In this document: piece by piece, positions 1 to 64,000 of the stretch
Position numbering within the stretch: position 1 is the first letter of the stretch
How the letters are laid out: each line of letters begins with the position of its first letter
Assembly (NCBI GenBank): GCA_951406725.2
Contig: OX597831.1
Span: 62,930,001 to 62,994,000 of the forward strand
Length of the DNA stretch: 64,000 bases
Reading direction: 5' to 3'
Source of the DNA: Octopus vulgaris
Taxonomy: Eukaryota
Made by a program: the position numbers and the translations under genes
The notes under the pieces: model-generated
Database searches by the model: none
What the model saw: only the letters and a program-made list of their open reading frames with translations
What the model was told of the DNA's origin: nothing

Positions 1-949
1 CTCTATCAGAATTGAGCTACAAGTATAATCCCTACGGAAGTTCAAAAACATGCGGCAAATACTTCCGACGATTCCGTCATAGTATATCATCTAAATACCA
101 TACTTGTTATGATGTGACTAGTCTGAAGAGTCTGTTCTACTGCTTATTTTATAGGGTAGGCTAAATAGTCCGGTTTTGGTCGATACTAAACTTCCAAGGT
201 TCTAATAGGAAGATAACTTCACTCTATCCCTTGCACATAAGCACTTATTAACTATAATATTTTTACTACTTATATCCACCGTCCCTTGGGGAGATTATAT
301 TATTAGTTCGTTCTGCCAAAGGCTTCCAGTAATGTGAATGCCACGACAGTTTACTTGACTGCGTATTCTTGTGCTTATTCAGATATCAATTTAACTTCTA
401 TAATATTTATCGGCCTTTAATATTTGCGTAAGCACATTTGCAAACATATTACAATGATTTTTTGTTGTTGCTTTTCTTTCACCCACCCACCTCTTCTGCA
501 ATACTTCCGACCGTATATCGAACTAGTCTTCCTACACTGCCATCCATACATCTCCTTCACTAACCAAGTTTTATAGCCTAATGGTAAGATAGATATGCAA
601 ATTCTGTAATTACTATTAATTAGTTCAGAGTGGTTTGCAAAATAGATAAAACTTATTAATTAACGATTTAATGGATCTGTTAATTTTTCCTCCAACTACT
701 TAAATATTTTTTTTTTTTGCATTTCATGTTATTTTATAGATTTCTAAATGTTTGAAATTATTCTCTTCTTGATATAGCATTAACAAACAGTCAGCCTTTT
801 TTTTTTCATGATGCACCATTCTACTTTTGAAATTTTGGATTCTTTTTACTGTATTGCGCATAGCTGATGACCAACTCAGCAACATCAAATACAGGTAGAT
901 TTCCTAGAGCAATATTTATTTAGTAGAATCATACATACGTACATACATT

Positions 950-1294
950 CAGTAGAGGACTGGGTATAAAAATATTGGTTGCCAGGACACTAAGGAGGCC
1001 CACCCGCAACAACAAAGGAGCCCACCCGCGAATACAAGGGGGCCTACCCGCAACTACAATGCTATCATTTAATTTTCTTTTTCTTTTTCTTTTTGTTAAG
1101 GGTATTCTTTTCAATTGACTACAAACAGCCAGGCTGAAATAATTAAGGCATTCTTTCAGGAGTGAATAGAAAGCTTCTCAAACTTGAGGGGATGTGCCAC
1201 TTAGATACTAACACGGGCCCCCATATATTGATTCTAATGGCGCAGCGGCCCACTTGCCATCAGGCAAGCTGGCAACCTGATCAGTCGTCTACTG
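950..1294. mobile_element. Non-autonomous hAT-like MITE
   Basis: 13-bp TIRs CAGTAGAGGACTG (950-962) / CAGTCGTCTACTG (1282-1294, 1 mismatch). 8-bp flanking duplication CATACATT (942-949) / CATACGTT (1295-1302). Internal GGCCCACCCGC-like repeats x3. CAG termini plus an 8-bp TSD is the hAT signature. Confidence 0.75.
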
Positions 1295-1312
1295 CATACG
1301 TTACATATTTAG

Positions 1313-1682
1313 GAGCAGGAGTGGCTGTGTGGTAAGAAGCTTGCTTAGCAACCACAGCGTGACACTTTGGCCAAGTGTTTTCTACTGTAGACTCGAGCCG
1401 ACCAAAGCCTTGTGACGGAAACTGAAAGAAGTCCTTCTAATATATATATATATATATATATGTGTGTGTATGTGTGTGTTTGTGTGTCTGTGTTTGTCCC
1501 CACATCGTTGTTTGATCAAAGATGCTGGTGTGTTTACGTCTCCGTAACTTAGAGGTTCGGCAAATGGACCGATAGAATAAGTCCCATGCTTACAAAGAAT
1601 AAATCCTGGGGTCGATTTTCTCGACAAAAGGCAGTGCTCCAGTATGGCTGCAGTCAAATTAGTGAAACAAGTAAAAGAATAA
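1313..1682 (+). mobile_element. tRNA-derived SINE family A (internally deleted copy)
   Basis: Head GGAGTGGCTGTGTGGTAAG, internal (TA)n(TG)n and tail TGAAACAAGTAAAAGA, all shared with the other copies in the window. Confidence 0.85.
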
Positions 1683-1870
1683 AATTTATATATATATATA
1701 TTATAAATATATATATATATATATATTTATATGCACATATATACATACATACACATATATACATATGCATATATGGGTACAGGACGTCACCAACAGTAAA
1801 CAACATGCAATACGAAAACAAATGAGTTCAATACGCAAACAACGAGAGAAACAAAGGGGAAAAAAGGACA

Positions 1871-2076
1871 TTCTCTTTTACTTTTGCAGATACTAGATAG
1901 TGGTCATGCTGGGACACTGCCTTGAAAAATGTTTAAGTCTAATGAATCGACTGTCTTTTCCAAAACCGCTAAGTTTGCAGCGACGTAACCACTCCAACAC
2001 CGGTTGTCAAGGTCCTGAGAATGAAAGACAAGCACACGCACAAAATCAAAAGACACACACACACAGGCATATGATA

Positions 2077-2144
<68 letters not shown>

Positions 2145-3810
2145 AAAGTTACAAAAAAGTAAAAGACGAAAACAGATGTATGATCAACAAGCAGAATTAT
2201 TAATTTGACGTTCGGGAAAACGAGAAAGTCTTTTAGCTTTCGAGCCTCCGCTCATAAACGGAAAGAAATTCAAGAAAATAAAGTGAGAGGGAAGTAAAAG
2301 CCTTGTGCGTTTAGCGGTCAAACATTGCGACTGGTTAGAAAGAAATTTTTGACAGATGAGGTAGTAAGAAGGAGAGGTAATAAAGTATTGATGATCCCAA
2401 AACAAATGTGCAGGCGCGTATGTATGTAAGTGTATGTGTGTGAATAGGGACTAGTGACTTTGACGTGTGTAGATGTATGCGAGTGTAAGTGTGTACGTCT
2501 GTAATGTGTTGGTGTGTGGATGATGGCGTGTGGGATGAAGTATGGGTGTGTGGGGAGGTATACATGAAAGGTGGGTTGGAGTGAAGAAAGGAAGTATGTG
2601 TCAGAGGAAGAGAGGACAGGAAAGGTGGGAAGAAGTGAAGAGAGGAAGTATGTGCCAGATGAAGAGAGAAGAGAAGGGGAGTGAGACAACGAGAGGTTGA
2701 AAGTTGAGCATATGTAGCGGAAAAGAGTAAAGAGATAAGATTTATTCCCATTCACGGCGAAGGCGAGAGTCCATATGGCCCGTGTGCAAAAATAATCCGA
2801 ACACAGACAGGTGTCATAGGGAATGACCGGTACAGCGGAAATGGCGCGAGACCGGGGTGTTATTGCCGACTCTCATGTCTCGGCGGTGCTCCGCGAACCG
2901 GTCAGCCAAGCGGCGTCCTGTTTGACCGATGTACAGAGAAGGGAAGAAAGGGCAGAGAATGAGGTAAATGATGTTGCAGGTAAAGGAGTCAGTGATATGA
3001 TAAGGACGATGATGGTGCTTGTGAGGAAGGTGGTGTTGGAGAGGTAGGGGCAAGTGCGGCAGTATGGGAGGGAGCAGGGGAACATGCTAGGTTGGGTGGT
3101 GGTCATAAGGGAAAATGTGGACCAGAAGGTCACGCAGGTTGTGAGCTAGTTTGAAGAGGGGAAGGGGTAGTTTGGGGAAGGTATACGAGGTGGACCCGTC
3201 GGACTGGAATAGCCGAAAGGCTCAGAGAATGGTGCGTTGGAGAGACAGCTTGCAGTGGTGGTAAGTAAGAGGGAATGGGAGACGGGTAACGGTGGAGTGG
3301 GTGCGGAGAGAGAGAGAGCAGAGGCACGGTCCACAGAACGTGCTCTGGCAAGGCCTGTGTGGATAGTGCTAAGGGGATGTCCATGAAGGATGAAGTTGCG
3401 AGACATGCGTTGAGTCTGAGTCTGAAAAACATGGTTACACTGCAGAGCCTGTGCAGACGGAGGAATTGAGAGTAGGTGAGGGAGAGCGTCATGTGGGTAG
3501 CGTGGGAGATGGAGAAGTTACGGTATGAGTATGAGTCGGTGTGTTTGTGGGGGAAGTAGTAAGTGAGAGCAGAGTGGTGTGTGTTGACCGAAATGTTGAG
3601 AAATGCGACGGAAATGTTGGAAATAGTGCAGGAGAATTCGAGAGAAAGATGGAAGGATTGGACAAAAGAGATGAAGGTGTCAAGAGGTCCGCGGAAAAGT
3701 AAGGTTGCACCGATACAGTCATCAATACAACAGGTTTCTTTCAGTTTCCGTCTACCAAATCCTCTCACAAGGATTTCGTTGGCTCTAGTAGAGAACACAT
3801 GCCCAATGGT
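1871..3810 (-). mobile_element. SINE family A split by a Penelope-like insertion (3' half ~1871-2060, 5' half ~3728-3810)
   Basis: Both halves match the family A consensus on the minus strand and flank the PLE at the position of the SINE internal microsatellite. Confidence 0.7.
2142..3727 (-). mobile_element. 5'-truncated Penelope-like retroelement, Neptune type (RT C-terminus, zinc knuckle, GIY-YIG endonuclease), frameshifted
   Basis: Translated fragments: IDD...AFLNISV...KHTD...YSQFLRLHRLCS (RT and thumb), CSLPYCRTC (C-x4-C-xx-C linker) and NIIYLILC...LYIGQTGRRLADRFAEH...VSRHF (GIY-YIG). The 3' tail ends in (TA)n. Confidence 0.9.
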
Positions 3811-4259
3811 ATACTTACGTCTATGAAGCTATACAGTGCATGTGCACTGTTTGCATCTGTGCTTGTGCAACGGTGTGTATGAGTATCTGTACGCGCGCGT
3901 GTGTGTGTGTGTGTACGTGTGTGTACGTATGTATATATATATATATATATATATATAAATGTATATACGTGTATATATATAAATGGATTACACTTGAGTT
4001 AAACTCCATTTATTTATTTATATATATTATACAAAATATTTCACGTAAACCCTAAGTTTCTACCTTTAAAAACAAAGAGTTACAGCCTTTTTAATTTGTG
4101 TGATTTGTTGCTACCCTGGTAACTATTTATCTATTTTTTCCATGTTAATTGTTAACAAGGGAATAATACACACATCTATTTATATACACTATATATTTAT
4201 ATACTTATATATTTATGCTGACTCAATGTGTTGCTGTAGTGAGTTTATGTAGTCAGATC

Positions 4260-4510
4260 AAATGTATAGGACAGGTGTGTTAGGACAGCAATTGAAGGAA
4301 CAATTTGAATGAAACGAGTGTAAGGCATAGATGAACAGTGAATGAGATTACCGGAGGCGCATGAAAGTGTCGGTTATGTGGAAAGAACGTTTTTAGGCGT
4401 CGGGGAAGACCGAAGTCTTACGGGTGAAGACGCAGATTTGACAATGTGATCGAGAGCAAAGAGAGAGGCCAGTATGATGGTCGAGAGTTGGTAAGCATGT
4501 ACAAACGTAG
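4260..4510 (-). pseudogene. Highly decayed LINE RT fragment (possible)
   Basis: Minus-strand LTNSRPSYWPLSLL resembles the NYRPISLL motif of CR1/L2/Jockey RTs. This is a single motif only. Confidence 0.3.
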
Positions 4511-4808
4511 AAATGAAGGTACGTGAAAATATACGTTCATATATGTATAGACTATCATGCGGTACTCGTGCATGCACTAACAAATCCCTACACAGATGAC
4601 AAAATAACAAGTTATCATCATAAAGGAGTAATACAAATGAGAACGTACATGTATTCACACAAATTTATTTTCTCAGTTGCTAGAATAAAAAATAAACAAT
4701 ACCAATCGCAGTATAAAAGCACACACACATATATGCATATATATATAAAAACTTATACGTACATATACATATATATACACATACATATATTCATACATAT
4801 ATATACAT

Positions 4809-4846
<38 letters not shown>

Positions 4847-4916
4847 GAGCCTGCATATATAATTGATATGTATGTCTAGTTGTAAATATATAGATGTATA
4901 CGTAGATATACATATA

Positions 4917-4982
<66 letters not shown>

Positions 4983-5789
4983 CAGAGACATATATACATA
5001 CATATACATGATATATAATATGAGCTGTCTCTATGTGATAACTTGTAATTTCCCGATGTTCTTCCTCTTTATTTATTCTTACTGTCTGTCTGGGTCGTTT
5101 GCTCTGCAAAATTTATACGTAAAAAAGTTAATAACAGCTAATCAGTAGCTGACATGATGTCTTGCTTGTCAGAGAAGAGAATATAAAGAAAGAAACAATG
5201 CTACAAAAGAAAAGTTCTTATATTGCTAGCTTCACTCAGTTCGTTAAAAACTTTTTTTTCTATAATTTTATTTGTGCCAGTCTTCTATACTACTCCATTG
5301 CTAACATCTTTGACATATATAAGTAATGTCGCATAACTTTGCGTACAGCTATAATGGCTCATTGTTCGCAAAGAAAAAAATTCGTATCGGCTCGAATAAA
5401 TACGCAGAAATTTGTAGTGACTGCCGCACGTGGGTATGTGCCAAATGTCTCCCCTTATGTATATCGATAGACATTCTTAGATTCACATATTTGAGTGCTT
5501 GCTGTATGTGTTTTATGTGCATATATATGTTTGTGTAAGTATAGGTATGCATAAATAAACATATGCAAGCATATATATGTATATATATATATATATATAT
5601 ACTGAGAGAGAGGTGGGGAGGGGGAGGGAGACAGAGAGAAAAAGAGTGAGAGAAGGAGAAAGACAGAGAGATAGAGGAGAGATGGGGAGAGACACACACA
5701 GAGGCAAAGAGAGAGAGCGAGCGAGAGAGAGAGAAAATTGCAAACTTGGAAAATGAGAATTTCGAGATGCCTGTATAAGTACTAAAATC

Positions 5790-6798
5790 TTCGAATGATT
5801 ATATGAGGAATGGTTATAAAAAGGATCTCCCAATAATACCAAGACTTTCAAAAATCCAAATTCAAGAAAGTCCACAGGTTTAAGTAAATTTATATGGGAA
5901 TTAAAATCTAGAAAAAGAGACTACACCCTTATTTGGGGTATAATAGTTAGAGCCCACTCTTATAATATTGGGAATAAAATGTGTTTTTTATGTAGAATAG
6001 AATATATGAAACTACTACAGTCTAGATATAAATAACTAAACTCATACGATGAACTAGGATTTAAATTTCGACACAGAAGTAATTTTACTTTCAATAAAAG
6101 GAAATAGTGAATCCCGCCCGCGTCCCATGAATCTAATAACCACACACGTTTGATTTCTACAGTACTTGGATAGATTATATAAATAATTTAATTAATTAAT
6201 TAAATATTACTAAGAATTATATTATAACAAATGATATATATCCCTCAACATAGATTAAAGATAATAGTAGAAGATAATTTAAATTAAACTATGCATAGTG
6301 GAATTACTCACCTCGATATCAATCAACTATAAATTCCCATAGTGCTCTGCTATCTACACTTCTTATCCACCATTTTGAAAGACATCTTGATTCCATCAAA
6401 GGAGGATATGTATTTGCATCTTTATGTTATTTTTCGCATTTAATCACAGACATTTTTATTGTTTTATATCTTATACTTTGTATTTGACATTATATAATTG
6501 ACTTTTGATATATGCCTACTAATTCATATTTATAATGTATAATTTATGATTTTTAATTCTTAACTTTATAAAGTATAATTTGTAATTTTTAATGTTTAAA
6601 TTAATGTTTAAATTAAACGTGTACTTCCTTCATAATTGATAATGTTATTTTTAATTGAAGTATGAGATAATTAAGGAAGTATATTTTATAACCTGCTGGT
6701 ATTATTTCGTGAGTCTACCTTCAAATATGCTCATTAGGTTATTTTATGTATTATCTGAAAAAGAATACCCGCATATCAATTAATCCACAAAATTGAAT

Positions 6799-6800
<2 letters not shown>
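5790..6800 (+). mobile_element. 3' fragment of Naiad-like Penelope element (second copy of the 36.2-38.6 kb family)
   Basis: Colinear similarity to ~37310-38556, including STGLSKFIWELK...CFLC...ELGFKFRHR and the long AT-rich 3' region ending CCCGCATATC...GAATTA-(TA)n. Confidence 0.85.
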
Positions 6801-6855
<55 letters not shown>

Positions 6856-6981
6856 CTAATGTAGGATAAATTTTTTTTTCGGGAAAACATTTTTTTATCA
6901 ATGGCCAGCATATCGAAAAATACCTTTAAAGGTTAAATTTATGAATATATATATATGTGTGTGTGTGTATATATATACATA

Positions 6982-7039
<58 letters not shown>

Positions 7040-7229
7040 TAAATATGTATATATGTATATAAATATATATGTATAAATATATATATATAGTGCTAGTGCA
7101 TGTATATATGTGTATATATATGTGTACATATTACATGTACATCTATATATATACATCTACACATAAAATACAAAATACAAAGTTATATCTTGATATCGCT
7201 AGTGATAACAATACTCAAAATATATAACA

Positions 7230-7770
7230 GACTGGAATTGTAGGCCCGTCTCTTGCAATTTCGATCAATTGTATCTTGTCCTCCCTCTTGTATAGAAGTG
7301 TGGATACAATCCAGCCTACCTCTACTTCTGGGGGGACATATTAACTTTTTATCCGGGACGTCCTACGTCCCAGATATAAAGGTAGAAATAAAATATTTCC
7401 ACTTTGCAAGGTTCGACTCGAGTACTCCCTTGCACGCTCCGTTGACTCGAACCTTGCTTCTATTGTGGCGAATTTACTGCCTCTGGTTAGATACTTGATA
7501 TCTTTCACATTCGCACCAAGACACTTTTCGATGGTGCTTTCCTCCAGGTGTTGAAGTCTTTTTTTTCTCTACATTGTATACTTTATAGACAATAGTCTTT
7601 TCTTTAATTTCATTTTTTATTTCATTTGGTGGTTTTATCCTAGATTCACCGTATTTGTCGTTGATGAATCCGAAATAGTTTTGTATTTCTTCCATTTTAA
7701 TTTTAATGGGTTCGCACCCGCCGACGGCTGCAACGAAATTCCTTTCTGGACTTTCTTCTATCGAAGGCAT
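7230..7770 (-). pseudogene. Frameshifted coding relic, possibly LINE ORF1-like
   Basis: ORF 7474-7770 continues by frameshift into YLTRGSKFATIEARFESTERAREYSSRTLQSGNILFLPLYLGRRTSRIK/YVPPEVEVGWIVSTLL. The stretch is clearly protein-like, but the family assignment is tentative. Confidence 0.35.
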
Positions 7771-8451
7771 TTTAACAAAAATGCTTCCGTATAAATGGTG
7801 AAAATATTGTCAATTCAATTTTTAAACAATAACCAAATCTCCTTCTCGCAGAAGGGGAGGTTTACGGTTTACAATTATTTAACAACGTTTCCCTTACGAG
7901 GAACCAACAAACGTGATAACAATAGTTAAATAGTAATAATAATAACAACAAACCTTAACAATAACAACAAAGCAGTACGCAGTTGACGCTATATAGTCCT
8001 TTATATATAAGAAATAAACCAACAGCAGTACTCAGTAGAAGCGGCTGTTCGGAAAAACAGACATTACTTACTGCTAAACTTCATATAGATACTTAATGCT
8101 AGCTAATTAGCAGATAATCTAATGTAAAAGCCGTGGTAAAGGGTATGTGCACAGCTCCATCTGGACTTTTACATTTCTGCACACTAATTTTATTTTTAAT
8201 TTATTCCCATCCATGTGAAACCACTTATTCAAGTTCAAGTCATTGATGCACTTTTATACCAATTGCTATTTTTACTTTTAATTGTTATGTTACAATTCAA
8301 TTATTATATTATACTTCAGTTTGATTTTAATTATTACTTACTACATATAATTCAATTGTTATTATTATCTCTAATTTTTATTGTTAAAGTGAAAGTATCT
8401 GACATAAAATAAAGAAATGTTTTTGTTTCACTTTTAACACGTAATACTGAA

Positions 8452-8776
8452 ATAGTGGAGAAGATATGATATTGCTATGGGCTCGCCCTAGGTAAGAAGT
8501 TGAACTACATGGACCCTAAGTAAGGCATGTGTAAAATTTGAATGAAATCGTTTGTGTAGTTCTCAAGTTTTAGGGAACCATAGTGGAGAAGATATTATAT
8601 TGCTGTGGGCTCGCCCTAGGCAAAAAGTTAAATTGTTTGCCGATGACACTCCCCGGACCCTAAGCAAGGCATGTGTAAAATTTGAATGAAATTGGTTTTG
8701 TAGTTCTCAAGTTTTAGAGAAACACACAGACAGACAGACAGAAATACATTCTCAGTTTTATATATATAGAGAGAGA
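8452..8776 (-). mobile_element. 5' part of a non-autonomous Helitron-like element with a ~128-bp internal tandem duplication
   Basis: The minus strand starts TC(TC)TATATATATAAAACT followed by (TGTC)n, like the element at 60884-61389. Direct repeat 8452-8579 / 8580-8722. The 3' end was not identified. Confidence 0.5.
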
Positions 8777-8780
8777 TATT

Positions 8781-8920
8781 CGACGGGCTCCTATCAGTTT
8801 CTGTCTATCAAAGCTTTGGGCGGCCCGAAGCTATAGTAGAAGACACTTGCCTTAAGTGCCACGCAGTGGGACTGAACCCGGAACCATGTGATTAGGAAGC
8901 AAGTTGCTTACTGCACACCC
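8781..8920 (-). mobile_element. SINE family A, 5' part
   Basis: Matches the family head including the B-box-like GGTTCAGTCCC. Confidence 0.85.
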
Positions 8921-9366
8921 ACTTAGCTTAAAAGACACACTATTGGGCAGCTTTTAAGCTGATATATAGCTTTTAAGCTACTGACCCCAAATGGGAAGAT
9001 CTGCAAACAGATCTCTAACTTGTTTTGGAGAATCTGTTGCAATTGCTTCCCCCAGAGTCATATCTCCTGGATTTCGCAATTAATTTCGATTATTCTCAAA
9101 ATTTATTTTTAAGTTATAAAAATTGTTATCGTACAAAAACATTCGTCGCAACAGATCACGTAAAAAAATCGCCGAAGACATTCGCAGTAATGAAAACTTA
9201 GGAATCCCAAATGACAGTATTGAAGATCCGGATTCGGCTCTGAATGTTTTTTCGTTTAATTTACTCACGCAGTCGGTTCGATTCCAAAATGGTATGATAT
9301 GTTGGGCTACGGCATCTAGGAGTGAAGTTGAGAAAGTGTAACACACTGACATTCAGATTTATTATA

Positions 9367-9439
<73 letters not shown>

Positions 9440-9569
9440 TGTATACATGTTCTAATCAGATGAGAAGTCATGAGATACACACGCGCACACACGAACACAG
9501 ACACAGATATTTTTCAGTTAATTGACGATTTAGTCTAGTATTTCTTGAAATTTCACTCCTTGTAAGTTT

Positions 9570-9930
9570 ATATGCAGTCACTGACGAAACCTATGGAGAA
9601 TTGTGGATTATTGTGTCCAGGAACCACCAGCTGCATCGATAGATGGAGGCTGAAATGCTTAACGCTTGATTGAACTTGTATGTTCGAAATGTTGTGAACA
9701 AATATTGATTGGAATAAGGGATATGACCGGAACCAACCATGATAAAATATATTTTGTAATATTGTACTGCTTTCCTTTTTCGAGACCACATGGATTTTGT
9801 ACGACGAAAAGGTGAGAAGGGCGAAATCGCTGAGGCAAAGGACGACGTTGATGACAATCATAACGCTGACACCGCTGCTGGTGTTCATGATAGAGATTTC
9901 GTGCTTGGACGGAAATGAAATTATTCAACA
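9570..9930 (+). pseudogene. Possible decayed PIF/Harbinger transposase fragment
   Basis: DETYGELWIIVSRNHQ weakly resembles the DSGY..PWLMTP..NP motif and is followed by an acidic tail. Many stops. Confidence 0.25.
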
Positions 9931-10989
9931 TGTAAAGGCAATAGAGTATGTAATGACAGAAATACAAAATGGATAAAAGGTTAATGATGATGAAGAGGAA
10001 AAATGTAGTTGACTACTTTGAACCGAAAAGAGATAAGATAGAAGAGAGGAGAATGGGAAGGAAATGACAAATTAAATGGCCAGTAGATATCATATTTCGC
10101 CTAAAATTTAGGCGAAATATGATTGGCCCTAAACCTTTTTATGGCCTTTATATTTGTCGCCCCACTGTATTGAGCAAATGTATATCATGTACCGAGACAC
10201 GAGAATGTTTCTTCCTTCTTTAGTCTATCAATAACAACATTGTCCGCTCAGTGAGCAATGAAAAACTAGCATCTAACCGCAGCCTGGATACTTCGCACTT
10301 TCGCTATCATTTTCTACTTTCTCTTTCTCGCTTCTCTCTCTCCATTCTCAATCTTAATGACTCATTCGGGCGACAGAGAGAGGAATAAGGCAAGAATCCT
10401 AGTAAAATATGTGTATGCACTTTCGGGATTATAGAAGGTCAAATCTAATGCGATTCATGTGCGGTTTATGTTGTTTAGCTTTATAGTAAGTTAGTATAAC
10501 TAATATAACTAAGTAAGGTGATATAACTAATACTACTGTCTCTGGTAGTGTCACCAATATCTGGACAGTAAATTATAATTGCACAATTCTTATTAGTTTA
10601 ACATGTCACGGCGCCAAGACACTAAATTCTAAATTGAACATCTGCATATTGTTCTGTATTGATATAGTTGTAGTATGCTATACACATTCACAAAAACACA
10701 CCAGACATTACTGTTTACGCTCACATGCATAGAAATACGAACTCATACATGCGTATGTATGTATGCATGCATATATGCATACATGTATGTATATGTGTAT
10801 ATATATATATATAGACAAATCAGAACATGGAGAGGATATAAAATCGACAAACATCAACCAGTAAACATTCCATTATATCTATTTATTAAATGATAACAAC
10901 GATGTGTTTAAGTGGTACCAGTAAGGGAATGAGATACATAAACAGATATATATAGAGAGAGATGGATGAATAATAATAGATGAACCGAA

Positions 10990-11140
10990 CTAATTGACCC
11001 CGGGACTTATTCTTCATATGCCTAGTACTTATTCCATCGGTCCATTTTGGTCGAAGCACTAAGTTACGGTACATAAAGACACCAATACCGGTTGTCAATG
11101 GATAGTGCGGGACAAAGGCAGGCACACACAAATAGACACA
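10990..11140 (-). mobile_element. SINE family A, 3' part
   Basis: GACCCCGGGACTTATTCT...AGTACTTATT...AAGTTACGG...CCGGTTGTCAA matches the family. Confidence 0.75.
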
Positions 11141-11146
11141 CACACA

Positions 11147-11185
<39 letters not shown>

Positions 11186-11209
11186 TTATATATAAATACA
11201 TATATATAT

Positions 11210-11738
11210 TAAAATCTTAGGGTAGCAAGAATATTCTAAGAAAAATATTCATCGAAAATTCTTAGTTACCAGTGGTCTAGCGAGAAAGAAAAAATTAGTC
11301 AATAGACTATATATTATTCAAAGAAGAATACAGTGTACGTTCAAACACAAAAAGAGATACTCGAAGAATAGGATATCGGACTCGCTAGAAAGAGCAGTTA
11401 AAACTCCAAGCCACCAACTGTTGTAATTCCGAAAGTGATTGGAAAATAAAAACTTTTACCTTAATCCTAGACCCTGCAAGGTTTCTGCAGACTTAAATAC
11501 AGGTTGAAATAAAATAATTTCAGCCCATATCTGGCGCTGCTTCTTCTGTAGGTTGCCAGGACTGAACACATTCAAAGAAGAATACAGTGAATGTTCAAAT
11601 ACAAAAGAGATACCCGAAGAACAGGATATCTGATTCACTAGAAAGAGCAGTTAAAACTCCAAGCCACCAATTGTCGTAATTCCGAAAGTGATTGGAAAAT
11701 AAAAATTTTTACCTTAATCCTATAGGATTAAGGTAAAA
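11210..11738 (-). mobile_element. Retrozyme-like / Penelope pLTR-type small element: partial tandem (period ~253 bp) with hammerhead and terminal fold-back
   Basis: Direct repeat ~11317-11469 / ~11571-11722. Hammerhead fold at 11466-11552. 32-bp palindrome at 11707-11738. Homologous to 42008-42310. The 3' end abuts (TA)n. Confidence 0.75.
11466..11552 (-). ncRNA. Type I hammerhead ribozyme, core variant CAGAAGA (probably inactivated)
   Basis: Minus strand: CCTA-CAGAAGA-aGCAG...long hairpin...CTGCa-GAAAC-CTTGCAGG-GTC-TAGG. Stems I, II and III are present; U4 is changed to A. Confidence 0.7.
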
Positions 11739-12439
11739 GAGAAATATAGCCAGGTGTCGAAACTGTAAATGAAACCTCTGTATTACAAGGAAGGTAAATA
11801 TCCAAACTATATCAGCAAATATATTAACTATTTAAAATATTCATTGCTTACACACACAGCAGCTGAAATTGTGATATTTCAAACACGGCATCATTTACAG
11901 CAAACCAATTATACAGCCCGGATAACCTAACCTATATTCTTCGTTACATTTACTCCCCTACTCTCCTATACCCATAACCACACTGCTTCGATGTTCCCAA
12001 ATGCCTGTGCTTGAATTCAAAACTATACATAAATATCACTGTGCATAACATTATATAAATTTATTAAATTTATAAATATTGTAAAATTTATAAAATAATC
12101 CGTATATACGTGCGAACGCTTTAACATAAATGTAATTTATATATGTCGTTTGTGCTTATGAATATAGGCGTACAGGTATATACAGAGCATTCTCTCCGCA
12201 AACTACATAATGCATCTCCATGTATATATGAGTATTTTTATATTAATACACATATAATATAATAAATCTATATTCATGTAAATTCCCATATGTTTAGATA
12301 CAATTTCCCCGCAAGTGTACAGTGTATAAACATATCCACGTAGATAGCAGAAGTTAAAGGAGAAATATTTCTTTGTGCTCCATTCTTAAACTCATCATGG
12401 ATCCTATTTAACCAACTGATTATGAAACCTCTGAGTGGT

Positions 12440-13140
12440 GTCGTTATCTCTCAAGTGATGAAAAGCTCGTAGGTAACAACGAAGCAGGCAATTATTAATA
12501 ATTGGCTGAAAGAATTAAGGATTTTGGAAATATAGGCACAAATATGAGCGTAAAATTATACTTCTGCCATAGCCACTTGAACACATTTCTAGCTAGTTTT
12601 AGATATTTCTATGAGAGACAAGCAGAGAGAACGAAGGAAAGATAACAAAGCAGATGGAACAGATGCATGATTCCAGATATAAATCTTCAGTGAGAATGTA
12701 CTGTGAAGCCAAACAACAGAAAATCATAGAAAGTCTGTGTTGTTACGGATTGATTGATACATTTTAGTATAACATACAGCATTTTCTTGTACACAAGTGT
12801 TGTATTCTCTTGTACACAAGTGTTGCATAAGATGCCATTAAAATTCTTGTGTTTTTATTTTTTATGATTTTTCAACTTACAATGTGATGCACTTGTGGAA
12901 ACTTTACGTCACTATCTTCTAATGCTTTGTAATAAAGGTATTTTTAATGCCAAAATTTACTATGAAATAACCATATGTTTAGAAAGGAGCATAAATCATA
13001 AGAATGGGAGCTGAAATTAATAGATACGTCAAAAACTAGATCCATTCTAGCAATTCTGATATCATATCCAGATTCATTAAACCATGCATAACCCTAAAAT
13101 CTCACCAATAACTTTAGGAGCGATAATAGGGCCCACTCAG
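12440..13140 (+). pseudogene. Decayed DNA-transposase C-terminus, Chapaev3/CMC-like
   Basis: LVGNNEA...IGTNMSVKLYFCHSHLNTF...ER*QSRWN resembles the FLGN...NMSxKxHFLHSHL...RYQGRW motifs. Superfamily assignment is from recall. Confidence 0.5.
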
Positions 13141-13201
13141 GTAAATTACTGTGAACAGAAAGTTTGGAACTTTTACTACTCTTGTCCATGAATATAAATA
13201 A

Positions 13202-13575
13202 CACTGTGCAACACTCAAAGAAGTACAGGAGATCTGCGGCCACTTTTATATGCAAAATGACATGGGAAATCCATTTCTGGCCTTCTTTTTGTTGAATTAG
13301 GCATGGTTTCTACGGATTTGTCACTGTATACCCTATTTTTCATTATTATTAAATAAAATTCTCTACCGCATTGTATAATGAGTTTCAACCCAGGGCTAGA
13401 GACCAATCTTAGTAACATCTACAATGTGATTCAAAGCTTCTGCTTAATGTTATTTTTTATCTTTCAGATCTTATTTGTTTTCAAGAATGAGTGCAAGATA
13501 GTTCAAAAATGATCCAAACAGATTCTGTTATATCTGTGAGGAACTGACTTATGCCAAAGAGAAGCGCAGTATGCT
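13202..13575 (+). mobile_element. 5' end of a Chapaev3-like transposon
   Basis: Begins CACTGTGCAAC after TAA. From 13487 it reads MSAR*FKNDPNRFCYICEE (N-terminal zinc-finger motif). Confidence 0.45.
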
Positions 13576-14228
13576 TAAATGTTTACAGCGTATAGTTAAT
13601 CGGAAAATGTTAGGACTATTATATGTAATGCGACAAATAGGAACTGACATGTACCATTAACAAGATGTTGTTCTACTTTAGAGATCCAGTTGCATACAAT
13701 CATGTCATTTATTTCCAGACATAGGGTCTCTACAACCATATTACACTGTGTGTAGTTCTTCTTTCCAAGACCTGAAGGTGTGATATAAAATAGACTGGTT
13801 TTGGAGTCCAGCCGTTTTAAGCGACTTTGTATCGTCCTACACATCCTCAAATTGTATCGTCCTACACATCCTCAAATATCTCAGATTTCATATTCGTGTA
13901 GAAGAAAGCAAGAAGGAGGAGGGCTATTTTATATCACCATAAAACGAGCACACAACCCTTGCTAAAGTCAAAGTATTTAGTTATTTACTCGTCTGTAGCC
14001 CTTTAAATTAAGCTAAAAGTATAGCAGGTTTCCAGAGAACACAAAACATCAATACGTTTAATGATTGCACCAAGACAACTCTAGCATTGTACTAGCAAGA
14101 AATTACTTCTCTTTGTGGCATTTAAAACCTAATCAATGAATTAGACCAAATTATGCATAGCGCAATATTGAAAACAACGGGAAATATAACCATCCCATAT
14201 TTCTCAATCTATTTATAAGTAAATGGAG

Positions 14229-14891
14229 AGATTTAACCAATCTTCATCAGTGAGCCATCATCCGTAGCCGATGGTTAAAGAATCTAAGTCACTCTGTCAG
14301 CCTTGAGTAATGGGTCTTTGATGAAGATTGATTAAATCTGAAATCAGCGTTGATATGACTCCATCTCGCTTGTCATAAGGAGAGAGCCTGTCTCCCGTGT
14401 CAGCCGTTAGAAAAGTGCTCTCGCATGGTTAAGGGTTGCTTTGACTCTTATTTCTGGCAATACTGGTACTCACAAGCACCCTTCGTCACTTTAGTGACGA
14501 ATGTACTTGATGCCTTCCGGTTCTAAATTGCTAATAGCCTCCTTAATAATTTATAAATCTCTCTTCACCATTTTAGGAGTATCAGTCAATGTTTCTTATG
14601 GTGAGCTCTATAAGGCTGACAAGGTGACTTAGGTTCATTAACCTTCGGTGACCGAGTAATGGATTAATTAAATCTGAAATCAGCGTTGATACGACTTCAT
14701 CTCGTTTGTCGTTGGGAGAGAGCCAGTCTCCCTTGTCAGTCATTAGAATAGTGCTCTCACTTGACTAAGAGTTGTTTTGACTCTTATTTCTAGCAATGGT
14801 GATGCTTAGTAACACTCTCCGTCACTTTAGTGACGACTGCACATGTTGCCTATCGGTTCTAAATTGCGAATAGCCACCTTAATGATTTATA
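14229..14891 (+). mobile_element. Retrozyme-like small element: 336-bp partial tandem with hammerhead and 5' inverted segment
   Basis: Direct repeat ~14330-14554 / ~14666-14891. Segment 14229-14304 is the reverse complement of the unit region preceding the ribozyme (compare 14612-14675). The 3' end abuts (TA)(TG)n. Confidence 0.75.
14312..14361 (+). ncRNA. Type I hammerhead ribozyme (C3 to T variant)
   Basis: GGGTCt-TTGATGA-AGATT-gatta-AATCT-GAAA-TCA-gcgt-TGA-TA-tGACTC. The inverted copy at 14244-14250 retains a canonical CTGATGA. Confidence 0.7.
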
Positions 14892-16793
14892 TATGTATAT
14901 ATGTGTGTGTATGTGTGTGCGTGTGTGTGTGTGTGTGTGGTCTGTATGTATGCATACATGTATGTATGTATGTGTATATTATGCATTGACAATATGATGC
15001 CACATTAATTTTTTCTTAATGAATTCCTTAATTTTGTATTGCGTCTTCTCGTTATTTTCCACTCATTATACTTATTATATGTATATACTTAGACAAACAA
15101 TTTTTACCTCATTATTCTGATATTGAAGACTTATAATGTAGATAAATGATGAAATAACTGACATTGAATTCAGTTATCTTTATCTTCATCAAAATCACTC
15201 TATTCTACTATTTATTTTCCCCAGGTTAGAGCACATTTAGCATTCGATGCTGTAAAGCGACTCCATTTTAAACCTAACCAGAAACAGCGACCTATTTCTC
15301 AGCAATGCCTATAAATAGCGATTACTTTATTTCTGTGTTATTTTGTTTATTTTTTGGTATAATTCAAATTGGTTTACTATTTCCCATCTTAGCTTAAGAA
15401 TGGATTACTTATAATAGTGTATCAAAAATATATTTGTTTTGTCTGGAACATTTTTCTATAATCAGCCTCCAATTTAGGGCTGTTCTATACTCTTTATATA
15501 TTTTCTTTATGGTAATTCATTACATCGTTTTAATCTGTATGCGTTCTTTTACCGATCAAATCTTCCAGAAGTACTACATAGCAATTTCCCATCCACATAG
15601 GCGATATTCATCCATCCAGTTATAATTTCCTGTCAATTTAGTCATATATTCTGGAGATAATTTTCGAACCACATTTAAGCCTGATTACAGAGGTAAAGAA
15701 AGCAATTTTCTTTGGTATCTCTCTATAGCAAACAGTCAAATTTCGAGCTCTCGATTCAAAATGTCTAAGTACTTACCTATTTTATTCATTTCTATCCTCT
15801 TTATTTTTATCAAAATGTTACAGATGATTATTTTATATTTAGCCCAATAACATGTCTTCTGAATATTACATTTCATCTTGTGATTTTAAAATATATTCTC
15901 CCTACACTTCATACGTTTCTACGATTTCAAATATTATTCAGATCATATACTAAAATCATATACGAAAAGCTTTAACTGAAACGTATAAAAATCTTTTATC
16001 TTTGCTTCAAACAGGGAAGATAAGAAAGCAGATACCATCATTTCATATGGCTCAATATCAATATATCCAACATTTACATGGATTGTTCTATAGAGCAAGT
16101 TCACCTAGATCAATCAACAGTTGTAAATATGCCTATATCAAGAAGCTGAGTAAATAATTTCATTATTCATGACACTGAAAAACACGGGCAACACTGTTTT
16201 TCTCCAAGCAGTACACATATACTGCCATAAATTATAAGCGCAATTTTTGCATCAATGCAGCATTGCGGTAAATGCAGTTTTCACAAACTGACACTTCCTT
16301 TCCTGTTTATTCTGGTGACATTTTCTAAATTCACATTATCTATTCTAAGATGGTATCGGTTTCTGTTGTTGATGTTAAGTGCTATCTGTCAGGAGCAGCA
16401 TTCGCTTGAAGTGATCGATTCCAAGCATAGTTCGATTTCGGAACTATTCGTAGCGCAAAGCAGAGCAGAGCGCTCGTCACCTAACAAGTCAACTTCCTGT
16501 AAAACGACTCGGCAATGCTGATATCGAACTCTTCTCCCCCGTTACCACATATATGACTTTAAAGTTGATCAATATGGATAGTGCAAAACTACAGAAGTAC
16601 AGAAATATGCATATTCAATGCATTTGTTGTTTATATGTTTGCGTTTCTACTTTGATAGACTTTTTTAGGGTTAGTACCTATATCCAGTGTCTAGATTAAT
16701 AATTGTTAAACAAACTTGACTTTCCAGCTAAGTACGTTATACTGACATTAGTCAGTATTATGGACATTATATACTGAATAATTTCGTGTATAT

Positions 16794-16842
<49 letters not shown>

Positions 16843-16848
16843 TGTGTG

Positions 16849-16894
<46 letters not shown>

Positions 16895-18308
16895 ATATAC
16901 AGATATGATATACTTATTGTTTGCCTTTGTGGTTGTCACCCACGTCCTTTAATGGTAATTATGAACCGTACATCTGTAAGCCTAACTTTGGTCTACATAT
17001 ATTAAAATCAACCACATGGAGTCAAAACACAAGGATATCTTCCGCATATCGCTTCCCATTCTTTATTCGATAATATCATATCTACTTCCTCAATTGATGG
17101 CCTGGGGCACTGCTTCCATTCTGCTTGAATTTCTTTCAATTATGAATACCATAGCTTGGTAGGTAAATGCGCAGTATGTATTTTAACTCCTTTTTCAAGC
17201 TCAACTACTTTATATGCTTTTGGGTATACACTATTCCCTTATAAAAAACGTCACGTTATTGAATACTTTCCTTTAAACGGTCACCATTGTATTCTAGTGA
17301 CATTTGATTCACCGGAATCTAAAACATGGAGTTGAGCAAGCTGTCGTTGCCCACATTGCTCCCATGGATGCTTTCTTCATGCACAAATGTTAGATTTCAC
17401 CACGAACTCTTAAACAAGAAACGCCATGTTTCTGTGCACCCACAGACACAAAGGAAGGATCTGAAATATTTATTCAAGTAAATCGTTACTTCTCTTTTCT
17501 TTTTCCATATTTTCTCTACAAGCAACAATCGATTCTATCTCAAGCTCGTATTCTTTCTTTGCCTATTGTGTAATACGGAAACGTTTGATTGCTGCTACAA
17601 GTACACACTTTTTTCCTTCTATAGAACTTGCGATACAAATTTCAATGATGTGCAGAACTTAGCGATTAACATTCGTAGTGCCACAGCTATGAAGATGAGT
17701 TTTCGAATTATATGTTAAGTTGTTCACTGAGTAAGATATGGATCTTACACTTAATTATCTCATATTGTCAGCATTGTTTTGCCAGTGCAGTAGGGAGAAA
17801 AATACGTTGATTAGTTTCGTTGTCTCTTCTATAATTTCCCTGTCTCTGTTTCTCGTTTGCATCTTCTGATAACATTTTCTTCTTGTTGCGTTTATTTTTC
17901 ACCCTTTTCTACCTTATTTCTACTTCTACAAATTCCCCACTCTCTCATTCTCTCTCTCTTTCTTTCTCTATATATTTCTTTCACTCCCACCCTCAATAAT
18001 TCCTCTTTCTTCAATTTCTTCTCCAGTGAGGTATCTTACTTTATGTAGGAGCAATTCTACCTTTCCGATTCTTCTCCTTCCTAATATATATCTCCTGGCA
18101 AAGCACTAAACGTTTTCATATTTTTAAAACATTCAAGCTTTCTTCTAGTATAACATTCATATTACTTTTCTTGCGATTAATGCTGCTTCCGGAGTTCTTG
18201 AAGCTGCTGTTTCACTTGAGATAAATCGTTCTTTCTTTCTCTCTCTCTCTCTCTCTCTCTCACGCACACACACTTTCTCACTTCCTCCTTCCCTCTCTCC
18301 TATATCTG

Positions 18309-18363
<55 letters not shown>

Positions 18364-19274
18364 CGCCTCATTTTTTCTGGACGAGTCTTCGTTGTTTTTC
18401 TTGTTAACATTTTCACCAATTTGTGGTTTCTCGAAAATAATTATTTGGAAGCTTTCACAAATGCGTTCATTTCACTCAACATATGGTTCTGATCGTTTAA
18501 AACCGGATACGTTTGTTTAGGATATCTACATAAGCTATTGAGATCTTTCTTTTGTTGATGAAAAGAAATGAAAATGCAAATTCTAATGAAAGACTATGTA
18601 GAATTTACCCGAATTATATTTCCGGATTTTCTTTTTCAGTATGGTTGATTTACTAAACAATTTGCTTCATTTTCTTGATATTTACAATTCTAACTCTCTT
18701 ATAATCAGATCTCTCACTTCCACTGTTTCTCTACTTCTATTTCCTGCCTCCCACACGTTTCAAACTGACTGTCGTTTGACATCGCATGAAATATTGCTCA
18801 TCTATAGATCTGGAACTCAGACAATTATGTAAAACAATGAGCATATATTTCATACTACACAACAGTTTATTGAAATTGTATAAGAACTGCGAAGAAAGAG
18901 CAAGCGTTGATATATCTCGTCAGTTTTGAAATAAAATGTATGAGAAGTTAATTAAGAACTGCATTTAAACAACTTTAGAACGCCAATTTCATTTCGAATA
19001 ACTTAGGTGAACTTCAAATATGCTGTATTTAATCTTTAAAAAAAACCTCGGTGATCTTCAGAAGAACGTAAGAAAATAGTAGTAACAGATGTATAAAGTG
19101 TAAATCGGAAAATAATCATCGAAACTTCGTTGAGCTGTATTAGTGTATATGCATCATTGAAAATAGGTTACATACAATGTATTTAGTAATTTTAATTAAA
19201 AGATCAATTCTAAATCTTATATTATATCCCCTATATATTAATAAACACTTAACCAACTACATAAAAATTAACAT

Positions 19275-20110
19275 AATAACTTAGATAATTTAGATAACTT
19301 AGACAGGTTTCGGCCAGTGTAGTCACAGGCCATGTCTAACTTAGTAGCAAACACTGGTGAAGTATTTTAGTCATACATGAGGCACCATGTCCCACTCTAA
19401 TAAAGAGTTACTGTTGGAGACATATCCGGATGTAGGAGGTTGGTCCGGGATTTTTTGAAGAAATTTGTCCAGAGAACTTTTGAATTTTATTGTATCTGTT
19501 TCCGTTTTCATATATTTTGGTATAATGTCATTGATGTAGATAACGAAGAGGAGTGGATCCAACACAATACCTTTGGCTGAGCTTGATCGGAGTTCCTCGC
19601 ATAAAACATGTTGGGTTCTGTTTGTCATGAAATACTTTATCTACTGCAGTAGTTTTCCACGGATTCCAACGTTGTACAGTTTCTTCAGCAGGATTTTGTG
19701 GTCCCCTCCATTAAATTCCTTGCTGAAATCAAGGTCTGTGACGTCAGTGTTAGATCCTTTTCCGAAAGCTTTTAAAGTGTCGTCAAAATCGTGCAGAAGC
19801 TGCGACAAGCAGTCCTTGCCAACACGGAAACCAAGCTGGTTGGGGTTCAGCAGGTTATTGTCTCCGAGAAAGTGGGTTATTTGCTATCTCCCCACCCTCT
19901 CAAATACTTTAATGATATGAGAGGTGAGTGAAATCGTATAGTAGTTCGCTGCAAGAGATTTGTTTCCCTTTTTGAAAGCTGGAACGACAGACTAGGAAAG
20001 AAAATGATCAGGAATATAACCTGCGTCCATGCGTTCCTCCAGAGCTGAGCTAGAGGGAGTGCAATTTGATATCGACACATCTTCAGGACAGTGAGATAAT
20101 CTTAGGAATA
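19275..20110 (-). mobile_element. CR1-clade LINE fragment with internal deletion and intact 3' end
   Basis: ANYYTISLTSHIIKVFER, NQLGFR, LDFSKEF..DH and KGIVLDPLLFVIYIND, fused directly to FKSSLDKFLQKIPDQP. 3' stem-loop at 19299-19340 followed by a (TAAGTTATC)-like tandem tail. Confidence 0.9.
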
Positions 20111-20682
20111 AAGTAAAGTATTTCGTTAAAAAGGGATAGGATTTAGTTGAGCAGACGCAAGGAACAGCGTCAAGTAAAGTTTTATAAGAAACAGGGGAAA
20201 AAAAAAGATTTACGACTTCAATAGCACTGTATGTTGTTATGAATTAAGAGAAAATATCCTGAAAATTTTACTACATACGTGTTGGATACAGGTAAAGGTT
20301 ATGGCTCAGAGGAATGCTGATATAAAGATATGTATGAAATTCTATACAACCAAGTAAAATACCAAACATCCAGTCCATACTCTTAGACTAATTACTTCCG
20401 AGAAAACACAGAATAGATATATACCAGATTAAATATACAGAATAAAGATTTCACAATATCTGATCTCTCTACCTCAAATATCAAGTCCCTTTCTATATCT
20501 TAATTTACACATGCGTATATCAGCTTACATAAGAATGTATATACGCAAGCATATGAGCAGATGGTCGTTTTGTCCGTGAGTATGACGCAATCCCGATCGC
20601 ATCCATGTATATGAATATAACTTCATGTAGACATGCCCACGCACACACAGACACACATACACATACATGCATGTACCCATTG

Positions 20683-20724
<42 letters not shown>

Positions 20725-21038
20725 CACACATATGTTTACATACATATATACGCGCGCATGTTTGTACATATATATGTGTATGTGTGCGTGTGCGTATGTA
20801 TATGTGCATGTATACATGTAGACAAATGCGCCTGCGCAAACATACTCATTTCTGTATAGTTATGAACGCCCTGAGGTCCAGTGGCAGACATCAAGTCATA
20901 AATCATGCATGTAGGTGTGAGGTGGAAGCCTGTGTGAATTAATATTTAATGTTTGTCTGTGAACTTCTGTCTCTTTTGTAAGCAATTTCTGTTAGACATA
21001 CACATACACGCGCACACACACAAACATATATGTATTTA

Positions 21039-21128
<90 letters not shown>

Positions 21129-21129
21129 G

Positions 21130-21170
<41 letters not shown>

Positions 21171-21218
21171 TTGTATGTATGTATATATATATACATACAT
21201 ACATATATATACATATAC

Positions 21219-21255
<37 letters not shown>

Positions 21256-22214
21256 TATAAATATATATATATACATATATATATCTACATATATATCTGT
21301 GTTTGAGTTTGTTGTATGTGTGTGTGTGTGCGTGTGCAAGTGTATGTATTTGTTTGTATGTGTGTTTGTGTGTGTGTTTATGTGTGCTTGTGTGTGTGTG
21401 TTGATGTGTGCGTGTTTATGAGTGTGTATGTGCGTGTGTGTGTGTATGTGTGAGTATTCGATTAGATTAGATTATGGAAGTTGTACTATTATGTAAATTA
21501 GCTTTAGCTCTTCTTCCAAAACACGCTAGACTTCACTGGCAGACATTAAATATTATATCAGATACGTTTAATATAGAATAATATCACTCGGCTGACTAGA
21601 CTTGCAATATCATATCATCTGTAGCAGCAGAATTAACAGATAGGAGAAAGAGAGGGAGTGGAATTCAAAAGGTAGGAACTGAAGGAGAATCAAAGACACA
21701 GAAGACAGGACATTGATTCAATAAATACGTAGAATGACCAAATCATATTTAATTTGCAGCCGACCTTCACTTGAACGTTGTATTAATGGAAAGAACACTA
21801 GAATCTTATTCCAGAAGGACTTAGATCTGATTATTCCTGAAGCTTAATTAAAATGGATAATTTGATTTTATTTTCTTAAATATGAAACCGCGTCCAACAT
21901 TTCATAGCTGGGTAAACAATTTCCAGTTTTGAGATCGTGATATTTTCATTATTCAAATTCACTCAGACTTTCCATGATATTGAAGGAGAATCTAATTTCC
22001 AGCTTCTTCGACTGCATAATTTTTTTTTTAAATATTAGTTTGTTTGTAATTAAAGTTCTTTCCCATTTTACGTGAACGGGTATCTGTATAAATTCATGCA
22101 TACAAATAGACACATTTATGAATACATATCTTAAAACACAATCAAATTCCTTCCCGAGCCAAAAATTCATAAGACCGATTTTCCAGATCCTGTGGCTGGT
22201 CCGTCGCAGGATTA

Positions 22215-22356
22215 CTCATTTTTGCCATCTGAATGAACTGGAGCAATGTTAAGTGAAGTATTTACTCAAGAACGCAATGTATTGCCACGTCCAGGAATCG
22301 AAACCATAATGTAACTCTCACGAGTGAAATACCCGATCCACTAAGCTACACACTCC
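22215..22356 (-). mobile_element. Old tRNA-derived SINE, third family, 5' part
   Basis: Minus strand has A-box-like TAGCTTAGTGG and B-box-like GGTTTCGATTCC, followed by a CORE-like TTCTTGAGTAA...TTGCTCCAGTTCA. Confidence 0.55.
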
Positions 22357-22665
22357 AACAAAACAGCTTTAAAACTCAAGTAGTGAATCTGGAGAGAGAT
22401 GGTGGTCGATAAAGTTTGTGTGGTGCATCAACTACTGTATGGAGGTGGTAAATCTCACGGACGTGCCATTCAAAACTTAAACATCGTTATGGACTACTCT
22501 GCATTGGTTATGTGTTATAAATTTCTTCGCAAATAAAAAGCATTCTACGGTGAATTACTGAAGGCGAGTCGGATAAAATGCAAATTAGTATGCGTAATCA
22601 AAGCCGACCATGCGAACCATAAACAAACCAGAACGGTGAAAAGAAGCATTACCTGGTTCCCCTCA

Positions 22666-22771
22666 AAATAAAAACGCAATATAAAGTGCTGCCGGGATTC
22701 ATGGGCAATTTTCTTGTTGATCACGTTTAGAACGACATTTTTTAGCATAAAACAGCTCGAGCAGGAGCGAA
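22666..22771 (+). repeat. ~105-bp dispersed repeat, copy 1
   Basis: Near-identical to 29249-29353 in the same orientation. Confidence 0.85.
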
Positions 22772-22829
22772 AGAAAATATTACTAAGCTAACTTTTCGAG
22801 AGGCTTTCTTCGAATATTCATTTGGTAAC

Positions 22830-24400
22830 TATGAACAGTACTCAAATTCGATATCATCCACGTTTTCAAAAGTAGTAAAAGTTTCATATATTCTTTTTCC
22901 ACTATCTGTATATTGCTTTGAGTTTTGGCTGTAGTTCATATCCAACGAATAAACGTTCATAGTAATCATCTCTCCCTCTTTCTGCATTTTACGAAGCCCT
23001 TGTAATTCAATGTTGTTGGAGCTGGCACACTGACTTCGTATTGTTATCGACGATGGACTACTTCCCAATAAGGCGGCGAGCTGACAGAAACGTTAGTACG
23101 CCGGGCGAAATGCGTAGCCGCATTTCGTCTGCCATTACGTTATAAGTTCAAATTCCGCCGAGGTCGACTATGCCTTTCATCCTTTCGTGGTCAATAAATT
23201 AAGTACCAGTTACGCACTGGGCTCGATGTAATCGACTTAATCCGTTTGTCCTTGTTTGTCCCCTCTGTGTTTAGCCCCTTGTGAGTAGTAAAGAAATAGA
23301 TGGAGTACTTCCCAATGATTGTTTATATGGTCACAATTGTTTGAATCCATTGGTAAAGATTCAAAACGGGGTCGTTGTAAGAATAATGGGGCACGTCGTT
23401 CAGTTCCTTCTCTACTTTAACGACTAACATAAGTATCTTCAAAACGATTGAGTAACGTCTGAATTTATTGCGGTTCCAAGAGTAATCAAATATTTGTCAT
23501 TCTTGCACAATAGTACAAATTCAAAAGCAGTATCCATTTTTATTTTCGACGCAATATTTAGATCAATATTGAACAGATAATCCAACAAGCTACATGCTTT
23601 TTGCAGATTTCAGGTTAAATGCAAAAAAAAAAAAGAAAAAAAAAAGCATTTCTATGCACACCAGGCAATGATTCTTCCATAGCTTTAGGTGCAGCTTTCT
23701 GAAAGTTGCACACAATAGAAATGCGTCTCAAATTGAACTCACTTTCTTGCCAAACCTCGAACATACTCATGTATGTGGTCTATTGTTCCTTCGGTAAAAG
23801 AGCACATTGTTGGGGTGAAATCTATCATACTTGTTTTTACCAAAATCACCTAAATTTGAAGAAAGGGGAACCGAACAACATAGAATGTTCCATCTGCAAT
23901 CCACATATTAGATGACATTAAATATTGAAGCTGGTTCTCTCTTCTAAAGAAATCTACAAAGGATGCATTGTTCGTACAATTTTTCTCGAAGAAGACATAT
24001 GAGGAATAAACGCTAAAATAGCATGAAATATGTTTATTAAACATTCTTTTATAACTACACCGGGAGACTCAAGAGTTTTTACTGCTTCTTTTCATATTCG
24101 TTTTAAAATATGCGGTATCTCGTTGTTATGGGGAAGCCTCAGGCTACTGAAGATGTAGCGTATTTACCACTTTTCTAGCTTTTGTATGTAGCCATATTTT
24201 GCATCGATTTTTCAGCTCACAACGCAAACATTCACTGTCAATTCTGCTTAGTTTGTCAAAGGTGCGAAGAAATCGATTGTAAGAATGTTATTTTTTTTTT
24301 CTTTTCCACGATTCTTCAGCAGAGAACTATATGATATTATTTGATTCTCCCTCTGAATAATTTCTAATAGATATCATACATGTTTCTCCTACGTGTACAA
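22830..24400 (-). pseudogene. Decayed MULE (Mutator-like) transposase
   Basis: WIADGTFYVVRFPFLQI (first catalytic D), LPGVHRN..FFHLT (CxFH motif region) and LLNRFEDTYV...RRAPLF. Interrupted by a SINE. Confidence 0.75.
23070..23298 (+). mobile_element. SINE family B, full length with 18-bp TSD
   Basis: AGGCGGCGAGCTG...GTTCAAATTCC...AAAGAAATAG, flanked by GATGGACTACTTCCCAAT (23052-23069) / GATGGAGTACTTCCCAAT (23299-23316). Confidence 0.92.
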
Positions 24401-24489
24401 TTTTGTAACTTCTATTAGCAAATGAAGCATGTGTAATGGTGTATAAATAATAACAAAAAATGTATCCAATCTATTGTTCTGATATATAT

Positions 24490-24919
24490 GCGTGGCTGTG
24501 TGGTAAGGAGTTTGCTTCTTAACTACATGGTTCCGAGTTCAGTCTCACTGCGTGGCAAATTTGATAAGTGCCTTCTACTATAACCTCCGGCCGGCCGAAG
24601 CCTTGTGAGTGGATTTCATGGCCAGAAACTGATAGAAGCCTATCGTATGTGTGAGTGTGTGTGTATGTGTGTGTGTCTATGTGTGTTTGTGTTTGTGTCT
24701 GTGTTTGTACCCCTGTTATCGCTTGACAACCGGTTTTGTTGTATTTAGGTCAACGTAACGGAGCGGTGCAGCAAACGAGATCGAGAGAATAAGTACAAGG
24801 CTTAAACAATTGGTCCTGGGGTCGATGTGTTCGGCTAAAAACCTTTCAAGGCGGTGCTTTGAGAAACCTTTCAATGTGGCCACAGTCAAATGAGCGAAAC
24901 AAGTAAAAGAATAAAAGAA
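24490..24919 (+). mobile_element. SINE family A
   Basis: Full head, (TG)n core and tail. Confidence 0.9.
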
Positions 24920-25446
24920 TATATATATATACATATATTGGTAAAAAAACAAATAATCAAGTGAACACACGTGTGAGTATGTTTCCATATAATGCACACT
25001 CACGCTCGTATATTTTGTCAATCTATTACGCATATTCAGCTATTACCCTCTTTTGTACAAGTAGGATTACTTTAATATAACATGGTTTACTCATTCTTAC
25101 ATGATATAAGTTATTTCCTGATGTAATTCACTCCAAACCCTGCATGATAATTCGAACGAATTCCATAAACATTTTCAAATTGATTAAGTTACGCAATAAC
25201 AAATGCAATAACAAATATTCGTTAAGTTTCTTCACAACCCAAGAACTCTTTAAAGTTTTCCCAGATTTAAATCTATTCCTGGCCTTCTAATAAGTAACAG
25301 TTATACACGTACGAGCTCTGCAAAATAGACATAAATTCGCTGTCCTACCTTTCAAAGACCAAATATAATTTATAGTTATTTTTTAAAAGTTGCCCCATAG
25401 GTAATTCATGTGATTTTACTTATAAATAGAATATATATTTCTTTAC

Positions 25447-25612
25447 TGCTGGAGCACTGCCTTTAGTCCCCAGGACTTATCCTTTGTAAGCATAGTACTT
25501 ATTTTATCGGTCTCTTTTGCCGAACCGCTAAGTTACGGGGACGTTAACACACCAGCATCGGTTTTCAAGCGATGGTGGGAGAACAAACACAGACACACAA
25601 ACATATACACAC

Positions 25613-25682
<70 letters not shown>

Positions 25683-25843
25683 CAGGCTTCTTTCAGTTTC
25701 CGTCTACCAAATCCACTCACAAGGCTTTGGTCGGCCCGAGGCTATAGTAGAAGACACTTGCCCAAGTTGCCACGCAGTGGGACTGAACCCGGAAACATGA
25801 GGTTGGTAAGCAAGCTACCTACCACACAGCCACTCCTGCGCCT
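25447..25843 (-). mobile_element. SINE family A
   Basis: Close to family consensus, with a (TA)n core. Confidence 0.92.
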
Positions 25844-27240
25844 ATATATTGAAGATTACTGATTATTTAATTTACAGACCGATACAGCAGGCAATCGGTA
25901 GAGAAGATCTTGATTACGCAACTTTCACAAAAAAAATTTATTCTGATTCTTAAAAAACGATTCCATAACGAATTAAACTTAATTTTTAGCGGAGTTTTGA
26001 TGCTCACTCGAAGTTGGTTCCATTCCATCAAGCATATGCCTAAAGTCCGTAACCTAACAACTCTTTTATTCCAGTACAGTATATCTAGGGGCAATATAAT
26101 ACCATTTATCTCTCTTTCGTTCAGTAAGGTGAGATTTAAATGTTTGCTCACATTTCTAATATGGTTAATGACCGCATGACAGATTCTTCGGGGACTGAGA
26201 GAGTAAAGGTCTCACGTCTTTTCTTCTTTGGCCAGAATAACACAAATATAAGAGAATTGTCTTCAATTCATAATGTTAGTCGTCGCATTAAAGGTGTTTA
26301 AAGTGTGTTACTGTGAAGATCATACATTTTCCTGCAGTCAGTTGGTATTTAGTGGTGCGAATTGGGTTAAAGCAGATTTTCAAAATGTTTGACAGTTGCT
26401 ACTCTCAGGAAGAATAACATTACTTCCTCGATGTTTTCCAAAATATTAATGAAAAGGAGAGAAGAAATGATAATTTTTGTTTCTTCTGCTTTCATTTGCA
26501 GAACTTCAGTTCTTCATTGTCTCTGTTTTCTCAATGCACGAGCAATATTTGGTAAAGCTTGGCTAGTGGTGTGATTCCTTTATTGTAAACAGGTTGAACA
26601 CATTTTTATGTAAATTTCCTTTCAGTTTTTACATGAACTCTAGCTACTTCATTTAACAGAATATCTGAAAGAAATTTACTTTGCCAACCAGCGCAGAATT
26701 TCTTAACGCAATGAGATAAAACGAAAGTTTGTTTTATACTTCCTTTTTCTCTTTTAGTCAATGCACGAAAATGCTTGAAGGATTTTTCTGTCCCGAAAAT
26801 GTAATCGATTAGGATATGGTACATGTAATCTCGGATTTGCAAAGCATTTATTGATGATAATGTTTCTCCAAAAGTAGAATACAGTGTTTACTTAAGTTTA
26901 ATGCAACAATATTCTTTTCCGGTGTAAAATCTACTATAAAATATCCGATTACCATACAATATATATTACACTAGCGAGGAGGTAGGAGGGGAGATAAAGA
27001 GGGAAAAAGAGAGTGAGTGAGAGGGAGAGAGAGTGAGTGATTATCTGCTTATTGAAAGATAGAGGGAGAGAGGAGGAACGAGGGAGAGAGGGGGAAAGAG
27101 GGAGAGTGATTATATGTTTAGTTGTATTTCGGAATGGTCATTTTGCTAGTTTAGCCAATAAAAACACACGCACTATATATTTGGTGTTACTTTGCTTCAG
27201 TGTTATTTATTTTTTTACATTAAACTTAATCTTATTTCGG

Positions 27241-27280
27241 CCAGAGTTCTTTCGTCACACTCCTAAGACCGCATCAGTGG
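27241..27280 (-). ncRNA. Degenerate minimal hammerhead
   Basis: Minus strand: CCA-CTGATGC-gGTC-ttaggagtgt-GAC-GAAA-GAAC-TC-TGG. A9 is changed to C. Confidence 0.5.
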
Positions 27281-28403
27281 TCCTTTGCTTTCTTCTTTCT
27301 TATTTGTGTGTCTCTCCTTACTAACCGTCAGCCATTTTGTATTTCTATTGTATGTATCTCCATTTGCGCATGCCTTTATCTCTATGTGCGTCTGTTTAGT
27401 TAGTGTGTGTATGGGGGGGAATGCCTGTAATATTTGTATCTTCTTTTTATATACGTTCGTGCAATTTGTTTTTCTTTTTGTTTATTTTTATCTTTTTCCT
27501 TCCAAGATACGGAAATGTTTTTTCGTTCCTCCCATTAATCGCTTTATTATTAATTTATTGTGATTTGATACTGCTATCAGTTATAAACGTTGAAATCTAC
27601 TATTTCCTGTTAGATATGCCGTTCTAAATGTACTTAACAATTTGCAGTCTCTAAAAGGTTATTGTAACTGTTAAATGTTATTGATATCCAAATATTCGTT
27701 TGAACATACATATATCGCCATTAATTGTAATGGAAACTGATGGATATTTCAAAATAGCTTCGAGAAATATGTTGTTTAATAATCAATATAGTCTTTAGAC
27801 AAAGGTTTTAACTAAATTTATATTGACATTCACTGCTATTTTATTAATACTCATGTTTTCCTCACATATACAATGACAGTGACTGAACATACATATATAT
27901 ATAACGAACTGCGGGAGTTTGGATAAATTTCTATACTGTGCTGACAAGAATGAAACATATCAGAATATATATTCTGTCTGAGAAAATTTACTTGTTTCAA
28001 TCATTTCTTTCAGAGAAAAGGGTGATTTCAAGAAATCAGATTTCTTTCCTCCCTGCGGAATACTGTCCTATTTTGTCATGAGCGTTGCTGTATAATTTCA
28101 TCCCGCGACGTACAGACTTTGAACTTATCTGCACAACTCATTAACTTTACTATACGATCTATGCCAACACTGGTCACTGATAGCGTTCATATTTACATTA
28201 CTATGGTTTATCTATGCAAAAATGCAATACTAGTCTATTTTATACATGAAGTATATATAAAATTGAATCACAGATTGTCTACATCATATTAATGATAGTT
28301 TCGTTAGTCGTTTATCTTAGTTATATTTTTATTTCACTGATGTAACTCTATTGTTGAAAATATTTGTATCATAATAATGATATTTCTTCTAATATCTTCT
28401 TTC

Positions 28404-28753
28404 CTTTACTTGTTTCTGTCATTCGACTGTGGCCATGTAGTGGAACCTCCTTCAAGAGTTTTAGCAGAATGAATTATTGCTATTTTTAAAGCTTGGTACA
28501 CATTCTATCGGTCTCTTTGCCGAGCCGCAATGTCACGGGTACGTAAAGGAATCAACATAGGTTGCCAGCAGGTTGTGGTGATGGTGGGAAAGCACAAACT
28601 CAAAGATACACACAAACACTCATAGATAAATAGATAGAAAGATAGATAGATAAACATACATACATACATACATACAGACAGACAGACAGACAGACAGACA
28701 GATAGGTAGGTAGGTAGGTAGGTAGGTAGGTAGGTAGATAAATAGATAGATAC

Positions 28754-28786
<33 letters not shown>

Positions 28787-28836
28787 GATAGATAGATAGA
28801 TAGATAGATAGGTAGGTAGGTAGGTAGCTAGGTAGG

Positions 28837-28904
<68 letters not shown>

Positions 28905-29065
28905 ACGAGCTTCTTACAATTTCTGTCTACCAAATCCACACGCAAGTCTTTGGTCGGCCCAAAGCTATAGTAAAAGACATGGGACCAACTAGTCACGCAG
29001 TATTATTCAACCCGGAACCATGTGGGTTGAAAGCAAATTCCTATCACACAGACATAGCAGCACCT
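28404..29065 (-). mobile_element. SINE family A with expanded (GATA)/(GACA)/(GGTA)n core
   Basis: Family A halves flank a compound tetranucleotide microsatellite at ~28620-28903. Confidence 0.85.
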
Positions 29066-29248
29066 CACTTATTGAGTTTTATCAAGAGTTCAGTGGCATA
29101 TTTCCTACATTAACATGGTAAAGATTTAACCGTAAATATCTCAAATGTATTCCGATGCCTTTCAATTCAACAAGAAAAAAGGATCACGTAATCATTTGAC
29201 CTAAATGATATAGGAACGAAATCAGTCATTATTGCATTCTACCGTTCT

Positions 29249-29353
29249 AAATAAAAACGCAATATAATGTGCTATCAGGATTCATGGGCAATTTTCTTGT
29301 TGATCACGTTTGGAACGACATTTTGAGCATAAAACAGCTCGATCAGGAGCGAA
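29249..29353 (+). repeat. ~105-bp dispersed repeat, copy 2
   Basis: Near-identical to 22666-22771. Confidence 0.85.
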
Positions 29354-29604
29354 CAGTGGTAAACAGTAACAATATGCTCTATATCTGATATGCATGGTTT
29401 ATATACTTAGGATGTATATTATGTCTATGAATTTTGAGTGTAGAGTTTTCATGATTTAAAACACTAAGTCCACGCACGTTAAGCAAGGAAAAAAAAACGA
29501 TTTCAGTATAGTGTTGCTTTTTTTTTTTTTACAGAAATATGGATTACATGACAAAGCAAGTATGAAAAAGTTATTTTTAGACTTGAATTTCATAAGCAAA
29601 CGTC

Positions 29605-29630
29605 ACTTACCTGCAAAAGAAAATATTCAC
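29605..29630 (-). promoter_or_regulatory. Candidate recursive splice site (3' acceptor immediately followed by consensus 5' donor)
   Basis: Minus strand reads GTGAATATTTTCTTTTGCAG|GTAAGT, in apparently non-repetitive sequence. Confidence 0.5.
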
Positions 29631-30227
29631 TTAATGATACACTTAATCGAGTTTCAAAATTTTTCCAAAGTAAGAAATTGATAGATTAATTAAATAACAG
29701 GCAAGTAACTCAGAAACGCCTTCTACATACGAGGCACAAATATATTACGTCCCATCTCACAATAATTCTGCTTGTCATTGCGTTACTTAGCCCGTCGTTA
29801 ACGCTTTCGCGTGATTAGAGAAAGGTAGGGAGAAAAATGAAGGAGAGAGAAAAAGAGAGTGACAGCAGCATCCATGATGTAAGGTAGAGGAAATGTAATT
29901 GTAAAGCTTTCACGTGATTAGTTGACAAGAAAGAGAGGAGAAAGAAAAACAGAGAAAAGGAGGATATGATGAAGAGGGGAGAGAAAGAGGGAGAAAGAAA
30001 GAGAAGGGAAAAGAAAAGGGGAAGAGAGAAGCATCCATGACGCGAGGTAAGGGGAAAGTAATATTTATTATGTGGTTTAAAAAGTTAGTCGAAGGTAAAA
30101 ATATAATTTTAGCAGCGGTGTGTTGTTCTGATGGTGAGGTTAAAGATGGGCAGGGAGAGAGTGAAAAAGAGAAGCGAGAGAGGGGGAGAGAGAGAAGGGA
30201 GTGAGGTGGAAGAGAGAGGAGAGAGAG

Positions 30228-30388
30228 GTGATGGTGCTGGTACTGGTGCTGGTGATGCTGATGGTGATGGTAGTGTTGGTGGTGGCGTTGGGAGTGGTGG
30301 TGGTGGTGCTGATGGTGATGGTAGTGTTTGTGGCGGCGTTGGGCGTGGTGGTGGTGGTGGTGGTGGAGGTGGAGGTGGTGGTGATGAT
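30228..30388. repeat. (GGT)n-rich trinucleotide low-complexity tract
   Basis: Visible directly. It explains the poly-Pro, poly-Gly and poly-Val ORFs. Confidence 0.95.
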
Positions 30389-31566
30389 TGGAGAGTGGAA
30401 AGGGTATTTTTATTTAATTGAACTAAGTTCTTTATATCACCTATCATTTAACGCATGCGCATAAGAGCAATTCGTGAAATATTCACGATTCGTGAAATAT
30501 TCATAGTCAAGCAACATCACCGTAATCTCTTATTAACGTGACCAGACTACAAGAAGGTGTTTGATTCTATACAACACTCACGGATGATAGAATCACTACA
30601 CCTTACCAAAGTACCAACTGTTATGGTGAACGCTATTGAGAAACTGACCGCATCATTGTCCACACAATTATCACTGACATCTTCCAAAACAACAGCTATT
30701 GCTACAAAGAGAATTAAGCCATCAACAAGCAATATTCCAGAGGGATAGTTTATCTGTAATATTATTTGCACCAGCAATGAGCCCCTTCTCAGCCCTGTTA
30801 ACAAAATGCCAAAGCTACATGCTGGGATATGCCGAAAAGAATAAAATTATTGCTGTCCACATTAATTGTTGTTATACTCTGGCTATACATTATAATTGAT
30901 GTTATAGAAGCTGATTTATTTATCTGTGGTTTTTAGTTTTTAAAATAGGTAGGAGCTTGTATCATCTAACTGTACCATATTTGTGATAAGTTTTTTTGTT
31001 TTTTTTTTTAGCAAGAACATCACTGTACTTTCCTTCTGTATTCTTATTCCATCCATTTCCTTGGCAATCTCAGAGCAATATAATTCGTGGCTTACATAAC
31101 TACGACATTTTGAATGCCACTAATGTGTCCAGCTGATAAATTCTAATTTTCTCTAGGCGCTATATATTTATCCCGCACAAGTATTTAATTGCATTTTAAA
31201 AAATCGTTAAAACATTCAGCGGTAATCTCTCCTAATCTTCGAACAGTAGACAGGGTTAGTGTAACGTCTACTGTCGGGAAAGTTTGCTATCTCGACAACA
31301 GATATTAGAATTACTTTACCATAGATATTCATACCATTACAGTTGATCTTGCATTATCATACAAATACAGATATTACAGATATCACGACATTCCAAATCG
31401 TTATTAGCGCTACAGTTAAAACAATAATTGATCACCCGAGAAAATGAACGGATAACATATGTTCCTCTTTTTCTCTAAAGCTCTTTAAAATGATATTTTA
31501 ACTTGAAATATCAAAAGCAGTTGCCTATTTTTATGACATAATTTCGAAATTCTTATGATGGATATT

Positions 31567-31979
31567 GGATCTTTTCAGTTTGAACGGCAGTTTTATCTAG
31601 CGGTGTCATATGAAATTGCCACCCATAATTATGACCCTAGTATTGATCTACTGCATTTCAATCTATTTTAGGGTCAGAGTTAGTTAGGGTTAGGGGTGGG
31701 GGAAGGGTATCTTTTTTCTTCACAAATGTAAATTAACCCAATCTGTTTCTTATTCATACGGCACAGAATGTTATTTTACCTCAATGGACGTCATCGATTG
31801 GTTGAAATTGCAGTAATTGAAGAAAAAAAAATAACAAATATCTTACAAACTATAGAATTTTCTCAATAAAGCCAAGAGAAAATATATTTTATAAACACAT
31901 TCTACCAGTATACGAAGTTTATCACTTTTTAGTTACCTAGAAATTATGTTAAAAACTGCCGTTCAAACCGAAAAGATCC
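31567..31979. mobile_element. MITE with ~28-bp TIRs and 8-bp TSD (Merlin-like), copy 1
   Basis: GGATCTTTTCAGTTTGAACGGCAGTTTT / AAAACTGCCGTTCAAACCGAAAAGATCC, with flanks TGGATATT / TGAATATT. Confidence 0.9.
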
Positions 31980-32039
31980 TGAATATTTTTTTTTATATTT
32001 ATCTGTATGCACCACACTAGTTTTCAATAATACAATGAA

Positions 32040-33150
32040 TGTCTGCTCAAACCACATTATGTCAAATAACCTACTATAGTGGGCTGCTACAGACTGAATA
32101 TTTTTCAGGTGATTTACATTTTTTCAGCTGTAAACCCAGTAATATTGGGGACATTCTCGTTCTGGAAGCTGCAGGACTGCTGTCCAATTTTGTGATTTGA
32201 ATAACCATATTGATTTAATTTCCACCAAGATGTTTCTATGTATGGATTACAAAGCAGTTACAATGCCTTACTACTGTGGTTCAATTCCTGACGTTTCCGA
32301 TGGAAGAAGAACCACTTTCATTAGTTTAAGATGTGCAACTGGCTGGTTAAAAGTACTCTTGTCAGCAAACGTTAAAGTTCTTTCTTCCAGCTCGAAGAGC
32401 TTCGGATGACAATGAAAACATTCATTTTCTACAGGCTAAACCATTAAAAATAATCCCTTTGTTAAATTATCTCAGCTTCATAGTCAGTAGTTCTCCCACA
32501 GATGATCCACATTCCTTGCCTTACATGTTTTAGTCATTTTGTTGTGTTAATCTATGACATGTTGGAATCCCAAATAAGTAACTGTATCCTTTTATTCTTA
32601 TTTATCTTAAAGGAAAATTTAACATTTATAAGGACACCGGAACACAATAAAAGTTTGCTTCCATTGTATATGTGGTCATACTGCGTATGATTCGCAGGTA
32701 AATATGTATGAGTTTTGTAATCTGCGTAGTTAGTGCTTTTTATTCGACTATAAATTTCTGGAACATGATGTTGAATCTTGCTTTCCCATTTTAGATAGGA
32801 ATTCTTCTTTGTTTAAACTTTCTGCTACATTGAATGACATCTGGGATAGGAGTGATCCAGAAACGAATTATTACTAGAAGTGTCATTCGTGAAATATGGG
32901 ATAAAACATGCTCGATAACAGAAAATTTTCCAGATAATTTTATGTTTTGGCATTATACGTGCATCTATGTATAACTCTGCCTTCCTGGAGACAGTTTATA
33001 TTCATCATATATGAAACATCCCAATATTTTCATCATCCTCTCTGGAACATTTTCTTTTTTCTGCTGATATAATAACAGATTCATACAGTGCAGCAATTGA
33101 CAAGTCGTTATTTTTCCCCTCAGCTGACATTTTTCCCTTCTTTATACCAC
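32040..33150 (-). pseudogene. Decayed pogo/Tigger-type transposase
   Basis: RTLTFADKS...MKVVLLPSETSGIEPQ**GIVTAL*SIHRNILV resembles ILLFVDN...VVFLPPNTTS.LQPMDQGII..LK..YR. Many stops. Confidence 0.5.
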
Positions 33151-33347
33151 TCATGAATGAGAATGATTTTGAGTATTGATTTATCTGCTGTATAAATAGC
33201 GAGATGGCATGTGAGTTTACTTTGTATACAGTAGCATTAAGTTCATTCTTCTATAAGACACTTTCTACACAAAGTTTAATTGTGTTCAACTCAGTCAAAC
33301 GGTTCTACACAAAATAAACATGCACAAACACACACACTTACACACAC

Positions 33348-33472
<125 letters not shown>

Positions 33473-33927
33473 TTGATACTGATATTTGAATAAAGCAGTT
33501 AAATATTTTCAATATTGACACACATAGTGAGTTAAATAGTGGCAACTATAAGGCTTCTGCCGTTTCAAAACAATTCATTTTGGAGGAAATTGGCGAATTG
33601 TGTCGATACTAAAAAGAAAATATCGGTCATTCTTAATCATTGAACACCACCCTTTTATAAATTTCATTGACGTAGAAAAATTTATTTCTTAATAAATATC
33701 ATTTCAAAATTTAAATACGAGATATATTTAAATTATGAAAATTGTAAGAATAAACTCAATAAATTTAAATTTTCATGTCGGTTGTTTATAAATAAGACTT
33801 TTTTTAATAGAGGCAGATATGTATACTTTCTTTTGCATATCAAATCATATATAGGTTTGATTTTATGCTACATTTCACCAAACTTTAAATGAAAACTCTC
33901 TCTTGTTTATAGAGCTAATAGAAACTG

Positions 33928-34506
33928 AAAAGAAAAGGCGAAAGAAGATCTTCACCCACGTAAAGTATTGTTGACTCTTTGGTGAGATATGAAAGGTTCA
34001 GTCCACTTTGAAATTTTAAATCGAAACCAAACGATAACAAAGAAGATTTGCTACAAGCAGCTTGAGCGGCTTAAGTCAGCGCTAGAAGAAAAACGACCAT
34101 CTTTGCTTTCAAGACCAAAGGTGTTCTTCCATCAGGATAATGCTCGGCCACATACGGCGAGGCTGACATTCCAAAGGCTGGAGCACTTTGAATGGAAAAC
34201 GATGCCCACCCACCAATGTTCGACGGACATTGCCCCATCTGATTATCATTTATTCAGCAGTGTTCAAAAGGATTTGAACGGAAAAAATATGAATTCTGTA
34301 GACGAGGTCAGAACAGTACTGGAGGAGTATTTTTCGTCACGGTCAAGTGAATTTCGGAAGAGGGTCCCTGCAAGTCTACCAGATAGATGGAAGAGTTTTG
34401 TAGAAAATGGAGGAGAGTATATTTTAGATTAAAAGGAGAACATTGTTTTTCTTAATTTTGAAAAACAAAAGTATAAAAAAACCGCATTATTTATGGGATG
34501 ACCCAA
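33928..34506 (+). mobile_element. mariner (DD34D) element, 3' half with right TIR
   Basis: ORF 33989-34432: FHQDNARPH...STDIAPSDYHLF with exactly 34 residues between the two Asp. Upstream LHPRKVLLTLW*D. Terminal GCATTATTTATGGGATGACCCAA. Confidence 0.93.
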
Positions 34507-34549
34507 TGCATATATACATATGTACATATATAAATAGATAGACAAACAG

Positions 34550-34694
<145 letters not shown>

Positions 34695-35766
34695 TATTGA
34701 AACTGAAATCACGAGATTAACATGAAGCTTCAATAAAGTACATACTCTAACATATGGCTTGCATATTCCACTCTCATTGGTGTACACTATCCAACATTCA
34801 AAGATACACACATGCACACACTTACATACACACGCGTGTGTATGTGTGTCTACCGAGTAGGTATGATATACACTTACAGTGAAAGAGGACAGCATTTTCT
34901 AACCGGTATGATATAGCATTAGATATTACTGGAATATTATGAACGAAATATTTCATAAAAACATACAAGTGCAATCTTCCTGCATTAAATTTATATTTTC
35001 ATTTTATTATATTATTTGCATTAATGTAATTTTCGCTGCTGTATGTTGTGTTAATATTCAATAAGGAACAATTTAGCTGAGAATACTTAGATAATGTTAT
35101 CGAGCAAGTATGAAACAATACGGTCGTAACATTCCATTCTAAGTGAAAATAAATAGATGTTTAATATCTAGCATTTTGTAGAATTGATATTACTAAACTA
35201 CCTGAGAGTTTGAATGGTATCCATTCTCTCGTTAGATCATCGTTCATACTGAGTACTTGAACATATTTTGATGTAATTAAACTAATAACAGGGTACTAAC
35301 AAACTCACAAGCCTTTAGTCTATGAACAAAATCCGATACATTTTAAGCACTTATTCCAATATTTTGGACATTACACCAGTTATATATGGTGACAGTATAT
35401 ACATTATATGTTATTTCGAATTGCTCAATCACGGCTGGAAATAAAATTCTTTCTTATTTAACTTTGAAAGAGGTGTTTCTACAACAACTAGCAATGTTTA
35501 TAAAAAAGAAATACTAGTAGAGGAGACGTAACACAATTGATAATTTTTATTATTACTATGCTAAACCTATACTAAAACTACAGTGACTATAAACAAATAC
35601 GTTTACTTCTAGCTTTGTTTAATAAATTGTATAAAATATCATCTACATATTCATGAGAAACCTGCTTAACTGAATTTATCGCAATCACAATGATACTGTT
35701 ACCTGTGTAGGAAAGTTTATATACATTGTTACCGTTTAATATTGTTATATCGATATTATATCTACT

Positions 35767-36184
35767 ACTCTTTTACTATTTTACTTGTTTCAGTCATCTG
35801 ACGGTGGCCATGCTGGAGCACCACCTTTAGTCGAGCAAATCGACCCCAGGACTTATTCTTTGTAAGACTAGTACTTATTCTATCGGTTCTTTTGCCGAAC
35901 CACTAAGTTACGGGGACATAAACACACTTGCATCGGTTGTCAGGCGATGTTGGTGGGAGAAAAAACACAGACATCCAAACATATACACACACACATACAT
36001 ATAAATATATACATATATACGACGGGCTTCTTTGAGTTTCCGTCTGCCAAATCCACTCACATGGCTTTGGTCAGCTCGAGGCTCTAGTAGAAGACACTTG
36101 CCCAAAGTGCCACGCAGTGGGACTGAACCCGGAACCATGTGGTTCGTAAGCATGTTACTTACCTCACAGTCACTCCTACGTCCT
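35767..36184 (-). mobile_element. SINE family A
   Basis: Full-length match to the family. Confidence 0.92.
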
Positions 36185-36244
36185 AAGCATTCTTCATTGC
36201 TTATATTTATAGTTGCTAGTGTAATAAAATGTGAAGTACCAACA

Positions 36245-38225
36245 GATACAAGTTTCAAGTACTAACAGGTCATTAGAATGCCTTAAGAAGAAAATGTACA
36301 AGTTCTTTAAGAGTTATACCCTAGGAATATCTATAGAAAATGAATATTATGCAATAAATTATCTAGACAGTCACTAATAAAATCCATCCATTCCATAAGT
36401 TGAATGAAATCTTAAAGTATATTAGTTCTTTAAGTAACCATCCTAGACCAGTTAAAGAAGTTTTAATAGATGATATAGGCAAAAAAATATCTATGCTATC
36501 CTCAGATTATAACTCTTTTAATAAATATGCCTCATATAAAGCATTAAAAGAAGCAGGCTACAATTCTAATATAAAATTCTTTACTTATTATGAACACATT
36601 AATAATATAACATGTACAGCTAATAAAACTAATAATAATTCTAACAGTAAAAATGTGAATAATAATAAAAGACAATATAACAAATTAAATAAAGATAAAA
36701 ACAATATAAATGTTATCAATGATTACAATATTAACAGTAATATTGATAATGAGAATATGATCAATAGTAAGGAAAATAGTAAATTATACATGTGGGGACA
36801 TAATACACCTAAGAATAAAACATTGACACTGATGATGTCTAATAATGATAGTATAAAAAAGAAAAAGGATAGTATATGGTTAATTATTCCGTATGGGTCA
36901 CAAGTGATAACTAATATTATTAAGGAGACACTTAAAATTGTAAAAATGCTTTTTTTAAAAAAGGACAACAGTTATTCAAATATATTTTCTAATAAAGCTA
37001 TAAGAGTGATATACTCAACATCGTGAAAAGTAGGTAATATCATTTCCTCTATAAATAATAAGAAATTAAATAATTGTTATAATAGCATAATAAATAATAG
37101 CTCTAGCCATAATACAACCGATAGTGATAGAAGACTTAATCAACATATAGAAAAATGTTCATGTCGGGATAAGACTAAATGTAAAGTCTCTAATAATTGT
37201 AATATTGATAATGTAATTTTAAAATGTATAGTAAGATCCAAGAACAATAATAATAATAAAATTATAAACAAGGTTTATATTGGCTCAACAGCTAATGAAA
37301 TTTAAAAAAGAATATCCCAGCACTACCAGACCTTCGAAAATCCTAATTTAAGTAAGTCCACAGGCTTAAGTAAATATATATGGGAATTAAAATGTAGAAA
37401 AACAGAGTACATTCTTAACTGGAGTATAATAGGTAAAGTCCACTCCTATAATATTCGGAATAAATTGTGCTTATTATGCATAACAGAATTTATGGAACTG
37501 CTACAGTCTAGAGACAAATTATTAAACACATACGATGAACGTGGAGTCAAATGTAGACACTGAAGCAATTTTATCTTCAATAAAATGAAATACTAAACCC
37601 ACCCTTGATTCAAATAACCACACACTTTTATTTCTACAGCACTTGGAAAGATTATATAAATTATTTAAATAAATAAATGAATTAAATATTACTAAAATTA
37701 TATTATAACAAATTATATATATATATATCTCCCAACATAAGTAAATTGAAGATAATAAGAGAGGCTAATTTAAATTAAACTATGCATAGTGTAATTACCC
37801 CCTTGGTAATAATCACCTATAAATTCCCATAGTTCCCTGCTATCGTCTTCTAATATCCATTTTGAAAAGAAATCTTGTTTCCAACAAAAAGAAAGAAATG
37901 CACTTGCTTTTTTTTTGTTATATTTCACATTCAAACACAGACATTTTTATTCTGATTTATATTTTATATCTTATATTTTGTATTTGACATTATAGACTTG
38001 ATTTTATAAGGGTGATGTATATACTAATTCATATTTATAATGTACAATTTATAAGTTTTAATTCTTAATATTGTAAAGTATAATTTCTCTTTTTAATTTT
38101 TAATGTTTAATTTATTGCTTAATTTAACGCGCATTTTTTAAAGAGATGTAAAATTATATTAACAATACTTTGAAAAAGAACTTCGAGATGTGTTGGAATA
38201 ATAGTAAACCTGATGATTGCATATA

Positions 38226-38285
<60 letters not shown>

Positions 38286-38556
38286 CGTGTGTGTGTATAT
38301 TGTAATCTTTCAATACTGAAACACGTGTAGTTCCGTCATAATTAGTAAATTTAAATGTTAACTTAAGGAAGAGATAATTAAGGAAGTATATTATGTACCC
38401 TGCTGATATACTGGTTATATCTTTTAAGGTATTATTTCGTGATGTGCAAATGGATACCATGAGTTTATTTTCAGATATACTCATTTGGTTATTTTTTTTG
38501 TATAATCTAAAAATAGAACACCCGCATATCTACTAATCCTAAAAAACTGAATTATG
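36245..38556 (+). mobile_element. 5'-truncated Penelope-like element, Naiad type (RT thumb, CxCx5C knuckle, GIY-YIG, long 3' region with hammerhead)
   Basis: LKKKMYKFFK...INYLD, SNHP...KALKEAGY, IWLIIPYG...IFSNKAIRVIYS, CSCRDKTKC, VYIGSTANE..KRISQH...STGLSKYIWELK...CLLC...CRH. Contains stops and frameshifts; ends at (TA)n. Confidence 0.88.
38207..38332 (+). ncRNA. Hammerhead ribozyme core of the PLE, with a microsatellite inside helix/loop II
   Basis: AAC-CTGATGA (38210-38216) ... GAAAC-ACGT-GTA-GTT (38318-38332). Palindromic helix III and 3-bp helix I. About 100 nt, mostly (TA)n(TG)n, lies between the two boxes. Confidence 0.6.
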
Positions 38557-38589
38557 ATATATATATATATATATATATGCATTTTTATC

Positions 38590-38790
38590 TTTTATATTTC
38601 ACATGTTTCAGTCATTAGCCTGCGTCCCTACTGGAGCACCGCCATTAAGAATCTTTAGTCGAATGAACTGACCCCAGTACTAAATATTTTTGCTAGACTT
38701 GATACTTATTCTATCAGTTGCTTTTGCCGAACTGCTAAGTTACGGGGACATGAAAGCACCAACACCAGTTGTCAAGCGGTCGCTGGAGCT
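38590..38790 (-). mobile_element. SINE family A-related, 3' part
   Basis: TGTTTCAGTCATT...CTGGAGCACCGCC...AAGTTACGGGGAC...GTTGTCAAGCG. Confidence 0.8.
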
Positions 38791-40023
38791 GAATATCTGT
38801 ATAGATACAGAAATGAGTGTGTATATGTATGTGTGTGTGCGTGCGCGCCTTTATATGGAAAAATGTATGTACTTCTTTATGTGGAATTTAGTTTTTCGCA
38901 GGTTATGTGCAATTCACTTCCTAATTATTTGAACGGTCGTCCGACCCTAGTAAAGTCTTCTGACTCAAACGTCCCGTGTACTCAGACTTTCCTACTGATG
39001 CCTTCTGAAAATTTCGATTTGTGTACTGGTGTTTGTGGAATACTGAATTTACTTACTTATTAGTTTAATTAATTACTTATATATTAGTTTAATAAGTAGA
39101 GGTTTCTAACGGCCGAACAACCGAACATACATAGTCGAGATCAGTTAAGGATCCTTCAATATACCAGTGTGTGTGAATGCATGCTTATAAATTACATCAT
39201 GCTGTGTGTATATTAAAAAGGAAAACTTAATTTCAATATAAAAAAACCTATACAGCGTAGCCTAAAAACGCTGTAGATTGTTTGTGTAACGTACAAAACT
39301 ACTGCCAACATACCAGTTGCTGTAAAGATTCGGGGACGCGTTATTGGTTTTGTTCTATGTTTCGTGTTTCACAAAAACGATTAATATATAACAGCTGCGC
39401 TGGTTTTTCACGGATAAACATTACTTGTAAATAATGCAGAGAATGGAAAATATTAAACATGAAATCATTGCCAGTCCTTTGTTGAGATAAAACATTACAA
39501 AATTTATTAGCAAGATGAGGATAAAAGATTTATATTACAAGATGCGGTTGGATTTTATTATTACATATAATATATACAGATATCATTAGAATTTTATTAA
39601 ATATATCAAAATTGAGGCGCTAAGCGTAATTGAATCAATTCGGTTGGAAATTTGCCAAAGACAAACATGGTTTTATTCATGTGTCGGTTGGAAATATGTA
39701 CATATTACGTATGTGTGTGTATTTATCTCTCTAGCTATCAATCTATCCATTTATCTTTATCTGTGAAGAAAAAGTAAAAAACGCGAGGTAAACAGAGAAT
39801 ATATGTGTGGGTATGAGTGTACAAAAGGAAGCTTATTAAGGGAAAGATATAGAGATAGAGAGACAAACAGAGACAGAGAGTGGTAGAAAGAGTAGAAGAA
39901 TGAACTAAGTTCTATTTGGTTCAGCAGTTTCACAGAACCTGAGTATACTTTTTATCCCTTCCGGCTTTATTACGTTACGTACCAGGATTATGTGAAATAT
40001 CAGTAATATTTAGTAAACTTTAA

Positions 40024-40224
<201 letters not shown>

Positions 40225-40519
40225 CCACAAACGAAAACTAAAGCCCCGCATATTAGACGAACTCCAAGAACTGAGAGCCAACTTTCTCTCATATTACTTC
40301 CTAAATTTTAAATTTGAGGACGACTACGTAACATAAATATTGACCTACCGGGCATTATCCAAAACATTGCGACATAGTCAACACTCAAATGCTGCTGATA
40401 TAACGTTCTACACGACCTACACAGCAGCGGGATTGGGCAACAACACACAACACAGTAGTAGCATTAATAACAATGATAGCACATACTACTACTACTAATA
40501 ATAATAATAATTACAATAT

Positions 40520-40556
<37 letters not shown>

Positions 40557-40978
40557 TATATATATATACATATATATATACATACACACATATACACACC
40601 TATATATGTGTATATATGTGTATGCGTGTATATATATATATATTTATATATATTTATATATATTTATATATATAGAATATTATATTTCTATTACATATAT
40701 ATATATAATATTATTTATATATATTACATATATATAATATATATATTACATATATATATATGTATGTATATATATGTGTATATATATAATATTATATATA
40801 TATTAATAATAATTCTCTAAAAGAGATATAGACAGTAACTGCTCGATAACATAAGGGACTAAAGCCATCTGAATATGGCTAGGGACAGGGCAGGGTGGTG
40901 GGGGTGTTACTGTTGCATTTAGCCCCAGGCGAACATCGACGTCACCAGAAAGGCCCGACACCGTCACGGTGTCCTTAA

Positions 40979-41102
40979 CCTGCAAAGGGAGGTAATTCCC
41001 CGATGAAGCGGAAACCACACACGGACCATGGTTTCAAGGTGTATTGCCTATCGTCGGCGTGTGGTAGGCTTCCGCTTCCTCGACGAATTCTCACTCTGCA
41101 GG
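40979..41102 (-). ncRNA. Type I hammerhead ribozyme in a long rod-like hairpin (core CCGACGA)
   Basis: Minus strand: GAAGCGGAAgcctACCACACG-CCGACGA-tAGG-caataca-CCTt-GAAAC-CATG-GTC-CGTGTGTGGT-TTCCGCTTC. Pairing extends to CCTGCAGA/TTTGCAGG. Confidence 0.8.
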
Positions 41103-41170
41103 ATATTCATATATAGATTTTCAAGCAAAATACATTTGCTGATTTCGAAAATATATATATTACATATACA

Positions 41171-41246
<76 letters not shown>

Positions 41247-41644
41247 AGTGTGTGTGTGTGTATGTATATATATAATATCTTATATATATATACACACGAG
41301 GATTTATTAGAAATCAATGTTTGGCATTTTACATATGCTGGATGGTTCTGCATGGCAGATATCGTCTACAAATACAACTTCTCAAAATAGAGGCCATATT
41401 TATAACTATTCAATAATCCATATCGTATTCGGTTCCAACTGTTTCAATTCAATGTGTTTTGTGTTACTCGACATTGCCTTTTTTTCTCGACACCTTAAGG
41501 CAAGTAACCAAAAAGACGAATAGATGACCAGATATAATTCTAGCATATCCCAGTGAGTATTTCAGTGGAAGTAGAGCCTATAACCATCTAAAAAAATTTA
41601 ACCAATAAAGAAGAAATACACTATTTCTTTTGTTCTTGAGTCTA

Positions 41645-41699
<55 letters not shown>

Positions 41700-41962
41700 T
41701 ATAATCTTAGTGAGGGAGGCCGCATTAATAACGAGAGATAATACTTATCCCTACACAAACGTGCAGGTTCTTTAAGAGCAAACTTTACTGCGGTATTTAA
41801 CATGTAGAAACTCTCACATTGGCTTTTTGGTGCAAGCGGGCAGGTAAATTCCTGCTACTCTAGCGTTGAGACCACTAGATAAGGCGATTACGACCTTGTT
41901 TTGTCTTATCAATTGTGGACACTCGACGGCTAGAGACAGCACTAACTCACCCTGCATCGTCA

Positions 41963-42007
<45 letters not shown>

Positions 42008-42012
<5 letters not shown>

Positions 42013-42310
42013 AGGGTAATAAGAATTATAGAAATTATTATTACCAATGACCTAGCACGAAATAATAGTCAATATACTATATATTACTCCCATAAAAATA
42101 TAGTGTACATTAGAACACATTAAGATGCTTCCAAATAGGAAAGTCTTGAGCTAGAAAGAGCAGTAGAAAACTCAAACCACTAATTATGGATAAATTCCCG
42201 AAAGGATTGAAAATTAAAAACGTTTACCATTTAATTTAGTTCCTAGACCATGGTTTCTAACTCATTCCAGTAAAAATATATTTACTGAGGGTAGTTTTCG
42301 TCAGTAGGGA
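42008..42310 (-). mobile_element. Hammerhead-bearing small element related to 11210-11738
   Basis: Shares TTAGGGTA..., TTACCAaTGaCCTAGC, TAGTCAATA.ACTATATATTA, GCTAGAAAGAGCAGT and CCTAGACC blocks. The 3' end abuts (TA)n. Confidence 0.75.
42242..42308 (-). ncRNA. Type I hammerhead ribozyme with fully canonical core
   Basis: Minus strand: CCTA-CTGACGA-aAACT...CAGTAAA/TTTACTG hairpin...AGTTa-GAAAC-CATG-GTC-TAGG. Confidence 0.85.
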
Positions 42311-43003
42311 GCCTTTAGATTTCAAATATACACACAAATAGATTCGCACGTAAACTAGTTGCCAGTATATCCTAATTTTCAAAACAACCGCGTCGATGTG
42401 TTCTAATGTACACGATATATATATATATACATATATATTGACGATGCGCACACTCACAACCCAGCGTGTATATACTTGTACTAATACAACCTTATTCGAA
42501 AGGATGACAAATATATCACTACACATTTTGAGCGCCATTAGCAGCTATAGTGTGCATCACTGATATCACTCCTCTCGTGCCCAACACCTCCAACAATTCG
42601 TTAGTCACATATCACATGTACCTCCTAAAATATCTCCATAATTTGGCTGGACTCAGGCTTATGGATTAACCGTGCATATACTTATGTGCTGCTTACATAT
42701 CTATTTATTCACATATGTATAATACATGCATTGATAAGTACGTCTATGTATATATGTACGTACACTCATGCATATATAAACATACATACATACACACGCA
42801 CATACGCACACACATGCACATATTTATACATATATACTGTCATATGTTTCAAGGTGCACGAATTTACGAAAGATTGAAGGGTCTTGAATGTCCTATAAAT
42901 TTTACTTAATGGCCATTAAAAATATAAGTGATAATTTATATATTCACAGACACACAAGAATCTTCAAACATACACTCACACACAAACACATACACACACG
43001 CAT

Positions 43004-43037
<34 letters not shown>

Positions 43038-43375
43038 ACATATGTATCTGTATGAATATAAGTATATATGTATGTATGTATGTATGTATGAGTCCATATG
43101 TATATTTCTGTATGTACCTATGGAAGTAGATGTGCGTAAATTGTATGTACATGTGGTATGTGTATGTGTATTAAGTGTGCGCATGATATCATTGCACTTA
43201 AATAATGTCATTAATAGCCGAGCGGGAGCCGGTTATTAAATAAATTATGTGATAAAATGAAACATCATAACAATTTAACAGACAATAATGTTCCTGATTT
43301 AAGTTTTAGCAGAATAGCGGTAAGTATGCATTTGGGGAAATGGGGAGATAAGCAGGGATGCAGGTAGACAGATAA

Positions 43376-43465
<90 letters not shown>

Positions 43466-43519
43466 TTATCTGTCTACATGCATCTCTGCTTATCTCCTCA
43501 TTTATATATATATAATTAT

Positions 43520-43715
43520 TCATATATATACAGTTGGAATTTACAAAAATAAACAAAACAAAAGAGGAAGACGTGTGTAAACAACAAACAGATGTATTAG
43601 TTTAACGCTCGGGGAGTGAGAAAATCTTTTACCTTTCCAGCCTATGCCCTTCAACAGAATTAAGCAGAGAGAGAAAATATAAAAAAAGGTTTAGTGACTA
43701 GCGCTCAATTATGGC

Positions 43716-43717
<2 letters not shown>
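43520..43717 (-). mobile_element. Solo 3' tail of a Neptune-type PLE with decayed minimal hammerhead
   Basis: Similar to 2142-2330 (AAAAGAyTTTCTC...CCCGArCGTyAAA.TAATA). Flanked by (TA)n on both sides. Confidence 0.7.
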
Positions 43718-43757
<40 letters not shown>

Positions 43758-43924
43758 TATAAATAAATTCTAAAATTTTGGATTTGCCATTTATCAGCTT
43801 TTGCTTCTTGGCCACCCATATTACTGTTGTTATTATTCATTTTACTAAAGATAATTAATAATATTATATATATATTAATAATTCCGAACATTTATTCATT
43901 TAGCAATTATATATATGTGTATAC

Positions 43925-43990
<66 letters not shown>

Positions 43991-44053
43991 ATACATGTAT
44001 GTATATGTTTATATATGTATATATATATACACATATATATATAAGTATCTATG

Positions 44054-44157
<104 letters not shown>

Positions 44158-44609
44158 TATATATATAACGCACTTGTATAACATCATCGATTTTTTACTA
44201 AAAATAATGACCAACAATTGGCTAGTTCATCTGGTCGCTATTGAAGTCATACAATAGAGTACAATACGTGGCATAAGTGGTATGTATGTGTTCAAAGAAG
44301 AGCACTGCAGTCTGTTGAAGTTTTGATAAACAACAATATATTCTTTTCGTACGCGAGAAATGAGAGACGTCGTTATTACGAATGACAAAACATTGGGAGA
44401 GATTTTGTTCCTGGTCTAGTTGTAACAGCAGGTAAACGGTGGTTAGCTGCTTGACGGCCCCTGACTACTTGTGTCGTTCGTCTTCCGACGATTCATTGCC
44501 TTTGTGTTGTTAGCCGCTGCTCTCACTGTTGCATCCCAAAAGGTCTCTCTGCTGCATCTCAAAGTTTTCTGTCTCGTGTTCTGGACGTACTGAATATATA
44601 TAGGTTGAT

Positions 44610-44842
44610 AGGCGGCGAGCTGGCAGAAACGTTAGCACGCCGAGCGAAATTCGCGGCCGTATTTCGTCTGCCGTTACGTCCTCAGTTCAAATTCCGCCAA
44701 AGTCGACTTTGCCTTTCTTCCTTTCAGGGTCGATAAATTAAGTACCAGTTACGCACTGGGGTCGATATAATCGACTTAATTCGTCTGTCTGTCCTTGATT
44801 GTCTCCTCTGTGTTTAGCCCCTTGTGGGCAGTAAAAAATAGG
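44610..44842 (+). mobile_element. SINE family B, full length
   Basis: Consensus match. Flanking duplication ATAGGTTGATAGGCG (44600-44614 / 44838-44852) overlaps the ends. Confidence 0.92.
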
Positions 44843-45128
44843 TTGATAGGCGCAGACGGTAGCGCCCCAAAAGAAAAAAAATCATTGCTGGTGCATGTTC
44901 GACGCGAAGTCGTGATTGATCAGATTATGTTGATCACGTGGGCAATATTCTAGCGAATCAGGATATCGAGTGATTATTGATTATTCCCGCTACATATGTA
45001 GCTAAACCAGCTTTCGCTATACAATTTATTAGTGAACATTGTGTGTAACGACGCTGCAAGATTAATAAATATACAAGTTTTTAAAGTGTACAAGAGGCCG
45101 TTTCTCAATGATGTTAATGACTAACGGT

Positions 45129-45571
45129 GGATCTTTTCGGTTTGAACGGCAGTTTTTTTTTCTAGCGGTGTCATATGAAATTGTCACCCATAATTATGAC
45201 CCTAGTATCGAGCTATTGCATTTCAATCTGTTTTAGGGTTAGGATTAGAGTTAGGGTTAGCTAGGGTTAAGGGTGGAGGGAAGGGTATCTTTTTTTCTTC
45301 AGAAATGTAAATAAACCCAATCTGTTTCTTAAACGAGGGACATATTTATGCGGCACAGAATGTTTTCAGCTCAATAGACGTCATTGATTGGTTGAAATTG
45401 TAGAATTTGAAGAAAAAATAACAACAAATATCTTATAAACTATAGAATTTTCTCAATAAAGCCAAGAGAAAAAGATGTTTTATAAACACATTCTACCAGT
45501 ATACGAAGTTTAAAAGTGTTTAGTTACGTGGAAATTATTTTAAAAAACTGCCGGTCAAACCGAAAAGATCC
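45129..45571. mobile_element. MITE with ~28-bp TIRs and perfect 8-bp TSD (Merlin-like), copy 2
   Basis: Same TIRs and body as 31567-31979. TSD CTAACGGT at 45121-45128 and 45572-45579. Confidence 0.93.
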
Positions 45572-46925
45572 CTAACGGTTAATGCGGAAGAGAAAGACAC
45601 TCAAGTTGATGCCATGAAAAAGCAGCGCTCTAGCGGATTAATGACGTGACGTAATCAAAGGATGCGTTAATGAAACAAAGCAACATTTAGAAATAGGTAT
45701 AAATTCCTTTGCAGATAGAAGCTAGAAGGTACAGAAGTTTCATTAATCTGAAGAAGTACGGTTAACTTGTGAGAGAGGTTGATATTCTCGAAATAAAATG
45801 GTGACTCCTCAAATAAGATGAAAAATGTAAAGGATTTATGACAGATGATCGCCATAAAATATTATTAAATGCAAATGATCTAAAAATAAATAGATTGTAG
45901 GTTATCTGATGTATCATAATAGCACTGGCAACGAAATCAACGAAACTTATTCATTAGTGAACTTTTTTTCTTAAAAGTAAAGAGATGAGGAAATTCTGTG
46001 AAGGTGTAAAAATGTGTGCAATTATTCATTAAAATAAAGACATAATTCATTGTGAACGAAATGCAAAGATTAGAAGCGATGGCCATGGGTCTTGGATTGG
46101 AATATTTGGTAGATGTGCCTTTCATAAATCTAACGAGCTGTGAATATGCCTAATAGAATTAACAAAACAGCACCGAAAAAATATAAGAAACCAATATCAA
46201 AAAAGTATGAATCAATTATAAATAGAGTTAAAATTCTAGTTTTCCTCGCGTAGTTCAGTTACAGGTAGGGAAAATAAATGTCTGATAATAACGTTAAAGA
46301 TTTAGCTTACATCAGTCAGGATGAACGTATCTAAGAACAAAACATCCTCTTGAAATATTGAATGGCCTGAACATAACCGTCCAATTTAAGCCAAGGTAAA
46401 CAGGTAGATTTGCAGCTTAATTATTAGATGTATGTTTCAAAGATTAACAGGGCCCACTGAATTTATAACAGAAGTTATAATAGCCAACAGAACCCTTAGT
46501 AACAAGAAGAATGTTAAAAGTCGTCGAATGAATAAAACGTTTTAGCTAGTTTTGACGTGAGAGGCGGTTTTGTAACAGAAAATAGAAAATAAAAAATGTA
46601 GTAAAATATAGATTGGCAATAAGAAAGGGAAACTATATGACAGCAAGAGATACATGAATTACAAGACATGTGACGAAAGAGAAATAACTGAAAGATATTG
46701 CAAATGTTTAAATAATTACCACAAAACTGGACAGCCGGGTAATTATAGCAAGAAATTTGTCGAAATAAGATTGTAACCGGAGAGTGTACGACGGCAATAA
46801 AGTAGAAACAGGTAATAAAGTACAACAATTAACAAAATATGTTTCTTTAATTAATATTCAACAGGGGCTATAAATAACATCAAAGGAAGTTATATAAGAA
46901 ACTGGGGAATTGACATGCAATATAT

Positions 46926-47330
46926 CTATTTCTTTACTGCCAACAAGGGACTAAACATAGAGGGGACAAACAAGGACAGACAAATTGATTAATTCGATTA
47001 CATCGACCCCAGTGCGACACTGGTACTTTATTTATCGACCCGAAAGGCTGAAAGGCAAAGTCGACCTCGGCGGAATTTGAACTCAGAATGTAACGACAGA
47101 CGAAATACCTATTTCTTTACTACCCACAAGGGGCTAAACACAGAAGACAAATAAGGACAGACAAAGGGATTAAGTCGATTACATCGACACCAGGGCGACA
47201 CTGGTACTTAATTTATCGACCCCGAAAGGATGAAAGTAAAGTCGACCTCGTCGGAATTTGAACTCAGAATGTAACATCAGACGAAATACCGCTAAGCATT
47301 TCGCCCGGCGTGCTAACGTGCCTGCCAGCA
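46926..47330 (-). mobile_element. SINE family B head-to-tail dimer
   Basis: Near-full copy ~47108-47330, followed directly by a 5'-truncated copy 46926-47107. Confidence 0.9.
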
Positions 47331-48107
47331 CAGAAAAGTTTAGGGAGTGAGCTAAGTACACGAACAAGAGTAAATCTACAACTTGTAATATTGTCTACAA
47401 GAGAATTATTCATCCAAGCAAGGTACTTTTTATATATATTTAACTTATTCGAATCAAAGCAATAATAAAAAATGATGCTTTGGAAAACAGAGCATCGATT
47501 TCAGAGTCTTAGAGACATTATTAAATAGGCTTTAAACGGTTGTTTTGAAGGAGAAATTCTTAGAAGCCCACTTGGAAATTTGTCAGAACTTAATTCACTT
47601 CAAATTCTTTTGAGTGAGATATGGTTCCAATGATGTTTTATAACAAAATATAGCATGAAGCTTACAATCGTATATATGTTATAAAGAGAACATGCAAAAA
47701 ATATTTTTGTCAGGAAATCCACACTTTAACTGGCTTAAAACAGTAGATGTCAGAAAAGGGTGTGTTCCTTTAGTGTATTTCTAGAATATCTAATGACCAG
47801 TCATTTAAAAGGAAGTCAGTAATCTCTATTTGATCGAGGATATTGTTTAACTGAGCAGAATTCCGAATCGCTTCGTGATGTAATGACACATTTAAGAAGA
47901 ATTGCAGTCCCTGAAGCAATAGAAATGAGTGCCCAAAAAAAGAACTTGGTGAACGATAATGAAAATTGAAGAGAAAAACGATCAATTCATCTGGAACAGC
48001 CCGCAAGTTTCTCAATCATTTTCATAAATTTAAATAACTGTGATGAATAATAAAGGAAAATGTAACGGCTAAGAAAACAATACAGCTCCATGCTACAGCA
48101 ACTTTAC

Positions 48108-48472
48108 CATCGTCGTCGTCGTCGTCATCATCTCCGTCATCGTAGTCATCACCGTCGTCGTAGTCATCGCCGTCGTCGTCAACGTCGTCGTCATCATTGT
48201 CATCGTCGTCAACGTCGTCGTCGTCAAAGTCATTGTCCTAGTCAACGTATTGTCCTAGTCAACGTCGTCGTCGTCAAAGTCATTGTCCTAGTCAACGTCA
48301 TCGTCGTCAAAGTCGTAGTCAACGTCGTCGTCGTCAATGTCGTCGTCGTAGTCAACGTCGTTGTCGTCAAAGTCGTCGTCGTTAAAGTCGTCGTCGTCGT
48401 AGTCAACGTCGTCGTCGTCAAAGTCGTCGTCGTCATCGCTGCCGCCGCCGCTGTCGTCGTCTCTGTCATCGT
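48108..48472. repeat. (GTC)n-derived compound trinucleotide repeat
   Basis: Visible directly, with recurring GTCAACGTC, GTCAAAGTC and GTCATTGTCCTA variants. Confidence 0.95.
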
Positions 48473-48499
48473 TGTTATGCATCGTAACCCTGCAGCACA

Positions 48500-48800
48500 A
48501 TGATGACGTTATAATTAAAGTCTTCAGCGCAAGTTCTCCACACTGCCTTGCCACACCTCTCCATCCAGCTTCTGATATTGGTCATACATTGCGTTCCTTG
48601 CCTGCCTCTTCATCAACCACTCTCTACTTGGTAATATTATCCAGACCTCTGCTTATTCGAATATGTCCATAATAAATGAGGTTTTATTTTTTTAAGCTTT
48701 CACACTGTTCGTATTTCACCTATTTCCCGTAACACGCATTCGTTTGTCCGGTGGTCCTTGTTAGAGACTGTTAACATTCTCCTATACACCCACATTCCAA
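48500..48800 (-). mobile_element. RTE-clade LINE, 3' segment
   Basis: FGMWVYRRMLTVSNKDHRTNECVLREIG...LIYYGHIR is the typical RTE C-terminal region. Confidence 0.8.
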
Positions 48801-49310
48801 AGGAGTTAGTCGGGGCTGTCTTCTTCCTCTATACTTGTTCAGCATCTACACTGAGTGGATAATGCGAGAAGCAATACGGGAAGCAAAATGGCTTGCATAT
48901 TTTTAATCTTGGGTATGTAGCCAACGCTATTCTAATAGCCAAGACTGAAGCCGGACTACAAGAAATAATAGAATGGAGAAGCTATCAAATACGCATGATC
49001 TTTATCTGAAACACAGGAAATCAAAAACCATAGTAGTGGGAAAAGAAAAAAATATTAACATCAAACTGAGTACTGAGAAGGTCGATCAGGTTGGGATGTA
49101 CGAGTTTCTTGGGGCCCAAATCTCTGATGAAGTGATATGTAAGAAAGATTTAAGGCCGTGACTAGCCATGAGAAGAATCTCCATAGGAAAGCTTAATAAT
49201 ATCTGGAGAGGCAAAAATCGACAATGTTAAAAAGGCTAGTGCAAACGCTGATTTGGCCGATAGGCATTTATGGTTACGAAGCATGGATTCTGAACAAATT
49301 GGAAGAGAAT
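48797..49310 (+). mobile_element. RTE-clade LINE RT segment, inverted relative to its 3' part
   Basis: KGVSRGCLLPLYLFSIYTEWIMREA, NLGYVAN (decayed YADD), YEFLGAQI and LIWPIGIYGYEAWILNK. Confidence 0.85.
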
Positions 49311-49794
49311 TACGGAGACGTTACCTAAATTAGACCATGGTTCATCGAGTTAAAGGACTGCAATATCAAGGTTCATATTTTTCATAGCAATACTATTTCA
49401 GCTGCAGACTATGAATGCAAGTCATGGACGTTAGACGACAAAACAGATTATGGAATATTACAGAAAGATGCTACTATGTACAAAGCATTTGCGTTACCGA
49501 GATCTCAGGTAAAAAAAATGTTAGGTGCTTCAACGAATAATCAAGAGGTGTATAACGAAATGGTTTATTTCCTAAAAGGACACCGTGAATACTTGCCAGT
49601 AGTAACTATAGAGTGTACGGACAAACACTCGGCGATGTGGTGTCAGAAACCCAGAAACATTGATTGGGAACAACAGAGAAAAAATAAGGTATAAGTACAA
49701 AGATGATGTTCAGTTAAGAGGGCATGTTTACTCCCTCGCCCTTGACCCACGGCTTCACTCCTCGCTGCTATACATTTTTATATATTTGTACTAA

Positions 49795-50260
49795 ATTCTT
49801 GGTGAAAATGCTGTTGAAGTAAATTTGGATGAATCTTTAGTGTTCAAATGCAAAAATCCACAGGGTTATTTGTTTTCAACTATTTTGTGTTTTTGGAATG
49901 AACAGCGATAAATAAGACGGATACCTGACTATGGAAATGGTTGCTGTGTAGGTAAATTAATACCAATTCATTATTCAGGAGCCGACGCTTTTATAGATAT
50001 ATAGCATGTGTATAATGAGTTAGCTACTCTAGCTGTCAGCATCATAGAGTTAATGATTCTTGGGGTTTTATTGATATTACTACGTGTGCACTTAGTAACG
50101 ACCTTGAGTCATTGCGCCAAATTATTAGAAATCCAATAAAAGGAATCAGTGGCTGTCAGTATGAATTAAGTGGCCCCACTTAAATGGATGTTTGTATGCG
50201 GATCGGTTGGACTTTTCGACAGCAATATTATTGCAAGAGTTGGATCAGGTTCTAAGGGAT
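49795..50260 (+). pseudogene. Decayed Merlin (IS1595-like DDE) transposase
   Basis: VEVNLDESLVFKCKNPQG (VEIDES..KRKY.RG), GADAFIDI*HVYNEL (PGT.I.SD.W.AY..L) and HHRVNDSWGFIDITTCALSNDLESL (H..VNHS..FVDP.TG.HT..IESLW). Confidence 0.8.
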
Positions 50261-53100
50261 TTCACTGAGAGCTATCATTTATAATAAATATGATGAATGT
50301 GTCAGTTGTTTATGTGTGTCTTTAATTAGTAATATCGTAGATTAAAAATGATAGCAGTAATATTTATAAGAGCGATGGCGTTTGTACCGATAACGATTGT
50401 AATAGCAATATTATCATGCATAACAAAAGCAATATTAATATTGTATGCAGTTGTGCCACCACACGTATTAATGATTTCCCAACAAATAATCAATACTTTT
50501 CAATGCTAATTAATACACTTCTTGAGAAGTAGTGATCGACATAAGATCAGAAATCTATTCTTTAAAAGCACATGGTTTGGTAGAATGGTTTGGCATGAGT
50601 GGTTGGATCTCGCATATGTTAGAAGCAAAGTGTTTGACTGAATGGAACAAATTGCTGGTAAATATGAAGGTGACCAGTTGTAAGAGCTTACAACTCGATG
50701 ACATCCATTAAATTCCAATAATTTTAGATTGCTCGTAGGGACACACGTAATGAGATCCATAAAATCACGAAAACTATTAACTATAAGATATTGATAATTA
50801 AGTTGAACAAAAGACATTCGGTCGTACTTAATTTTGTGTTAATAATTTTAACACATGGAACGCCAAAAAATTTACGAAAATTAATTACGTGGAGAAAAAA
50901 ATACAATGTCTATCAAATAACATTTTAATTATTTGGGCAAATACATTGGATAACTCTTAGCATGTTTTAGTCTTTTTATGACCTCATCATCAAAACATGT
51001 CTATCACTATATTTGGAGAAGTTATAATGAAATAATCACTAAGTAAATATACATACAGTTGTGTACATTATTTGATGTAGTATCATATTTGTATAACTGA
51101 ATTGTTTACAAAGTAAATGATAGTAGTAAAAAGCGAATAATTGAAACTATGAAAGTAGTATGTTGCTAGTAGCTACTGAACTAAGAATCATATCATTGGC
51201 TGAGATACACATAAATCGTCGGACATATAGCAGTTAATCATCTAGATACGGTAAACTGTTACCACGAAGCGAGGAAAAAGCTCATCGAATTTAATTAGTG
51301 TAAAAAATCTATGGTATGCGCGAAAAAATAGCGGCAAAATCTCCTTTAAATAACGTCCTATCATCTTTAAAAAACAAAAGACTTGCATAATGCATAATGT
51401 AAACTAGGAAACACTATTCTAGAAATATAGATAAGGTAGAGAGGATTTTAATGCTTTTCATCATAGGCCTATTCAATCAAGATCAATATAGAGCTAAACA
51501 AGAACTCCACTGAAAAAAGCTTTAAAACATCTGCTTATGATAAATCTTCGCAAAATGACAAAAAATAGGTATAAAATATATTGTATGCGTTCTTGAACCA
51601 TTATAAAATTGTGGGACATAATCGAGTAAATTTTCTAAAGTTAAGACTAAAATAACATGATGTATGAGTTGAATGACCTACAGAGGGAGAACTGAAGTAT
51701 AATATTGGAGTGTGCGAATAATTGAATGGATTAAAACAGTAAAATAAGACGGTGTAAGTGATAATTACTTGCTATCTTCCCTTACATTCAGTCTAACCTG
51801 ACTCTATAATGAACAAACTCCAGAAATAGTGCATCTATAAAATATTAGCTATAAAATACTTCAACAAGAACTTTCCTTTTCATCTTATTCTCATTTAATA
51901 GCTTTTGCGTTAAGCCTCAACGAATTCATTTTAAATATAATTAATTCAGTAAAAGATCATCTTCAACTTTATGAGACAGTTTTGTTGTGGTTTTATTTTT
52001 TGTAATAATTTTTACTGTTTTATTAAATGGGAAATGTTTTGATACAAATCTTTTTTTTTTTAAAGATTTTTAATTTTTATTTTTGGTACAAGATATTAGC
52101 CTTTGATGAAGTTTCTAAATTATATTTAAAACGACTTACGGGCAAAATTTCATAGATTTACACCGACGTTTATTACGATAGCAATCTATATTTTTCAACG
52201 TTTTCTGCTACTGAAAATCTGTGTGCGTATGTCCGTGTGTGTTTGTGTATGTATGATAGGTGAATGTTTGTAAACGTATTTTTGTGAGCATTTATCAAGA
52301 GTTATTTTATGTACACACATATTAAATACATGAAAAATTCTATCAAATGTTTTTCAATGCATAAATCTTTGAGGTGTTGAACTATATACTAGAATGTAGT
52401 TATAAACATAGACAACACTGGAGCTTACATACGCATATAAAATTCCCACTATATATATATATATATAGATATAGATATAAATAAATATATACACTTGTTG
52501 AAGTGCAGATATGCATAGTTGTCTACCAGTATTTGTGATATATATCATGTTTACACACAAGTGCATATGCACACAGATATGCACACAGATTCACACACAT
52601 GCACACACGCACACATTCTCACACATGCACACACTCTCACACACACACATATACATATATATACATATGCATATAAGTGTATTTACACATGTCGATGCCT
52701 GCTTTTATAGTCTGTTGTGTGTGCTGTATGTGCGTATATGTTTCTCTTTGTTCTTAATTAGTGCACAGCATATCAACCTTTCGTATTCATGTTCGATAAA
52801 TATGTGTAACGCCAAATATATATACTTGCATCATTAGTTGAATAATAAACTTACCTGTTTTTTTTTCCTGTTTTTTCTAGACTCCAAATTCAACTGAAAT
52901 TAGGGTGCTTATTAATGGGTATAACGTGAATGAAAATGACAAAGAAAAAATAATTAATTACTATAGGGTTTGGGATTAATAGGAAATGTTTGGGGTAAAG
53001 ATGAGACCTGTTAGTTACGTCGATAAGAATTTTCGTTACATAAGGCTGAAAAGGCTGATGACAAACATAGATTACATATTTTAATATTAAGTATGATATA

Positions 53101-53260
53101 AGAGGCAGCGAGCTGATAAAATCGTAACCACGCCGAGCAAAATACTTAGCGGCATTTCGTCCGACTTTACGATCAGTGTTCAAATTCTTCCGAGGTCAAC
53201 TTTGCTTCTCATCAATTTAGGGTCGAGGAAATAAGTACCATTTAAAACACTGGTGTCGAT
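53101..53260 (+). mobile_element. SINE family B-related, diverged
   Basis: AGGCAGCGAGCTG...GTTCAAATTC...GAGGTCAACTTTGC...AAGTACCA. Confidence 0.75.
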
Positions 53261-53270
53261 ATATATATAT

Positions 53271-53430
53271 ATGAGTGGCTGTGTGGTAAGTAGCTTGCTT
53301 ATCAACCACATGGTTCCGAGTTCAGTCCCACTGCGTGGCATCTTGGGCAAGTGTCTTCTGCTATAGCCCCGGGCCGACCAATGCCTTGTGAGTGGATTTG
53401 GTAGACGGAAACTGAAAGAAGTATGTCGTA

Positions 53431-53502
<72 letters not shown>

Positions 53503-53687
53503 TCCCATTAGCATTGCTTGACAACCGATGCTGGTGTGTTTACGTCCCCGTAACATAGCGGTTCGGCAAAAGAGACCGATAGAATAAGTACTGGGCTTAC
53601 AAAGAATAAGTCCCGGGGTCGATTTGCTCGACTAAAGGTGGTGCACCAGCATGGCCGCAGTCAAATGAAACAAGTAAAGGAGTAAGA
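53271..53687 (+). mobile_element. SINE family A
   Basis: Full-length match. Confidence 0.92.
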
Positions 53688-53730
<43 letters not shown>

Positions 53731-54004
53731 CTCAAACATGCTAGCCTTGTGCCAAAACTTGAATCAATATTATGTACAAGAATGATGAATAGGAAAAGAC
53801 GTTTGAGCAGATGAGGAATCACTTCTCGGTATTTGCTCCCATCCATGATGTTCTAAGGCCACAATTGCCTTTCTTCATGTTCTGAGTTCACATATTTTGC
53901 GACCTGGGAGGATTTAATCAGCTAATTCATGCCCTAAATATTTAATGATGTGTGTGGGGGGGGGGGTGCATGCACGGCCGAGTCAATTACTAGGTGTAAT
54001 ATTG

Positions 54005-54212
54005 GTTTCAAATTTTGGCACAAAGATAGCAACTTCGGAGGAGGGAGTGAGTCGATTACAGCGACCCTAGCGCTCAAATACTGCTTATGTTATCAACTCC
54101 GAAATTCTGAAAGGCAAGGCCCACTTAGGCGGAATTTGGACACCGAATGTAACGACGGACGAAACGCCGCCAAACCTTTTGCCCGGTGTGTTAACGATTC
54201 TGCCAACTCGAC
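54005..54212 (-). mobile_element. SINE family B-related, diverged
   Basis: GTCGATTAC...GAAAGGCAA...GGCGGAATTTG...GCCCGGTGTGTTAACGATTCTGCCAACTCG. Confidence 0.7.
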
Positions 54213-54385
54213 TCCAAATGATTTGAAATTCTAAACAGATGTGTCCACATGAATCATTTTGTGTGATGGGTTTATGTATGTGTCAGTAGGTGACTTTAGA
54301 TGTGGATGCGAGTGATGAGTTTATTGGCCGTGTGTAAATACTCTCCTTTTCCTTGTACTTTTCACCAGTTTCCTACAATCCGAAT

Positions 54386-54601
54386 GTGTGTGTGCGTGTG
54401 TGTGTCTGTGTTTGTCCCCCTAGCATTGCTTGACAACCGATGCTGGTGTGTTTATGTCCCCGTCACTTAGCGGTTCGGCAAAAGAGAGACCGATAGAATA
54501 AGTACTGGGCTTACAAAAGAATAAGTCCCGGGGTCGAGTTGCTCAATTAAAGGCGGTGCCCCAGCATGGCCGCAGTCAAATGACTGAAACAAGTAAAAGA
54601 G
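54386..54601 (+). mobile_element. SINE family A, 3' half
   Basis: Starts at (TG)n and matches the family tail. Confidence 0.9.
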
Positions 54602-54654
54602 TATATATATATATATATATAGATATATATATATACATACATACGTATATATGC

Positions 54655-54846
54655 ATTGGCGATGTTTTGTCCTCTGTCTTCCCTTTCTTGGATCTTTCCT
54701 CTTCCTTTGTTTCTGACGAAGAGCTCCGCTCGGAAGGTTAAATCCTCCTTTCTTTCCTTTCCTGAGCATCCAATAACACTATACTTGTTCCACGTCCTCG
54801 CGCTGTTGTGTTTTCTCTTTGTGTTTTCATGTTTGGATTAACTTTA
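54655..54846 (+). mobile_element. PLE-type solo tail with decayed minimal hammerhead
   Basis: TTT-CTGACGA-aGAGC-tcc-GCTC-GGAAG-GTT-AAA at 54710-54742, embedded between (TA)/(TACA)n tracts. Confidence 0.6.
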
Positions 54847-55080
54847 TATACATACACACATACATACATACGTACATACAAACGTACATACCTACGTGCA
54901 TACATACATGCATACATGCATAAATACATACATACATACAAACGTACATACATACATACATACAAACGTACATACATACATACATGCATACATACATACG
55001 TACACATACATACATACATACATACATACATACATACATACATACATACATACATACATACATACATAGACACACACACA
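54846..55080. repeat. (TACA)n microsatellite
   Basis: Visible directly. Confidence 0.97.
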
Positions 55081-55849
55081 GGAATATAGTATCGAAAATT
55101 AATTTAGCCATTAAAGAACACACAAAATATGGCTTCCTCTTTATCTCTTACTAGTATTGTCTACTACGCTGAAACGTTGAATAATTCCCACATTCTTCTA
55201 CACTTTGATAAATCACGTAATTCCACTGCATTGGTTTGCCATTTAGTTACCTTATAAATTTCATAATCAAACGCAGTTTTCTCTCAGCTTTCTTTCTTTA
55301 TTTCTTCGTTCCTTCATAACATTGATCTTTAAGTCAAGTTTATTACATAATCTTTCGAAATATTATATAATTTGTTCTATATTTTAACCTGTTGTACTTT
55401 TCTAAGCATGTAGCATTCCTCTTTTTGAAGGTGGGACTCATGAATCAACTGTACTTTTCCTCCTTTTCCTTCTTGTTCTCCCGGCCCGTTGCATTTTATT
55501 TATCTATTTACTGACATTTTTATTAAAAGCTGTTATTGATATCCTCCTAACGAGGACTGTACAATCGGAGACATGGTTTTCTTAATCTCATTGAATTATA
55601 CCGAGTCTGTTACACTTAGACATCATTAAGGTTGCTGCTATTATATCCTTTGTATCATGTGTATTTAATTTAATCATAAAACCCGGCGGGAATGACTGAC
55701 AATATCGAATAAAATGCTTTGTTGCATTCACTTTCTTCTAATTTCTGCTCTTATTTCATTCGAAGCCATTTTGCATTTTAGCATTTCCAGATTTATAAAA
55801 TGCTTAGAATACGAGATTTTGCGATTATATTAGAAATAGATATAGTTGT

Positions 55850-56212
55850 ATGCGCAAGCGTTGCTATGTGTTAAGAAGCTTTCTTCTCAACCATACAGTT
55901 CCGGGTTTAGACCCACTGCATCGCACCTATTATTACATCGGGCGTATCGAAGCCTTGCAAGTGGTTTTGGTAGACGGAAACTGAAAGAAGCCCGTCGTGT
56001 GTGTGTGCTTGATGTGTATCTCGGTGTCTATGTTTGTCCGCCCCCATTGCTTGACAACCGCTGTTGGTTTGTTTAGAACTACGTAAGTTAGTGGTTCGGT
56101 ATAAGAAGCCGAGAGTTTAAATTGCAGGCTTTAAAGAAAAACAAATCCTGGGGGCGATTTGTTCCACTAAAACCCCTTTCAGCATGGCCACAGTCAAGTG
56201 ACTGAAACAATT
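55850..56212 (+). mobile_element. SINE family A, diverged
   Basis: GGTAGACGGAAACTGAAAGAAGCCCGTCG...GCTTGACAACCG...GACTGAAACAA. Confidence 0.8.
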
Positions 56213-56214
56213 AA

Positions 56215-56662
56215 TTTTATTATCTGCGCAGCAGCAGTTGGCGCATTGCCTAATCAATCTGGTAGGTTTCTAAGAGATCAGTAGCGAATTTTTTGCTCTC
56301 TTTCAGAATAGAGTGAATTTTTTTCGGTCTTTCATGTTTTTCAACACGATTTAGCATCAATTCGTTGGTTGTTTCAAGGTATTTGGCCAGTCCGATTGTG
56401 GTGGTTTTGTACGTAAGTTCAAGCTGGATCAAGCACATTGAAGCTATAAAGAACAACTGGGACTGCTAAGGAGTTTATGGCTAACACCTTATTATAGGCA
56501 TTCAGTTCAGACTTCAGGACTGCTCGAAATCTTTTGTAACATTACTTCCCAACTTTCTATTTCATGCTTGCATGCTGGATACCAGAGCCTTCATTTATTC
56601 CTAGGTATTTATAGGTTTGTTCCTACTCAAGTTCCTTCATTACTGTTTCAACATCTAATTCG
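56215..56662 (-). mobile_element. R4/Dong-clade LINE fragment (RT/thumb), internally deleted
   Basis: TYKYLGINEG...LKSELNAYNKVLAINSLAVPVVLYSF fused to LIQLELTYKTTTIGLAKYL. Confidence 0.8.
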
Positions 56663-56730
<68 letters not shown>

Positions 56731-56811
56731 CATCATCATCATCATCCTTATTATTATTACTATTATTATTATTATTACTATTATCATCATAATCATTATC
56801 ATCATCATCAT

Positions 56812-56843
<32 letters not shown>

Positions 56844-56891
56844 CCATCATCATCATTATCCCCATCATTATCATCAACATCATCATCATCG
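56663..56891. repeat. (ATT)n/(ATC)n compound microsatellite
   Basis: Visible directly. Confidence 0.97.
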
Positions 56892-57515
56892 TTTTCCGAT
56901 TGAATTGCATTTTATTTCATCTTATGATCGGGTCTCAACATGAGACTTAAGGAGCATATATATTAAATGGAGAGAAACTTACTGAGAGTGTGGGCGGTAG
57001 ATGTCCAGAATTTTTTGAGTTTCATAGATTGTTGGTTTCCCAGGGAATTAATCAAAAACTTGTCAGTACCTTTCTTGATCATTCCCAGAGCACCTACAAC
57101 AGCAAGGATGGTTTTGGTCTTTAATTGCAACGTCCTATATATCTCAATCTCATGGTCCTTCAACATGTTTTCGAATTCTTTCGCTGAGATATTTCGATCA
57201 GTAAGCACTGTTATGTCTATTAACAGGTATTTTCTTTTGTTTTAGATCTTTGACGACGATGTCTGGTCTGTTAGCATTTACTTGCCTCTCTGTATGTATT
57301 CCATTATCCCATAAGATGGTAACATTCTCCCCCCGGCTCAGTGACTGGCTCTGGATGGAGTTCATACCAGTTCTTAGGGTGCGGAATATCATAGTGACGG
57401 CATACATTCCAGTGTAGGTATTGGCCAATTCGGTCATACCTAGTTTTATATTCTGTAGGGACAAGAACGTTGCCGGTTGCAACGATATGGTCAATACTCT
57501 CAAGTTTGTCTTGCA
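56891..57515 (-). mobile_element. R4/Dong-clade LINE 3' end (zinc knuckle, restriction-like endonuclease, 3' UTR)
   Basis: ESIDHIV...EYKTRYD...LHWNVC...WYELHP, ILWD..IHTERQVNANRPDIVVKD and VVGALGMI...TAHTLSKFLS. Confidence 0.9.
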
Positions 57516-57890
57516 CAACTTCTAACGCTGGAGATGTATTACAGTGTCAGCTGTTCACTGCCAGTGTACTAAGGTAACACCACTTATTGTTCGAGCACCT
57601 TCTGGAGTATTCGAGTGGTTCCATGCAGTGCTGTTTTCTGCAAGTGCTCCACTCTTATTGAAGCCCCTATTTCTTCTACATACTTCTCGAGATTTTTGCT
57701 CACTGTTTCCATGCCTCCAACAATTATTGGTACTACTGCTACTTTTTCCTAAGCTATCTTAACATATCTCTCAACTTTTCTTTCTTCCTCATCGCATACC
57801 TTGTTGTCAGCTGGGCATGTTTATCTATGATCCAGCATAGTTTGTTTCGTTTCTCAATTAACACTATGTCTGGCTTAGTAATTTGGTATC
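57510..57890 (-). mobile_element. Second R4/Dong-type family, 3' end
   Basis: KPDIVLIEKRNKLCWIID...CPAD...VVPIIVGGM...LQKTALHGTTRILQKVLEQ*. Confidence 0.85.
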
Positions 57891-58296
57891 ATCATCATCA
57901 TTATCATATTCTAATAATAATAATAATAATAATAATGAAGATGATGATAATTCACGACCAATTGTTTTTGTGTAAACTATTTCTCACTGTTTATATTTCT
58001 ATATTTGAGTATGAAATATTTATATTCTCCAAAGCAAAACCCATTAATTCGAATTAATATTAAAATTTTACTTCAACATCTGAAGATAATATTAAACACA
58101 CATGCATTTTGAAATTTTTCGTCTGTGCTCCATAAAATATATTAAGATATAACTATATCTTAAGTTTATATTTTTCGAATAGTTTATTATGAATTACATA
58201 CACATATTAGTGTTGAAATATTATATTTCATGTGCAATAAAGGTCAATAATCGTTTATGAATGCCAATCCATGCAATGCAAACCGTATACAAGTAG

Positions 58297-58618
58297 TATA
58301 TATCTCTCGTGGAAGCCTCATCCAACAAAATTGCAAATATATGGGAAACTACCACCTGTGTCATCTCTTGTGAAAGGTAGAAGAGTCCAGTTTTCTGAAC
58401 ATTGTTGTAGAGCTGAAAACAAGGCAATTTCTACTCTTCTCATCAGGAAGCCATCCACTCGCAATACCAGAGGGCGCACACTCTCCTACTCTGATGTAAT
58501 CTCCAGGGACGCAGGCATCCAGCAACAGGACCTCCGTAATGCTATGATGGACCGTGAAGTCTGGCGTAGCATGGTAAATTCCATTGTCTCGACCACAGTC
58601 GAACAATGATGATGATGA
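58297..58618 (+). mobile_element. RTE-type LINE 3' fragment with (TGA)n tail
   Basis: LSWKPHPTKLQIYGKLPPVS...RRVQFSEHC...AMMDREVWR, followed by TGATGATGATGA. Confidence 0.85.
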
Positions 58619-59187
58619 GTATATATTTTATCGACTTCTGCAGGAAAAAAGTAAAATTTGGCTGTGGTCGGCTGTGAATCAAATAGGTTAAGACATGAAA
58701 GAGAATATTGCAATATAGTTATTCCACCTTGAAGGAGTTCTACGATATCATCGCCATCTTATTATTGGTATGATAGTAAATATTTCTGGTAAACATCATA
58801 AATATTTTATAGTTTTATGAGTACCATATTCGTTGATTTTAAAAAATTATAAACAGTATGTATAACATGCAAGTTTTTAATTCGGTTTGACAGGCAGTTA
58901 TATATTTCCGAATAGCAGTAATATGTTAAAAATTTCCAATTAGAATTCTATCGTAAGCAACCGGCAATTACAATGGTAGCAATTAAAAATATAATTCTTA
59001 AATTCAACGAATGTCATATTCATTATTGCTATCTCAGAAAACTAGTTAAGCATAAATAAAAGTTTAAAAAGAACGCAGTATTAAAAATACATGCTCGCTA
59101 GTTATATTCCAACTAAATTGTAGCTAAGTGACTCACTCCTTTCACAAACACTAACTTCGTTGCAATACTCACTGTCAAAAATATCAC

Positions 59188-59241
<54 letters not shown>

Positions 59242-59448
59242 TCTTGGACTGGTCCTTAGAAAATGTTTTCTTGAATATTTTCTTCTGGACTAAATTGCCC
59301 ATGCATCGATAGTCATGATTTTTCTACCACATGTTACCTAATACACAGCATACGAATGGTTAAATTATCAGTATTTTGATTCATTTGAAAACAAATTCCG
59401 GTTTACTGCTTAACACTTAAGATGTTGAGGGTAAATGTTTACATAGCT

Positions 59449-59684
59449 TAGGTGGCGAGCTGGCAGAAACATTAGCACGCCGGGCGAAATGTTTAGCAGT
59501 ATTTCGTCTGCCCCTACCTTCTGAGTTCGAATTCCGCCGAGATAGACTTTGCCTTTCATCCTTTCGGGGTCGATAAATTATGTACCAGTTACGCACTGGA
59601 GTCGATGTAATCGACTTAATCCCTTTGTCTGTCCTTGTTTGTCCCCTCTATGTTTAGCCCCTTGTGGGTAATAAAGAAATAGGT
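59449..59684 (+). mobile_element. SINE family B, full length
   Basis: Consensus match. Confidence 0.92.
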
Positions 59685-60883
59685 ACAGTTTGAAATCCAT
59701 CTGGTGCAAATATTCTAATTAGACATGAATTCTGACATCGCATTTTTTTTGCTAATTTTCTGCACCCAGCCTTTAATTTGTTCATTTATTGTCAAAATAT
59801 TTCATATATTGTTCATCATATTCGTAAGGTTATTTCTCTAATGACGATTAATATGATTTCAATTCACAAACCTTTTTCAAGTTCCTTGTAGTATGTCATG
59901 TCATCATATTGCATTGCAGGGAGCAAATCAAACATAATAGAAAAGCATAAAACGTGTTCAAGTTTCTTAAGATATCAATCTGACAACTGATTTCAAATCG
60001 GTTATACTATTAAGAAACGATTAGATAACACATCTTTCAAATAAATTTTCTTGCCCGCATCACAGATATGTGAAGGAATAACGCATAGCCTTTGTAACAC
60101 AGTTAAATATGTTATTTCCTTTAAACTTCCCTCTGTCATCGGCACCTGATAACGGAGGGAAGCAAAAAGAACCTTGAATCCAGTAAAAATTTTAGATGAA
60201 ATCTCGTTGTTGCCAAAATCAAATTTAAATGACTCCTAATGAAGTTTATAAAATACCACAAGAATATAAAGACAGAAAATAAATTCACGTGAACCGATTT
60301 TTTCCATATTTCCCTATGCAAATATGATAAATAGATTAAGGTCATCTGGTAGTAATGTTATTTCAAATTCATCGCCAGAGCGAAGCACGAATTGGTTCAA
60401 AGGTAATAAAGCAGATAAAAGGGTAAACAGTGCTTTTTTGTTTCCTTTAGTTTGCAGTGGATGTTTTAGCGTAAATGTATTTCATAATAGCTAGTTTCTG
60501 AATAATGGCTGGGCTGCAGTTTGATGGCGCGTGAAAATGTTTTAATGATGTTTCTATATCAGTATAAATTATGTTAAACACAAACTTAATCCGCTTGTTA
60601 ATTGCCATCACTGGAATTCCAAGAAGAGAGACATATAACAAATATATTTTCAGGTCTTTTACAAGCTTATACCATACCAAAAATGAAAAAGTTAACATTA
60701 TAGGCACAGGAGTGGTTGTGTGGTAAGAAACTTGCTTCCCAACCTCATAGTTCCGGGTTCAGTCCCACTGCGTGGCACCTTGGACAAGTGAATTCTACTA
60801 TACCCTCGGGCCGACCAAAGCCTTACGAGTGGATTTTGTAGGCAGAAACATAAAGAAACCCGTCATATATATATATATATATA

Positions 60884-61389
60884 CTAGCAGTATCGCCCGG
60901 CGTTGCTCGGGTTTGTAAGGGAAATAACTATATAAGCATTTTTAGAGAGTTACTTCCCTTATAAATTCGGGCTTTCTTAGCCATTTTTGTTTTGGTGTCT
61001 TCAAGCCATGAAGTCGTTGTTCTAAAAGAACGCTGGTTTCCTTCACAACGCATTACGACGTTGATTTCTTTACACTCCCTTCCCCACAGCTTCACGAGGG
61101 AGGGAAGGGGGAGAAGCAAACAGGTGCAGCTGTGAGCGTGGACGCCAACTCCGCCGCCATCGACACACGATGCATTTTATGCATTAAAATGGAATAAAAA
61201 ATGATGTTAAATTATTTTTAAAATCGTAAACTCATCGTTGACGCACGCTAATAGTCAGACGGGCTCGATATGAATCACGACTATAAGATACCAGAATTTG
61301 GTTAAACTGCACCGCAAAATGTGGGAGGAGTTAGGAATCTAAATCGAAGGGGACAGACACTCACACAACTAGAGTTTTATATATATAGA
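60884..61389 (-). mobile_element. Non-autonomous Helitron
   Basis: Minus strand begins TC (TCTATATATATAAAA) and ends CCCG-AGCAACGC-CGGG hairpin...CTAG. Inserted between A and T with no TSD. Confidence 0.85.
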
Positions 61390-61392
61390 TAT

Positions 61393-61455
<63 letters not shown>

Positions 61456-61625
61456 ATATTAGGGAATAAATCCAAATTTACAGGGAAAAAATCAGATTTA
61501 GGATTAAATCCAATTTTATAGTAAAATATTATAAAATATTATTAGAGACAAAACCACTATTTTGCAAAACAAACAAGGAAAGACTTAATCAATACATAAA
61601 ATTTTAATAAATAGTCAAAAAACCG

Positions 61626-61668
61626 CCACTACAATTGTTTCTTGTCTTGATCGACAATCTTCAGGTGG
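61626..61668 (-). ncRNA. Minimal type I hammerhead ribozyme (left arm)
   Basis: Reverse-complement copy of 61706-61748. Confidence 0.8.
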
Positions 61669-61705
61669 ACTTCCAATAAGTCATTGAAACTGACTTATTG
61701 GAAGT

Positions 61706-61748
61706 CCACCTGAAGATTGTCGATCAAGACAAGAAACAATTGTAGTGG
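61706..61748 (+). ncRNA. Minimal type I hammerhead ribozyme (right arm)
   Basis: CCAC-CTGAAGA-TTGTC-gatcaa-GACAA-GAAAC-AATT-GTA-GTGG. Intact core, palindromic helix III, GUA cleavage triplet. Confidence 0.85.
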
Positions 61749-61870
61749 CGTTTTTTTGACTATTTATTAAAATTTTATGTATTGATTAAGTCTTTCCTTG
61801 TTTGTTTTGCAAAATAGTGGTTTTGTCTCTAATAATATTTTATAAATATATATATATATATGTATATATG

Positions 61871-61904
<34 letters not shown>

Positions 61905-63466
61905 TGTATATATGTTTGTGTGTCAGTGTTTGTCCCCTCCACAATAGTCTGATAACCGCTGTTGGTATGTTTAATTCCCCATGACTTAGCGTTTCAGCAA
62001 AAGACCGATAGAATAAGTACTAGGCTTACAAGGAATAAGTCCTGGAGTCGATTAGTTTGACTAAAGGCGGTGCTCCAGCTTGGCCGTAGTCAAATGACTG
62101 AAAGAAGTAAAAGAATAAAAGAATTGTCTTATATTTTTGCTGCAACTCTGAGTAATTGCTGTCACTAGTATATCAGTCTTCGCCAGTATAGTAATAACTT
62201 ATCCTTGTAAGTCGTTGTTTCTTTTCAAAAGTTTAATAGTTTTCCTCACCACAATAAAGAAGATAAATAATGACTTCTCTGCGGCCTCTACTGCGGCTTT
62301 TCATTATCAGAAACCACCTAGCTATAGATTGGGGATTATTCGGTGCCCTACAAAATGATGTTTCCTCTATTACAGAGAAGTAATTTGAAATATACGCACA
62401 CAGCCTACATTTCGTCACTCTGAATAAGAACATAATTTCATTCGCATATAAGAAGGACTTCAGGTTTTAAGAATCCTCGGATTCTGTGTTGGAACAATAG
62501 CTTTTCGCAAATTTTCTAATACATCTTCTGATTTACCGGTCTCTTAGCAAAAGTGAGGACCGTAATCTATATTGTCACGCGTCTCCAAATATTACAAACA
62601 CATTTGCAAACCAGAACCTTGTCGGCAAAAAAATGATTTAGAATGGGCAAGTGAATGTAAGTGCCTCATTTGCCAACTTTCTCACTATTACGGATGTCTA
62701 ATTTCATGAAATTCTTTTATTTTTCTTAATGGTTTACAGGCATTCATTGTTAAATGTATAGTTTTCCATTGCATCAACACCAATGTTACAATTCAAATAC
62801 GTATATATCTCCTAAATGTACTTTCTGTAGTCACTGAGCGGCGTATGGTAAAAAAAGGTGACAGACGTAATATAAGATGTTGGAAATAAAAAGTTATTTT
62901 ATATTTCAAATTTAGATTTATCGTATTAATTTCAAGTTTGAAATGTTTAAGGTAAGAGGTAACAAGCATGACATTTAAAGAAACAGCAATTTTTGTTTTT
63001 CATCAGTAAAACATCACAGCAGTAGAGCTGTAGAATGTTCCAAATGTGTCGTGATGACAAACGTTTTCTGAATCGAATCGAATATTTAACATTAGATAAT
63101 TTGGTTTCGTTGAAGAAAAATAGAATTGCATTATTGACTGAAGAACAATACCAACTGTGTAAATGTGGTGACAGTTTAAACTCTTGGGTATCGTTGAAAG
63201 ATCCAAGACATTTGATTCCGAAAATTATACATTTCAGAAAGTGTCATTTTCTTAAACTCAGCGATGGAGATATTTAAGATATAACACAAGTAAAAAGAAA
63301 ATTTATTACACCTTAATTTTCACGCTGCTCTTATCACTTATTAAACCTATTACATTAAAATGTTGGTAAACTACATTTTTTTACCTACTAGAGAGAATTA
63401 GAGAGAAATTGAATTACAAGCTTAAGCTTATTTTATGTAATTCTTGAAAGCTGGGCCTCTGTGGAT

Positions 63467-63632
63467 AGGAGTGGCTGTGTGGTAAGTAGCTTGCTAACCA
63501 ACCACATGGTTCCGGGTTCAATCCCACTGCGTGGCTTCTTGGGCAAGTGTCTTCTGCTATAGCCTCGGGCCGACCAATGCCTTGTGAGTGGATTTGGTAG
63601 ACGGAAACTGAAAGAAGCCTGTCGTATATATG

Positions 63633-63697
<65 letters not shown>

Positions 63698-63913
63698 ATT
63701 TTGTGTGTCTGTGTTTGTCCCCCTAGCATTGCTTGACAACCGATGCTGGTGTGTTTACGTCCCCGTCACTTAGCGTTTCGGCAAAAGAGACAGATAGAAT
63801 AAGTACTGGGCTTACAAAGAATAAGTCCCGGGGTCGAGTTGCTCGACTAAATGTGGTGCTCCAGCATGGCCGCAGTTAAATGACTGAAACAAGTAAAAGA
63901 GTAAAAGAGAGTA
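63467..63913 (+). mobile_element. SINE family A
   Basis: Full-length, close to consensus. Confidence 0.93.
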
Positions 63914-64000
63914 AATAAGATTGTGAATTATTGTTTTGTTAGTATATATCTGCTTTAGCGCTCTACTTTACCTTTATAACACCTATCACATAGCCGATCA

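Follow-up and report, generated by a model that had tools for sequence, protein, structure and literature searches.

Insertion Ends of a Hammerhead Retrozyme Family in Octopus vulgaris Are in Excess at the Predicted Ribozyme Cleavage Site

Results

Organization of the Insertion

The window, by which we mean the whole stretch of 64,000 nucleotides analyzed here (Octopus vulgaris, contig OX597831.1, positions 62,930,001 to 62,994,000), contains at 11208–11739 on the minus strand a copy of a non-autonomous hammerhead retrozyme, which belongs to subfamily f1 and is 93–95% identical to the family majority. The GC content around the copy is 0.35. At its 3' end lies the microsatellite target, a (TA)n/(CA)n run at 11131–11207, and no target-site duplication was seen around the window insertion. 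The initial annotation had ended the element at 11317; the copy extends to 11208, where it borders on a (TA)n/(TG)n run, so that the stretch 11208–11316 of its 3' segment had been overlooked, and other family copies also extend beyond the position equivalent to 11317.

The insertion consists of three parts, described here in unit positions counted from the predicted cut. The 3' segment (11208–11469, minus strand) covers +1 to +248 and ends in the second of two zones in which reverse transcription of the family starts (+235 to +270). Upstream of it, the predicted cleavage site GUC/UAGG (11469–11470, minus strand) is read through in this copy. The 5' segment (11570–11722, minus strand) covers +1 to +153, opening precisely at the predicted cut, and has its 3' end (11570) in the first start zone (+95 to +165). 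Between the two segments there is a private junction at 11570–11571 (minus strand), where +153 is joined to -102 with a 2-nt AT microhomology and about 235 nt of the unit are absent; it is this junction that creates the 253-nt spacing. The third part is a short inverted arm (11723–11739, plus strand), which covers +1 to +16/17, begins at the cut position, and forms the right half of a palindrome.

The letters bear out the position of the cut as originally proposed, with GTC ending at 11470 of the minus strand and TAGGATTAAGG beginning at 11469. The upstream repeat copy indeed opens with identical letters (TAGG...) at 11722, giving a spacing of 253 nt, and 11707–11738 is a perfect 32-bp palindrome with a loop of 0; the letter at 11739, just beyond the palindrome, also agrees with the family at +17. 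Elsewhere in the window (42011–42235, minus strand) lies another, much older copy, which is 74% identical and covers about +5 to +239.

Hammerhead Motif

The hammerhead is of type I (11466–11552, minus strand) and comprises stem I (CCTA/TAGG), the core, a long stem II, GAAA, and stem III. Across the family, the core letters are 0.96–1.0 conserved (67–90 aligned arms), and 97 of the 117 stretches carrying a hammerhead have lost neither core box. Alignment of 37 copies showed 91% of the cells of stems I–III to be paired, with two-sided (compensatory) changes at 5 of 14 stem pairs, including two of stem III; the pair adjoining the cut is A-U in 25 copies and G-C in 8. These changes mostly track the subfamilies f1 and f2 and thus represent few independent events, and stem II lacks its first pair in 32 of the 37 copies. 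Judging from these aligned letters, the hammerhead is a real conserved fold under selection. The CUGA-box of the window copy (11542–11548, minus strand) reads CAGAAGA and has one change relative to the family, an A at 11547 where the family has T (0.99 of 67 arms); this change likely arose after insertion. Stem III (11471–11482, minus strand; 12 nt) is self-complementary in both subfamilies, and the palindrome of f2 differs from that of f1. Hammerheads with a self-complementary stem III are predicted to act as dimers, according to the portion of the literature cited here (PMC4209133).

A search against Rfam gave nothing at the gathering score and only chance hits (E 1.8–8.4). Folding of the 253-nt unit or of the ribozyme stretch alone was not informative (z of -1.6 and -1.0, respectively), and the minimum-energy fold is not the hammerhead. 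Ten letters past the cut, at family positions +7 to +16 (window 11454–11463), the motif AAG/GTAAAA resembles by eye a 5' splice site; by eye, it also recurs downstream of the frame in L257, in the terminal region of an element with a frame of 781 aa.

The Family and Its Unit Length

The family, surveyed in a genome of 2.8 Gb, is a non-coding hammerhead retrozyme of about 489 nt with copies in the hundreds, the window copy being an old member. The majority unit derived from aligned arms is 489 nt long and closes on itself, and some arms exceed one unit in length. Long f1 arms have a median identity of 94% to the majority (190 arms). The older subfamily f2 has a unit of about 482 nt and matches the f1 unit at 417 columns. 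A natural tandem (L092) has consecutive cut sites 488 nt apart, arranged head to tail with one ribozyme per unit; no stop-free frame of 220 codons was found at this locus, which marks it as non-coding, and the frame for a reverse transcriptase (RT) with GIY-YIG is absent from the 489-nt unit, which is too short for one. At the end of the same tandem (L092:3340–3413), a short stretch across the cut site is present three times, perhaps because the RT slipped or jumped there repeatedly. Two near-identical insertion pairs with common flanks (L020/L021 and L151/L152) are either segmental duplications or assembly duplicates.

A DNA search with the window element gave 57 matches from the best 40 of 999 candidates, and, besides the window locus, none of these 57 spans both sides of query position 168. 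The 24-nt junction behind the 253-nt spacing has a single match in the genome at no more than one mismatch, namely the window locus itself. Since the junction is unique and the family unit is 489 nt, the 253 nt are a property of the window copy and not a family monomer; the 253-nt monomer or circle proposed in the initial annotation must be given up as the unit of the family. Assembled contigs of presumed RNA runs carry family sequence, although such contigs cannot show ends, strand, or circles; among the matches listed, no contig bridges the 11570/11571 junction, an absence that proves nothing.

Distribution of 5' Ends Relative to the Cut

Arms were drawn by exact seeds downstream of the cut and thus blind to the upstream sequence: all 73 matches of the seed at +24, 100 listed of 162 at +58, and 100 listed of 219 at +127. 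Upstream extension gave 215 arms, or 214 after one split arm was merged. Six ends were adjusted manually: one was shifted to +1, three were placed at -3 to -6, and two were recognized as internal deletions. The segmental duplicates L151 and L152, which end at +21, were retained, and the top-40 BLAST loci and the loci picked for a +1 start were excluded from the rates unless hit by an unbiased seed.

The 5' ends of copies were not randomly distributed with respect to the GUC site, as the proposed cleavage would lead one to expect. Of 116 arms at risk, 9 ended at +1 (7.8%, against 0.64% per nt overall; P = 8e-8), roughly twelve times the background, which makes +1 the most used of the 368 positions having at least 30 arms at risk. 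The excess also stands out from the adjoining +2 to +24 (1.4% per nt; P = 4e-5) and is similar without the hand corrections (8/111). When one arm per locus was drawn 200 times, the median P was 1.3e-4 and the worst 0.004. Within f1, 9 of 96 arms ended at +1, whereas the 25 other TA starts together gave 13 in 1681 (P = 7.5e-7), and in f2 none of 20 arms started at +1. For four of the nine +1 ends, which adjoin (TA)n, the true start may be +3; with these four left out, the other five still yield P = 0.024 relative to the shoulder and 0.001 relative to all positions.

The sharp excess at +1 is accompanied by a shoulder of ends over +2 to +57. The ending rate per nt at risk was 0.40% over +127 to +59, 0.69% over +58 to +26, and 1.4% over +25 to +2; beyond the cut it was 1.9% at -1 (2/107 arms), 0.86% over -2 to -9, 3.1% at -10/-11, 0.29% over -12 to -30, and 0.38% over -31 to -100. 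The hazard drops across the site, from 74 ends in 7357 nt (+2 to +57) to 28 in 4924 nt (-2 to -57; P = 0.008). Both +1 and -1 were passed by 105 of the 116 arms, so about nine in ten read through the cut, and cut templates are a minority. Some of the longest arms (L072, L039, L016, L146) do not quite reach the next cut, ending within the upstream unit at about +10 to +51, which amounts to 4 ends in 344 nt at risk.

Two further positions attract ends. Of 128 arms, 7 end at +5 (window 11465), where stem I has its 3' foot; four of the seven are from f2, in which the register is less sure. These +5 ends would fit an RT that pauses as it enters the ribozyme. At -10/-11 (window 11479–11480), inside the palindromic stem III, a post hoc count found 6 ends in 193 nt at risk, belonging to L052, L081, L082, L087, L138, and L200. 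Both pile-ups suggest that the fold itself may stop or redirect copying.

Matched control seeds were chosen to begin at TAG, and the letters upstream were read by eye; these samples overlap the first set and are not independent replicates. The cut site gave 11 strict starts in 143 matches (15 counting arms preceded by a chance C), the CTAG at +83 gave 0 in 100 listed of 306, and the CTAG at +190 gave 3 in 100 listed of 148, plus one internal deletion. The cut site differed from both CTAG controls pooled (P = 0.005, or 0.015 counting the deletion). TA/CTAG microhomology was considered as the sole cause of the +1 excess and was rejected, since the TA and CTAG controls are lower, with the caveat that the +190 control by itself shows no difference from the cut site (P = 0.16).

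Inverted Arms and Junction Palindromes

Inverted family sequence was joined upstream to 134 of 214 arms, compared with 2 of 214 for shuffled flanks, and inversion is thus the rule at any 5' end. In 100 of 132 head-to-head pairs, one arm ends at +95 to +165 and the other at +235 to +270, and 244 of 308 f1 3' ends touch a microsatellite. The two arms of a pair share 34% of their non-majority letters, against 11.5% when shuffled (63 pairs), which indicates that paired arms come from identical or closely related RNA; the sharing may also stem from later gene conversion.

A U-turn of the RT on the first cDNA cannot yield pairs that are not nested, and 74 of the 132 pairs are of this kind; a simple U-turn was therefore rejected as the mechanism of the family. 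Near-perfect hairpin junctions occur in 4 of 214 arms, two of them at the cut. In the window copy both arms extend all the way to +1 and meet without overlap or loop, and we infer that two run-off cDNAs joined end to end fit this loop-less palindrome better than a U-turn of the RT. The earlier suggestion that the RT had turned around at the end of its template is not needed, and a palindrome with zero loop would be hard to form by snap-back.

GIY-YIG Elements and a Second Hammerhead Family

Open frames of 781 aa occur in GIY-YIG elements of this genome; L257, L262, and others represent a young family with many such frames, ending at (TA)n. A pattern search found no hammerhead in the 1.5 kb past the 781-aa frame. 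Comparison with 30 GIY-YIG loci (of 150 scored of 6136 candidates) revealed no terminal repeat shared with the retrozyme family, the best resemblance among these 30 loci being an 18-nt match (E = 0.006), in addition to AT-rich hits. A second hammerhead family (L259; L281–L310) has 1169 exact seed matches, often in inverted pairs. It represents the terminal repeat of a GIY-YIG element, and some of its copies lie beside GIY-YIG-like frames. By eye, no start at its predicted cut was seen among 100 listed of the 1169 matches.

Discussion

According to our analysis, the 5' segment of the window copy probably starts at the cut because a Penelope-type RT ran off a self-cleaved linear RNA. A circle has no 5' end at +1, and the start therefore argues for linear cleaved RNA. 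The proposal that a self-cleaved transcript served as template can thus be retained as likely for the 5' segment, +1 being the most used end position of the family (9/116), while the 253-nt circle that accompanied it cannot. To call the locus direct genomic evidence of cleavage in vivo was an overstatement: one copy proves nothing, and the evidence lies in the family-wide excess. As statistical and indirect evidence, this excess of ends makes it likely that some templates were self-cleaved linear RNAs.

The course of events that we propose is as follows. Transcripts of the unit would be multimers whose self-cleavage is incomplete. A Penelope RT–GIY-YIG protein would nick (TA)n DNA and, with both target strands serving as primers, begin cDNA synthesis in the two start zones inside the unit. 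Most cDNAs would stop early or cross a site that is uncut or has been re-ligated, roughly one in ten of the cDNAs reaching the site would run off the cut 5' end, and trimming during joining would leave the shoulder of ends at +2 to +57. Uncut multimers, re-ligated circles, and jumps would account equally well for the read-through arms. In the window copy, the first cDNA would have been copied from +248 through the uncut site to -102 and continued from +153 to the cut end at +1, by a template jump at the start zone or through a later deletion. End-to-end joining with a second, short cDNA, which likewise terminated at +1, would then have produced the loop-less palindrome.

An alternative, which we regard as rather unlikely, explains the +1 excess by RT pausing at the folded core or by a joining bias at TA/CTAG, without any cleavage, the start of the window copy being one such stop. 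Cleavage appeared dispensable in vitro in the part of the anole study considered here (PMC11167929), as this alternative would allow. The structure-linked peaks nearby at +5 (7/128) and -10/-11 (6 in 193 nt) would also be expected under it, all 11 ends at +1/-1 adjoin (TA)n or inverted family sequence, and several of them show TA, TAG, or CTAG microhomology. The 3 starts in 100 listed at the +190 CTAG point in the same direction, as do the short palindromes of the second hammerhead family, which attract fold-backs. However, other TA starts were used only 13 times in 1681 and the +83 CTAG not once in 100 listed, and the TA/TA junction of the window copy has no overlap and was therefore not set by microhomology. 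An RT that pauses at a helix would be expected to stop at the foot, here +5; the +1 position sits four letters inside the helix, which would speak against pausing as the cause.

It is very improbable that a 253-nt monomer or circle was copied and that the RT then made a U-turn on its own cDNA. The spacing and the palindrome are exact, two of the four near-perfect hairpin junctions among 214 arms are at the cut, and the long arm contains the whole of the 17-nt arm, which for the window copy would allow a U-turn with later repair; however, the junction is unique in the genome, the family unit is 488–489 nt, a circle lacks a 5' end, and the two +1 to +153 segments of the copy have no changes in common (8 vs. 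3). A loop-less hairpin presumably could not prime itself, and 74 of the 132 family inversions cannot be U-turns. Self-cleaved linear RNA as the template of the 5' segment leaves room for two origins of the 253-nt spacing, the template jump and a 235-bp microhomology deletion after insertion, and we give the deletion slightly less than an even chance. Its parent would be an ordinary insert of 1.5 units (+1 to +489, then +1 to +248). Such inserts exist (L072, 731 nt; L100, 687 nt), other internal deletions occur, and there is AT microhomology at the junction, but the breakpoint at +153 falls in a main start zone, as re-initiation would.

More broadly, we put forward, as a proposition on which we are evenly divided, that insertion ends could preserve a fossil record of how active the hammerhead was in the germline. 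A Penelope RT would copy both cut and uncut RNAs, and the +1 share (about 8–10% in f1, none seen in f2 or in Penelope's own repeat) would measure the in vivo cutting of each family; cut linear RNAs, and not only circles, would be substrates of transposition, and loop-less +1 palindromes would mark two run-off cDNAs joined. A genome-wide excess of +1 ends may serve as a cheap general test of in vivo cleavage in the RNAs that were actually retrotransposed. It implies that linear cut RNA, and not only circles, gets copied.

The element, the inversion, and the palindrome are of known kinds. In LINE-1 twin priming, two primers from the two target strands lead to a 5' inversion, and the arms are adjacent parts of one RNA. 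The octopus pairs are alike in the two-primer inversion; the arms lie next to each other (within 25 nt) in only 21 of the 132 pairs and overlap in most.

By structure, and as read from the sequence, the window element is a metazoan non-LTR retrozyme. In the published accounts, so far as they are considered here, these retrozymes likewise have a non-coding tandem unit with one type I hammerhead and low GC, occur as monomers to multimers in any circular permutation, and have been proposed to depend on Penelope (PMC7229834; bioRxiv 10.64898/2026.07.22.740005). The octopus unit differs from those described there in its 489 nt and long stem II, and for the published retrozymes expression and circles have been shown (PMC7229834; bioRxiv 10.64898/2026.07.22.740005). 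Insertion ends have been mapped to the cut in the octopus family; no such mapping is described in the portions of the retrozyme papers cited (PMC7229834; bioRxiv 10.64898/2026.07.22.740005). No paper mapping copy ends of retrozymes to the cut site was found in the open-access literature, supplements aside.

According to the relevant parts of the Penelope papers, EN+ Penelope-like elements are alike in 5' truncation, partial tandems, and an inverted 5'-truncated copy (PMC8557442, PMC3846280), as well as in junction palindromes, microsatellite targets, and a hammerhead with palindromic helix III (PMC8557442, PMC3846280, PMC4209133). They differ in that the octopus unit lacks an RT/GIY-YIG frame and has no terminal repeat in common with the 30 GIY-YIG loci. 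In the same parts, these papers explain junction palindromes by self-priming and term the role of the hammerhead in Penelope-type transposition unclear (PMC8557442, PMC3846280, PMC4209133).

The Penelope protein of the anole Poseidon element PAc, as described in the sections of the study drawn on here (PMC11167929), cuts and extends both target strands in vitro, has AT-rich targets, and begins reverse transcription at two internal sites. Insertion by PAc took place without need for hammerhead cleavage, which seemed dispensable in that in vitro system, and no RNA reads ended at the cut (PMC11167929). In the octopus family, unlike PAc so far as that account goes, the start zones lie about 100 nt apart with one used per arm, and genomic 5' ends pile up at the cut.
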